Origin: an uncultured Bacillota bacterium
GTDB taxonomy: Bacteria; Bacillota; Clostridia; Christensenellales; UBA1242
DNA length: 46,225 bases
Reading direction: 5' to 3'
NCBI GenBank assembly: GCA_949298925.1
Contig: CASFYE010000002.1
Location: forward strand, 1-46,225
Shown here piece by piece: positions 1 to 46,225 of this stretch. The position numbers and the translations under genes are program-made. Each line of letters starts with the position of its first letter. Position 1 is the first letter of the stretch. A model generated the notes under the pieces. That model ran no database searches, was not told where the DNA came from, and saw only the letters and a program-made list of their open reading frames with translations.

Positions 1-102
1 TAACCATATTATTTTATATCTTTATTAATTTTAATCAATATTGGTTTTTAAAAGAAGAATAAATTCCAACTTTTAATATGACAAAATTTGCAATTTAGTT
101 TT

Positions 103-132
103 TCATATACAAAAAAAGTCTAGGCATATATA
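103..132 (+). promoter_or_regulatory. putative sigma-E-type (mother cell) promoter of the spoIIIA operon
   Basis: TCATATA (103-109), 15 nt, CATATATA (125-132). Resembles the B. subtilis sigma-E consensus as I remember it (kmATATT / CATACA-T). Lies just upstream of the AGGAGG RBS (138-143). Confidence 0.35.
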
Positions 133-148
133 TTTCTAGGAGGCGAAG

Positions 149-1051
149 ATGCTGGAGGGAATATTGCCTGATCAAATATACATTCCAATTGCCAATAAGG
201 TGGGTTTTTCACGGCTTAATGAAATAAGATTAAGAATGGACAAGCCTGTGCTTTTATCAAGTTGCGGCCAAAAGTTTTTTTTAGGTGACAATGGGCCATG
301 CAAAGACCTTAACAAAGCTATTTTTTGCAATCGTTCTATGATAGAAGAAATCGTTTTTAGGGCAAGTGAATGTTCAATATATTCAGTCAATGAACAAATT
401 AAAAAGGGATATATTGTGACAAGCGAAGGGGTCAGAATTGGACTTGCTGGCAATGTTGTAGAGGAAAATGGTTTTTTAAAAACGATGACCTCTTTTTCTT
501 CTATAAACATAAGATTGCCACATGAAATTAGAAATTGCTCTCTCAAAGTCTTTTCCTCAATCGTGAAAGATACGGGAATATTAAACACACTCATTATTTC
601 TCCACCTGGCGCTGGAAAAACGACTTTTTTGCGTGATTTTGTTTGGCAGTTGTCAGAAAGAAATCTCGCATACAACATTTTAGTCCTTGATGAAAGAGGC
701 GAACTAAACATTGGGAAAGGATTAGGAATTTTTTCGGACATAATAAGTTTTTCTAGCAAAAAATTAGGTTTTGAAAATGGAATAAGATCACTTGCTCCAA
801 ACGTCATCGTTACAGACGAATTAGGAGAATGGGAAGACATTGAAGCTGTCAAATATGCTTCAAATTCAGGTGTAAAAATAATCGCGTCTGTTCATTCTGA
901 CAGCATTGAAGCATTTGCCCGAAAGCAGGCATTTAAAGAACTCTTAGAAGAAAAAATCTTTAAAAGATTTGTTTTGTTGTCTATGCGCGAAGGACCGGGA
1001 ACGCTTGAAGGAGTGTTTGATGAAAACCTTTCTCGTTTGATGCGTTGGTAA
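149..1051 (+). CDS. spoIIIAA: stage III sporulation protein AA (ATPase)
   Basis: 300-aa ORF with Walker A PPGAGKTT and Walker B-like VIVTDE. Strong RBS. First of eight co-linear spoIIIA-like ORFs. Confidence 0.9.
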   Translation: MLEGILPDQIYIPIANKVGFSRLNEIRLRMDKPVLLSSCGQKFFLGDNGPCKDLNKAIFCNRSMIEEIVFRASECSIYSVNEQIKKGYIVTSEGVRIGLAGNVVEENGFLKTMTSFSSINIRLPHEIRNCSLKVFSSIVKDTGILNTLIISPPGAGKTTFLRDFVWQLSERNLAYNILVLDERGELNIGKGLGIFSDIISFSSKKLGFENGIRSLAPNVIVTDELGEWEDIEAVKYASNSGVKIIASVHSDSIEAFARKQAFKELLEEKIFKRFVLLSMREGPGTLEGVFDENLSRLMRW

Positions 1052-1066
1052 TTTAGGAGGTAATGT

Positions 1067-1561
1067 ATGAAATGGGTGATTATGGCAATTATGTTCGTCT
1101 TTTGTGTAGGCGTTGGCTATTTTCTTTCACTTAGGTATAAAAGACGTCAAAATTTTTACTCCGCTCTTATTATGTTCGCGCAAAAGCTTGATGTTGAAAT
1201 CAACTTTTCAAGAGAGAGATTAAAAAAGCTGATTGAAGATATGGACGAAAAAAACAAAAAGCATCTGTTTGGTTTGGACAAAAATTTTTTAGCATATCTG
1301 TCCGGAAATTTAGAATTAAAGCAAACAGAACTTTTTAAAAATATACAATTTTTAAAGCCAGACGAAAAAGAAACAATTTTTTTATTTTTTAAATCATTGG
1401 GAAGAAGCGATGTTCTAGGTCAAAGCAAAGAAATAGCAAACTTTTCAAAACGTTTTGATGACTCTCTAACAAAATGTTCAAACGAAAACAAAAAATATGG
1501 CTCATTGTGTGTTAAATTGGGCATAGTAGCAGGGCTGTTTTTGCTTGTAATAATGTTGTAG
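1067..1561 (+). CDS. spoIIIAB: stage III sporulation protein AB
   Basis: 164-aa ORF with N- and C-terminal TM helices. AGGAGG RBS at 1055-1060. Second position in the operon. Confidence 0.8.
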   Translation: MKWVIMAIMFVFCVGVGYFLSLRYKRRQNFYSALIMFAQKLDVEINFSRERLKKLIEDMDEKNKKHLFGLDKNFLAYLSGNLELKQTELFKNIQFLKPDEKETIFLFFKSLGRSDVLGQSKEIANFSKRFDDSLTKCSNENKKYGSLCVKLGIVAGLFLLVIML

Positions 1562-1571
1562 GAGGAATTTA

Positions 1572-1769
1572 ATGGGTGTCGAAATTATTTTTAAAATAGC
1601 AGCTATTGGCATTTTAACAGCAGTGGTTACTCAAATTTTAAAGCAAACAGGCAAAGACGAGATAGGCACTTTGGCAACACTTGCAGGATTGGTTATTGTT
1701 TTGGTTATGGTGTTGTCTTTAATTGGTGATCTGTTTGGAACGATAAAAACCATGTTCGATTTTGGTTGA
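1572..1769 (+). CDS. spoIIIAC: stage III sporulation protein AC
   Basis: 65-aa two-TM ORF with a GGAGG RBS. Size and position match SpoIIIAC. Confidence 0.8.
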   Translation: MGVEIIFKIAAIGILTAVVTQILKQTGKDEIGTLATLAGLVIVLVMVLSLIGDLFGTIKTMFDFG

Positions 1770-1794
1770 TGAAAATATTAGAAGTGAGGCGCAA

Positions 1795-2187
1795 GTGGAA
1801 CTTATCTTCAAAATTATTGGAGTGGGACTAGTAACATGCATAGCAGTGTTGATTTTAAAACCGGTGCGTGCTGATTTTGCTATGATAATCTCTCTTGTTG
1901 GTGGCGTCATAATTTTGGTGATGATTCTTTCATCAATCACTAGTGCTATTTCACTTATTACTTCTATCGCAAACAGGACAGGAGTTAACAGCAACCTTTT
2001 GGCTCTGGTTTTCAAAATCATAGGAATAGGATATTTAACAGAATTTTCTGCAAGTCTATGCGCAGATGCTGGCAGTAGTGGACTTGGAGACAAAATACTT
2101 CTCGGCGGAAAAATTGTAATACTCATAATGGCCATACCTATTGTAACAAACATTATTAACATTGTATTGGAGTTGTTGCCAACATGA
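1795..2187 (+). CDS. spoIIIAD: stage III sporulation protein AD
   Basis: Multi-TM ORF. I place the start at GTG 1795 (GTGAGG 1784-1789 upstream) because (M)ELIFKIIGVGL aligns with the SpoIIIAD N-terminus as I recall it. The ORF track start is TTG 1762. Confidence 0.75.
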   Translation: MELIFKIIGVGLVTCIAVLILKPVRADFAMIISLVGGVIILVMILSSITSAISLITSIANRTGVNSNLLALVFKIIGIGYLTEFSASLCADAGSSGLGDKILLGGKIVILIMAIPIVTNIINIVLELLPT

Positions 2188-3392
2188 AAAAAGTAATCAT
2201 TTTATTTTTCAGTTTTGTTTTGTTAAGTGGCTCCTTATTTTTTTCCTCCGCCTTTTTTAATTCGCCTAACAAGGCATGTTTTGCTACGTCAGAAGAAGAC
2301 ACTATTCAAGAAGAACTTGATCAATCAATAAACGACCAATTAGGCGACTTAGATCTGTCAGAATTAGAAGAAATACTAGAAAACTCTGAAAACGCCTCAG
2401 AACTTTTTGGAGAAATGAGCTTTTTTGACAAGCTGGTTTCAATCATTAATGGAGAATTTGCCGACGACTCCTCGTCAATATGGCAGGCAATATTTAACCT
2501 GGTATTTGATGGAATATTAAATTTTTTACCTTTAATCGCAACAATAATCGCAGTTTCAATTTTGGGTGGAATGATACAAAATTTGAAACCAAATTTAGGA
2601 AAGAAGTCAATAGGCTCTGTGATACATTTTGTAACATATGGAGTTGTAATAATTTTAATATTTACAATCGTCATGCGAATGATCACATTGACTTCAAACA
2701 CCCTAAATTCAATCAAATCGCAAATGGACGCTGTTTTTCCAATTCTACTCACCATGTTAACGGCCGTTCAAGGAAATGTTTCAGTTTCAGTTTACCAGCC
2801 TGCCATGGCGTTACTTTCAAGTTTTATAGTTAACATATTCACATTAATTTTATTGCCACTATTTTTAATTTCGACTGTTCTAGCACTCGTTTCAAATTTG
2901 TCAAATAACGTAAAACTCGACAAACTCATTTCTTTTATTCACTCTTTGTTTAAATGGATAGTAGGAATAATTTTTACTGTTTTTATAAGCTTCGCTACAA
3001 TTCAAGGAATAACTGCAGGCGCAGTTGATGGTTTGTCCATTAAAACAGCAAAATTTGCAATTAAAAGTTATGTTCCACTAATTGGCTCGTATATATCAGA
3101 TGGTTTTTACATCTTACTCGCTTCTTCGAGTTTAATAAAAAATGCAATAGGGGCAACAGGGTTATTGCTCCTAGCTGGCACAATTCTTTCACCAATTTTA
3201 GAACTTGTAATTTTTATGTTGGCTTTAAAACTCATGGCTGGTATTATTGAGCCACTCGGCGATGGAAAGATCGCATCTTTTGTTAACACGCTATCAAAAA
3301 ATATGACTTTGTTGATTTCCTTTTTAGTAGCAGTTTCATTTATGTACACTCTTTTGACAGGGCTTGTTATGTGTAGCGCAAATCTATTGTAG
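2184..3392 (+). CDS. spoIIIAE: stage III sporulation protein AE
   Basis: 402-aa ORF with a signal peptide and a polytopic membrane domain. ATGA overlap with the previous gene. Confidence 0.85.
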   Translation: MKKVIILFFSFVLLSGSLFFSSAFFNSPNKACFATSEEDTIQEELDQSINDQLGDLDLSELEEILENSENASELFGEMSFFDKLVSIINGEFADDSSSIWQAIFNLVFDGILNFLPLIATIIAVSILGGMIQNLKPNLGKKSIGSVIHFVTYGVVIILIFTIVMRMITLTSNTLNSIKSQMDAVFPILLTMLTAVQGNVSVSVYQPAMALLSSFIVNIFTLILLPLFLISTVLALVSNLSNNVKLDKLISFIHSLFKWIVGIIFTVFISFATIQGITAGAVDGLSIKTAKFAIKSYVPLIGSYISDGFYILLASSSLIKNAIGATGLLLLAGTILSPILELVIFMLALKLMAGIIEPLGDGKIASFVNTLSKNMTLLISFLVAVSFMYTLLTGLVMCSANLL

Positions 3393-3401
3393 GAGGGCAA
3401 A

Positions 3402-3902
3402 ATGTTTTCTTCTGTTTCGAGTTGGATATTGTCAATAGCAGGAATAGTCATAATCTCAGTAATAGTTGAACTAATTTTACCAGAAGGCTCTCTTAATAAA
3501 TATATTCGATCCATATTTTCTTTTTTGGTTGTTCTCGTTATTGTTGCACCACTACCATCATTGGTGGGGAAAAAGTTTGATTATTCACAAATAATTACCC
3601 AAGAAGAATACACTTTGCAAGAAGATTATCTGTTTCAATTAAACGTTTATAAAACTGAAGCGCTTCAACAAGAGCTAGTCACGGCTATAAACGAGGCTGG
3701 ATACGACAATGTTGATGTTAGCGTTTCATGCAACAACTATTCAACGTCGTTTGTTGTCGATGCGATATATGTCGAACTTTCAAATTTAGTCATAACGGAC
3801 AAGGCTGAACATACAAATATTATAGACATCGAAAAGGAGATTTTAAAGCTGATCATCTCTTATGCGAACGTCGAAGAAAGGAAGGTGCACTTTGAAAAAT
3901 AA
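3402..3902 (+). CDS. spoIIIAF: stage III sporulation protein AF
   Basis: 166-aa ORF with two N-terminal TM helices. Operon position 6. Confidence 0.75.
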   Translation: MFSSVSSWILSIAGIVIISVIVELILPEGSLNKYIRSIFSFLVVLVIVAPLPSLVGKKFDYSQIITQEEYTLQEDYLFQLNVYKTEALQQELVTAINEAGYDNVDVSVSCNNYSTSFVVDAIYVELSNLVITDKAEHTNIIDIEKEILKLIISYANVEERKVHFEK

Positions 3903-4413
3903 GTTTTCAGAAAAATTTGAAAAACTTGTTTCATTGTTAAAAACGAACAGAAAGGTGCAAATAGGACTGGCCATCTTATTTGCTCTTATCCTTCTTGCCG
4001 TTTACTTTTCTTTCCAGGGCGGTTCAAAGGAGCAAACAGAAAATCAAACGATTGCAACATCTTCTGCTGAGCAGTATGCTATTTCGCTTGAAAATAAGCT
4101 TGAAAATCTTCTTTCAACGGTGAAAGGCGCAGGAGAGGTGAGCGTTGCAATCACGTTAGAAAACGGATTCGAATATGTTTACGCCACCGAAGAAAGCGTC
4201 AAAGAAACTTCATCTGGCACTCAAACTACGACATCGGTTGTGCTTGTTAATGGCGAGCCTGTGCTCACACAAGAAATCTTTCCAACAATAAAAGGTGTTT
4301 TAGTTACTGCCAGTGGTGCAGATGACATCACAGTGAAGCTAAATTTATTAAATGCAATAAATTCGGCGGTCGAAGTTTCAAACGACAACATTATTATTTT
4401 AGCGCGTTCTTAA
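3892..4413 (+). CDS. spoIIIAG: stage III sporulation protein AG
   Basis: Single N-terminal TM helix plus a beta-rich C-terminal domain. I prefer the TTG 3892 start, 6 nt after AAAGGAAGG (3877-3885). The ATG at 3862 has no RBS. Confidence 0.7.
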   Translation: MKNKFSEKFEKLVSLLKTNRKVQIGLAILFALILLAVYFSFQGGSKEQTENQTIATSSAEQYAISLENKLENLLSTVKGAGEVSVAITLENGFEYVYATEESVKETSSGTQTTTSVVLVNGEPVLTQEIFPTIKGVLVTASGADDITVKLNLLNAINSAVEVSNDNIIILARS

Positions 4414-4425
4414 AAGGAGAATAAA

Positions 4426-4896
4426 ATGAAAAAAAGAACAAAAATTATCATTGTCGCTGTTATGATAGTCCTATTGGGTGTTACGGGATATCTTAACATT
4501 GCATTAAACAACTCGGTTGATGACACACCAGTAAGTTCAACAGTTACAACCTCATATTTTGCTGCTTACAGACAGGACAGAGAATCACAAAGAGATCAGA
4601 TGCTCTTGTATTATGAAGCAATAGCTAGTAGCGAAACAGCATCTGCTGAGGAAATTGCTAGTGCCACAGCTGCTAGAGAAGCTTTGATCGCTCAAATGGA
4701 CACAGAATTAAAAGTGGAAGGGCTTATTAAAGGACTTGGGTTTGATGATTGCGTTATAGCCATATCACCAACAAAAGTTACAATTATGATCGATTCCGCA
4801 ACCATGACAGAAGCTCAAAATGCTCAAATTATTGAAATATCTGAAAGTTATTTAGGTCTTGGATTAGAAAATATTGATGTTATTCCAGTTATATAG
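4426..4896 (+). CDS. spoIIIAH: stage III sporulation protein AH
   Basis: 156-aa ORF with an N-terminal TM anchor. AAGGAG RBS. Last gene of the operon. Confidence 0.7.
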   Translation: MKKRTKIIIVAVMIVLLGVTGYLNIALNNSVDDTPVSSTVTTSYFAAYRQDRESQRDQMLLYYEAIASSETASAEEIASATAAREALIAQMDTELKVEGLIKGLGFDDCVIAISPTKVTIMIDSATMTEAQNAQIIEISESYLGLGLENIDVIPVI

Positions 4897-4897
4897 T

Positions 4898-4925
4898 TTG
4901 CAATTAAAATTAATTATGCTATAAT
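4898..4925 (+). promoter_or_regulatory. sigma-A-type promoter for asp23-nusB-xseAB-proS
   Basis: TTGCAA (4898-4903), 16 nt, TGcTATAAT (TATAAT at 4920-4925). Confidence 0.6.
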
Positions 4926-4949
4926 GTTCTCGTAGATTGGGAGATTATT

Positions 4950-5321
4950 ATGGCAGACACAAAACTTTATGGAGAAGGTGGAAAGATAACTTGCGACAAA
5001 GCTATTCTAGCTTCAATAGTCAGCCTTGCAACAAAAGAAATAAAAGGCGTCGCAAGATTATCAAAAAGAAAAACTTCATGGTTTAAACGACTTTTAAAGG
5101 ACGAAGAAAGTGAAGGCGTTATAGTTAGATTTGACGCTAATGGGTCGGTAAAGGTTGATGTTTATGTTGATGTTTATATTGGCGAAAGCGTGCCAGAACT
5201 AGCTTTTAAAATTCAAGAAAACATTAAAAACAACCTTTCTAGTATGGTAGAAATTAAAACGTCAAACATAAACGTTCACATCATCGACGTAATTTGCGAC
5301 AGAATCGACAGCGGGGTTTAG
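4950..5321 (+). CDS. Asp23/Gls24-family alkaline shock protein
   Basis: 123-aa ORF. The motif I(A)SIVSLATKEIKGVARL is typical of the Asp23 family. The position between spoIIIAH and nusB is usual for Clostridia. Confidence 0.8.
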   Translation: MADTKLYGEGGKITCDKAILASIVSLATKEIKGVARLSKRKTSWFKRLLKDEESEGVIVRFDANGSVKVDVYVDVYIGESVPELAFKIQENIKNNLSSMVEIKTSNINVHIIDVICDRIDSGV

Positions 5322-5322
5322 A

Positions 5323-5700
5323 ATGAGGCGTAATTCGCGTGTTCAAGCCTTTAAGATGATCTTTGAAAGGTTTTTTACTGAAAATCCAGAAGATGAAGAA
5401 TTGTTGGCAGAATTGAATGAAAAAGACAAAGATTTTGCTCAACAAATTTTTTCTGCATATTTAAAAAATAAGGATAAAATTGAAAACAAAATACAAAAGC
5501 TATTAGTTGATTATTCGTTAGATCGTGTTCATAAAATTGATTTAGCGTTACTTTTTGAAGCAATAACTGAAATTGAATATCTTAGCATTCCTGCACCTGT
5601 TGTTATCAATGAAGTGGTAGAAATTGCAAAAATTTATTCAACAAATGATTCTCCTCGTTTTATTAATGGCGTACTTAGCTCTGCATTAAAGGAGAGTTAA
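5323..5700 (+). CDS. nusB: transcription antitermination factor NusB
   Basis: 125-aa ORF with the C-terminal motif PRFINGVL. Confidence 0.9.
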   Translation: MRRNSRVQAFKMIFERFFTENPEDEELLAELNEKDKDFAQQIFSAYLKNKDKIENKIQKLLVDYSLDRVHKIDLALLFEAITEIEYLSIPAPVVINEVVEIAKIYSTNDSPRFINGVLSSALKES

Positions 5701-6822
5701 ATGCCACTTAACACTCTTACAGTAACTCAATATAGCACTTATATTAAACAAATTTTTGATGCAGAAGAACTTCTCCATAACATAAAAATTGTTGGAGAAG
5801 TTTTTGGCATAACTAGATTAAGAGGTGCGGTTTATTTTTCTTTGAAAGACGAAAATAGTGCTATTAATTGTGTTTCTTTTATAAGCCAAATCTTTGAAGA
5901 TATTGAAGAGGGAAGCAAGATAACGGTGACAGGTTCGCCAAACTACTACGTCAAAGGCGGAAAACTTTCTTTCGTTGTTAATAAAGCGGAAAAATTTGGT
6001 CAAGGCCAGCTATATTTACAATTTTTAATGCTGAAAGAAAAATTAGAAAAAGAAGGTATGTTCGACCCAAAAAACAAAAAGCCTATTCCAAAGAATATCA
6101 AAACAATAGGAGTTATCACATCTAAGGAAGGTGCAGTAATTCATGATATTTACAGTGTGTGCTCTCGTAGGAACCCTGCCGTAAACATTGCCATATATCC
6201 AACGAAGGTTCAAGGCAAAAATGCTGATGAGGAAATTGCAAGGGCTATTGAAACTCTGTCAAATTATGACAAAATTGATGTCATAATAGTCGCTAGAGGC
6301 GGAGGTTCTATGGAAGATTTGAGTGCTTACAACACCGAACGGGTCGCACGAGCAACCTTTGCTTGCAACAAGCCGATAATATCTGCCGTTGGGCATGAAA
6401 CAGATTTTACGATAATAGATTTTGTCAGTGATTTAAGAGCACCAACTCCTTCTGCGGCTGCTGAACTGTTGACAGAGGATGTAAGTAAAAGAAAAACACA
6501 ATTTGAAAACCTGCTTAATACATTTAAAAATAATATTCGAAGAATTGATTTTGATTTTACCACAAAGTTGAAAACAGCGAAAGATAATTTTTTAAAAAAC
6601 GCTGAAGCAATTTTGCGCGACAAAGAATATGAACTTGGGCTTTTAGATAAGACATTAATTGGCCTTGATCCAAAAGCAATTTTAAAAAGAGGATTTGCAA
6701 AAATTGAACAAAATGGCAAAGTTGTTGACAAGGCAAAAGATATTGTGTTATCATCAAAATTAGAAATATTATTTTACGATGGCAAGGTTATTGCTAAACC
6801 AGAAGAGGTGAAAGATGTCTGA
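5701..6822 (+). CDS. xseA: exodeoxyribonuclease VII large subunit
   Basis: 373-aa ORF with an OB-fold N-terminus, ARGGGS and GHETD motifs. Confidence 0.9.
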   Translation: MPLNTLTVTQYSTYIKQIFDAEELLHNIKIVGEVFGITRLRGAVYFSLKDENSAINCVSFISQIFEDIEEGSKITVTGSPNYYVKGGKLSFVVNKAEKFGQGQLYLQFLMLKEKLEKEGMFDPKNKKPIPKNIKTIGVITSKEGAVIHDIYSVCSRRNPAVNIAIYPTKVQGKNADEEIARAIETLSNYDKIDVIIVARGGGSMEDLSAYNTERVARATFACNKPIISAVGHETDFTIIDFVSDLRAPTPSAAAELLTEDVSKRKTQFENLLNTFKNNIRRIDFDFTTKLKTAKDNFLKNAEAILRDKEYELGLLDKTLIGLDPKAILKRGFAKIEQNGKVVDKAKDIVLSSKLEILFYDGKVIAKPEEVKDV

Positions 6823-7033
6823 AAAATTAAGTTACGAAGATGCCATTAAAAAACTAAACGAAATAAACGAAAAACTTTCTGCACAAAACATAACACTTGA
6901 CCAAAGTTCGAAACTTTTTGAAGAAGGAGCAACCTTAATCAAGCTTTGCTATGAACATTTAAAAGTTGTAAAAGGCAAGATGTTGACAATTAAAGACACT
7001 ATCGATGGATTAATTATGGAGGAAGAGGAATGA
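6815..7033 (+). CDS. xseB: exodeoxyribonuclease VII small subunit
   Basis: 72-aa helical ORF that overlaps the end of xseA. Confidence 0.85.
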   Translation: MSEKLSYEDAIKKLNEINEKLSAQNITLDQSSKLFEEGATLIKLCYEHLKVVKGKMLTIKDTIDGLIMEEEE

Positions 7034-8730
7034 AACTATCAAAACTTGTAGGTGAAAGGCTGAAAGACGCGCCAGCAGGTGTGACGTCAAAAAGTCACGC
7101 ATATCTTATCCGTGCTGGCTACATAAAACAGGTGTCAAACGGTATTTACACTTTGCTTCCTCCAGCACAAAGGATAAATTTAAAATTGCAAGAAATCATA
7201 CGAGAAGAGATGGACGCAATTGACGGACAAGAATGTCTTTTTCCTGTGGTTATGCCAAGAGAATTATGGGACTTGTCAGGAAGATACAGCTCAATAGCTG
7301 AGGAGCTTTTGCGTTTTAAGGACAGAACAGGTCATGACATGGTACTTGGCATGACACACGAAGAAGCTGCCGTACATGCTGTTTTAGGCAGTTTAAAAAG
7401 TTATGATCAATTACCGTTTATGATTTACCAAATCCAAACTAAATACAGAGATGAAGCTCGACCAAGAGCTGGACTTATTAGGGTGAAAGAATTCACAATG
7501 AAAGATGCCTACTCATTTCATGAAAATCAAACGGATTTGGAACAATATTATAAAAAAGTCTATGATTCGTATTTTAAAATTTTCAACCGTATGGGCATGA
7601 AAAAAGTTATATCAGTTCATTCTGATTCTGGTATGATGGGGGGAAAGGTTGCCGATGAATTTCAATTGCTCACAGATATAGGTGAAGACACCATCATCGT
7701 CTGCCCACATTGTGACACTGCATCAAACGTCGACGTTGCATCTTCCATACCAGAGGAAAACGAACATATATTTGGTGTTAAAACTGAGGTGTTTACCGGC
7801 GAAGCAAAAACGATTGATGAAGTTTGCTCAAACTTAAACAAGACTCCAAACCAAATTGCAAAAGCGGTATGTTACGCAGTAATAGGTGACAGCAAACGTG
7901 TTGTGATAGCTTTTTTACGAGGTGACAAAGAGGTAAACGAAGCAAAACTAAAAGTTTTGGTTGGTGCAGATATTGTAATAAAAGATTTAAGCGAAAGTGG
8001 GCTTGTCAAAGGGAATATAGGGTGCATTAATTTAAACATTGAAAATGCTGAAATTTATTATGATAAATCCTTAGAAGGTTTAGAAAGTTTTGTAACAGGA
8101 GCAAACAAAGAAGGCTATCATTTTATAGGCGTAAGTATGACAAGAGATGTCCGCCCGGAAAAATACGTCGACATATCAAAAGTTAAAGAGGGTGAAAAGT
8201 GTCCCGTTTGTGGCAACAATCTTTTGGTGAAACGAGGAATTGAAATAGGAAACATTTTCCAATTAGGCACACGTTACACAAAACAAATGGGCTTGACTGT
8301 TTCATTGCCAGATGGTTCAACTATCAATCCGATTATGGGTTGCTATGGCATAGGCGTTGGCAGATGTCTAGCCAGCATAGCAGAGGAGAGCAGTGATGAA
8401 AAAGGTTTGTGCTGGCCTATGGCGATTGCACCATGGCACATCTATCTGTGCCCTTTGCGTTTAGATGATGAAAATGTGCGCAGACAAGCAGAAAGATTGT
8501 ATTCAAGGCTTCAGGCGGAAAACTTCGAAGTGTTATATGATGACCGAATTGCGTCAGCTGGAACAAAACTTACTGACAGTGAACTTATGGGAATACCTGT
8601 TCGAATAGTAATCAGTCCAAAGACAATAGAAAATGGAAATATAGAAATTTCAATACGCGCTACCGGCGAAAAGTTTTTTGTTAGTGAAGAAGCATTATCA
8701 AAAAAATTAGATGAAATTATAGTTTACTAA
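7030..8730 (+). CDS. proS: proline--tRNA ligase (bacterial type with editing insertion)
   Basis: 566-aa ORF with class II motifs (FRDE.RPR, GIGVGR). ATGA overlap with xseB. Confidence 0.95.
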   Translation: MKLSKLVGERLKDAPAGVTSKSHAYLIRAGYIKQVSNGIYTLLPPAQRINLKLQEIIREEMDAIDGQECLFPVVMPRELWDLSGRYSSIAEELLRFKDRTGHDMVLGMTHEEAAVHAVLGSLKSYDQLPFMIYQIQTKYRDEARPRAGLIRVKEFTMKDAYSFHENQTDLEQYYKKVYDSYFKIFNRMGMKKVISVHSDSGMMGGKVADEFQLLTDIGEDTIIVCPHCDTASNVDVASSIPEENEHIFGVKTEVFTGEAKTIDEVCSNLNKTPNQIAKAVCYAVIGDSKRVVIAFLRGDKEVNEAKLKVLVGADIVIKDLSESGLVKGNIGCINLNIENAEIYYDKSLEGLESFVTGANKEGYHFIGVSMTRDVRPEKYVDISKVKEGEKCPVCGNNLLVKRGIEIGNIFQLGTRYTKQMGLTVSLPDGSTINPIMGCYGIGVGRCLASIAEESSDEKGLCWPMAIAPWHIYLCPLRLDDENVRRQAERLYSRLQAENFEVLYDDRIASAGTKLTDSELMGIPVRIVISPKTIENGNIEISIRATGEKFFVSEEALSKKLDEIIVY

Positions 8731-8802
8731 CAGTTTACACTTGTTATTTGCGACTATTATGTTATGATTATATAACTACTTTTTTGTGTTATTTTTTTTG
8801 AT

Positions 8803-9046
8803 TAACATATTCCTTCTATTTTTTTAACTTTTTATTTTTACTTATCTTAACTTTTTCTTTCTGTTTTTCATAACTTTTTATTTTATTTTTATAACTTTTA
8901 ATTTCCTTATCATAACTTTTTTTTCTGTTTTTCTTAACTTTTTCTTTCTGTTTTTCATAACTTTTTATTTTATTTTTATAACTTTTAATTTCCTTATCAT
9001 AACTTTTTTTTCTGTTTTTCTTAACTTTTCTTTCTTGTTTTTCATA
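8803..9046. repeat. T-rich phased repeat array (about 11 units of 21-23 bp; two identical 87-bp copies plus a partial third)
   Basis: TAAC(T)n units start at 8803, 8825, 8848, 8871, 8892, 8913, 8935, 8958, 8979, 9000 and 9022. 8846-8932 and 8933-9019 are identical by my reading, and 9020-9046 is a diverged partial copy. Confidence 0.9.
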
Positions 9047-9076
9047 TTGGCACTTGACTAAAAATATACTAATTTT

Positions 9077-9652
9077 GTGCAAGAAAAAAACAAAAATGTT
9101 AAAATTCAATCCATAGAGTTTAAACGTTATCGCTGGGCAGTTAAGATGTTCGTCGTGTCTGTGTGTCTTTCAAGCATCTTTTCAATCATAAGCCAATCAA
9201 TATTAAGCACATTAGGAGTCCTTGTGGCGACATTTCTCATCTTGTTATTTATTGCGGTAAGTGTGGTTTTTGATATGATTGGCATAGCAGTTACAAGTTG
9301 CGATGAAAAGTTTTTTTTAGAACTTATTGAAAAAAAACAGTTGGGTGCACAGGTCGCTCACAAGCTGTGCAGAAATTCGGAAAAAGTGTGTTCATTTTGT
9401 GCTGATGTCGTTGGAGATATATGTGGTATTTTGAGCGGAGCAGGAGGGGCATGCATAATAATGACTTTGTCAAAAAACATATCTTCTCCAAGCATTATTG
9501 TTATTATATCTACCGTAGTAAGTTCCTTAATAGCCGGTTTAATTATTTTTTTTAAAGCCATAATGAAAGGACGTGCAATAAAAAATGCAAATAAAATCAT
9601 TTTAAAAATTGGAAAAATTATAGAAAAACTTTTCTTTTTTAAAATCAAATAA
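9077..9652 (+). CDS. conserved polytopic membrane protein, function unknown
   Basis: 191-aa ORF with at least 4 hydrophobic helices. The start is uncertain (GTG 9077 or ATG 9146) and neither has a good RBS. Confidence 0.5.
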   Translation: MQEKNKNVKIQSIEFKRYRWAVKMFVVSVCLSSIFSIISQSILSTLGVLVATFLILLFIAVSVVFDMIGIAVTSCDEKFFLELIEKKQLGAQVAHKLCRNSEKVCSFCADVVGDICGILSGAGGACIIMTLSKNISSPSIIVIISTVVSSLIAGLIIFFKAIMKGRAIKNANKIILKIGKIIEKLFFFKIK

Positions 9653-9685
9653 TGAAATCTTTTTTAAATAAAATACAAAAAATGC

Positions 9686-9715
9686 TTGACAATAGTATTT
9701 TCAATATGGTATTAT
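9686..9715 (+). promoter_or_regulatory. sigma-A promoter of the infC-rpmI-rplT operon
   Basis: TTGACA (9686-9691), 18 nt, TGgTATTAT (hexamer at 9710-9715). Confidence 0.65.
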
Positions 9716-9721
9716 TGTCAA

Positions 9722-9857
9722 GACGAAAGCAGAAGACCACTTCTCACCGGTCAAACAGTTACAAGATTTAGACCGTGTTACAAACAAATTTTGCAAACGT
9801 TTTTGCATAATAATTGGGTTGTTTTGGTGGAGCTTTTGCGTTCTGCCAATTTTTTTA
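9722..9857 (+). promoter_or_regulatory. L20-type ribosomal protein leader / attenuator upstream of infC
   Basis: ~140-nt untranslated leader between the promoter and the infC RBS. Hairpin TGCAAA-cgtt-TTTGCA (~9791-9806). Terminator-like stem TTGGTGG (9824-9830) / CTGCCAA (9843-9849) followed by T7 (9850-9856). The position matches the Firmicutes L20 leader. Confidence 0.5.
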
Positions 9858-9875
9858 TAAAAGGAGAACACGACT

Positions 9876-10391
9876 ATTTTTAAAGAATTATTAATCAACG
9901 ATCAAATCACCGCTGATGAGGTAAGGTTAATAGGAGATGATGGAGCCCAACTTGGAGTTATGTCACTTGCATCAGCACAATCAATCGCAGATGAAAAGGA
10001 CCTTGACCTTGTGCTCATGAATGGCGGAGCAAAACCTGCGGTATGCAAATTAATGGACTATGGTAAATATAAATTTGACAGTATTAAGAAAGAAAAAGAA
10101 TTACGCAAAAACCAAAAAACCATTGAGATAAAAGAAATTCAGCTTTCAATGACTATCAGTGACCATGACATAGCATATCGCGTAACAAATGCAATAAAAT
10201 TTTTGACTGACGGAAACAAAGTTAAAATAACTTTGCGCATGAGAGGTAGACAGCAAGCTTACACCAAAACCTGCATTGATGTTGTGAAAAATTTTATAGC
10301 AAAACTTTCTGGTTATGGCAGTTGCGACAAGGAACCAGAAGTAAATGGAAAAAACATTATAGCCGTTGTAAATCCACAAAATAATAAATAA
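9876..10391 (+). CDS. infC: translation initiation factor IF-3 (non-canonical ATT start)
   Basis: The frame is open from 9861. AAGGAG (9861-9866) lies 9 nt before the in-frame ATT at 9876. This gives (M)FKELLINDQITADEVRLIGDDGAQLGV, the conserved IF-3 N-terminal domain, which the ATG-9960 ORF lacks. Confidence 0.9.
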   Translation: MFKELLINDQITADEVRLIGDDGAQLGVMSLASAQSIADEKDLDLVLMNGGAKPAVCKLMDYGKYKFDSIKKEKELRKNQKTIEIKEIQLSMTISDHDIAYRVTNAIKFLTDGNKVKITLRMRGRQQAYTKTCIDVVKNFIAKLSGYGSCDKEPEVNGKNIIAVVNPQNNK

Positions 10392-10405
10392 AAGGAGAAA
10401 ACATT

Positions 10406-10600
10406 ATGCCAAAACAAAAAACACACAGTGGTGCTAAAAAGCGCTTTAAACTTACAGCAACAGGAAAAGTAAAATATGCTCGACCAACCAAAGGGCACTT
10501 TTTGACAACAAAATCACAAGCAAGAAAAAGAAAATTAAGAAAGGGTTCATATATTGCCGGAAAGAATGCAGACAATATCAAAACCTTACTTGGAAAATAA
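10406..10600 (+). CDS. rpmI: 50S ribosomal protein L35
   Basis: 64-aa basic ORF starting MPKQKTHSGAKKRFK. Confidence 0.95.
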   Translation: MPKQKTHSGAKKRFKLTATGKVKYARPTKGHFLTTKSQARKRKLRKGSYIAGKNADNIKTLLGK

Positions 10601-10612
10601 GAGAGGTGTTAG

Positions 10613-10957
10613 ATGAGAATTAAAAGAAGCGTAAACGCATTGAAGAAGAGAAGAAAAATCTTAAAACAAGCAAAGGGTTATCGCGGTGCAAAATCAAAAC
10701 TTTACAGAGTAGCACGCGAACAAGTTATGAAAAGCGGAATGTATGCTTACATTGGCCGTCGCCAAAAGAAGAGAGATTTCCGTAGCCTTTGGATTACAAG
10801 AATAAACGCTGCTTGCAGACTTAACGGAATTTCATACAGCAAATTCATTGCTGGATTGAAATCAAAAAACATAGACCTTAACAGAAAGGTGCTTGCTGAT
10901 ATTGCGGTGAAAGACCCAACAGCTTTTACTGCTCTTGTAAATGAGGTTAAAGCTTAA
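10613..10957 (+). CDS. rplT: 50S ribosomal protein L20
   Basis: 114-aa ORF starting [18 protein letters not shown]. Confidence 0.95.
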
Positions 10958-10959
10958 CC

Positions 10960-11676
10960 ATGCAAAAGGCAAGCAAAACACTTGTCAAAAATTTAAAAAA
11001 GCAAAAAAGAGAAAATGATTTTTTGCTTTTTTTAGATAACTACAAAATTATAAAAGATGCCATTAACAGCGGTATTAAACCAAAATTAGCATTGATTACA
11101 AAAGACTTTAATCAAATGGCTTTTGATTGCGAAACTTTTGTCGCAGACGAATCTTTATTAAAAGAATTAACCGACGTTAAAACACCACAAAATGTGTGTG
11201 TTATTGTTGAATACACACAAGATGTGTTGAAAACTCCCAAAAATCATTTTTTAGTTTTGGACGGCTTGCAAGATCCAGGAAATGTTGGAACTCTCATTAG
11301 AAGCGCTCTCGCTAGCGGAATGGAAAGAGTTTTTATTCTCTCTGGTGTCAAGCCTACAAATTCAAAACTTGTGAGAAGCTCGGCAGGGGCAATTTTTCAA
11401 ATTCCTATTCATGCTATGGAAAGAGAAGATTTTTGCAATTTTGCATTAAAAGAAAAATTAAACTTGATCTATGCAGATATGCAAGGAAAAGATATATTTT
11501 CATACTCTGCTAAAAAGCCTGTAGGAATTGTTGTTGGAAATGAAGGCAACGGAGTTAGCAAGCAACTAAGAAACATTTGTGAGGAATCAGTTGCAATACC
11601 AATGCACAGCGGTATTGAAAGCTTAAACGCTGGCGTTAGTGGTTCAATCATCATGTTTGAATTAACAAAAAAATAA
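10960..11676 (+). CDS. TrmH/SpoU-family RNA 2'-O-methyltransferase
   Basis: 238-aa ORF with SpoU motifs DPGNVGTLIRSA, GNEGNGVS and SLNAGVSGSI. Confidence 0.8.
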   Translation: MQKASKTLVKNLKKQKRENDFLLFLDNYKIIKDAINSGIKPKLALITKDFNQMAFDCETFVADESLLKELTDVKTPQNVCVIVEYTQDVLKTPKNHFLVLDGLQDPGNVGTLIRSALASGMERVFILSGVKPTNSKLVRSSAGAIFQIPIHAMEREDFCNFALKEKLNLIYADMQGKDIFSYSAKKPVGIVVGNEGNGVSKQLRNICEESVAIPMHSGIESLNAGVSGSIIMFELTKK

Positions 11677-11689
11677 TAGGAGGAAACAT

Positions 11690-12424
11690 ATGTCAGGACA
11701 TTCAAAGTGGCACAACATACAAGCTACAAAGGGCAAAATGGACGCTGCAAGAAGCAAAATATTTACAAAAATAGGACGTGAACTAGCAGTAGCAGTCAAG
11801 TCAGGTGGTCCTGATCCTACAACAAACGCGAAACTTAGAGATGTTATTTCAAAAGCAAAGCAAAACAACATGCCAAACGACAATATCGACAGAAGCATAA
11901 AAAAAGCTTCAGGCGAGCTAGGTTCTGTCAACTACGAATCAATCGTCTATGAAGGGTATGGCATTGGAGGCTCAGCGGTGATCGTAGAATGCCTCACAGA
12001 CAACAAAAATCGAACGGCAGGTGATGTAAGACACGCTTTTGATAAGCACGGTGGCAGTCTTGGTTCAAACGGCTGTGTTAGCTACCTCTTTCAAAGAAAG
12101 GGCATTATAATAGTTCCACGAGAGGAAGGGCTTGATAGTGATGCGTTAATGATGGACTCTCTTGAATTAGGGGCAAAGGACGTCATTGAGGAAGATGACG
12201 AAATAGAAATCATTACCGAACCAAACGAAGTCACTCAAATCAAGCAATCACTTGAAGATAAAGGCTACAACATCGTTTTGGCAGAATCTCAATTGGTGCC
12301 TGACCTTTATGTCGATTTAGATCAATCAAAACTTGTTTCATTTCAAAAGATGTTAGATGTTTTAAATGATTTAGACGACGTGCAGGAAGTTTATCACAAT
12401 GTCAATTTACCTGATGAAGAATAA
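11690..12424 (+). CDS. yebC: YebC/PmpR-family DNA-binding regulator
   Basis: 244-aa ORF starting MSGHSKWHNIQ..KG..D..R.K.F.K. Confidence 0.9.
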   Translation: MSGHSKWHNIQATKGKMDAARSKIFTKIGRELAVAVKSGGPDPTTNAKLRDVISKAKQNNMPNDNIDRSIKKASGELGSVNYESIVYEGYGIGGSAVIVECLTDNKNRTAGDVRHAFDKHGGSLGSNGCVSYLFQRKGIIIVPREEGLDSDALMMDSLELGAKDVIEEDDEIEIITEPNEVTQIKQSLEDKGYNIVLAESQLVPDLYVDLDQSKLVSFQKMLDVLNDLDDVQEVYHNVNLPDEE

Positions 12425-12537
12425 ATCAAAATCAAATTTAAAACTTGTAATAAATCAAAATCAAATTTAAAACTTGTAATAAATCAAAATCAAATTTAAA
12501 ACTTATAATAAATCAAAATCAAATTTAAAACTTGTTT
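12422..12537. repeat. 29-bp tandem repeat, 4 copies
   Basis: Unit TAAATCAAAATCAAATTTAAAACTTGTAA at 12422, 12451, 12480 (1 mismatch) and 12509. Copy 1 begins with the yebC stop codon. Copy 4 runs into the terminator stem. Confidence 0.9.
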
Positions 12538-12560
12538 TGTTAAACAAGTTTTTTTATTTT
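12527..12560 (+). terminator. rho-independent terminator after yebC
   Basis: 11-bp stem AAAACTTGTTT / AAACAAGTTTT with loop TGTT, followed by a T-run. Confidence 0.8.
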
Positions 12561-12632
12561 TGAAATATAAAAAACAAATAACTTATAAATTTAAAAATGG
12601 ATTATTTATGAGTCATAAACTTTTGTTTTTAT

Positions 12633-12662
12633 TTGACTTTGTTTATTGTAATATATTATACT
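12633..12662 (+). promoter_or_regulatory. sigma-A promoter of ruvCAB; predicted leaderless transcript
   Basis: TTGACT (12633-12638), 18 nt, TATACT (12657-12662). The ATG at 12669 lies exactly 6 nt after the -10 hexamer and there is no SD. Confidence 0.5.
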
Positions 12663-12668
12663 CTTTAT

Positions 12669-13157
12669 ATGAAAGTTCTTGGTATAGACCCTGGTTATGC
12701 TATTATAGGCTACGGCGTAATTGACACTACAAAAGATAACAAAGTGATTGATTATGGTGTTATAACGACACCAAAAGAAGATTCTATTGCTATAAGATTA
12801 AAAAACATAGAAAGCGCTTTAATTTCACTTTTTAACGCTTATAGCCCAGATGCTGTTGCCATAGAAGAGCTTTTTTATTTTAAAAATCAAAAGACAATCA
12901 TACCAGTCGCAGAAGCAAGAGGGGTGATATTACTAACTGCTCAAAAGTTCTGCGAAAATATATATGAATACACTCCAATGCAAATCAAACAAGCGCTCAC
13001 AGGACAGGGAAGAGCAGAAAAAAAACAAGTTCAATTTATGGTTAAAAGCATATTAGGTCTTAAAGATATTCCAAAACCTGATGACGCGGCTGACGCATTA
13101 GCTGTTGCTTTAACACACGCTCAAACCAGCCCTAGACTTAACATCAATAAAGTATAA
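12669..13157 (+). CDS. ruvC: crossover junction endodeoxyribonuclease RuvC
   Basis: MKVLGIDPGYA N-terminus (catalytic Asp) and DAADALAVALTH near the C-terminus. The ORF-track start TTG 12633 is actually the -35 box. Confidence 0.9.
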   Translation: MKVLGIDPGYAIIGYGVIDTTKDNKVIDYGVITTPKEDSIAIRLKNIESALISLFNAYSPDAVAIEELFYFKNQKTIIPVAEARGVILLTAQKFCENIYEYTPMQIKQALTGQGRAEKKQVQFMVKSILGLKDIPKPDDAADALAVALTHAQTSPRLNINKV

Positions 13158-13168
13158 AGGAGAAAAAT

Positions 13169-13762
13169 ATGATTTCATTTTTTGTCGGGGTTATTGAAGA
13201 AAAAAGGGAAGACAATTTGACTATTGATGTAAATGGAATTGGTTTTGATTTGGCAATTTCTAAAACCACATTTTTATCATTACCAGAACATGGTGAAACA
13301 GTAAAAATTTTAACCCATATGTCCGTTAGAGAAGACGGCGTTTCATTATATGGGTTTTCATCAAGTGAAGAAAAAAATTTGTTTTTACGATTGATCGAGG
13401 TGTCTGGTGTCGGTCCAAAATTAGCCTTAAGCATACTGTCAGGAATGTCGCTGTCAGATTTAATAATTTCAATAATTAAAGAAGACGTTCGTGCTCTTTC
13501 ATCAATAAAGGGCTTGGGCAAAAAGACAGCCGAAAGATTATGTTTGGAATTAAAAGACAAATTGTCGCCTTGCCAAAGCGACAATGAAGCAAACTCACAA
13601 AAATTCGAATATGACGAAGATGCTTTAAATCTCGCTGTGGAAACACTTATTTCACTTGGCATAAACAAAAACGAAGCTTACTTACTTGCAAAAAGCAATG
13701 CGGGGCCAAATGTTTGCGCAGAAGAAATTATATCAAAATCACTTAGATCGTACAGGAGTTAA
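13169..13762 (+). CDS. ruvA: Holliday junction DNA helicase RuvA
   Basis: 197-aa ORF with HhH motifs ([22 protein letters not shown]). Confidence 0.9.
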
Positions 13763-13764
13763 AG

Positions 13765-14805
13765 ATGGAAGATAGATTCATAACTAGCACAAAAAATCTT
13801 ACTGACGCAGAAATTGAAAACAGCTTACGTCCTACATCATTCGATGAATATGTTGGTCAAAAAAAGGTTGTTGAAAGCTTACTCGTCTACATCAAGGCAG
13901 CAAAATCAAGAAAAGAAAATCTTGACCACGTTTTGTTATATGGGCCACCTGGACTTGGAAAGACCACACTTTCACACATCATAGCAAATGAGCTTGGATC
14001 ACAACTAAAAATAACATCTGGACCTGCGATTGAACATGCAGCTGATCTTGCAGCTATTTTGACAAATTTAAATGAAAATGACGTCTTGTTTATTGATGAA
14101 ATTCATCGCTTGCATAAGACGGTTGAAGAGATTTTATATCCAGCTATGGAGGACTTTGCGTTGGACTTTATCGTAGGCAAAGGGCCTTCGGCAAAAAATA
14201 TGCGACTCAAAATCCAACCATTTACTCTTATTGGCGCGACAACGAGGGCAGGAATGTTAACAAATCCGCTCCGTGACAGATTTGGAGTTATTTGTAGGCT
14301 GGAATTGTACTCGCCAGATGAGTTAAAAATAATAATAAACCGCTCTGCAAGAATACTAAATGTAGAAATTGACGATTTGGCAAGTGAGGAAATTGCCAAA
14401 CGTTCACGTGGAACACCTAGAATTGCAAATAGATTGTTAAAGAGAATTCGCGACTATGCTGATGTAAAAGGGGAAGGTAAAATCACAAAAAATATAGCAG
14501 ATTCTACGTTAGATATAATGGAAATAGATGATTTAGGGCTAGACTTCATTGATAGAAAAATTTTATCATCAATAATTCATAAATTTGGCGGAGGTCCTGT
14601 TGGGCTTGACACTCTTGCTGCGACAATCAGCGAAGATGCCTCCACAATTGAAGATGTTTACGAGCCTTATCTTTTACAACTTGGTTTTATTGCAAGATCG
14701 CCAAGGGGAAGAATAGCAACCGAACTCGCCTATAAACATCTTGGTGAAGAATATGCCAATAAAAATGAAAACAATAAAAAAGGGAACAAAAAAGAAAACC
14801 AATAA
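13765..14805 (+). CDS. ruvB: Holliday junction DNA helicase RuvB
   Basis: 346-aa ORF with Walker [18 protein letters not shown] and the [11 protein letters not shown] motif. Confidence 0.95.
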
Positions 14806-14818
14806 ATTTTGTTAATGG

Positions 14819-15856
14819 ATGAATTTTATGGATTTACTAAGTAAAAAAAGTTATTACTATGACTTACCTGAAAATTTAATTGCACAATCGCCGATAGAGC
14901 CACGTGATCACTCTCGGTTACTTGTTTATCATAAAAATTCAAAGGTTATTGAACACAAACATTTTTATGATATAACAGATTATTTAAAAAAAGGTGATAT
15001 CCTTGTGATAAATGACACAAAGGTCTTACCAGCACGACTTTATGGCTACAAAGAAAGTGGGGCAAAAATTGAAGTGTTGTTGCACAAAAGGATAGATCTA
15101 AAAAATTGGGAATGTTTAGCTCGACCTTTAAAGCGCTTAAAGATAGGAGACAAAATAGTTTTCAGCAAAAATTTAAGTTGTGTTATAACAAAAAAGCTCG
15201 ACGATGGTCTGTGTGAAATGTCATTTGAATATGAAGGTGTTTTCGAACATCACTTGTCTGAAATAGGCACCATGCCTTTACCACCTTATATTAAAGAAAA
15301 ATTAAAAGATCAATCAAGATATCAAACCGTTTATGCAAAAGTTGAAGGTTCATCTGCGGCTCCAACTGCGGGCTTGCATTTTACTCCACAACTACTTAAA
15401 AAAATAGAAGAAATGGGTGTTAAGATTGTTCGAGTACTTCTTCACGTGGGGTTAGGAACATTTAGGCCTGTAAAAGAAGATAACATTTTAAAACATGATA
15501 TGCACTCGGAATTTTTTGAAATGACAAAAGATAATGCGGACATTTTAAATCAAGCAAAAAGTGAGGGACGAAGAATAATTGCAGTTGGGACAACAAGTGT
15601 TAGAGTCTTAGAAAGCGCGTGCGATGAAATGGGAAAAGTCATTCCTCAAAAACGCGAAACCAAAATTTTTATTTATCCACCTTATAATTTTAAAATAACA
15701 ACTGGCTTGATAACAAACTTTCATTTGCCTGAGAGCACTTTGATTATGCTGGTTTCTGCATTCATAGGCCGAGATGAAACAATGAAAGTTTATAATGAAG
15801 CAATAAATGAAAAATATCGTTTTTTCAGTTTTGGAGATGCTTGCTTTTTTATATAG
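14819..15856 (+). CDS. queA: S-adenosylmethionine:tRNA ribosyltransferase-isomerase
   Basis: 345-aa ORF with YDLPE.LIAQ.P..PRD.SRLL and TNFHLPEST motifs. The start could instead be ATG 14828. Confidence 0.95.
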   Translation: MNFMDLLSKKSYYYDLPENLIAQSPIEPRDHSRLLVYHKNSKVIEHKHFYDITDYLKKGDILVINDTKVLPARLYGYKESGAKIEVLLHKRIDLKNWECLARPLKRLKIGDKIVFSKNLSCVITKKLDDGLCEMSFEYEGVFEHHLSEIGTMPLPPYIKEKLKDQSRYQTVYAKVEGSSAAPTAGLHFTPQLLKKIEEMGVKIVRVLLHVGLGTFRPVKEDNILKHDMHSEFFEMTKDNADILNQAKSEGRRIIAVGTTSVRVLESACDEMGKVIPQKRETKIFIYPPYNFKITTGLITNFHLPESTLIMLVSAFIGRDETMKVYNEAINEKYRFFSFGDACFFI

Positions 15857-15885
15857 AACAATATGTTGTATTGTTAATGTTATAA

Positions 15886-17031
<1,146 letters not shown>

Positions 17032-17092
17032 CATTTGATGTTATATTTTTCATTCTTAATTTAATGCATATTTCATTTAAATAAAATTTTGT

Positions 17093-17121
17093 TTGACTTA
17101 AACTAAAAAATAGGGTATAAT
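17093..17121 (+). promoter_or_regulatory. consensus sigma-A promoter of rny
   Basis: TTGACT (17093-17098), 17 nt, TATAAT (17116-17121). Confidence 0.75.
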
Positions 17122-17168
17122 TTTGATAAGGTTTTAATAACCAAAATTTTATATAAAGGGGTGAAAGT

Positions 17169-18755
17169 ATGAGCATAGCAATTCTTTGTGCTGTGACTCC
17201 TGCGATTGCCGTTGTGATTGCACTTGTCTGTTTCGCCGTTGGAATCGGTGGCGGAATAGGTTTGTATAAATTAATTGCAACTAAAAAACTCGGTAAATCA
17301 AAATCGAACGCTGTTCGAATTATCGAAGAGGCATACGCAGAAGCAAAGACAATAAAAAAAGAAGCTTCATTGGAAGCAAAAGAAGCAAGCCACAAATATC
17401 GCGAAGATGTGGAAAGTGAATTAAAAGAAAGGCGAATTGAAATTCAAAAATCAGAAGAAAGGCTGACCGAAAGAGAAAAATTTATAGAAACTAAAGAACT
17501 TTCTCTTGACAGAAAAAGTGAGCAAATCGAAGCTGAAAAGCAACGTATTATTGAAGATAAAGAAAAACTGACGAAAGAGATTGACGAACAGATTAAAATT
17601 AAAAATGACATGCTTGCCACATTAGAAAAAATTAGTGGCATGAAAAAACAAGAAGCGAAGGACTTGCTTGTTTCAAATATGACAGAAGAGGCAAAAAAAG
17701 AAGCCGGAAACATCATTAGAAAAATCGAAGATCAAGCAAAAGAGGAAGGCGATAAAAAAGCTCGCGACATTGTTGCAAGCGCGATTCAAAAATGTGCGAC
17801 GGACTTATCAACCGAAATGACCGTTTCTGTAGTAGCACTTCCAACAGATGAAATGAAAGGCAGAATAATCGGCAGAGAGGGCAGAAATATCCGTGCTATT
17901 GAAAGTGCAACCGGCGTTGAACTCATTGTTGATGACACACCTGAAAGCATAACTATTTCTTCCTTTGATCCTATTAGAAGAGAAATAGCAAGGTTAAGTT
18001 TGGAAAAACTTATCGTTGATGGCAGAATTCATCCTACAAGGATCGAAGAAATAGTTGAGCGTATGTCAAAAGAAGTTGACAAAGCAATAAAAGAAGCTGG
18101 AGATAAAGCCTGCGAAGAGGTGGGCATTTACAATCTTCATCCAGAGTTAGTAAAGATCTTAGGGCGTTTAAAGTTTAGAACTAGTTATGGCCAAAACTGT
18201 TTAAAACACAGCATAGAAACAGCCATTTTAGCCGGACAAATTGCTACTGAACTAGGAGCAGATGCTAAAATTGCACAGCGAGGCGGATTGTTACATGATA
18301 TTGGAAAAGCTCTTGACCATGAGGTTGAAGGAACTCACGTTCAAATAGGCGTGGACTTAGCAACAAAGTATAAAGAGAATCCTGCTGTTATCCATTGCAT
18401 AGAAGCGCATCATTTTAACGTTGAATTTAAATCAGTTGAAGCAGTAATAGTTCAAATAGCCGATGCCATTTCAAGCACAAGACCTGGTGCAAGACGCGAA
18501 AGCTTTGAAAATTATATTAAACGCCTTCAACAGCTTGAAGAAATCTCATCTAGCTTTAAGGGTGTTGAAAAAGCATTCGCAGTTCAAGCGGGAAGAGAAG
18601 TACGCATAATTGTAAAACCAGACCAAATATCTGACAACGATGCGATGTTCTTAGCTAAAGATATCGCAAAACGTATAGAAGATGAAATGCAATATCCGGG
18701 TCAAATCAAGGTTAACGTTATTAGAGAATCGAGATTTTCAGAAACAGCTAAATAA
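17169..18755 (+). CDS. rny: ribonuclease Y
   Basis: 528-aa ORF with an N-terminal TM helix, a coiled coil, a KH domain (GRIIGREGRNIR) and an HD domain (LLHDIGKA). Confidence 0.95.
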   Translation: MSIAILCAVTPAIAVVIALVCFAVGIGGGIGLYKLIATKKLGKSKSNAVRIIEEAYAEAKTIKKEASLEAKEASHKYREDVESELKERRIEIQKSEERLTEREKFIETKELSLDRKSEQIEAEKQRIIEDKEKLTKEIDEQIKIKNDMLATLEKISGMKKQEAKDLLVSNMTEEAKKEAGNIIRKIEDQAKEEGDKKARDIVASAIQKCATDLSTEMTVSVVALPTDEMKGRIIGREGRNIRAIESATGVELIVDDTPESITISSFDPIRREIARLSLEKLIVDGRIHPTRIEEIVERMSKEVDKAIKEAGDKACEEVGIYNLHPELVKILGRLKFRTSYGQNCLKHSIETAILAGQIATELGADAKIAQRGGLLHDIGKALDHEVEGTHVQIGVDLATKYKENPAVIHCIEAHHFNVEFKSVEAVIVQIADAISSTRPGARRESFENYIKRLQQLEEISSSFKGVEKAFAVQAGREVRIIVKPDQISDNDAMFLAKDIAKRIEDEMQYPGQIKVNVIRESRFSETAK

Positions 18756-18760
18756 ATTAA

Positions 18761-18786
18761 AGGTCAAAATTTTGGCCTTTTTTTAT
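18761..18786 (+). terminator. rho-independent terminator after rny
   Basis: AGGTCAAA / TTTGGCCT stem followed by T8. Confidence 0.6.
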
Positions 18787-19022
18787 ATGCATAAATTTGT
18801 TTTTTTAGAACAAATTAAACTCAGGTCAAGAAAAATCTTGATCCAAAAACGAAAAACGCAATAAAGTATATTATTATTTTACCAGCGTTTTTCTTTTTTT
18901 TATTTCCTTTTTTAGCATGTCAAAAATTTAACAGTTAAAATTAATCTTTCTTTACTTGTTTATGTATTATAAAAAAGCAAGATTTTATTTGCTTAAACAA
19001 GAATTTATTTCTTAGATAAAAT

Positions 19023-19649
19023 TTGTATATTCTAAAAAGCGATATTTTTCATAAAATGAATTGTAGTATGATTTTGGAAAATATTGCATCATTTTTTTCT
19101 GACAACATTTTATTAGCGACATTAATAATAGCTTTAATACCTGGGTTAGAGGGCAGAATAGCTATTCCTTTTGCATTGTCAACTCAGCTTCTTGCTGAAA
19201 ATACTTTAACGCCTTTTGTCGCATTCATTTCAGCTTTTCTTGGTTCAATCATTCCATGTATTCCCATTATACTTTTAACAAGAAAACTTAAGAATTTATA
19301 TTTTAAAAATATATCTAAAAATCGATTTCATAATAAGATAGAGAAAATTTCAACAACCTCTTCAACCTTTAAAAAGATTTTTTTATTATCCACGTTTGTG
19401 GCTATACCGTTGCCAATGACAGGAGTATGGTCGGGAAGTATAATAGCAGGTTTTACATCATTAAAAATTTGGCAAAGTTTTATTGGTATTTGCCTAGGAA
19501 GTGCCGTTGCTTGCTCAATTATTTTAATAATATGTTTGTTTTTTGAAAACTCAACGTTGCAAATATTATTGTTTTCACTTTGTTTGTTGGCAATATTTGT
19601 TATTGTAGAGCTTATTTCAAGCTTAATAAGAAAAAACGCGTCTAAATAA
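19023..19649 (+). CDS. membrane protein, small multidrug export-like (COG2426-type)
   Basis: Polytopic ORF with LIPGLEGRIAIPF and IPLPMTGVWSGS motifs, which I associate with that family. The start codon is uncertain (TTG 19023 or a downstream ATG). Confidence 0.55.
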   Translation: MYILKSDIFHKMNCSMILENIASFFSDNILLATLIIALIPGLEGRIAIPFALSTQLLAENTLTPFVAFISAFLGSIIPCIPIILLTRKLKNLYFKNISKNRFHNKIEKISTTSSTFKKIFLLSTFVAIPLPMTGVWSGSIIAGFTSLKIWQSFIGICLGSAVACSIILIICLFFENSTLQILLFSLCLLAIFVIVELISSLIRKNASK

Positions 19650-19665
19650 TAGTAAACGCGTTTTT
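19632..19665. terminator. possible bidirectional terminator between convergent genes
   Basis: AAAAACGCG (19632-19640) pairs with CGCGTTTTT (19657-19665) around a 16-nt loop, with A/T runs on both sides. Confidence 0.4.
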
Positions 19666-19732
19666 CCTCTATAAGTTAAGTTGTTAAAACTTAACCTATT
19701 AGTGTTATGTGCAAACTTTTAAAGATTATTTA

Positions 19733-21370
19733 TCATTTCCAATATTTTCTGTAAGCATAAATCTGTGAATAGTAAATCCCCACTGTGGCGCAACCAGAAA
19801 CATAAATAGGGAATAATATAGTTGAGAAATAAGTAACAGGATCGGTAAAAGAAACACCGCAGGCAAAATTTATTAAGAATATAAGCGCAATAAACAAAGC
19901 AAACAAACTCCACACAACAGCAGGATGCCACATTTGACTTGGCACTTTGCTAACAGTTGTTTTGTAATTATAATAAGAATAAACAACATAAACGAGTGCT
20001 ATTATAGGGAATAAGTAATAAACAAAATTTGTGGCATCAGTTGTCATCTTTGCTAAACTAAAAATAAGATAGAAAATAGCACTTCCCACACTAATTAAGC
20101 CAAATATAAAAAGGCTAACAAACAAATTTAAAAGATTTGTATTATGCTTTGTCCTAGACTTTGGCCTTTCGTAAATTTTAAAATCTACGCCTTGAGATTG
20201 ATAATATTCAGAAAGATCTTCGTAGGTTTGAAACTCATCATCGGCAGTTGTGGTTGGCTGGTTCTCAACTTCTGCCTTTGCATATAAGCTTTCGATTTTT
20301 GCTCTCACATCACTGCAATTTGGATCGACTGAAACATTTCTTTTCGGTGCAGGCAACTTTTTGTCATATCCTGAACTAGGTAAAGATATATTCAATCTCG
20401 GCGGTGCAATTCGCTTTGGTTTTGGAATTGCTTCTTCTGGCAATCTTTCGGTTATAAAAACACCATCATCTTCAATAACCACTGGCTCAACCTTTTCTTC
20501 GTGCTTTTTTAATAGGTTAAAGTTTTTAAATTCTTCTTGTGCTTGTTGATAATGCCCGTCTTTTGATTGTAACAATGCGGTTTTCAGTTCACTTAAATCT
20601 TGCTCTTGACGATCATATGATTTTGCAGGTGCAGGGGAGATAGCAAGTTGAATTTGATTTTCTGTATAACTTTTTTTATTTCTGTTTTTTGAAAAATCTC
20701 TTGAAGCATTATAAATTCGTTGGTTGTATTGCTCATTTGTTTCTGTTAAGTCAATTTGATTTTGCTGAGTTTCTGCTTGTTGGGTTTTTACTTCAATTTG
20801 CTCAACATTTTTCTCTTCGTTTGCTCTTTCAAAACTGTTTTCTTCTGACAGTTTTTCATCTCTACTAAGGTCTTTTTCCTGATCTTCGTTTACTGTTTTT
20901 TCAATTTTATCTTCTTTATCACTATCTTCGTCAGTTAAATTAAAATATTCGTCATAATCGTCATCAAGTTTTTCATCATCAGTTGAATTATATGCGTTTG
21001 ATTGTGCTAAATATTTTTCAAAATCATTTTCTTGCTTTGACATAACATTTTCAACTTTCGCTTCATTTTGTGGTATTTCTTTCACTTTGCTTAATCCACC
21101 AAATTCAACTTCTAAATTTGCCAAAGCCTTTCTTCCAGCCTCAGTTATGCTTGAATAAGAACACTTTGGTCCTTTTGAACTTTCTCTTAAATACGAAGAT
21201 ATGTATTTAAGTTCTTTCATGCGATTAATATTAGAATACAAACTAGGAAGTTTTATTTCTCTTCCATATTTCTTTTTTATTTCATCTACAAGCTCAAGTC
21301 CATACATATCTCTCATGCTTAAGCAGGAGAGTATCATGTAAGAAAGCTGTCCTTTTGCCAAAACTTCCAT
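19733..21370 (-). CDS. PadR-family winged-helix domain fused to an acidic/Gln-rich linker and a C-terminal 4-TM domain
   Basis: 545-aa ORF. The N-terminal ~90 aa (ILSCLSMRDMYGLELVDEI...YSSITEAGRKAL) look PadR-like. A ~300-aa low-complexity linker follows, then 4 predicted TM helices in the last ~140 aa. AGAGG RBS. Confidence 0.7.
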   Translation of the reverse strand: MEVLAKGQLSYMILSCLSMRDMYGLELVDEIKKKYGREIKLPSLYSNINRMKELKYISSYLRESSKGPKCSYSSITEAGRKALANLEVEFGGLSKVKEIPQNEAKVENVMSKQENDFEKYLAQSNAYNSTDDEKLDDDYDEYFNLTDEDSDKEDKIEKTVNEDQEKDLSRDEKLSEENSFERANEEKNVEQIEVKTQQAETQQNQIDLTETNEQYNQRIYNASRDFSKNRNKKSYTENQIQLAISPAPAKSYDRQEQDLSELKTALLQSKDGHYQQAQEEFKNFNLLKKHEEKVEPVVIEDDGVFITERLPEEAIPKPKRIAPPRLNISLPSSGYDKKLPAPKRNVSVDPNCSDVRAKIESLYAKAEVENQPTTTADDEFQTYEDLSEYYQSQGVDFKIYERPKSRTKHNTNLLNLFVSLFIFGLISVGSAIFYLIFSLAKMTTDATNFVYYLFPIIALVYVVYSYYNYKTTVSKVPSQMWHPAVVWSLFALFIALIFLINFACGVSFTDPVTYFSTILFPIYVSGCATVGIYYSQIYAYRKYWK

Positions 21371-21389
21371 ATTTCAAACCTCTATTATG

Positions 21390-21419
21390 ATTATACAATT
21401 ATTTTTTTAGCTTTGTCAA
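21390..21419 (-). promoter_or_regulatory. sigma-A promoter of the PadR-4TM gene
   Basis: On the minus strand: TTGACA (21414-21419), 18 nt, TGTATAAT (-10 hexamer at 21390-21395). Confidence 0.55.
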
Positions 21420-21432
21420 ACAAAATAGGGGG

Positions 21433-21450
21433 TATTATGTTGACATAATA
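21433..21450. promoter_or_regulatory. perfect inverted repeat TATTATGT-tg-ACATAATA (candidate operator)
   Basis: 8+8 bp palindrome immediately upstream of the -35 of the PadR-4TM gene. It contains ATGT/ACAT half sites. Confidence 0.35.
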
Positions 21451-21466
21451 GTAGGTTTTAAAACAT

Positions 21467-21508
21467 CGTTATTTCTGCGTAAAAGACAGCTTTTACGCAG
21501 AGATAACG
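21467..21508. other. 19-bp stem hairpin (candidate terminator of the serS / 319-aa transcript)
   Basis: CGTTATTTCTGCGTAAAAG - acag - CTTTTACGCAGAGATAACG, fully paired with one G-U. On the minus strand it is followed by AUGUUUU. Confidence 0.5.
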
Positions 21509-21659
21509 TCATAATAGAATTAATTTTAATTTATTATGTTATTATTTTATAACAATTCAATTTCACTTAAAATAATAATATAGAAAATAAATAATAAATT
21601 TTTTTTCAATTTGTTTGTTTTATTAATCTTTTATCATTCTTTGTTTTGTGTAAATAAAA

Positions 21660-21813
21660 ACACTTTGACCCTTTTAAACTTTCTCATAAATACGAAGATA
21701 TACCATTTAAGTTCTTTCATGCGATTAATATTAAAATACAAACTAGGAAGTTTTGTTTCTCTTCCATATTTCTTTTTATTTTATCACAAATTTAAGTCCA
21801 TACATATCTCTTA
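21660..21813 (-). pseudogene. decayed partial duplicate of the 5' part (codons ~19-70) of the PadR-4TM gene
   Basis: ~154 bp aligns with 21161-21315, roughly 85-90% identical by eye, with indels that break the frame. It has no start codon. Confidence 0.8.
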
Positions 21814-21928
21814 CGTTTATACAAACTCCAGCCAAAGAAACTTAAAATATATCAAATCTTAGTAAATTAAATTAATTATGTCAAAATGAAAACTTAAAAA
21901 GTTTATCTTATCTTTACAAAACGAATAT

Positions 21929-22888
21929 CTAAACTCGATTAATATTATTAAGACCGCTTATAACACGAGAAAAATTTGCAATAGCTGTCTTCGTAGCCTT
22001 GTCTTCGTTTAATGTCATATCAGGGTTTAAAATACTTTTAAATTGAGATATGTTGGAAAAATTTAAATAATTTATTATTTTAACAAACACTTCGTAAATA
22101 TTTTCACCTATAAACAATTCATCTGGTGTGTTGTAAAGCAAACTTTCAACATAAATTTGGTTTGGTCGAACATAAGCCCTTGTTGAATTTCTAATTAGAG
22201 CGTTTAAAACTTTTATCATTTTTATAAAATTATCGCCGACACGCTCAAATTTATCGTTAACAAGTTTTTCTCTGTTTGCAAAATTTATTTTATAAAATCC
22301 CTTTCTTTTGTTGATAAAAAATTTGTATGTGTCGTCTTCTAATAATACTGGATATATTATAACTTTGGTGTTAGGACCAAAATCATCAATACCAATCATT
22401 TTAAGGCTTTTTCCTTGATTATAAACAATGCTAGTTTCAGTTAAATTATGTGAAATTGCAATTTGCAAATCCGACAAAAACTTCTCCATATTATATTTTT
22501 CTGCTTGAAAATTATAAGGATTTTCTGTTTCTTTTTGTACTTTGATTTTTTTACGCTTTTTTTTCTTTTTTGAAGCATTCCAAGCAAACACAAAACGCTC
22601 TTTTAATTTTTTCCACCAATCATTATACTGCAAACTGTTAATTTCAATTTGTGGACTATCGATCGCCAGAAAATAAATATACTCGCTTTCTGCGCTTATT
22701 GCACCATTAAAATTTTCATTAACAGGTTGTAGCAAAGTTTTATCAATGCTGACAAAAGGCACAGAAAGAGCAAGTTCACCAACGGCGCCTGAGCACACAA
22801 TTTTCACCTTTTCTTCAACTGCCTCAGCAAATTCGCCAACATTTTCTTTTGCGATTGACTCAATAAGCTTTTGCGAAACACCCCTCAT
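21929..22888 (-). CDS. hypothetical protein (319 aa), possibly a degenerate Pol-beta-type nucleotidyltransferase fold
   Basis: Long ORF with an AGGGGAAA RBS, starting 9 nt after the serS stop. Internal poly-Lys stretch KKKKKRKKIK. The segment FIKMIKVLNALIRN...IYVESLLYNTPDELF is reminiscent of the helical domain of MNT/SMODS-like NTases. The family was not recognised with certainty. Confidence 0.55.
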   Translation of the reverse strand: MRGVSQKLIESIAKENVGEFAEAVEEKVKIVCSGAVGELALSVPFVSIDKTLLQPVNENFNGAISAESEYIYFLAIDSPQIEINSLQYNDWWKKLKERFVFAWNASKKKKKRKKIKVQKETENPYNFQAEKYNMEKFLSDLQIAISHNLTETSIVYNQGKSLKMIGIDDFGPNTKVIIYPVLLEDDTYKFFINKRKGFYKINFANREKLVNDKFERVGDNFIKMIKVLNALIRNSTRAYVRPNQIYVESLLYNTPDELFIGENIYEVFVKIINYLNFSNISQFKSILNPDMTLNEDKATKTAIANFSRVISGLNNINRV

Positions 22889-22896
22889 GATTTCCC

Positions 22897-24183
22897 CTAT
22901 TTTTTTATTTCTATTTTGGTTTTGCCACCCATATAAGGTTGCAATACTGGTGGAATATTAACAGAACCGTCAGCATTCAAATGATTTTCAACAAAAGCGA
23001 TGATCATTCTTGGAGGTGCTACAACAGTGTTGTTGAGAGTGTGCGCGAAAACATTGCCTTTTTCGGTTTTGTATCTAATACCAAGTCGACGTGCTTGTGC
23101 ATCTGTCAAATTTGAACATGAGCCAACCTCAAAATATTTTTTTTGTCTTGGGCTCCATGCTTCAACGTCCAAACTCTTATATTTTAAATCCGCCAAATCT
23201 CCCGTACAACAAGCCAAAGTGCGAACAGGAATCTGCATCGAAACGAAAAAGTCAACAGTGTTTTGCCATAGTTCATTATAAAATTTTTCACTATCCTCAG
23301 GTTTGCAAACGATTATCATCTCTTGTTTTTCAAATTGATGAATTCTGTAAATGCCTCGTTCCTCAATCCCATGCGCGCCTTTTTCTTTTCTAAAACATGG
23401 TGAATAGCTTGTCATTTTTAAAGGCAAGCTTTTTTCATCTAATATTGTATTCATAAATCTGCCTATCATCGAGTGCTCACTTGTCCCTATCAAATACAAA
23501 TCTTCACCTTCGATTTTATACATCATATTATCCATTTCGTCAAATGACATAACTCCACTAACAACATCACTGCGAATCATATATGGCGGAATAACATATG
23601 TGTAGCCACGATCGATCATAAAATCACGAGCATATGTTAAGATAGCTGAATGCAATCTAGCAATATCTCCGGTTAAATAATAAAAGCCTTGTCCACTTGT
23701 TCGACGCGCGCTGTCAAGGTCAATGCCACCCAATTTTTCTAAGATTTCTGTGTGATACGGAACATCAAAAGGTTTTTCCTTCGCTTCCAAAAAGGTTTCT
23801 AATTGCACATTTTCAGAATCGTCTTTTCCAACAGGAACATCGGCAGAAACAAAATTTGGTATTGTCAACATAATCTTTTTGACACGAGCAGAAATTTTTT
23901 GTTCTTCCTCTTCAACTTCTGCGATTCTCTTATTTAATTTTGCAACATGTTCTTTTATTTTTTCAGCTTCATCACGTTTGCCTTGTGCCATTAATTTCCC
24001 TATTTGAGATGATGATTCATTTTTTTCACGTCTTTTGTCATCTCCCTCTTTTTTTAAAGCACGCAACGTCTTGTCAAGATCAACAACTTCATCAACTAAT
24101 GGCAATTTGTGATCTTGAAATTTTCTTTTAATATTTTCCTTTACTAAATCAGGATTGCTTCTCAAAATATTTATGTCAATCAT
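22897..24183 (-). CDS. serS: serine--tRNA ligase
   Basis: 428-aa ORF with an N-terminal coiled-coil arm and class II motifs (FRKE, GSCSN..D.QARRL, TLNNT). Confidence 0.95.
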   Translation of the reverse strand: MIDINILRSNPDLVKENIKRKFQDHKLPLVDEVVDLDKTLRALKKEGDDKRREKNESSSQIGKLMAQGKRDEAEKIKEHVAKLNKRIAEVEEEEQKISARVKKIMLTIPNFVSADVPVGKDDSENVQLETFLEAKEKPFDVPYHTEILEKLGGIDLDSARRTSGQGFYYLTGDIARLHSAILTYARDFMIDRGYTYVIPPYMIRSDVVSGVMSFDEMDNMMYKIEGEDLYLIGTSEHSMIGRFMNTILDEKSLPLKMTSYSPCFRKEKGAHGIEERGIYRIHQFEKQEMIIVCKPEDSEKFYNELWQNTVDFFVSMQIPVRTLACCTGDLADLKYKSLDVEAWSPRQKKYFEVGSCSNLTDAQARRLGIRYKTEKGNVFAHTLNNTVVAPPRMIIAFVENHLNADGSVNIPPVLQPYMGGKTKIEIKK

Positions 24184-24207
24184 CTTAATGCTCCTTTATT
24201 ATTTAAG

Positions 24208-24235
24208 TTTATAATAATCAATAATACAAAGTCAA
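24208..24235 (-). promoter_or_regulatory. sigma-A promoter of serS (short leader, no T-box)
   Basis: On the minus strand: TTGACT (24230-24235), 16 nt, TATAAA (24208-24213). The leader is only ~20 nt before the AAGGAG RBS. Confidence 0.5.
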
Positions 24236-24321
24236 ACAAATTGATAATTATTTTATATGTTTTTTGTATTTATAGCGACTATTATGATATATAACATACT
24301 ACATATTGTGTCTAAATTCTT

Positions 24322-24350
24322 TTGCATATTTTTTTAAAATGTTGTATAAT
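24322..24350 (+). promoter_or_regulatory. sigma-A promoter of the recombinase gene; predicted leaderless
   Basis: TTGCAT (24322-24327), 17 nt, TATAAT (24345-24350), 6 nt, ATG 24357. No SD. Confidence 0.55.
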
Positions 24351-24356
24351 TCTTAT

Positions 24357-25397
24357 ATGAAAAAGCTTAACTATTTTGAAAAACGCGACATTTTAAACCA
24401 GAAGAAAATTGGCGCTATAACATCAAATTTGCCGGACTTCGTTTATGATTTTTTTATAGGAATTGAAAACAATTCATCTTCATTGACACGCAGAAACTAT
24501 GCAATGGATTTAAATATATTTTTTGACTTTTTACAAGAAATTTTACATAAAAGTAAAGATCAAATAACTTTGCAGGACTTAGACAAACTAAAATCTACAC
24601 AAATTGAACAATACTTGTCCTATCTTTCCTTTTACGAAACAGATGGGAAAATCAACAAAAATGGTGAACGCGGAAAAGCAAGAAAACTTGCAACAATTCG
24701 AAGTTTTTTTAAATATCTTTTTGACCACGACATGATCTCATCAAACGTCGCGAGTAAAGTTCCAACACCAAAGCTTCATAGCAAAGAAATAATAAGATTA
24801 GAACAAGATGAAATTGTTAGAATGATGGACGCAGTTTCATCAAACAATACATTTTCAAAAAGACAGAAAGCATACAATCGAAACACTTTCGAACGCGATA
24901 ATGCAATTGTAACATTATTTTTAGGAACAGGTATTAGAATTTCAGAATGTGTTGGCTTAAACTTGGAAGATTTTGATTTTTCACAAAACGCATTTAAGGT
25001 TACTAGAAAAGGTGGCAATCAAACTGTCCTTTATTTTTCGAGTGAAGTAGCAAACGCTCTAAAAATATGGTTAAAAAAGAGAGCCACGTTAGGATTGAAT
25101 GATGATGAAAATGCGATGTTTATTTCATTGCAAAAAAAGAGGATATCTGTTCGCGCTGTCGAAGATCTAGTAAAAAAATTCGCAAAAGAAGCAACTCCCC
25201 TAAAAAAGATTTCTCCGCATAAGTTGAGAAGCACATTCGGCACAAACTTATATAGAGAAACAAATGACATTTACATTGTTGCAGATGTACTTGGTCATAA
25301 AGACGTCAACACGACCAAAAAGCATTACGCCGCAATAAGCGAAGATATGAGAAAATCAGTAGCAGGCAAAGTTAAAATAAACACATCAAAAGATTAG
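24357..25397 (+). CDS. tyrosine site-specific recombinase, long Xer-like (XerS-like architecture)
   Basis: Catalytic signature R (GIRISE), VTRKGG, HKLRSTF, LGHKDVNTTKKHY. ~346 aa from ATG 24357. The ORF track begins at TTG 24306. Confidence 0.85.
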   Translation: MKKLNYFEKRDILNQKKIGAITSNLPDFVYDFFIGIENNSSSLTRRNYAMDLNIFFDFLQEILHKSKDQITLQDLDKLKSTQIEQYLSYLSFYETDGKINKNGERGKARKLATIRSFFKYLFDHDMISSNVASKVPTPKLHSKEIIRLEQDEIVRMMDAVSSNNTFSKRQKAYNRNTFERDNAIVTLFLGTGIRISECVGLNLEDFDFSQNAFKVTRKGGNQTVLYFSSEVANALKIWLKKRATLGLNDDENAMFISLQKKRISVRAVEDLVKKFAKEATPLKKISPHKLRSTFGTNLYRETNDIYIVADVLGHKDVNTTKKHYAAISEDMRKSVAGKVKINTSKD

Positions 25398-26608
25398 TTT
25401 TCGTTTAAAACCATCCAATCACTATATATTCCATAACCCTTTGTTGGATCAGCTGTAAAAACATGTGTTACAGCACCGACTAATTTACCGTTTTGCAATA
25501 TTGGTGATCCACTCATACCTTGCACAATTCCCCCGGTCAGTTCTATTAATCTTTTATCTTTAACTCTAAAAACTATACTCTTGTCATCGGCTTTAGATTG
25601 ATATGATGCCTTTATTATTTCTATCTCATATTCTTCCCTGATTCCACTTATACTTGAAATTATGCTTGCTTTCCCTGGGCTTACAGACAATCTCCCTCCT
25701 ATCTTCGACGAAAGATTTTCATCTATTAAATCTTCACCGTCCGTCAATTTCCCAAACACCCCATAACGTGTGTTTTTTTCTAGTTCACCTTTTACCTCGT
25801 CGTTTTGAGAAAACATGCATCTAAGTTGACCAGGATCATTCGTTTCCCCTTTATCTATACCGATCAACTTACATAGATGCACTCTCCCTTCACGCGCAGG
25901 AATACAGTTTTCACTTTCAGTTATTGCATGACCGAGAGCGCCAAATTTTTGAGTTTCTTTGTTAACATAAGTTAGTGTACCTATTCCCGAAACATCATCT
26001 TTAACCCACAAGCCCAATTTATACTTGTCAGTCGTTTTATCTTTTACACCGCGAATTTTAGCTGTGTGCATCTTATTCTTTCTTAAAAATGAAATTTCGA
26101 ACACTTCATTATCACTTTCTTCGACGCACTCACTTAACTCATCTAATGAATTTACTTCAACATCGTTAATTTTAATGATTATATCGCCCTCTTTGAATTT
26201 TTCGCTTTTTTCCGTTTCAACTAAGCCGTCAACTGAATCCACCATTTTTTCATTTATAACGATTGCTCCCTTTGCACTTATGCTGATGCCTATTGGAACA
26301 CCTCCTACAAAAACCTCCTCTTCTTCTGCGCAAACAACCACGACTTTTCTAATAGGAATAAAACCAAACAATTTAAATGTTATGTAACCCTCAGTAGTTT
26401 TATCAGTAGAAACAGATTGAGATGTTTGTTCCATCGAAGCGAAAATAAAATTTCCGAACAATCCATTTTGATTGGAATATTCCACTTCTTCACGAGTAGC
26501 TAAGAAGCCATCAGGTAGCACATATATTTCAGAAAATTTGACATTTACAAAAAGTAAAATCACTATCGTCGCACAAAGCATGGAAACCCATATTACACGT
26601 CTTTTCAT
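25394..26608 (-). CDS. spoIVB: SpoIVB signalling serine peptidase (S55)
   Basis: N-terminal TM helix, PDZ-like region, and GIGTLTY...FGALGH plus GMSGSPI motifs. I prefer ATG 26608 after the GGAGGA RBS. The ORF track uses TTG 26611. Confidence 0.9.
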   Translation of the reverse strand: MKRRVIWVSMLCATIVILLFVNVKFSEIYVLPDGFLATREEVEYSNQNGLFGNFIFASMEQTSQSVSTDKTTEGYITFKLFGFIPIRKVVVVCAEEEEVFVGGVPIGISISAKGAIVINEKMVDSVDGLVETEKSEKFKEGDIIIKINDVEVNSLDELSECVEESDNEVFEISFLRKNKMHTAKIRGVKDKTTDKYKLGLWVKDDVSGIGTLTYVNKETQKFGALGHAITESENCIPAREGRVHLCKLIGIDKGETNDPGQLRCMFSQNDEVKGELEKNTRYGVFGKLTDGEDLIDENLSSKIGGRLSVSPGKASIISSISGIREEYEIEIIKASYQSKADDKSIVFRVKDKRLIELTGGIVQGMSGSPILQNGKLVGAVTHVFTADPTKGYGIYSDWMVLNEN

Positions 26609-26617
26609 CAATCCTCC

Positions 26618-26646
26618 AAAAAAAACTATCCATAATGGATAGTTTC
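26618..26646 (-). terminator. rho-independent terminator after recN
   Basis: On the minus strand, the stem AACTATCCA / TGGATAGTT is followed by T8. It ends only ~5 nt before the spoIVB RBS. Confidence 0.65.
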
Positions 26647-26669
26647 TTTCGTTTGCGCTATTTTATTCT

Positions 26670-28334
26670 TTAATGAGCAAACTTTTGGCCACGTTTAAAA
26701 AGCTCCGTCGCATTTTGCAACATAACATCAGTAACGTCTTTACCACCAATAATGTGAGCTATTTCTTTTACAACTTCTTCGCCTTGCAAACTCTCCGCAT
26801 GACTTATTGTGGTGTCATCTTGGGTGGACTTAACTACTTTAATAAAGCTGTCTCCAACGCAAGCAACCTGAGGAAGATGTGTTATCGTGATGACTTGATC
26901 TCTTTTTGCTATGCTTGCAAGTTTTTGCGCCATCATGTTGCCAATTTCTCCGCTTATTCCAGAATCAATCTCATCAAATAATAAGGTTTTATGCTCACCA
27001 GATGTAGCAAATATGTTTTTAATCGCCAGCATCAGCCTACTACTTTCACCACCAGACGCCGTTTTAGCTAAATCTTTCATTTCTTGACCCTTATTTGCAG
27101 AAAAAACAAAGCTGACGTCGTCATAGCCATCTGCTCCAATCTCCTTCCGCTCAAACAACACTTCAAATTGTGTGGATTTCATGCCTAAATCTTTAAGCTC
27201 TTCCAAAAGTTTTGTTTTTACCACAGAAGACGCTTCAACTCTTTTGTTATGGATATTTTCACAGATACTTAATTGTTGCCTTTCAATCTCATCAATTTCA
27301 TTGTTGATCTTTTGCGAGATCTCTTTGCTTTCAATAATTTCATCAAGTTCGTCATTAAATTTTTTCAAACTTTCTAGACATGACTCAATCGTGCCTCCAT
27401 ATTTCCTCTTTAAAGAGCGAATCATATCACGTCGCTGATCCAACCTGTCAAGTTCTAATGGGTCACTGTCAATTTCTGATAATATATCTTTTAACTCAGA
27501 ACAAATATCATCAAGTTCGATAGACGTTGCCTGCAACCTGTCTGCAATCTCAGGCAAAGATTTTATATTCCCAAGTTTTGCAATAATTCGACCTGCTTGC
27601 CCAAGTTGAGTAATTGCTGAATGAGAGCCTGCTTCAAGCGAATTTAAAACCGTCCCAATCCCCTCAGTAATATCCTCCGAACTTTGTAGCAATTTAATGC
27701 GTTCATCGAGCATTTCATCTTCACCAATTTTTAAATTGGCATTTTCGAGTTCTTTTATCTGAAACTGTAAAAAATCTTTTTTAACAGCACGAGTTGACTC
27801 ATCTCCTCCTAAGCTATTTAACTTCTTTAATAACTCATGTTTTTTTTCTATCAAAAGTTTTAAATCAGTTTTTAAAGATTCATTATCACAAAATTTATCC
27901 AACATGACAATATGATTTTTTGCTTTTAAAATTTGCAGATTCTCATGCTGTAAAAAGGTGTCGACAAGTTCACTAGCGAGCTGTTTGACAAACGTTTGAG
28001 AACAAGGTGTGCCATTAACTCTTAATGAGGTTTTCCCATCACTATGAAGAGAACGAGAGATAACAAGTTCTTCCTCTTCAACAATGTCCATTTCTTTCAA
28101 AAGTTTTTTTACATTCTCACTGATGGGTTCAAAAACAGCATCAACCCTCATTTGTTCTTCACCGGTCCTCAGTAAAGACCTGTCTGTTTTAAAAGCCAAA
28201 ACAAAATTAATGGCATCAAAAATTAGACTTTTGCCAGCTCCAGTTTCTCCTAAAATGACATTCATCTTTTCATTAAACTCAATTTCTTGTTTTTTAAAAA
28301 GTGCTAAATTATGTAATGTTAAACTTTTTAACAT
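26670..28334 (-). CDS. recN: DNA repair protein RecN
   Basis: 554-aa SMC-like ORF with Walker A GETGAGKS, a long coiled coil, the signature SGGE and LLFDEID. Confidence 0.95.
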   Translation of the reverse strand: MLKSLTLHNLALFKKQEIEFNEKMNVILGETGAGKSLIFDAINFVLAFKTDRSLLRTGEEQMRVDAVFEPISENVKKLLKEMDIVEEEELVISRSLHSDGKTSLRVNGTPCSQTFVKQLASELVDTFLQHENLQILKAKNHIVMLDKFCDNESLKTDLKLLIEKKHELLKKLNSLGGDESTRAVKKDFLQFQIKELENANLKIGEDEMLDERIKLLQSSEDITEGIGTVLNSLEAGSHSAITQLGQAGRIIAKLGNIKSLPEIADRLQATSIELDDICSELKDILSEIDSDPLELDRLDQRRDMIRSLKRKYGGTIESCLESLKKFNDELDEIIESKEISQKINNEIDEIERQQLSICENIHNKRVEASSVVKTKLLEELKDLGMKSTQFEVLFERKEIGADGYDDVSFVFSANKGQEMKDLAKTASGGESSRLMLAIKNIFATSGEHKTLLFDEIDSGISGEIGNMMAQKLASIAKRDQVITITHLPQVACVGDSFIKVVKSTQDDTTISHAESLQGEEVVKEIAHIIGGKDVTDVMLQNATELFKRGQKFAH

Positions 28335-28343
28335 ATTCCACCT

Positions 28344-28796
28344 TTACCCCAACATATCTGAAAGTGTAGTAACAGAATCGGAAGCAAAACTAGCAGAAGG
28401 GAAAATCAACATGACAGTGTCATCACCATTCACAGCCCCGATGAGTTCATTTAAATTCAATTTGTCAACAAAACTGCAAACGCTAGAACCAAGTCCTTTT
28501 AATGTTTTTATAACAACAATGTTTAAAACTGATTTGACAGAAATTACAGCCTCTCTAAAAATCGAAACAAATTTGTTGGAAATTTGCTGTTCATCAGAAC
28601 CAACTATTGCGTATTTATAGCGACCAGAATTAGTCAAAATCTTTGTCAAACCCAGCTCTTTTATGTCCCTAGAAATGGTTGCTTGTGTTATATCAAAATT
28701 TGCATTTTTAAGTTCCCTAGCAAGTTCATCTTGTGTTTCTATCTCTTTAACAGAGATAAGTTCTAGGATTTTTGATTGTCTTGCACTTCGTGCCAT
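28344..28796 (-). CDS. argR: arginine repressor
   Basis: 150-aa ORF starting R...I..LI....I.TQ.EL...L......TQATISRDIKEL, with a C-terminal GDDT motif. GGAGGAAGGA RBS. Confidence 0.9.
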   Translation of the reverse strand: MARSARQSKILELISVKEIETQDELARELKNANFDITQATISRDIKELGLTKILTNSGRYKYAIVGSDEQQISNKFVSIFREAVISVKSVLNIVVIKTLKGLGSSVCSFVDKLNLNELIGAVNGDDTVMLIFPSASFASDSVTTLSDMLG

Positions 28797-28889
28797 ATCC
28801 TTCCTCCAAATCGCTATTTGCCTTTATTTTAAAGGGGAATAGGCTTTATGTATATTTATAAATTTATAATTATTAGCCTATTTTTCATT

Positions 28890-28918
28890 ATTATACATCA
28901 CAATTTATAAATATGCAA
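28890..28918 (-). promoter_or_regulatory. sigma-A promoter of argR-recN
   Basis: On the minus strand: TTGCAT (28913-28918), 17 nt, TATAAT (28890-28895). Confidence 0.55.
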
Positions 28919-28940
28919 GTGTTTTTTGCATATTTATTCA
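28907..28940. promoter_or_regulatory. candidate ARG boxes (ArgR operator) overlapping the argR promoter
   Basis: 12-bp perfect inverted repeat ATAAATATGCAA (28907-28918) / TTGCATATTTAT (28926-28937). TGCATATTTATTCA (28927-28940) resembles the ARG box core TGAAT-N4-ATTCA. Confidence 0.45.
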
Positions 28941-29085
28941 ACGATTTTTTATAACAATTTTAAATAATGAAAATTTATAAATTTAAAATTTATAATTATA
29001 ATTGAATATACATTTAGTAAAATTTTAGAAAATGACAGTTCACCCTACACCACCGTGCGCGCAATCTTGCGCAAAATCTTTGCGC

Positions 29086-29117
29086 AAAAAAAACCTGTCA
29101 TCAATTTGACAGGTTTT
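29086..29117 (-). terminator. rho-independent terminator after thiI (usable in both directions)
   Basis: 10-bp stem AAACCTGTCA / TGACAGGTTT with loop TCAATT. It is followed by T8 on the minus strand and T4 on the plus strand. Confidence 0.8.
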
Positions 29118-29152
29118 CAAAATTTTTGTCATCAAAAATTTTTTTGCGCGCC

Positions 29153-30310
29153 CTACACGTTAGATTTTATAATCATCACCTCTTCACTTGCGAGGGCCTC
29201 ATCAATCAAACTTTCCAAATCAAGTTTTTTCTCTTCATTTTCTGCTTGAAATAATTTTGGTTTTATAACAGGATTTTTTGGCAAGAATACCGTACAACAG
29301 TCTTCGTAAGGCAAAATTGAAGTTTCAAAGGTGTCAATCTTTTTTGCTATTGAGATTATTTCTTCCTTATCCATTCCAATACATGGCCTAAATATTGGAG
29401 TTTTCTGCACAACGTTTTCAGTTACAGTCATACTCTGCATAGTTTGACTCGCTACTTGTCCCAAGCTTTCCCCTGTTACAATTGCTCCAAGTCCATCTCT
29501 TTTACAAATCCTTTCTGCAATTCTCATCATGATGCGTCGCATGATTGTTATCATAAACTCTGGCAAACAATTTTTATGAATAGCTTCCTGGACCTTCGTG
29601 AAGGAAATACAATGCAATTTTATCTCATCATTATAATAGGTCAATTTTTCAGCTAACGACACCACCTTTTGTTTGGCTTCGGGGCTTGTGTAAGGATAAC
29701 TGTGAAAATGCAATGCTTCCAATTTTAATCCCCTTTTTGCCATCATGTATCCAGCTACTGGGCTGTCAATTCCACCAGACAACAATAAAAGTGCTTTACC
29801 TGATGTCCCCAAAGGAAGTCCACCTTGGCAACTTATGATCTCGTCATAAATGTATGCTTTCCCATTCGCTCGAATATCCACCATGACTTTTTGTTTTGGA
29901 TTATACAAGTCAACACTTGCTCCCTCGTTGTTTTGCAAAATAATCTCACCTAACTCAGAAGCCAAATCCATAGATTTTATTGGAAAACGTTTGTCACCCC
30001 TATTGACGTCAACCTTAAATGTTTGCTCTTGAAGTTTTATGCCTTTGCAGTAATCATAAATGGCCTCTTCTTTGGCTTCAAGTTCATCTGCGATGCTTAA
30101 ACTGTGCAATCCAAAAACAGTTGTCAGTTTTTCGACAATCCTGTCGACATTGTCAAATTCAGTAACCATCAACCGCCCCTGTGTCTTTGACAACTTGAAC
30201 TTTTCACCTTGTAATTTCTTTTTAATGTTGTTAAAAAGCGCCATTTCAAAAAGATGACGATTTTCGCCTTTTAAAAAAAGTTCTCCAAATCTTAAAAGAA
30301 CAGCTTTCAT
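29153..30310 (-). CDS. thiI: tRNA 4-thiouridine(8) synthase ThiI
   Basis: 385-aa ORF with a THUMP-like N-terminus and the PP-loop LLLSGGIDSPVA. Confidence 0.9.
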   Translation of the reverse strand: MKAVLLRFGELFLKGENRHLFEMALFNNIKKKLQGEKFKLSKTQGRLMVTEFDNVDRIVEKLTTVFGLHSLSIADELEAKEEAIYDYCKGIKLQEQTFKVDVNRGDKRFPIKSMDLASELGEIILQNNEGASVDLYNPKQKVMVDIRANGKAYIYDEIISCQGGLPLGTSGKALLLLSGGIDSPVAGYMMAKRGLKLEALHFHSYPYTSPEAKQKVVSLAEKLTYYNDEIKLHCISFTKVQEAIHKNCLPEFMITIMRRIMMRIAERICKRDGLGAIVTGESLGQVASQTMQSMTVTENVVQKTPIFRPCIGMDKEEIISIAKKIDTFETSILPYEDCCTVFLPKNPVIKPKLFQAENEEKKLDLESLIDEALASEEVMIIKSNV

Positions 30311-31425
30311 TTCATTTTCTCCGACAATTCAAGATAAGCTTCCCTTATGAGCTTTCCCGCTTTCTTAATTTCGTTTTCGTTTTGCTGAGCGTTTAAACTC
30401 ACACGCAAAACACCCTTGATTTTATCAAGCGGATATCCCATACTTTCAAGCACATGATTCCCTGCTTTTTTTGATGAGCAAGCACTTCCACGACCAATTA
30501 TAACATCTTTTTCAAGCATTCTAACAAGCGTTTCACCATTCACTCCCTCGCAAGTAAAGGTCAATATGTATGGACTTTTTTCACACGTCCCAACAAAATC
30601 AATCCCTTTTTGGTTAAGTTGTTTTACAAGTATTTCATTCAATTTCTTTACTTTTTCATAATTCGATTGAACATCGATCTCTTCTGCGGATACAAGCATG
30701 GCCATAATACCTGGAACATTTTCAGTGCCAGATCGTTTATCAAATTCTTGCCCGCCCCCAAATACCATGTTTTTTAATGTGTCCTTATTTTTAACATACA
30801 AAGCCCCAACACCTTTCGGACCGTGAAATTTATGGGCACTTATCGAAAACAAATCAATATCTAGTTCATCCAACCTAAATGGGATTTTACAAAAGGCTTG
30901 GACACCGTCAACGTGTATTATTGCCCTGGGAGCTCTTTCTCTTACAATTTTTGACAATTTTGCAATATCATTAATTGCACCCGTTACACTATTGACAAAC
31001 ATACAACTAACAAATCTCGTTTTCGAATCGACGAGCTTTGTTAAAGCGTCTAAATCAACATCTCCCGCCTTTTTCAAAGGAATAAATCTGACGTCTTTTC
31101 CTTCATTTTCGAGCGATTTTGCAACATTCAAAACGCTTGCGTGTTCGCCAGCTGAAAAAATATAATTCCACTGCCCCTCTCTTACACTACCGCGAATTGC
31201 CAGGTTGTTAGATTCGGTCGCCCCACTTGTAAATATGATATCGCCAACTTTGACACCAAACAACTTTTTTAATCTTTCCCTTGCGCCGTTAAGTGCCTGC
31301 CTCACTTCAAAAGCCTGCTGATAAGACGCGGAAGGGTTGTAATAATTAAAACAAGCCCAATTTAACAATTCTTTCCCGGCTTTGTCACTTAACCTTGTGG
31401 TTGCCGCGTTATCAAGATAAATCAT
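30307..31425 (-). CDS. cysteine desulfurase (NifS/IscS class; ThiI partner, NifZ-like)
   Basis: 372-aa ORF with the PLP lysine motif SAHKFHGPKG and the active-site loop GSACSS. It overlaps the thiI start by 4 nt. Confidence 0.9.
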   Translation of the reverse strand: MIYLDNAATTRLSDKAGKELLNWACFNYYNPSASYQQAFEVRQALNGARERLKKLFGVKVGDIIFTSGATESNNLAIRGSVREGQWNYIFSAGEHASVLNVAKSLENEGKDVRFIPLKKAGDVDLDALTKLVDSKTRFVSCMFVNSVTGAINDIAKLSKIVRERAPRAIIHVDGVQAFCKIPFRLDELDIDLFSISAHKFHGPKGVGALYVKNKDTLKNMVFGGGQEFDKRSGTENVPGIMAMLVSAEEIDVQSNYEKVKKLNEILVKQLNQKGIDFVGTCEKSPYILTFTCEGVNGETLVRMLEKDVIIGRGSACSSKKAGNHVLESMGYPLDKIKGVLRVSLNAQQNENEIKKAGKLIREAYLELSEKMK

Positions 31426-33806
31426 CTTAAACTTGCTCCATATCTAAATTTTAATGCTTTTAAGACTTTGGCTATTGTTTCAGTGACCTCTTCATCAGTC
31501 AATGTTTTATCCTCATTAGAAAGTCTTATGTTGTAAGCCATCGATTTTAATCCATCTCCAAGAGTTTTGTTTCTGTAAACATCAAACAATTTGACTTCAT
31601 AAAAGATTTTTCCACAAGCAGATTTAATAGCATTTTCTAAATCCGCATTTGATATTTCTTCTTTTACAACAATTGCCAAATCTCTGTCGACAATAGGAAA
31701 TTTTGGAACCTGTTTGATAACATTTTTTTTCTTTGGTAACTTCAACAACTTGTCCAAATCTATTTCAGCAAACAAACTCGTTTTTGGTATGTTGTAGTTT
31801 TTTGCAACAGTTGGATGAACCTGTCCAAAAGAAGCATAGATTTCGCCATCTTCGCCAACAACATCAGCAGAAATGCCAGGATGCAAAAAAGGCTGGGTAG
31901 ATCTTACAAGTTTGTAAGATAGCCCGGTTTCTAAAATTGCGTTTTCAACACAAGCTTTGAATTCAGCAAAGCTCATATCATATGCCCCCATACTGATTTT
32001 GTTAATCTCAACAGGAAGCTCCGTCAAAGGCAAAGATTTTGGATGAAAAGTTTTTCCAGACTCAAACAATCGCATATCTTTGTTCCCCACACTAAAATTG
32101 TAAGCCAATGAACTGAGCATTGAGTGTGCTAGCGAAGTTCTCATACACGACAACTCTTCCCCAATAGGATTAGCTATTTTAATCATAAATCTTCTGTTGT
32201 CAGTTAGCATAAGTTTCGAAACTGAATCAGGTGGGATAAAAGAATAATTCATTGCTTCAAAAAATCCTGAATATTTTAAAGCATCTTTTATTTTCCTTTC
32301 AAGCATAACTTTGTCGCCATAATCGCCTTGTGTCAGTTTCCAACCTAGATATGGTTCTTTGACCTCTCCACCATCATAAACATCATATCCATATATTCTT
32401 ATTACTTCTTCTGCAATGTCATATTCGTTTTCTAAATCTTCACGAAAGTTAGGAACATTCACCACAATAGTTTCACCTTCGAGTTTGCTTGGCACTTGCA
32501 AAGCATTCAAAATTCTAACCATGTCGTTTGCCAAAATGTTTGTCCCTAAAATAGCATTTATATCTTTAACTTTCGCATGAATATCGCGTGTTTTTGTAGC
32601 GCCTCTATTTTCATCGATAATGCCTTTGCAAATTTCACCCAAATTTAAACTATAAACCAAATTTAGAAACCTTTTCAACCCATCTTCTGCGCTATGAAAA
32701 TAAACGCCTTTTGAATATCTAGCAGATGAATCCGTTCTCACCCCAATTTTTTTGCTCGTTTGGCGAATAGACTTTAAATCAAAAACCGCTGACTCTATTA
32801 CAGCATCACGAGTATCATCTGAAATGCAAGAATTTGTCCCACCTATGACACCTGCAATAACCATCGGCTTTTTTGCATCAGCTATGACTAAGTCCGACGA
32901 ATCAAGAGAATAAGTATTATGATTCAACACTGCAAGTTTTTCCCCAGCCAAGCCATCGCGAACAACGATTTTTTTGCCCTCAATAAATTTTTGGTCAAAG
33001 GCATGCATCGGTTGTCCCATTTCAATCAAAACATAATTCGTCAAATCGACAATCGTGTTGATAGGCTTTATACCCACAGCAAACAGTCTTTGGCGAATTT
33101 TCAAAGGAGATCTTTCAATTTTAACATTTTTTAAAACAGATGCCATGTAACGCGAACATTTGTTTGATTTTAATTCAACAGTCATGTCATTTTTTATTGT
33201 TGATTCTTTAAATGACAAATCTGGTGTTTTAAATTTCGCTCCTGTAACTGCACACACCTCTCGTGCTAGCCCTATAACACTCATGCAATCTGGTCGATTT
33301 GGAGTGATTCCAACATCAAACACAACGTCATCTAACCCTAATGCTTCATCTATGTTTTGGCCAATTTTAAAATCATTAGGCAGAATAAGTATGCCATTCA
33401 CAGATGCACCTTGCATAAAATTGTCATCTATGCCAAGTTCCTCACCAGAACAAAACATACCATCGGAATCCACGCCACGAAGCTTCGACTTAGCTATTTT
33501 AACCCCATTAACTAAATCTGCGCCCTCCAATGACACGGGAACAATTGCATTTTCAAATATATTGGTGGCCGAAGTGATTATTTGCACCACTTTGTCACCA
33601 ATATCCACTTTACACACTTGCAACTTGTCGGCATTTGGGTGTTTTTCAATTTTTAAAATCTTGCCAACCACAACATGATGAAGGTGTTCGTTAAGATAGA
33701 TGATTTCTTCGACTTCCATGCCAGCATTAGTAAGCTTTTTTGCAAGCTCCTCGGCAGGTATGCTTATATCAACAAAGTCTTTCAGCCATTTATACGTTAT
33801 TTTCAT
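31422..33806 (-). CDS. pheT: phenylalanine--tRNA ligase beta subunit
   Basis: 794-aa ORF with an N-terminal tRNA-binding OB domain (KHPNADKL), B3/4 and B5 domains and a C-terminal FDX-ACB-like domain. Confidence 0.95.
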   Translation of the reverse strand: MKITYKWLKDFVDISIPAEELAKKLTNAGMEVEEIIYLNEHLHHVVVGKILKIEKHPNADKLQVCKVDIGDKVVQIITSATNIFENAIVPVSLEGADLVNGVKIAKSKLRGVDSDGMFCSGEELGIDDNFMQGASVNGILILPNDFKIGQNIDEALGLDDVVFDVGITPNRPDCMSVIGLAREVCAVTGAKFKTPDLSFKESTIKNDMTVELKSNKCSRYMASVLKNVKIERSPLKIRQRLFAVGIKPINTIVDLTNYVLIEMGQPMHAFDQKFIEGKKIVVRDGLAGEKLAVLNHNTYSLDSSDLVIADAKKPMVIAGVIGGTNSCISDDTRDAVIESAVFDLKSIRQTSKKIGVRTDSSARYSKGVYFHSAEDGLKRFLNLVYSLNLGEICKGIIDENRGATKTRDIHAKVKDINAILGTNILANDMVRILNALQVPSKLEGETIVVNVPNFREDLENEYDIAEEVIRIYGYDVYDGGEVKEPYLGWKLTQGDYGDKVMLERKIKDALKYSGFFEAMNYSFIPPDSVSKLMLTDNRRFMIKIANPIGEELSCMRTSLAHSMLSSLAYNFSVGNKDMRLFESGKTFHPKSLPLTELPVEINKISMGAYDMSFAEFKACVENAILETGLSYKLVRSTQPFLHPGISADVVGEDGEIYASFGQVHPTVAKNYNIPKTSLFAEIDLDKLLKLPKKKNVIKQVPKFPIVDRDLAIVVKEEISNADLENAIKSACGKIFYEVKLFDVYRNKTLGDGLKSMAYNIRLSNEDKTLTDEEVTETIAKVLKALKFRYGASLR

Positions 33807-33829
33807 ACATATCTCCTTTTTTTGATTGC

Positions 33830-33857
33830 TATTATGTTATCAAAACATAACATAATA
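33830..33857. other. 11-bp perfect inverted repeat between pheS and pheT
   Basis: TATTATGTTAT - caaaac - ATAACATAATA. It shares the TATTATGT/ACATAATA core with 21433-21450. Confidence 0.6.
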
Positions 33858-33859
33858 CT

Positions 33860-34879
33860 CTATTTTATTTGTTTTAAAAATCTTATATCGTTTTTAAACA
33901 TATTTCTTAAATCGGTTATGCCATCATAAACCATCGCAAATCTATCAACACCAAAACCAAACGCAAAACCGCGATATTCTTTGCTGTTAATCCCTGACAT
34001 TTCAAGCACTTTTGGATTCACAATGCCAGCTCCAAGCAATTCAAGGAAGCCTGTCCCCTTGCAAACCTTACAACCTTTTCCATTACATGTTGGGCAACTT
34101 ACATCAACTTCAACACTCGGCTCAGTAAACGGGAAAAAGCTTGGTCGAAATCTTATCGTCGTTTCTTCCCCAAATATCTTCTTCATAATATCAGTAAGCA
34201 TCGCTTTCAAATCCGCCATAGAAACATTCTTGTCAACCACAAGTGCTTCAAGCTGATGGAAAACAGGAGAATGAGTTGCATCACTATCGTTTCGGTAAAC
34301 TCTTCCAGGTGAAATTATTTTAAAAGGTGGTTTTAAAGTTTCCATACTCCTAACCTGCACAGATGAAGTTTGCGACCTTAACAATATGTTTTCAGTTATA
34401 AAAAATGTGTCCTGCATATCCCTTGAAGGATGATTTTTGGGAATATTCAATCCTTCGAAATTGTAATAATCAAGTTCTATTTCAGGCCCTTCCACAACTT
34501 TAAATCCCATGGCAACGCAGATGTCCATCATTTTATTAAACATTTTTGTTGTCGGATGAAGCGCTCCTCTTTCATGATTTTTACCAGGTTCGGTTATGTC
34601 AATCGCACCTTTTGCCAATTCTTTTTCAAGTTCCAACTTGTTAAAATACTCTTCTTTTTCGGCATAAGCGTTTTCAATTTTTTCACGCAATTCATTTATC
34701 ATTGCGCCAATTTTTGGTCTATCCTCAGGAGCAACATCTCTCATTCCACGCAAAACACTTGTGAGCTCACCTTGCTTACCTAAAAATTTAACTTTGAATT
34801 CAACGAGTTGTTCTTTGCTAGAAATTGTTTTTAATTCATTTTGAGCCCTGTTTAAAATATCTGTCAATTTTTCTTCCAT
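33860..34879 (-). CDS. pheS: phenylalanine--tRNA ligase alpha subunit
   Basis: 339-aa ORF with class II motifs (HPSRDMQDTF, FRPSFFPFTEPS, GFAFGFGVDR). Confidence 0.95.
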   Translation of the reverse strand: MEEKLTDILNRAQNELKTISSKEQLVEFKVKFLGKQGELTSVLRGMRDVAPEDRPKIGAMINELREKIENAYAEKEEYFNKLELEKELAKGAIDITEPGKNHERGALHPTTKMFNKMMDICVAMGFKVVEGPEIELDYYNFEGLNIPKNHPSRDMQDTFFITENILLRSQTSSVQVRSMETLKPPFKIISPGRVYRNDSDATHSPVFHQLEALVVDKNVSMADLKAMLTDIMKKIFGEETTIRFRPSFFPFTEPSVEVDVSCPTCNGKGCKVCKGTGFLELLGAGIVNPKVLEMSGINSKEYRGFAFGFGVDRFAMVYDGITDLRNMFKNDIRFLKQIK

Positions 34880-34890
34880 TTCATCTCCTT

Positions 34891-35138
34891 AAAAAAATCT
34901 CCCACCCTTTTCTTATTAGGGCGAGAGAAAACTTCCACGCGTTACCACCTAATTTCAGCCTTGCCAGGCCCTCATCTTGCAATATTACGGTTGCAACCGA
35001 TCTGACTTACACACAAAAAGCTTCTGCCAGACAGCTAAAAGGTGAATTCACTTTCACGTGATGATCCATTTCCAGCAAACATGAATCTCTCTGTAATCAC
35101 GTTTTAAAAGCTACTACTCCTTTATCATCGCTTTTTAT
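34891..35138 (-). promoter_or_regulatory. T-box riboswitch, Phe specifier (UUC), controlling pheST
   Basis: On the minus strand there is a GA/K-turn start AGCGATGATAAAGGAGTAGTA, an AGAGA box and a specifier loop GAAAGTGAA-TTC-A (TTC is the complement of 35044-35046). The T-box sequence AAATTAGGTGGTAACGCG is the complement of 34938-34955. A terminator stem followed by T7 lies at 34891-34930. Confidence 0.85.
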
Positions 35139-35144
35139 ATTTTA

Positions 35145-35173
35145 ATTTTACAAATTTGCTTAAATCTTGTCAA
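35145..35173 (-). promoter_or_regulatory. sigma-A promoter of the pheST T-box leader
   Basis: On the minus strand: TTGACA (35168-35173), 17 nt, TAAAAT (35145-35150). Confidence 0.65.
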
Positions 35174-35179
35174 GCAATA

Positions 35180-35188
35180 TGCTATAAT
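35180..35188 (+). promoter_or_regulatory. extended -10 promoter of the RluA-family gene; predicted leaderless
   Basis: TGcTATAAT (35180-35188), 6 nt (TTTTTT), ATG 35195. No SD and a weak -35. Confidence 0.5.
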
Positions 35189-35194
35189 TTTTTT

Positions 35195-36079
35195 ATGAAA
35201 TCGTTTATATTTAAATCATTAAAATCATACAAGAAATGTTACTATGCTTTGAAAGACAAAGGATTGTCGGAATCACTCATATCCTTTTTGCGAAAAGAAG
35301 ATAGCAGAATTTTAATCAACTCAAAACCAGCCACAACACAATCATCAGTAAAACGTTTTGATATAATAGAAATCAGCTTACAAGATGAAAAAGGATCAGA
35401 TTTTCCTACGTCAAATTTTAACCTTGACATCTTATTCGAAAACGATGATGTTTTGGTCATTAACAAACCTGCAAACCTTTCCTGTATTCCTTCGAAATCG
35501 AATTTTAGCAACAATCTTGCCAACGCTACACTTACATATCTTGGAGAGAATTTTGTTTTCCGTGCAATAGGAAGGTTAGACAAGCAAACATCTGGAGTTG
35601 TGGTCATTGCAAAAGACAGGCTAACCGCCGAAAATCTTATTGTGGAAAAAACTTATTATGCGATTTGTGAAGGGACTTTTCCTTTTAATGAAATTGAAAT
35701 CAATTTGCCTATTTCTACCATATCAAAAAATGGAATAAATCAAAGAAAACGAGTTGTCCTTGATGAAAATCAAAAAAAGGCTTTACTAAATGCAGGATTT
35801 GATATTGATGAAAAGACCGCCAAAACCTTTGTAAAAAAAATCAAATCAAAAAACAACAAAACTCTATTAAAAATTACATTGGAAACAGGTAGAACGCATC
35901 AAATTAGAGTTCATCTGTCGTCTTTGGGTTTCCCACTTGTTGGTGATGACGTGTATGGCAATGGAAATGGTTCTCGTGCCCTATTACATTGTCAAAAAGC
36001 AAAAATATGCCTACCACTGCTAAAATTTAGAAAAACGATAACGGCACCTTTGCCAGATGATTTTTCATTGAAAAACTGA
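35195..36079 (+). CDS. RluA-family pseudouridine synthase
   Basis: S4-like N-terminus, catalytic motif GRLDKQTSGVVV and the GRTHQIRVHL motif. I place the start at ATG 35195; the ORF track uses TTG 35156. Confidence 0.85.
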   Translation: MKSFIFKSLKSYKKCYYALKDKGLSESLISFLRKEDSRILINSKPATTQSSVKRFDIIEISLQDEKGSDFPTSNFNLDILFENDDVLVINKPANLSCIPSKSNFSNNLANATLTYLGENFVFRAIGRLDKQTSGVVVIAKDRLTAENLIVEKTYYAICEGTFPFNEIEINLPISTISKNGINQRKRVVLDENQKKALLNAGFDIDEKTAKTFVKKIKSKNNKTLLKITLETGRTHQIRVHLSSLGFPLVGDDVYGNGNGSRALLHCQKAKICLPLLKFRKTITAPLPDDFSLKN

Positions 36080-36721
36080 ATTTCCGAAGTTTAAATAAAC
36101 TTCTGGAACTTTGCCGTTAATATAATGCTCACAAATCAGCACCTGAGTGACAAAACTCATATTTTGAGTATTAAGTGGCAAAATCACACTTAAAGTAACA
36201 TTGACGTCAATATAAAGTGAATGAATAGTTTGATTGATCCCCGCCTCTAAAAAACTTGACCTAAATGAAGTAATAACAGAACCAATAGGCACAACATGAA
36301 CGTTTATTTTAGGTCCCACACCAGACAAAGCATAAACACCAGTAAAAGTCCCTAGAGGAATTGGAATTGAATATGAGCCAACCGTGTCGAGATAGATTTG
36401 TGCCTTGGTGGATATTTCTCGAGCGAAATTGTTTAATGTTATCGTGTTTGCAGAAATAAATCCTATAGTGTCGTCAGATAACTTTGACACTTCCATAAAA
36501 TCAGTGTATTCATATTTTTCTTCTTGAATAACGTCATATATTGCATCACTTATCATAGTAGTTGCCACAGAATCAACCTGCGCATATGAAACATCTGCAA
36601 CCAAAGGAGCAACAACATATTGAAAATATAAAAAACAAGATAATAAAACAAACAAAACACAGCCAAGACAAACATAAGCCTTGGTTTTTCGGCTTAATCT
36701 TTTGTTCTTAGCACATTTCAT
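36065..36721 (-). CDS. yunB: sporulation protein YunB
   Basis: 218-aa ORF with an N-terminal TM anchor. The C-terminal region (IPIPLGTFTG...GP.I.V...PIGSV...F.S.F..AGINQT.H.LY..V) matches the YunB family as I recall it. Confidence 0.75.
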   Translation of the reverse strand: MKCAKNKRLSRKTKAYVCLGCVLFVLLSCFLYFQYVVAPLVADVSYAQVDSVATTMISDAIYDVIQEEKYEYTDFMEVSKLSDDTIGFISANTITLNNFAREISTKAQIYLDTVGSYSIPIPLGTFTGVYALSGVGPKINVHVVPIGSVITSFRSSFLEAGINQTIHSLYIDVNVTLSVILPLNTQNMSFVTQVLICEHYINGKVPEVYLNFGNSVFQ

Positions 36722-36873
36722 ATTTTAATATATGAAATAAAACTTAAAATGTGTTCAAAAATAAAAAATAAAGAGAAATAAACACAAATTTAAATTAACT
36801 TAAAGTTTTTAATTGATTTGACATAATACAATATATCCTGACTATTATTTCAATATACAACCAATATGTTGTA

Positions 36874-37227
36874 TTATTTTGTTTTTGACTTCGATATTAG
36901 TGAGAATATGAAAGCAAAAATTACTGCAGCCGCAATACCTCCAGCTGTCGCCTCCAACCCACCGGTTAGAGCTCCTAAAAGCCCCCTTGACTCAACTGCC
37001 GACATAGCACCTTTGGCAAGCGATGCACCAAAACCAACGATGGGAACATTAATACCCGCCTGCGCAAACTGTGATATGGGATCGAACATGTTAAATGCTT
37101 GTAAAACTACCCCTATTAAAACAAACAACACCAAGATGCGGGCTGAGGTTATCTTTGTTGTAATAATTAAAAGTTGACCGAGCATACACACAAGTCCACC
37201 TATTAAAAACACCCACAAATATTCCAT
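36874..37227 (-). CDS. spoVAE: stage V sporulation protein AE (SpoVAEB-type)
   Basis: 117-aa 4-TM ORF starting MEYLWVFLIGG..C..GQ. It directly follows spoVAD. Confidence 0.85.
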   Translation of the reverse strand: MEYLWVFLIGGLVCMLGQLLIITTKITSARILVLFVLIGVVLQAFNMFDPISQFAQAGINVPIVGFGASLAKGAMSAVESRGLLGALTGGLEATAGGIAAAVIFAFIFSLISKSKTK

Positions 37228-38220
37228 TTACTCCTCCGCTTCAAGCACAATCGCATGGCATACCCCTGGTATAGACTCACCTTGCTGATTGGCTGTTGTT
37301 GACATCAAAGCTCCTGTGGGAAGAAACAACACTTTTTTAAATATTTTTTGTTTCATCTTCTTTACTACATAGCTATTTAAAACTGTCGCACTTGCCCCAC
37401 ATCCACTGCCTCCACACATTGTGTCTTGGTTGCGAGTGTAATAACTATGTCCACAATCGCTGTAATTTTTGCCCAATTTAAAACCTTTTGCTTCCATCAA
37501 ATCAACCAAAATTTCAGAACCCAGCTTCCCCAAATCACCAGTAAGAATCAAATCATAATCTTCTGGTTTTGTTTTTGTTCCCTCAAAATGTGAGCTTAAT
37601 GTGTCCGCAGCCGCTGGCGCCATAGCCGCCCCCATGTTGTTAATGTCATTAACTCCTAAATCTATAACTTTCCCAAATGTGACCATGCTTATTACTGGCC
37701 CATTTCCATCCAATGAAACTATGCTAGCACCCGAACCCGTTACCGTCCATTGAGATGTTGGAACGCGCTGGCAACCAAGTTCTAACGGAAAGCGAAATTG
37801 ACGTTCTGCGGTTGAAAAATGCGAACCCGTTGCGCATGCGACGTTTTTAAAATGCTTGCCATTTACTAAAATGGCGCCTATTGCCAAAGTTTCAGCCATA
37901 GTCGAGCATGCTCCAAACAGTCCCAAGTATGGCATATTAAAAGCTCGAGCAGCATATGAGGAAGAGATTATTTGATTTAACAAATCACCAGCAAGCAACA
38001 AATTGATGTCATTTATCATAAGCCCTGCACTTTGCACTGCACCTGTAATTGCCAGCTCCATCATTTTACACTCAGCCTTTTCATAAGTTTTTTCTCCCAG
38101 CCTGTCATCTTTCATGACGTAATCAAAATACTTACTAAAAGGTCCCTCTCCTTCTTTTGGACCTACTATGGAATAACTTCCAACAATTTTTGGACGATTT
38201 CTTAGTTCTATTGTTTGCAC
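37228..38220 (-). CDS. spoVAD: stage V sporulation protein AD
   Basis: Thiolase-like fold motifs (GDLLNQ, FGACST, ATGSHF.TAERQFR.P.E.G.Q). I place the start at GTG 38220, which overlaps the spoVAC TAG stop (TAGTG). The ORF-track extension to 38319 lies inside spoVAC. Confidence 0.9.
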   Translation of the reverse strand: MQTIELRNRPKIVGSYSIVGPKEGEGPFSKYFDYVMKDDRLGEKTYEKAECKMMELAITGAVQSAGLMINDINLLLAGDLLNQIISSSYAARAFNMPYLGLFGACSTMAETLAIGAILVNGKHFKNVACATGSHFSTAERQFRFPLELGCQRVPTSQWTVTGSGASIVSLDGNGPVISMVTFGKVIDLGVNDINNMGAAMAPAAADTLSSHFEGTKTKPEDYDLILTGDLGKLGSEILVDLMEAKGFKLGKNYSDCGHSYYTRNQDTMCGGSGCGASATVLNSYVVKKMKQKIFKKVLFLPTGALMSTTANQQGESIPGVCHAIVLEAEE

Positions 38221-38675
38221 TATATTAACCCCACAATATAATAAATTAATCCAACTATCACACTTGAAACAATTCCTGTGACAATGACTGGGCCAGCGAT
38301 TGTAAACATCTTCACACATGTCCCGTAAATAATTCCTTCATGCTTAAACTCAATCGCGGGCGAAGATATTGAGTTGGAAAAGCCCGTGATCGGAACAATG
38401 CTTCCACCACCAGCAAATTTGCCTATTTTGTCATAAACACCAAATGCAGTTAGCAAAGAAGCAAGAAATATAAGCACAATCAATGTCCATGCCCATGCGC
38501 TTTGCTCTGCCATGTTTGGAAATAGATATAACAACAATTCATTTACGCCTTGCCCGAGCAAACAAATCAATCCGCCCACCCAAAAAGAGTTAAAAAGAGA
38601 TGGCCACGGTTTTGTTTTTGGTATCCTTGCTTCAACATAAGCTTTGTAGGCTTGATTTAACTTTTCATTTTTCAT
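38220..38675 (-). CDS. spoVAC: stage V sporulation protein AC
   Basis: ~151 aa from ATG 38675, 7 nt after AAGGAG. 4 TM helices and the motif GG..VPI.GF.N. Confidence 0.9.
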   Translation of the reverse strand: MKNEKLNQAYKAYVEARIPKTKPWPSLFNSFWVGGLICLLGQGVNELLLYLFPNMAEQSAWAWTLIVLIFLASLLTAFGVYDKIGKFAGGGSIVPITGFSNSISSPAIEFKHEGIIYGTCVKMFTIAGPVIVTGIVSSVIVGLIYYIVGLI

Positions 38676-38760
38676 ATTGTTCTCCTTGATAATATTTGAC
38701 ATCTATATTTAAGAATAAACCTATAATAATTGCTCAATATAAATCTATAAAGGAGGTTTT

Positions 38761-40116
38761 ATGAAAAAACTTTTAATTTTTGCCGGGGTTTTGGCTACAT
38801 CGTTGTCATTGGCTGGTTGCTCTGGAACAAACGAATCAGCAGTAATAAACAGACTGTCACATCAATTAGATAGGACTGCAAACACCGTTAGCACCATTAA
38901 TCAGGATGCGACCAGTGATATTGCGATTGAAAATATTTCAAAACTTTTTTCAAATAAGGCTAACACATCTCAAATTAGCGTGCTTTCAGAGGCATACCAA
39001 TCTTCTGCCAATGCTGCTTCAAGCGCAAGAGGTCTTTCTAACAAAATTAATAAAAAAATAATAAATATAAAAAAATCTATTGCTGGAAATATAAAGCTCG
39101 GAAATGACAACACTGGAACAATAAACGAACTTACAACAAGCATGCAAAAATACACCTCAAACTTAAATAAAACAAAATCTGAATATAAAAATGTAGCAAA
39201 TGCAATTTATAAAATTGGCGAAGACAATGAATCTGAACAATTAGATGTTAAACTCGCAAAGCTTTCGTGCTGTGTGGAAGCGAGAAATTGCTATATGCAA
39301 AACTTATTACTCACATTAGAAAACATAGAAAATATTTTAAATGGAATTGAAGAATCAACCCAAGAAGAAAACGAAGATAATCAAGTTCAAAACTCTTTTG
39401 AGAACGATTTAATTTCTCAACAAACGCAAGATTTACCAGCTCAAAATAGCACACAAATTAATCAAAATTATCCGTTCAGCAACGGTTATTATCCTAACCA
39501 ACCTTACAACCAAAATACGATGTATTATGGTGGCGCAAACGGTTACAATAATGCTTACAACAATGGATACGGCTACGGCTATGGCTCATACGGTTGGCGC
39601 GGAGGATTTAACCCTGACAGAAATACCGACACATATGGACCTGGTGCCACAAATATTGACACATACAAATTTAATGGCAACAACAGACATTTTAACGGAT
39701 CAAATGGCATTAATATGATTGACGATATTGCCAAAGAGCCTTCGGCTGAGCAAGATGTCATGACAGAAGAAAACGAAATTGACAATGACGTTAATGAAAA
39801 TGTAACCATCTCATCAGTAAATGAACACATTAATAAATCGAAATCAAGTTTTAATCCACCAATAAAAAAACATAGGAATATGCTTGGCCACGAAAACGAA
39901 AAAATTGTTGAAGAAAATTTAAAAGAAGACAACAGCATAAATTTTGATGAAAGTGTTGACGAGGTTGAAGATGAAGAAATGAAAATACGTTCGGTCGATG
40001 CTGATGTCGAAGAATTTGAAGAAGAAATTCAAGGCGAACATAAAGTTAAAGGACACACAAAAACCGAAGCCGATATAAATAAGGATATTGAAAATTTAAT
40101 TAAAAAGCCGTCATAA
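38761..40116 (+). CDS. lipoprotein with a helical N-domain, a Tyr/Gly/Asn-rich low-complexity core and an acidic C-terminus
   Basis: Signal peptide plus lipobox (LSLAGC|SG). AAAGGAGG RBS. Low-complexity run NGYYPNQPYNQNTMYYGGANGYNNAYNNGYGYGYGSYGWRGGF. No family recognised. Confidence 0.7.
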   Translation: MKKLLIFAGVLATSLSLAGCSGTNESAVINRLSHQLDRTANTVSTINQDATSDIAIENISKLFSNKANTSQISVLSEAYQSSANAASSARGLSNKINKKIINIKKSIAGNIKLGNDNTGTINELTTSMQKYTSNLNKTKSEYKNVANAIYKIGEDNESEQLDVKLAKLSCCVEARNCYMQNLLLTLENIENILNGIEESTQEENEDNQVQNSFENDLISQQTQDLPAQNSTQINQNYPFSNGYYPNQPYNQNTMYYGGANGYNNAYNNGYGYGYGSYGWRGGFNPDRNTDTYGPGATNIDTYKFNGNNRHFNGSNGINMIDDIAKEPSAEQDVMTEENEIDNDVNENVTISSVNEHINKSKSSFNPPIKKHRNMLGHENEKIVEENLKEDNSINFDESVDEVEDEEMKIRSVDADVEEFEEEIQGEHKVKGHTKTEADINKDIENLIKKPS

Positions 40117-40836
40117 TTATGACAGCTTTTTTTTCAAATTGTTTAAAATACGATTTTCTAACCTCGACACTTGAACCTGAGATATATTCAATTTTTGAGC
40201 AATTTCGCTTTGCGTTTTATCATAAAAATATCTCATTAAAATAATGGCTCTGTCTCTCCTAGTAAGAGATGAAAGCATCTCACGAATTGCGATCTTGTCC
40301 ATCAAATTTTCATCAGTTGCAAGCGAATCTATCCCATCAACAATCAAACTGCTTCCCTGCGAATTTTCAACCGGTGCATATAAAGACAAAGGCATCTTTG
40401 CGGAGTCCATAGCCATCACTATTTCCCCTTCTTCCATATCAAAATGTTTTGCTATTATTTCAATGGTTGGCGACATTTTGTTTTCAGCATAGTATTTCTC
40501 AACAAACTTGTTTATTTTTAAATTCAAAGATTTGATTGCACGAGAAACTTTTATTGCTCCGTCATCTCTCATAAACCGTTTTATTTCTCCTATAACCATT
40601 GGCACGACGTAGGTAGAAAACTTCACATTAAAATCTGCGTTAAAATTTTTTATGGCCTTAACAAATCCCAAACAACCTAATTGATATAAATCGTCATATT
40701 CAAGACCCTTTCCATAAAAACGTTTTATAATGCTTTTTATCAAAGGTGAATTTTGTTCGATCAATTGTCCTTTTGCTTCTTCATCACCTTGTTGTGCCTT
40801 TGCCACGAGGAGTTTTATTTCATCTGCATCCAGCAT
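40117..40836 (-). CDS. sigF: sporulation sigma factor SigF
   Basis: 239-aa sigma-70 family ORF with regions 2-4 and the HTH TQSEIAQKLNISQVQVSRLE. Third gene of the spoIIA-type operon. Confidence 0.9.
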   Translation of the reverse strand: MLDADEIKLLVAKAQQGDEEAKGQLIEQNSPLIKSIIKRFYGKGLEYDDLYQLGCLGFVKAIKNFNADFNVKFSTYVVPMVIGEIKRFMRDDGAIKVSRAIKSLNLKINKFVEKYYAENKMSPTIEIIAKHFDMEEGEIVMAMDSAKMPLSLYAPVENSQGSSLIVDGIDSLATDENLMDKIAIREMLSSLTRRDRAIILMRYFYDKTQSEIAQKLNISQVQVSRLENRILNNLKKKLS

Positions 40837-41281
40837 AGGTGCCTTCTTTCAAGGACAAGCTGTTGCACACCTTTTTCATCACAACACGCAAACCTTTGTC
40901 ACCGTTTTTATAAAGCTGGACATCGTCCATAAAAGTTTCCATAACAGAAAAACCCATACCGCTTCTCTCCTCATCAGGCTTGGTCGTATAAAAAGGTTCT
41001 CTGGCTTTTTTAAAATCTTTTATTCCAACACCATTGTCTGAAACAGTTATAGTCACTTCATTCTTGTCTAATTCTACTCTCATTTTGACCACACCCTCAC
41101 CCTTAGGATAAGCATGAACGATGGCATTTGTAACTGCTTCCGACACTGCAGTTTTAATGTCACTTATCTCTTCGAGCGAAGGATTTAGAGGCAGACAAAA
41201 ACTTGCAACGCACACTCTTGCAAAACTTTCATTAACAGAATCTGCTTTAAATTCAATCTCCATAAAATTGTCTTGTTTCAC
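40820..41281 (-). CDS. spoIIAB: anti-sigma F factor / serine kinase SpoIIAB
   Basis: GHKL ATPase motifs (EAVTNAIVHAY, DNGVGI, GMGF). GTG 41281 lies 6 nt after AGGAGG, which overlaps the spoIIAA stop. Confidence 0.9.
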   Translation of the reverse strand: MKQDNFMEIEFKADSVNESFARVCVASFCLPLNPSLEEISDIKTAVSEAVTNAIVHAYPKGEGVVKMRVELDKNEVTITVSDNGVGIKDFKKAREPFYTTKPDEERSGMGFSVMETFMDDVQLYKNGDKGLRVVMKKVCNSLSLKEGTYAGCR

Positions 41282-41291
41282 AATCAACCTC

Positions 41292-41600
41292 CTAAATTAT
41301 TTTGGGCATTAAATCATAGAGCCCTGTCATTTTAAATATTCTTTCTGCATGAGATGAAGGATTGCAAATATAAATTGGTATTTTTCTATCTTTCATCTTT
41401 TTATACCTTCCAATTAAAACGCCTATTCCTGTGGAATCCATAAAATCCAGTTCTGACAAATCGATTATGATTTGTTTGAATACGCCACTGCCAAATGCTT
41501 TGTCCATCTCTTCGCGAGTAAAAGATGAAGAATGTTCGTCAAGTTCACCACATAAAAGCAAATAGAGCGTGCCGTTATAAATTCTTGATTTAACCTTCAT
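41292..41600 (-). CDS. spoIIAA: anti-sigma F factor antagonist SpoIIAA (STAS)
   Basis: 102-aa STAS ORF with the phosphorylatable DSTGIGVL motif. Confidence 0.9.
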   Translation of the reverse strand: MKVKSRIYNGTLYLLLCGELDEHSSSFTREEMDKAFGSGVFKQIIIDLSELDFMDSTGIGVLIGRYKKMKDRKIPIYICNPSSHAERIFKMTGLYDLMPKII

Positions 41601-41640
41601 ATCGCCCTCCTACGTGAACAAGTATAAATTAAATAGATGT

Positions 41641-41680
41641 AAAAAAAACAAGCCTTTTTGTAGAAAAAAAGCTTGTTTTG
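41641..41680 (-). terminator. rho-independent terminator after the SDR gene
   Basis: On the minus strand, the stem AACAAGC(T5) / (A5)GGCTTGTT is followed by T8. Confidence 0.7.
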
Positions 41681-41701
41681 CAATATCCAAATTTTTAATT
41701 G

Positions 41702-42418
41702 TTAAATAATCAAACCACCACTTATTATCAAGTTTTCTCCTGTGACAAAATCACTATTTGCCAAAAACACAACTGCTTTTGCCACGTCATCACAAGTGCC
41801 CATCTTTTTCAATGGAGTTTCTTCAATTATGTTTAATTTTTCTTTTTCATTAAAGCAGGCATTCATTTTTGTGTCAATAAAACCCGGGCTTATGCAATTT
41901 ACTCTTATTCCAAGCGGAGCAATCTCTTTGGCAAGTGCCTTGGTAAACCCAATAACACCAGCTTTTGAAGCAGAGTACGTGGCTTCACAACTCCCGCCAT
42001 AAATCCCTAAAAACGATGCTATGTTTATTATGCTTGACCCCCGCTTTAAAAGAGGGATAGCATATTTGTTACAATAAATGGTCCCGTTAAGATTTGTCTT
42101 TAAAATCAAATCGATTTCGTCGTCTTCTTTGTCGATCAACATTTTTTCATCTTCCGCGATTCCTGCATTGCACACGACAAGGTCAAACTTAACATTTTTC
42201 TTTCGCAAGTTTTCAAATACTTCTTTCACTTTTTTAGGTTGTGATTGATCAAAATATAGCTGTTCAACATTTGCAGTTATTTTACTTACATCGATTTTGT
42301 TTTTATTTCCACATAAAAAAAGGTCATAGCCTTCACTTGCCAAAGCAAAAGCTATACTCTTCCCTATGTCGCCCGAAGCACCTGTAATCAAAGCATTTTT
42401 TTTTAACATATATAACAA
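41702..42418 (-). CDS. short-chain dehydrogenase/reductase (FabG-like)
   Basis: TGASGDIGKS cofactor motif, NAG, and the catalytic YSASKAG. Confidence 0.85.
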   Translation of the reverse strand: MLYMLKKNALITGASGDIGKSIAFALASEGYDLFLCGNKNKIDVSKITANVEQLYFDQSQPKKVKEVFENLRKKNVKFDLVVCNAGIAEDEKMLIDKEDDEIDLILKTNLNGTIYCNKYAIPLLKRGSSIINIASFLGIYGGSCEATYSASKAGVIGFTKALAKEIAPLGIRVNCISPGFIDTKMNACFNEKEKLNIIEETPLKKMGTCDDVAKAVVFLANSDFVTGENLIISGGLII

Positions 42419-43224
42419 ACACCAACAGCAGGTCCTATGTGTGCCGCCACAACTGGTCCTAGTTCACCTTCGTAAATTTTTGTCTTTGGGAAAGCCGTTT
42501 TCATCTTTTCCAAAAGCACATCAAAAAACTTTGTGTTTGCGATATGAATCGCAAAAAGTCTTTTAGTTTTTTCAGGAATCATAGCAATCAAGTCTGAAAT
42601 GGCCTTACCCATACCGAAAATCTTTTTTGCGCACAAAAGTGTTCCTTGCTTAAATGTTAAAACCGGTTTGATTTGAAGTAAAGAACCTATTGTAGCGCTA
42701 ACTCTTCCAATTCTTCCGCCTTTTTTTAAATATTCCAAGCTGTCCGGAACAAAGCATATCTGACTGTTTACTTGTAAAGCGGATATATACTTAACAATCT
42801 GTTCTCTACTCCAACCTTCGTCAGCTTTTTCTAAAACTTCCATACAATAGCCCCAGATGTTTTGTCCGGTACTCATAGAATCTATGACGGTGATTTTCTC
42901 AGGATCTTTGCAGGAATCTTTAGCCAAATTTGCCACGGAATATGTGCCTGACAATGATGCCGAAATCGTGAAAACAATAGCTTCATTGCCATCATCTATC
43001 ACTTTGTTGTAAGCATTTATAAAAGATTCAGGAGATGGTTGTGATGTTTTTGGAAACAATTTTGTTTTAGTAAAACTTTCAAAAAATTCATCGTAACTGC
43101 CTGGCAATCCCTCTTCAAATTCTTTTTCCATATAAAGAACGTGCAATGGTATAACTGTAATATCATTTTTTTCAACAAAATCTTTTGGTATATAAGCTGT
43201 CGAGTCCACAATAAGTTTGATCAT
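42403..43224 (-). CDS. degV: DegV-family fatty-acid-binding protein
   Basis: MIKLIVDSTAY N-terminus and the GGRIG motif. ATG 43224 lies 6 nt after GGAGG. The ORF track extends to 43242. Confidence 0.9.
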   Translation of the reverse strand: MIKLIVDSTAYIPKDFVEKNDITVIPLHVLYMEKEFEEGLPGSYDEFFESFTKTKLFPKTSQPSPESFINAYNKVIDDGNEAIVFTISASLSGTYSVANLAKDSCKDPEKITVIDSMSTGQNIWGYCMEVLEKADEGWSREQIVKYISALQVNSQICFVPDSLEYLKKGGRIGRVSATIGSLLQIKPVLTFKQGTLLCAKKIFGMGKAISDLIAMIPEKTKRLFAIHIANTKFFDVLLEKMKTAFPKTKIYEGELGPVVAAHIGPAVGVCYIC

Positions 43225-43291
43225 TTTTACCTCCACGGTCAAGTTAGTCTAACATATTTATATATTTTCTCCAACATATTTAATTATATAT

Positions 43292-43320
43292 TTGACAAAA
43301 AAATGACGAACTGTTAATAT
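43292..43320 (+). promoter_or_regulatory. sigma-A promoter of the hydrolase-phosphoesterase gene; predicted leaderless
   Basis: TTGACA (43292-43297), 17 nt, TGtTAATAT (hexamer at 43315-43320), 6 nt, ATG 43327. No SD. Confidence 0.6.
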
Positions 43321-43326
43321 TTTTGT

Positions 43327-44739
43327 ATGAATAAAAAAATAAAATTAATTATTGATAGTGATGTTTCAAACGAGGTTGACGATGTTTTTGCCCTTGCCTA
43401 TGTGCTTTCACGCAGAGATTTATTCGATGTAAAACTGATCTCAATCTCACCATTTTCAGCTTCTTATTGCAGAAATTCAATTCGTGACAACTCAATTGAT
43501 TCTAAATATGAAGCAACAAGATTAATGCGAACAATCGGGCTAAAGAATACTGACATTGTGAAAAGTGGTAGCATTGATTATCTATCAAACAACTACCGCT
43601 CATCAAGCGAAGCGACAAATGAAATAATTAAAATAGCAAGCAAAGAAAAAATAACAATCCTTTGTTTAGGAACTCTCACAAATGTCGCCATAGCTCTTTT
43701 AATAAAACCGGAAATTGCTAGAAATTTAAAAATTATCTTTTTGGGGACTCAAAATCTTTTGCACAAAAAATTTACCGATTTCAATTATATAAAAGATAAA
43801 AAAGCATTTGAGGTCGTCGCAAAAAACGTTGACGATTTAACTATATTTCCAAGCACGGTAGCTAAACAGTTTGTAACAAGCATTTATGAAGCCAAAAATC
43901 ATCTGTGCCAAAACAAACTTGGAAGATACCTATTTAAAAAGCTAAATAATTCTGTCTTCAAAATACAAAACCGTGGTATACACACAATTTATGACATAGG
44001 TCCCGTCGCTTATTTGATTAACAAAAAATGGTTTTGCACCACAAAAATATCCATTAATGAACTTTTAAAAGAGCAAAAACATATTGAAAATGAAAAAACT
44101 GTCAACTATATTTTTGATTTACAAAAGCAAGCAAATTATGATGTCTGGAAAGATTTTATAAGCTCAATAACTTCTGTGGAAACAACCTCCAAAAGAAACA
44201 TTTTTTTCACATCTGACACTCACTTTTCCTCTGAACGCGTGATAAAATTAAAATTAGTTCCTTTTGAAAATGTTGAGCAAATGAATTACGAACTTGTCAA
44301 AAGATGGAACAGTGACGTTTCAAAGGACGACATTGTTTATCATCTTGGTGACTTTGGAGAATATAGTTATATTAAAAAATTAAAAGGCAAAGTCATATTG
44401 ATATTGGGAAATTATGAAATAGCAGATATGAAAAAGCAAAAGTTAAGTTTTAAGCAGTTTAAAGAAAAACTTATATCTATGGGATTTTATGACGTGATAG
44501 AAAATAATTTAAAAATCAACATAGATGATTGCGAAATCTATTTAACACACAAACCTGTCGACTGCAACAAAGAAATGATAAACTTGTTTGGTCATGTCCA
44601 TTTGTTAAAGCCCGTAAGCAAATCAGGATTTAATGTAGCAACAACATATTTTGACTTTCACCCCGTTTCTTTGCAACAAATGAAAAATAAAATTAATTTC
44701 ATTAAAAATTATGCTGACAAAAACGTGTTTGCTGATTAG
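43327..44739 (+). CDS. fusion protein: N-terminal inosine/uridine-preferring nucleoside hydrolase-like domain plus C-terminal metallophosphoesterase domain
   Basis: N-terminus has IIDSDVSNEVDDVFALAY (the DxDxxxDD motif of the IUNH family). The C-terminal ~180 aa have the calcineurin-like motifs SDTHF, LGDFG, GNYE and GHVH. Confidence 0.75.
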   Translation: MNKKIKLIIDSDVSNEVDDVFALAYVLSRRDLFDVKLISISPFSASYCRNSIRDNSIDSKYEATRLMRTIGLKNTDIVKSGSIDYLSNNYRSSSEATNEIIKIASKEKITILCLGTLTNVAIALLIKPEIARNLKIIFLGTQNLLHKKFTDFNYIKDKKAFEVVAKNVDDLTIFPSTVAKQFVTSIYEAKNHLCQNKLGRYLFKKLNNSVFKIQNRGIHTIYDIGPVAYLINKKWFCTTKISINELLKEQKHIENEKTVNYIFDLQKQANYDVWKDFISSITSVETTSKRNIFFTSDTHFSSERVIKLKLVPFENVEQMNYELVKRWNSDVSKDDIVYHLGDFGEYSYIKKLKGKVILILGNYEIADMKKQKLSFKQFKEKLISMGFYDVIENNLKINIDDCEIYLTHKPVDCNKEMINLFGHVHLLKPVSKSGFNVATTYFDFHPVSLQQMKNKINFIKNYADKNVFAD

Positions 44740-44748
44740 CAAACATAT

Positions 44749-44824
44749 CGGCGTGTAGCGCAGTTGGTAGCGCGCATGGTTCGGGACCATGAGGCCGTGG
44801 GTTCAAATCCCGCCACGCCGACCA
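44749..44824 (+). tRNA. tRNA-Pro (CGG)
   Basis: Cloverleaf folded by hand: acceptor CGGCGTG/CACGCCG, anticodon loop TTCGGGA, T-loop TTCAAAT, CCA encoded. It starts 9 nt after the preceding CDS stop. Confidence 0.9.
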
Positions 44825-44968
44825 AAAGACTTAATAACAGACTTTCACAAATAATTAATATTAACTATATTATAAGATATAGCCATTTTGTTAAAATATA
44901 AATTTGACTATAAAATAGATTACACAAACATAAATTTATAAAATATTACAAAAATTGTTTTAATTTTC

Positions 44969-44997
44969 TTGACATAGCTTTTCAATTAGTGTAAAAT
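44969..44997 (+). promoter_or_regulatory. sigma-A promoter for tRNA-Pro(UGG)
   Basis: TTGACA (44969-44974), 17 nt, TAAAAT (44992-44997). Confidence 0.6.
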
Positions 44998-45018
44998 GAT
45001 TTCGCAACCTAAAAGCGT

Positions 45019-45094
45019 CGGGGTGTAGCGCAGTTGGTAGCGCACGTGGTTTGGGACCATGGGGTCGGGAGTTCGAGCCTCTCCACCCCGACCA
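45019..45094 (+). tRNA. tRNA-Pro (UGG)
   Basis: Acceptor CGGGGTG/CACCCCG, anticodon loop TTTGGGA, CCA encoded. Confidence 0.9.
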
Positions 45095-45311
45095 TCTTCA
45101 TTTATGAAGAGAGTTGCTTTCTTGTTGTTTTTGACTGTTTTTTATATGAAAACATCAAAATGACGAGCTCTTAGGTTAAAACAAAAATGTTTGCTTGCAA
45201 TTACATTTTTGTGCAAACCGCATCACAACATTTGTTAGAATTGTTGTGATATAACCGAGTCGCGTCCCCGGACCGACCGGCAGAAATAAAACAAAAATCC
45301 AAGTTTTTCTT

Positions 45312-45388
45312 GGGCCTTTAGCTCAGTTGGTTAGAGCAACCGGCTCATAACCGGTCGGTCCGGGGTTCAAGTCCCTGAAGGCCCACCA
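45312..45388 (+). tRNA. tRNA with CAU anticodon, probably tRNA-Ile2 (lysidine type) rather than elongator Met
   Basis: Acceptor GGGCCTT/AAGGCCC, anticodon loop CTCATAA. The body (TAGCTCAGTTGGTTAGAGC...GGCTCATAACC) resembles Bacillus tRNA-Ile(CAU) as I recall it. Identity is not certain. Confidence 0.8.
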
Positions 45389-45430
45389 GAGCAAGACTGC
45401 TCATCAACAAAAGTGGCTGAACGCAAGCAT

Positions 45431-45515
45431 GGGAAGGTTGCAGAGCGGCCAAATGCAACGGACTGTAAATCCGTCGACTACGTCTTCGATGGTTCGAATC
45501 CATCCCTTCCCACCA
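45431..45515 (+). tRNA. tRNA-Tyr (GUA)
   Basis: Acceptor GGGAAGG/CCTTCCC, anticodon loop CTGTAAA, long variable arm, CCA encoded. Confidence 0.9.
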
Positions 45516-45547
45516 TCGCGCAAGCGAACGACAAATCAACCTCTTAT

Positions 45548-45624
45548 GGCTCGGTAGTTCAGTTGGTTAGAACGCTAGCCTGTCACGCTAGAGGTCGTGG
45601 GTTCAAGTCCCATCCGAGTCGCCA
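45548..45624 (+). tRNA. tRNA-Asp (GUC)
   Basis: Acceptor GGCTCGG/CCGAGTC, anticodon loop CTGTCAC, discriminator G, CCA encoded. Confidence 0.9.
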
Positions 45625-45744
45625 AGTTGGTTTGTCGTATTTCCCCTTTTTATTTGATTATAAAAAAGGGAAAAACAGCAAATAAAAAGCACTGCATATT
45701 GACTGTTAATTTTGCAATTTATTAGATGCGACAAGCCTCTAACA

Positions 45745-45932
45745 CCCCTGATAGCTCAGTCGGTAGAGCAAAGGACTGAGTCAAAGGGGTCTCAAAATGC
45801 TTTGCATTTTGGGAAGCGGAGAAAACGTGCGTTAACCGAGCCTTTGCGATTAGCAAAGCGAGCACAAGCACGATTTTCGAAGCCGTGTCGGTGGTTCGAT
45901 TCCACACCACCACAAAATAAGGTGGAATCGAA
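45745..45932 (+). pseudogene. tRNA-Phe-derived element: 5' half and T-arm of tRNA-Phe separated by a 105-nt structured insert; no acceptor 3' strand
   Basis: 45746-45779 is identical to 45951-45984 of the intact tRNA-Phe, and 45885-45905 is identical to 45993-46013. The 8 nt AAATCCTT of the intact gene are replaced by 45780-45884. The 3' acceptor strand is replaced by ACCACCAC. Confidence 0.8.
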
Positions 45933-45949
45933 AAAGATTTTAAAGATAT

Positions 45950-46025
45950 GCCCTGATAGCTCAGTCGGTAGAGCAAAGGACTGAAAATCCTTGTGTCGGT
46001 GGTTCGATTCCACCTTAGGGCACCA
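45950..46025 (+). tRNA. tRNA-Phe (GAA)
   Basis: Acceptor GCCCTGA/TTAGGGC, anticodon loop CTGAAAA, T-arm GGTGG-TTCGATT-CCACC, CCA encoded. Confidence 0.9.
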
Positions 46026-46081
46026 AAGCGAATAAGCGTCAACAAATTCCCCTTCTCTTTTGGCACTTAATTCGCAAAAAT

Positions 46082-46156
46082 GCTGGCGTGGCTCAACGGT
46101 AGAGCAGCTGACTTGTAATCAGCAGGTTGTAGGTTCGATTCCTATCGCCAGCTCCA
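46082..46156 (+). tRNA. tRNA-Thr (UGU)
   Basis: Acceptor GCTGGCG/CGCCAGC, anticodon loop CTTGTAA, discriminator T, CCA encoded. Confidence 0.9.
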
Positions 46157-46163
46157 TAAAAAT

Positions 46164-46184
46164 GACCTTTCGAGGTCTTTTTTT
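46164..46184 (+). terminator. rho-independent terminator after the tRNA cluster
   Basis: GACCT-ttcg-AGGTC followed by T7. Confidence 0.7.
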
Positions 46185-46225
46185 GTTTAAGACTGATTAC
46201 AAGTCAGCGCTGACTATAATATTAA

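Follow-up and report, generated by a model that had tools for sequence, protein, structure and literature searches.

The spacer between tRNA-Asp and tRNA-Phe in a tRNA gene array of an uncultured Bacillota bacterium contains an element, at positions 45745–45935, in which copied segments of tRNA-Phe are combined with a 105-nt insert. The chances are about even that this element is a selected, cis-acting structured 5' leader/spacer RNA of tRNA-Phe. Its core is a two-domain module of ~100 nt, with a hairpin derived from a partially duplicated tRNA-Phe at either end. The element is neither a tRNA nor a tRNA mimic. Judging from the aligned copies, its helices appear to be maintained by compensatory changes, which marks it as a conserved structured RNA of a few lineages. 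If this reading is right, the spacers of tRNA operons in the uncultured gut Clostridia to which this bacterium belongs are not junk, as they hold a recurrent folded module and an exact antisense of the following tRNA; it also yields the testable idea that pre-tRNA leaders control or protect the folding of their own tRNA.

Anatomy of the element and its operon

Seven tRNA genes, namely Pro(cgg), Pro(tgg), Met, Tyr, Asp, Phe, and Thr, were located by ARAGORN and Rfam on the forward strand between 44749 and 46156 of the window, that is, of the whole 46,225-nt stretch of DNA that was analyzed. Pro-Met-Tyr-Asp-Phe-Thr is best read as a six-tRNA operon, with the element as the RNA of its 325-nt Asp-Phe spacer (45625–45949). 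The element is bracketed by a strong promoter-like site and by the sole forward-strand terminator-like site, and no other site of the latter kind was found on that strand between the two (Table 1). The promoter block at 44969–44997 is kept in the related loci L001 and L007, whereas the remainder of the Pro-Pro spacer is not. A conserved promoter of the element's own is lacking. The preliminary description had pointed to a weak promoter-like TTGACT at 45699; the sequence is indeed there, but the promoter scan did not report it, and it lies in the non-conserved part of the spacer (33% identity to L001). Since this candidate is not conserved, an independent transcript is unlikely.

Upstream, the array is neighbored by nucleoside hydrolase, DegV, SDR, and spoIIA genes. 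The nucleoside-hydrolase gene (470 aa) adjoins the array, and its relatives in protein searches were uncultured gut Clostridia, including 'Candidatus Caccovivens sp.'. The window stops 200 nt past the array, and the downstream side was read from relatives; in L001, L007, and L024, it holds a methyltransferase and a cytidylate-kinase fusion. A prophage context was considered and dropped because the upstream run of forward-strand genes is chromosomal (spoIIIAE, xseA, proS, tgt, and rny).

Exact-match searches bear out the two stretches of perfect identity to tRNA-Phe, of 34 and 21 nt, that had been described for this locus. The sequence likewise confirms that tRNA-Phe nt 36–43 (AAATCCTT) are swapped for the 105-nt insert (45780–45884) and that the acceptor 3' strand is gone, with ACCACCAC standing after the pseudo-T-arm in its place. 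Absent from that description was a third, inverted piece, an anti-tRNA segment that ends 17 nt upstream of tRNA-Phe. The insert has no match elsewhere in the window, and the element is single-copy in these 46 kb.

Table 1. Features of the element, its source gene, and the predicted transcription unit
Feature	Position	Strand	Basis or remark
Candidate operon promoter, TTGACA-17-TAAAAT	44969..44997	+	Precedes tRNA-Pro(tgg); 11/12 positions matched in promoter scan
P1, 5' hairpin from tRNA-Phe nt 1–35 and the first 10 insert nt	45745..45789	+	MFE folds of all copies
Direct copy of tRNA-Phe nt 2–35 (34 nt)	45746..45779	+	Exact-match search
H2, 11-bp hairpin, module domain 1	45790..45814	+	100% of cells paired in the model-fitted alignment
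H3 (45821–30/45868–78) around hairpin H4 (45842–58), module domain 2	45821..45878	+	MFE fold; paralogue comparison
Direct copy of tRNA-Phe nt 44–64 (21 nt; variable loop and T-arm minus its last base)	45885..45905	+	Exact-match search
H5, 11-bp hairpin of the pseudo-T-arm with the inverted tRNA-Phe fragment, 16-nt loop (ACCACCACAAAATAAG)	45895..45932	+	Predicted in every copy
Anti-tRNA segment, exact 15-nt inverted copy of tRNA-Phe nt 54–68	45918..45932	+	Exact-match search
Non-conserved leader (14 nt) to the expected RNase P site	45936..45949	+	50% identity to L001
tRNA-Phe(GAA), intact, source of the copied segments	45950..46025	+	ARAGORN; Rfam, 72.3 bits
Intrinsic terminator, predicted operon end	46164..46185	+	Follows tRNA-Thr; terminator scan (terminator-like site at 46164–46177)

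The element has an MFE of −70.5 kcal/mol (z = −4.6 versus shuffles). All helices listed in the preliminary description, namely CCCCT/AGGGG, the hairpin at 45790–45814, the 45821–30/45868–78 helix around 45842–58, and the pairing of 45895–905 with 45922–32, are present in the MFE fold. Within P1, an outer helix, H1 (45745–51/45781–89), encloses an inner one (45754–61/45774–81). Two candidate features were rejected. H5 is followed by an A-run on the forward strand and preceded by a T-run on the reverse strand, so it terminates neither strand. A long-range helix proposed by RNAalifold between the acceptor 5' strand and the 5' side of the variable loop/T-stem (columns 7–14/151–159) is broken in L001 without compensation.

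Distribution, covariation, and the recurrent spacer module

The element occurs at the same site in four MAGs representing approximately three independent lineages (the window, L001, L014, and L018). L018 carries two head-to-tail units of ~207 nt, and each of the others carries one. Identity to the window copy is 96% in L001 and ~84% in L014 and L018. The element is absent from L007, whose hydrolase is 69% identical to that of the window and whose compact array has an Asp-Phe spacer of 42 nt free of tRNA fragments. Between the window and L001, the pieces of the element are 94–100% identical, whereas identity falls to 33% in the preceding 89 nt, to 50% in the following 14 nt, and to ~47% at the 4-fold degenerate sites of the neighboring hydrolase gene. 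Taken alone, the insert shows 94% identity between the window and L001 and, over 81 nt, ~84% identity with the L014 type, and the adjacent spacer is unalignable. The edges of the conserved block are sharp and coincide with the terminal hairpins.

The other operon spacers are likewise 91–98% identical between the window and L001. The array tree, which pairs the window with L001 and L014 with L018, conflicts with the gene tree, in which the L001 hydrolase groups with those of L014 and L003. Therefore, the window–L001 identity may be inflated, and part of it, instead of reflecting purifying selection, may come from recombination or from chimeric joins made during metagenome assembly where tRNA genes are identical. 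The comparison of the window type with the L014 type is more telling on conservation: the terminator stem and the Met-Tyr and Phe-Thr spacers have been replaced, and the element has been retained. The earlier argument against simple decay thus holds, as the element and its insert are kept in four MAGs while the flanks diverge and the helices survive double changes; a check of the relatives found it neither absent nor freely degenerating in L001, L014, and L018.

Scans of 185,579 species representatives with three insert and tail patterns yielded, besides chance matches, nothing but this locus in the MAGs named above, although diverged copies escape exact patterns of this kind. Pattern scans and BLAST found no copy of the element in viral contigs, phage records, or plasmid records, and the mobile-element scar that the preliminary description had wanted checked therefore has no match among them. 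An exact 28-mer over the 5' junction had no match in genome contigs (L001 differs there), and an insert 19-mer had none in JGI metagenomes; the single match there of a tail 20-mer lies inside a coding region and was taken as chance. Contigs from other samples stop at the array, and those led by the methyltransferase stop 150–330 nt past this gene, short of the element. Six further loci (L004 and L019–L023) were read or scored and discarded as chance matches. Protein matches obtained through spurious ORFs over the element span only its tRNA-Phe antisense part; of the arrays reached in this way, L031 and L032 are unrelated, and L029 alone proved informative. The element is narrowly distributed, being confined to a few uncultured gut Clostridia of a small-genome group.

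The helices differ between copies in ways that preserve pairing. In H1 of L001, CTCT/AGAG replaces CCCC/GGGG, a co-varying change from C-G to U-A. In a hand structural alignment of the window and L014 types, 4 of the 11 pairs of H2 differ, all of them on both sides and all still paired; in the model-fitted alignment, three H2 pairs are changed on both sides. The sole stem change in H5 is from U-A to U-G, in L018a, and a one-sided change in H4 also yields U-G; apart from these, the Phe copies do not differ in H3, H4, or H5. The paralogue in the Pro-Pro spacer shows exchanges in H3/H4 between CG and GC and between AU and CG. Approximately 10 stem nucleotides have changed, none of them breaking a pair. 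The G-U pairs are valid only for RNA of the forward strand, which is the orientation of the operon. Across seven matches, the model-fitted alignment has 95.7% of cells paired, compared with 33–51% when partners are slid, and five double-change pairs; this alignment is biased towards the structure of the model, and four genomes from approximately three lineages give covariation little statistical power. Hairpins born from DNA palindromes can also stay paired through template-switch correction, without selection at the RNA level.

A covariance model built from the window and L001 inserts only was searched against the sequences collected for this analysis. The inserts of L014 and L018 match it at E ~1e-13, and full-length matches also lie in the Pro(cgg)-Pro(tgg) spacers of two loci, L014 (27 bits, E 5e-4) and L006 (E 0.05). 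The Pro-Pro matches retain H2, H3a, and H4 with compensatory changes. Both the Phe-Thr and the Asp-Tyr spacers of L029, a more distant array, hold a hairpin of the H2 type, CCCGAAAATG...CATTTTTGGG. The Phe-Thr copy continues into an outer helix around an inner hairpin, and the structure ends ~7 nt before the next tRNA; the Asp-Tyr copy is shorter, and its inner hairpin is missing. A regular-expression search of the collected sequences found this hairpin type in tRNA spacers only. Because diverged copies and the H2 hairpin type recur in other tRNA spacers, the core of the insert (H2 and H3/H4, ~100 nt) is a pre-tRNA leader/spacer module typical of the lineage and not random filler, with the Pro-Pro and L029 paralogues standing as weak matches (E 5e-4 to 0.05, roughly calibrated).

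Origin, proposed function, and rival explanations

Partial copies of tRNA genes are not confined to the Asp-Phe spacer. tRNA-Met is preceded by a module of like build, consisting of a 5' tRNA-Met part, a structured insert of ~115 nt, an antisense, and a leader; the antisense matches tRNA-Met nt 40–54 exactly over 15–16 nt (window copy at 45266–80). This module is duplicated in tandem in L001 and L003, and the window holds its 3' part alone (45166–45311). In the L014 type, the Met antisense carries an A-to-G change with which a G-U pair with the tRNA is still possible. The Met-leader and Phe-leader inserts have only their architecture in common, as local alignment did not rise above shuffles and nhmmer and the covariance model gave no link. 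Downstream of tRNA-Thr, its own anticodon arm recurs as an inverted copy of 16 nt (46193–208). Both tRNA-Met and tRNA-Phe are followed in L014 and L018 by units that end in copies of tRNA 3' ends; those after tRNA-Met measure 175 nt in L014, and those after tRNA-Phe measure 76 nt in both loci. Tandem pseudo-tRNA-Met units are found in L001 and L003, and the 3' part of tRNA-Thr is duplicated in L024. The arrangement in the arrays is always forward, inverted, forward, and the fragments track their own tRNA: position 68 is T in L029 and A in L014, in the tRNA as well as in the direct and inverted copies.

The element would have arisen by a local forward-inverted-forward duplication/inversion at a tRNA gene, followed by unequal crossing-over, which would also account for the two tandem copies in L018. 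We infer that the forward-inverted-forward order is the signature of template switching at short palindromes, supplied here by the stem-loops of tRNAs. On this reading, the locus would be a clean natural example of tRNA stem-loops seeding a local duplication/inversion that was later co-opted into RNA structure.

As a leader, the element would be transcribed solely within the operon precursor. Cleavage by RNase P at 45950 together with 3' processing of tRNA-Asp would release it, and P1 and H5 would shield the resulting species of ~190 nt from exonucleases. H5 would form first during transcription and lock away the anti-tRNA segment; left free, this segment would pair with the T-arm and acceptor 3' strand of the real tRNA and hold pre-tRNA-Phe in a fold other than the cloverleaf. 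In this way, the leader may insulate, and possibly gate, the folding and maturation of tRNA-Phe. The predicted duplex of the anti-tRNA 15-mer is −23.5 kcal/mol with the real tRNA versus −17.0 with the pseudo-T-arm. In the global MFE of element and tRNA, the 15-mer invades the tRNA (−104.7 kcal/mol, compared with −98.5 for H5 plus cloverleaf), and the tRNA-Met leader behaves in the same manner (−78.0 versus −70.0 kcal/mol). Such an insulating or gating role of H5 is suggested by nearest-neighbor energies combined with an assumed order of co-transcriptional folding. A bolder extension, to which we give little credence, takes such leaders for a new, cis-acting class, "anti-tRNA" leaders, in which the core would sense a signal or bind a protein and thereby pick either the pseudo-T-arm or the tRNA as partner of the antisense, gating cloverleaf folding and RNase P maturation, with the Met leader acting alike. 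If true, it is tRNA maturation, in place of transcription or translation, that would be under riboswitch-like control.

With regard to tRNA identity, ARAGORN detected no tRNA at the element, whether or not introns were allowed, which settles a check that had been suggested earlier, and Rfam RF00005 gave no match there even at E ≤ 10. Only at 70–80% stringency did ARAGORN return a spurious "tRNA-Arg" (45844–45913). The 7-bp acceptor stem with its 5' and 3' ends is lost through replacement of its 3' strand, and the AAGGA 5' strand of the anticodon arm has no partner, nt 36–43 having been replaced. An intron-containing tRNA was rejected because ARAGORN -i was silent and parts of the 3' exon are missing. 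Repeats of this sort interrupt metagenome assemblies within the array, and it would be a mistake to annotate such look-alikes as tRNA pseudogenes or tRNA-like ncRNAs.

The preliminary description had suggested a tRNA-elbow mimic, with YrlA offered as an analogy only; such an RNA would dock its D- and T-loop halves as a tRNA does and serve in trans as a decoy or a tether of some tRNA-binding protein. This now seems most improbable. Four of the five element copies do keep G18G19 and the TTCGATT T-loop, and H1, H2, and H3/H4 can coexist with the D and T stems in one fold. Nevertheless, the perfect retention of the D- and T-loop halves holds for the window and fails in the homologues: L001 carries G53 to C, which destroys the universal G53-C61 pair, while L014 and L018 carry G22 to A in the D-stem, which breaks the 13–22 pair, and an inserted base that enlarges the D-loop. 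All these mutated sites are unpaired in the alternative P1/H5 fold, in which nt 10–17 pair with nt 30–37 inside H1 and the T-loop and 3' stem strand pair with the inverted fragment; enforcing the D and T stems costs 11–13 kcal/mol in each of the four copies folded. YrlA RNAs are characterized by a Ro60/Rsr (TROVE) gene within ~4 kb on the same strand, by a Ro-binding motif, and by D-like and T-like stem-loops that flank an acceptor-like stem (Chen et al. 2014; PMC4201824). The element resembles them, and bacterial Y RNAs generally, in carrying sequences similar to D- and T-arms. It differs in scoring far below threshold against YrlA (RF02553; 18.7 bits against a gathering score of 69, with a match at 45859–46008 that reaches into the real tRNA-Phe) and in its varying tRNA-like positions. 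Its topology is also wrong, as H1 closes the D region alone, other helices fill the ~100 nt that separate the D part from the T part, and no acceptor-like stem stands between the two. The GNCGAAN0-1G motif and a Ro-binding stem are absent from the element as read from its sequence, and a TROVE/Ro60 gene turned up neither among the 10 window ORFs scanned nor in the neighbor annotations of related loci. A small-protein gene, opened in the insert by GGAG and a GTG at 45827, has practically no likelihood. L014 and L018 have a GGAG-N7-GTG frame of 31 codons, and the Pro-Pro paralogue has one of 23 codons in the same register; against this, the frames of the window and L001 stop after two codons, which rules the gene out for the window, 1-nt indels separate the window and L014 types, and within the frame, L014 and L018a differ by four changes, all non-synonymous.

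A more serious competitor, though still rather less probable than a selected leader, is a neutral by-product: a harmless rearrangement scar of tRNA-Phe and its spacer, whose apparent conservation is mimicked by gene conversion and palindrome correction. Forward-inverted-forward fragments and changes in tandem copy number abound in the arrays, the fragments follow their own tRNA at position 68 (T in L029, A in L014), L007 gets by without element or fragments, and the array and gene trees are discordant. However, the insert cannot be homogenized by the tRNA and is still conserved in both the L001 and the L014 comparisons; none of the ~10 changed stem nucleotides breaks pairing, the block is sharply bounded at its terminal hairpins, and diverged copies of the core keep the fold in other spacers. 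The sharp edges and the copies at several tRNA spacers could also be ascribed to a small mobile or integrase-mobilized module, in which the ~100-nt core or the ~205-nt unit inserts near tRNA genes, the tRNA pieces are att-like, and tandem copies are repeat integrations. One breakpoint (35/36) falls within the anticodon loop and the other (64/65) where the T-stem ends, positions that Williams reportedly listed as classic crossover sublocations of tRNA-targeting integrases. Direct repeats, 33 nt long in L014 and 112 nt long at the Pro-Pro copy, flank the units. Mobility is nonetheless improbable, given that the scans of species representatives, viral contigs, and phage and plasmid records were barren beyond this locus and chance matches, that the element is single-copy in the window, and that it has neither terminal inverted repeats nor an adjacent integrase. 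The sole integrase-family gene (24306–25397) lies 20 kb off among chromosomal genes such as those for SpoIVB and RecN and probably encodes an Xer-type recombinase, and integrases normally duplicate the 3' part of a tRNA, not the 5' part.

Comparison with known systems

Whether or not it has been selected as a leader, the element belongs with partial tRNA duplications in tRNA operons and with spacer-derived RNAs, while its fold is itself undescribed. Dispersed structured repeats offer a more distant comparison. BOX and RUP of Streptococcus are structured intergenic repeats present in tens to hundreds of dispersed copies per genome, and the element is like them in being modular, hairpin-rich, co-transcribed, intergenic, and ~100–200 nt in size. 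Unlike them, it is represented by just one or two diverged copies, none of them outside tRNA spacers; no dispersal of the kind expected of a mobile repeat (MITE or BOX-like) was found in the databases scanned, where exact patterns would miss diverged copies.

Its proposed origin recalls the tandem inversion duplications (TID) of the Roth laboratory, which are said to arise from template switching at short palindromes. ODIRA, with its inverted triplications (PMC4689423), offers a second comparison for an origin by inverted duplication. The element, like the products of TID and ODIRA, comprises a forward copy, an inverted fragment, and a forward copy, later remodeled by deletion. Unlike them, it is far smaller, measuring tens of nucleotides, and its junctions are past reconstruction; the likeness concerns origin only.

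Spacers of tRNA operons can themselves yield regulatory RNAs: in Escherichia coli, 3'ETS-leuZ and the metZWV ITS were reportedly found by Lalaouna and colleagues to be sRNA sponges derived from such spacers. The element likewise lies in the spacer of a polycistronic tRNA operon, its transcription is predicted from the promoter and terminator sites, and release by processing and structural persistence are predicted for it. It differs from RNAs of the 3'ETS-leuZ type in being clearly complementary only to the tRNA that follows it, which hints at a role in cis.

The closest parallel is E. coli tyrT, in which, by the accounts of Egan and Landy and of Rossi and colleagues, the distal region is said to hold 178-bp repeats, each ending in the last 19 nt of tRNA-Tyr. 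As in tyrT, tRNA segments are repeated beside the intact gene within the same transcription unit and in variable tandem copies: the 34-nt and 21-nt direct copies lie next to tRNA-Phe in the same orientation and in the same predicted unit, and L018 has two units where the other loci have one. The likely origin is also the same, namely unequal or illegitimate recombination, and the 175-nt units after tRNA-Met in L014 are a near-exact analogue of the tyrT repeats. The element differs from these repeats in that the 5' 35 nt and the T-arm, rather than the 3' end, have been copied, in that an inverted fragment is included, and in that a conserved, covarying fold, which is also found without tRNA fragments, lies between the copies.

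Structured sequences flanking the other tRNA genes

Beyond the folded Asp-Phe spacer, the tRNA-Met, tRNA-Asp, and tRNA-Thr genes of the window also carry complementary or structured flanks, several of which recur in related tRNA arrays (loci designated L). The tRNA-Met leader is a structured module conserved in the window, L001, L003, and L014, and it terminates in a 15–16-nt exact antisense to tRNA-Met nucleotides 40–54. In the predicted minimum-free-energy fold of the tRNA-Met precursor, this antisense invades the tRNA (−78.0 versus −70.0 kcal/mol). The L014-type variant of the antisense carries an A-to-G change, with a G-U pair to tRNA-Met still possible. In L001 and L003, the module is tandemly duplicated and preceded by a tRNA-Met pseudo-5'-half.

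The leader and trailer of tRNA-Asp share 13 nt of complementarity (ACGACAAATCAAC / GTTGGTTTGTCGT), a feature common to L001, L014, and L007. Once paired, they would form a long processing stem that continues the acceptor stem. Shortly 3' of the operon terminator, and adjoining the palindrome AGTCAGCGCTGACT, the anticodon arm of tRNA-Thr recurs as an inverted copy. When folded, this copy would expose TTACAAG as its loop, which complements the anticodon loop of tRNA-Thr(UGU). The copy is kept in L001, L014, and L024, even in arrays that have a replacement sequence in the terminator stem.

Features of the window and of related tRNA arrays
Feature	Window	Related loci	Details
Inverted tRNA-Thr anticodon-arm copy	46193-46208		exact, 16 nt
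tRNA-Met leader module	45166-45311; antisense 45266-45280	L001 7820-8173; L003 8912-9283; L014 7161-7347	
tRNA-Asp leader / trailer complementarity	45528-45540 / 45626-45638		13 nt, one G-U
Distant paralogue of insert core		L014 5666-5769; L006 5782-5885	Pro(cgg)-Pro(tgg) spacer; covariance model 27 and 18 bits
H2-type hairpin, two spacers		L029 1388-1497 and 1723-1793	− strand
T-box leader	34914-35137		− strand; 117.5 bits
GGAG-N7-GTG, then 31-codon frame		L014 8143-8238; also L018 (− strand)	
Three further tandem units on tRNA ends		L014 7404-7753; L018 571-735 (− strand); L024 3986-4244 (− strand)	

Relatives of the insert core and a T-box leader

The distant paralogue of the insert core in the Pro-Pro spacer lies 3' of the Pro(cgg) terminator, has 112-nt direct repeats on both sides, and is followed on the opposite strand by a 169-aa repeat-rich ORF. 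Hairpins of the type of H2, the first hairpin of the core, occur in L029, a more distant array (Pro-Met-Asp-Tyr-Phe-Thr) adjoining spoIIA genes. Each stops approximately 7 nt before the following tRNA, and the Phe-Thr copy additionally has an outer helix around an inner hairpin. These copies suggest a broader family of structured pre-tRNA leaders.

The T-box leader, approximately 10 kb from the tRNA-Phe locus, precedes two ORFs of 339 aa (33860-34879) and 794 aa (31422-33806), putatively pheS-pheT by their matching size and order. No link between this leader and the element was found.

Array history, a short reading frame, and tandem units

When window positions 43327-46225 were compared with L001, L014, and L003, the array haplotypes were discordant with the tree of the adjacent nucleoside-hydrolase gene. 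By haplotype, the window groups with L001, and L014 with L018/L003; in the gene tree, L001 groups with L014/L003 and the window is the outgroup. Such discordance is indicative of intra-array recombination or of metagenome contigs that are chimeric at identical tRNA genes.

The 31-codon frame of the L014-type element copies extends through the pseudo-T-arm. Because it is broken in the window type and all differences between copies are non-synonymous, it was rejected as a gene and is probably fortuitous.

Tandem units built from tRNA ends were also observed. L024 has a duplication that comprises the 3' portion of tRNA-Thr and its terminator, and tRNA-Phe is followed in L014 and L018 by one or two 76-nt units, each combining an inverted fragment with a 3'-end copy. 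Downstream of tRNA-Met in L014 are two 175-nt units, each closed by the last 18–21 nt of the tRNA, an arrangement reminiscent of the 178-bp repeats of E. coli tyrT.
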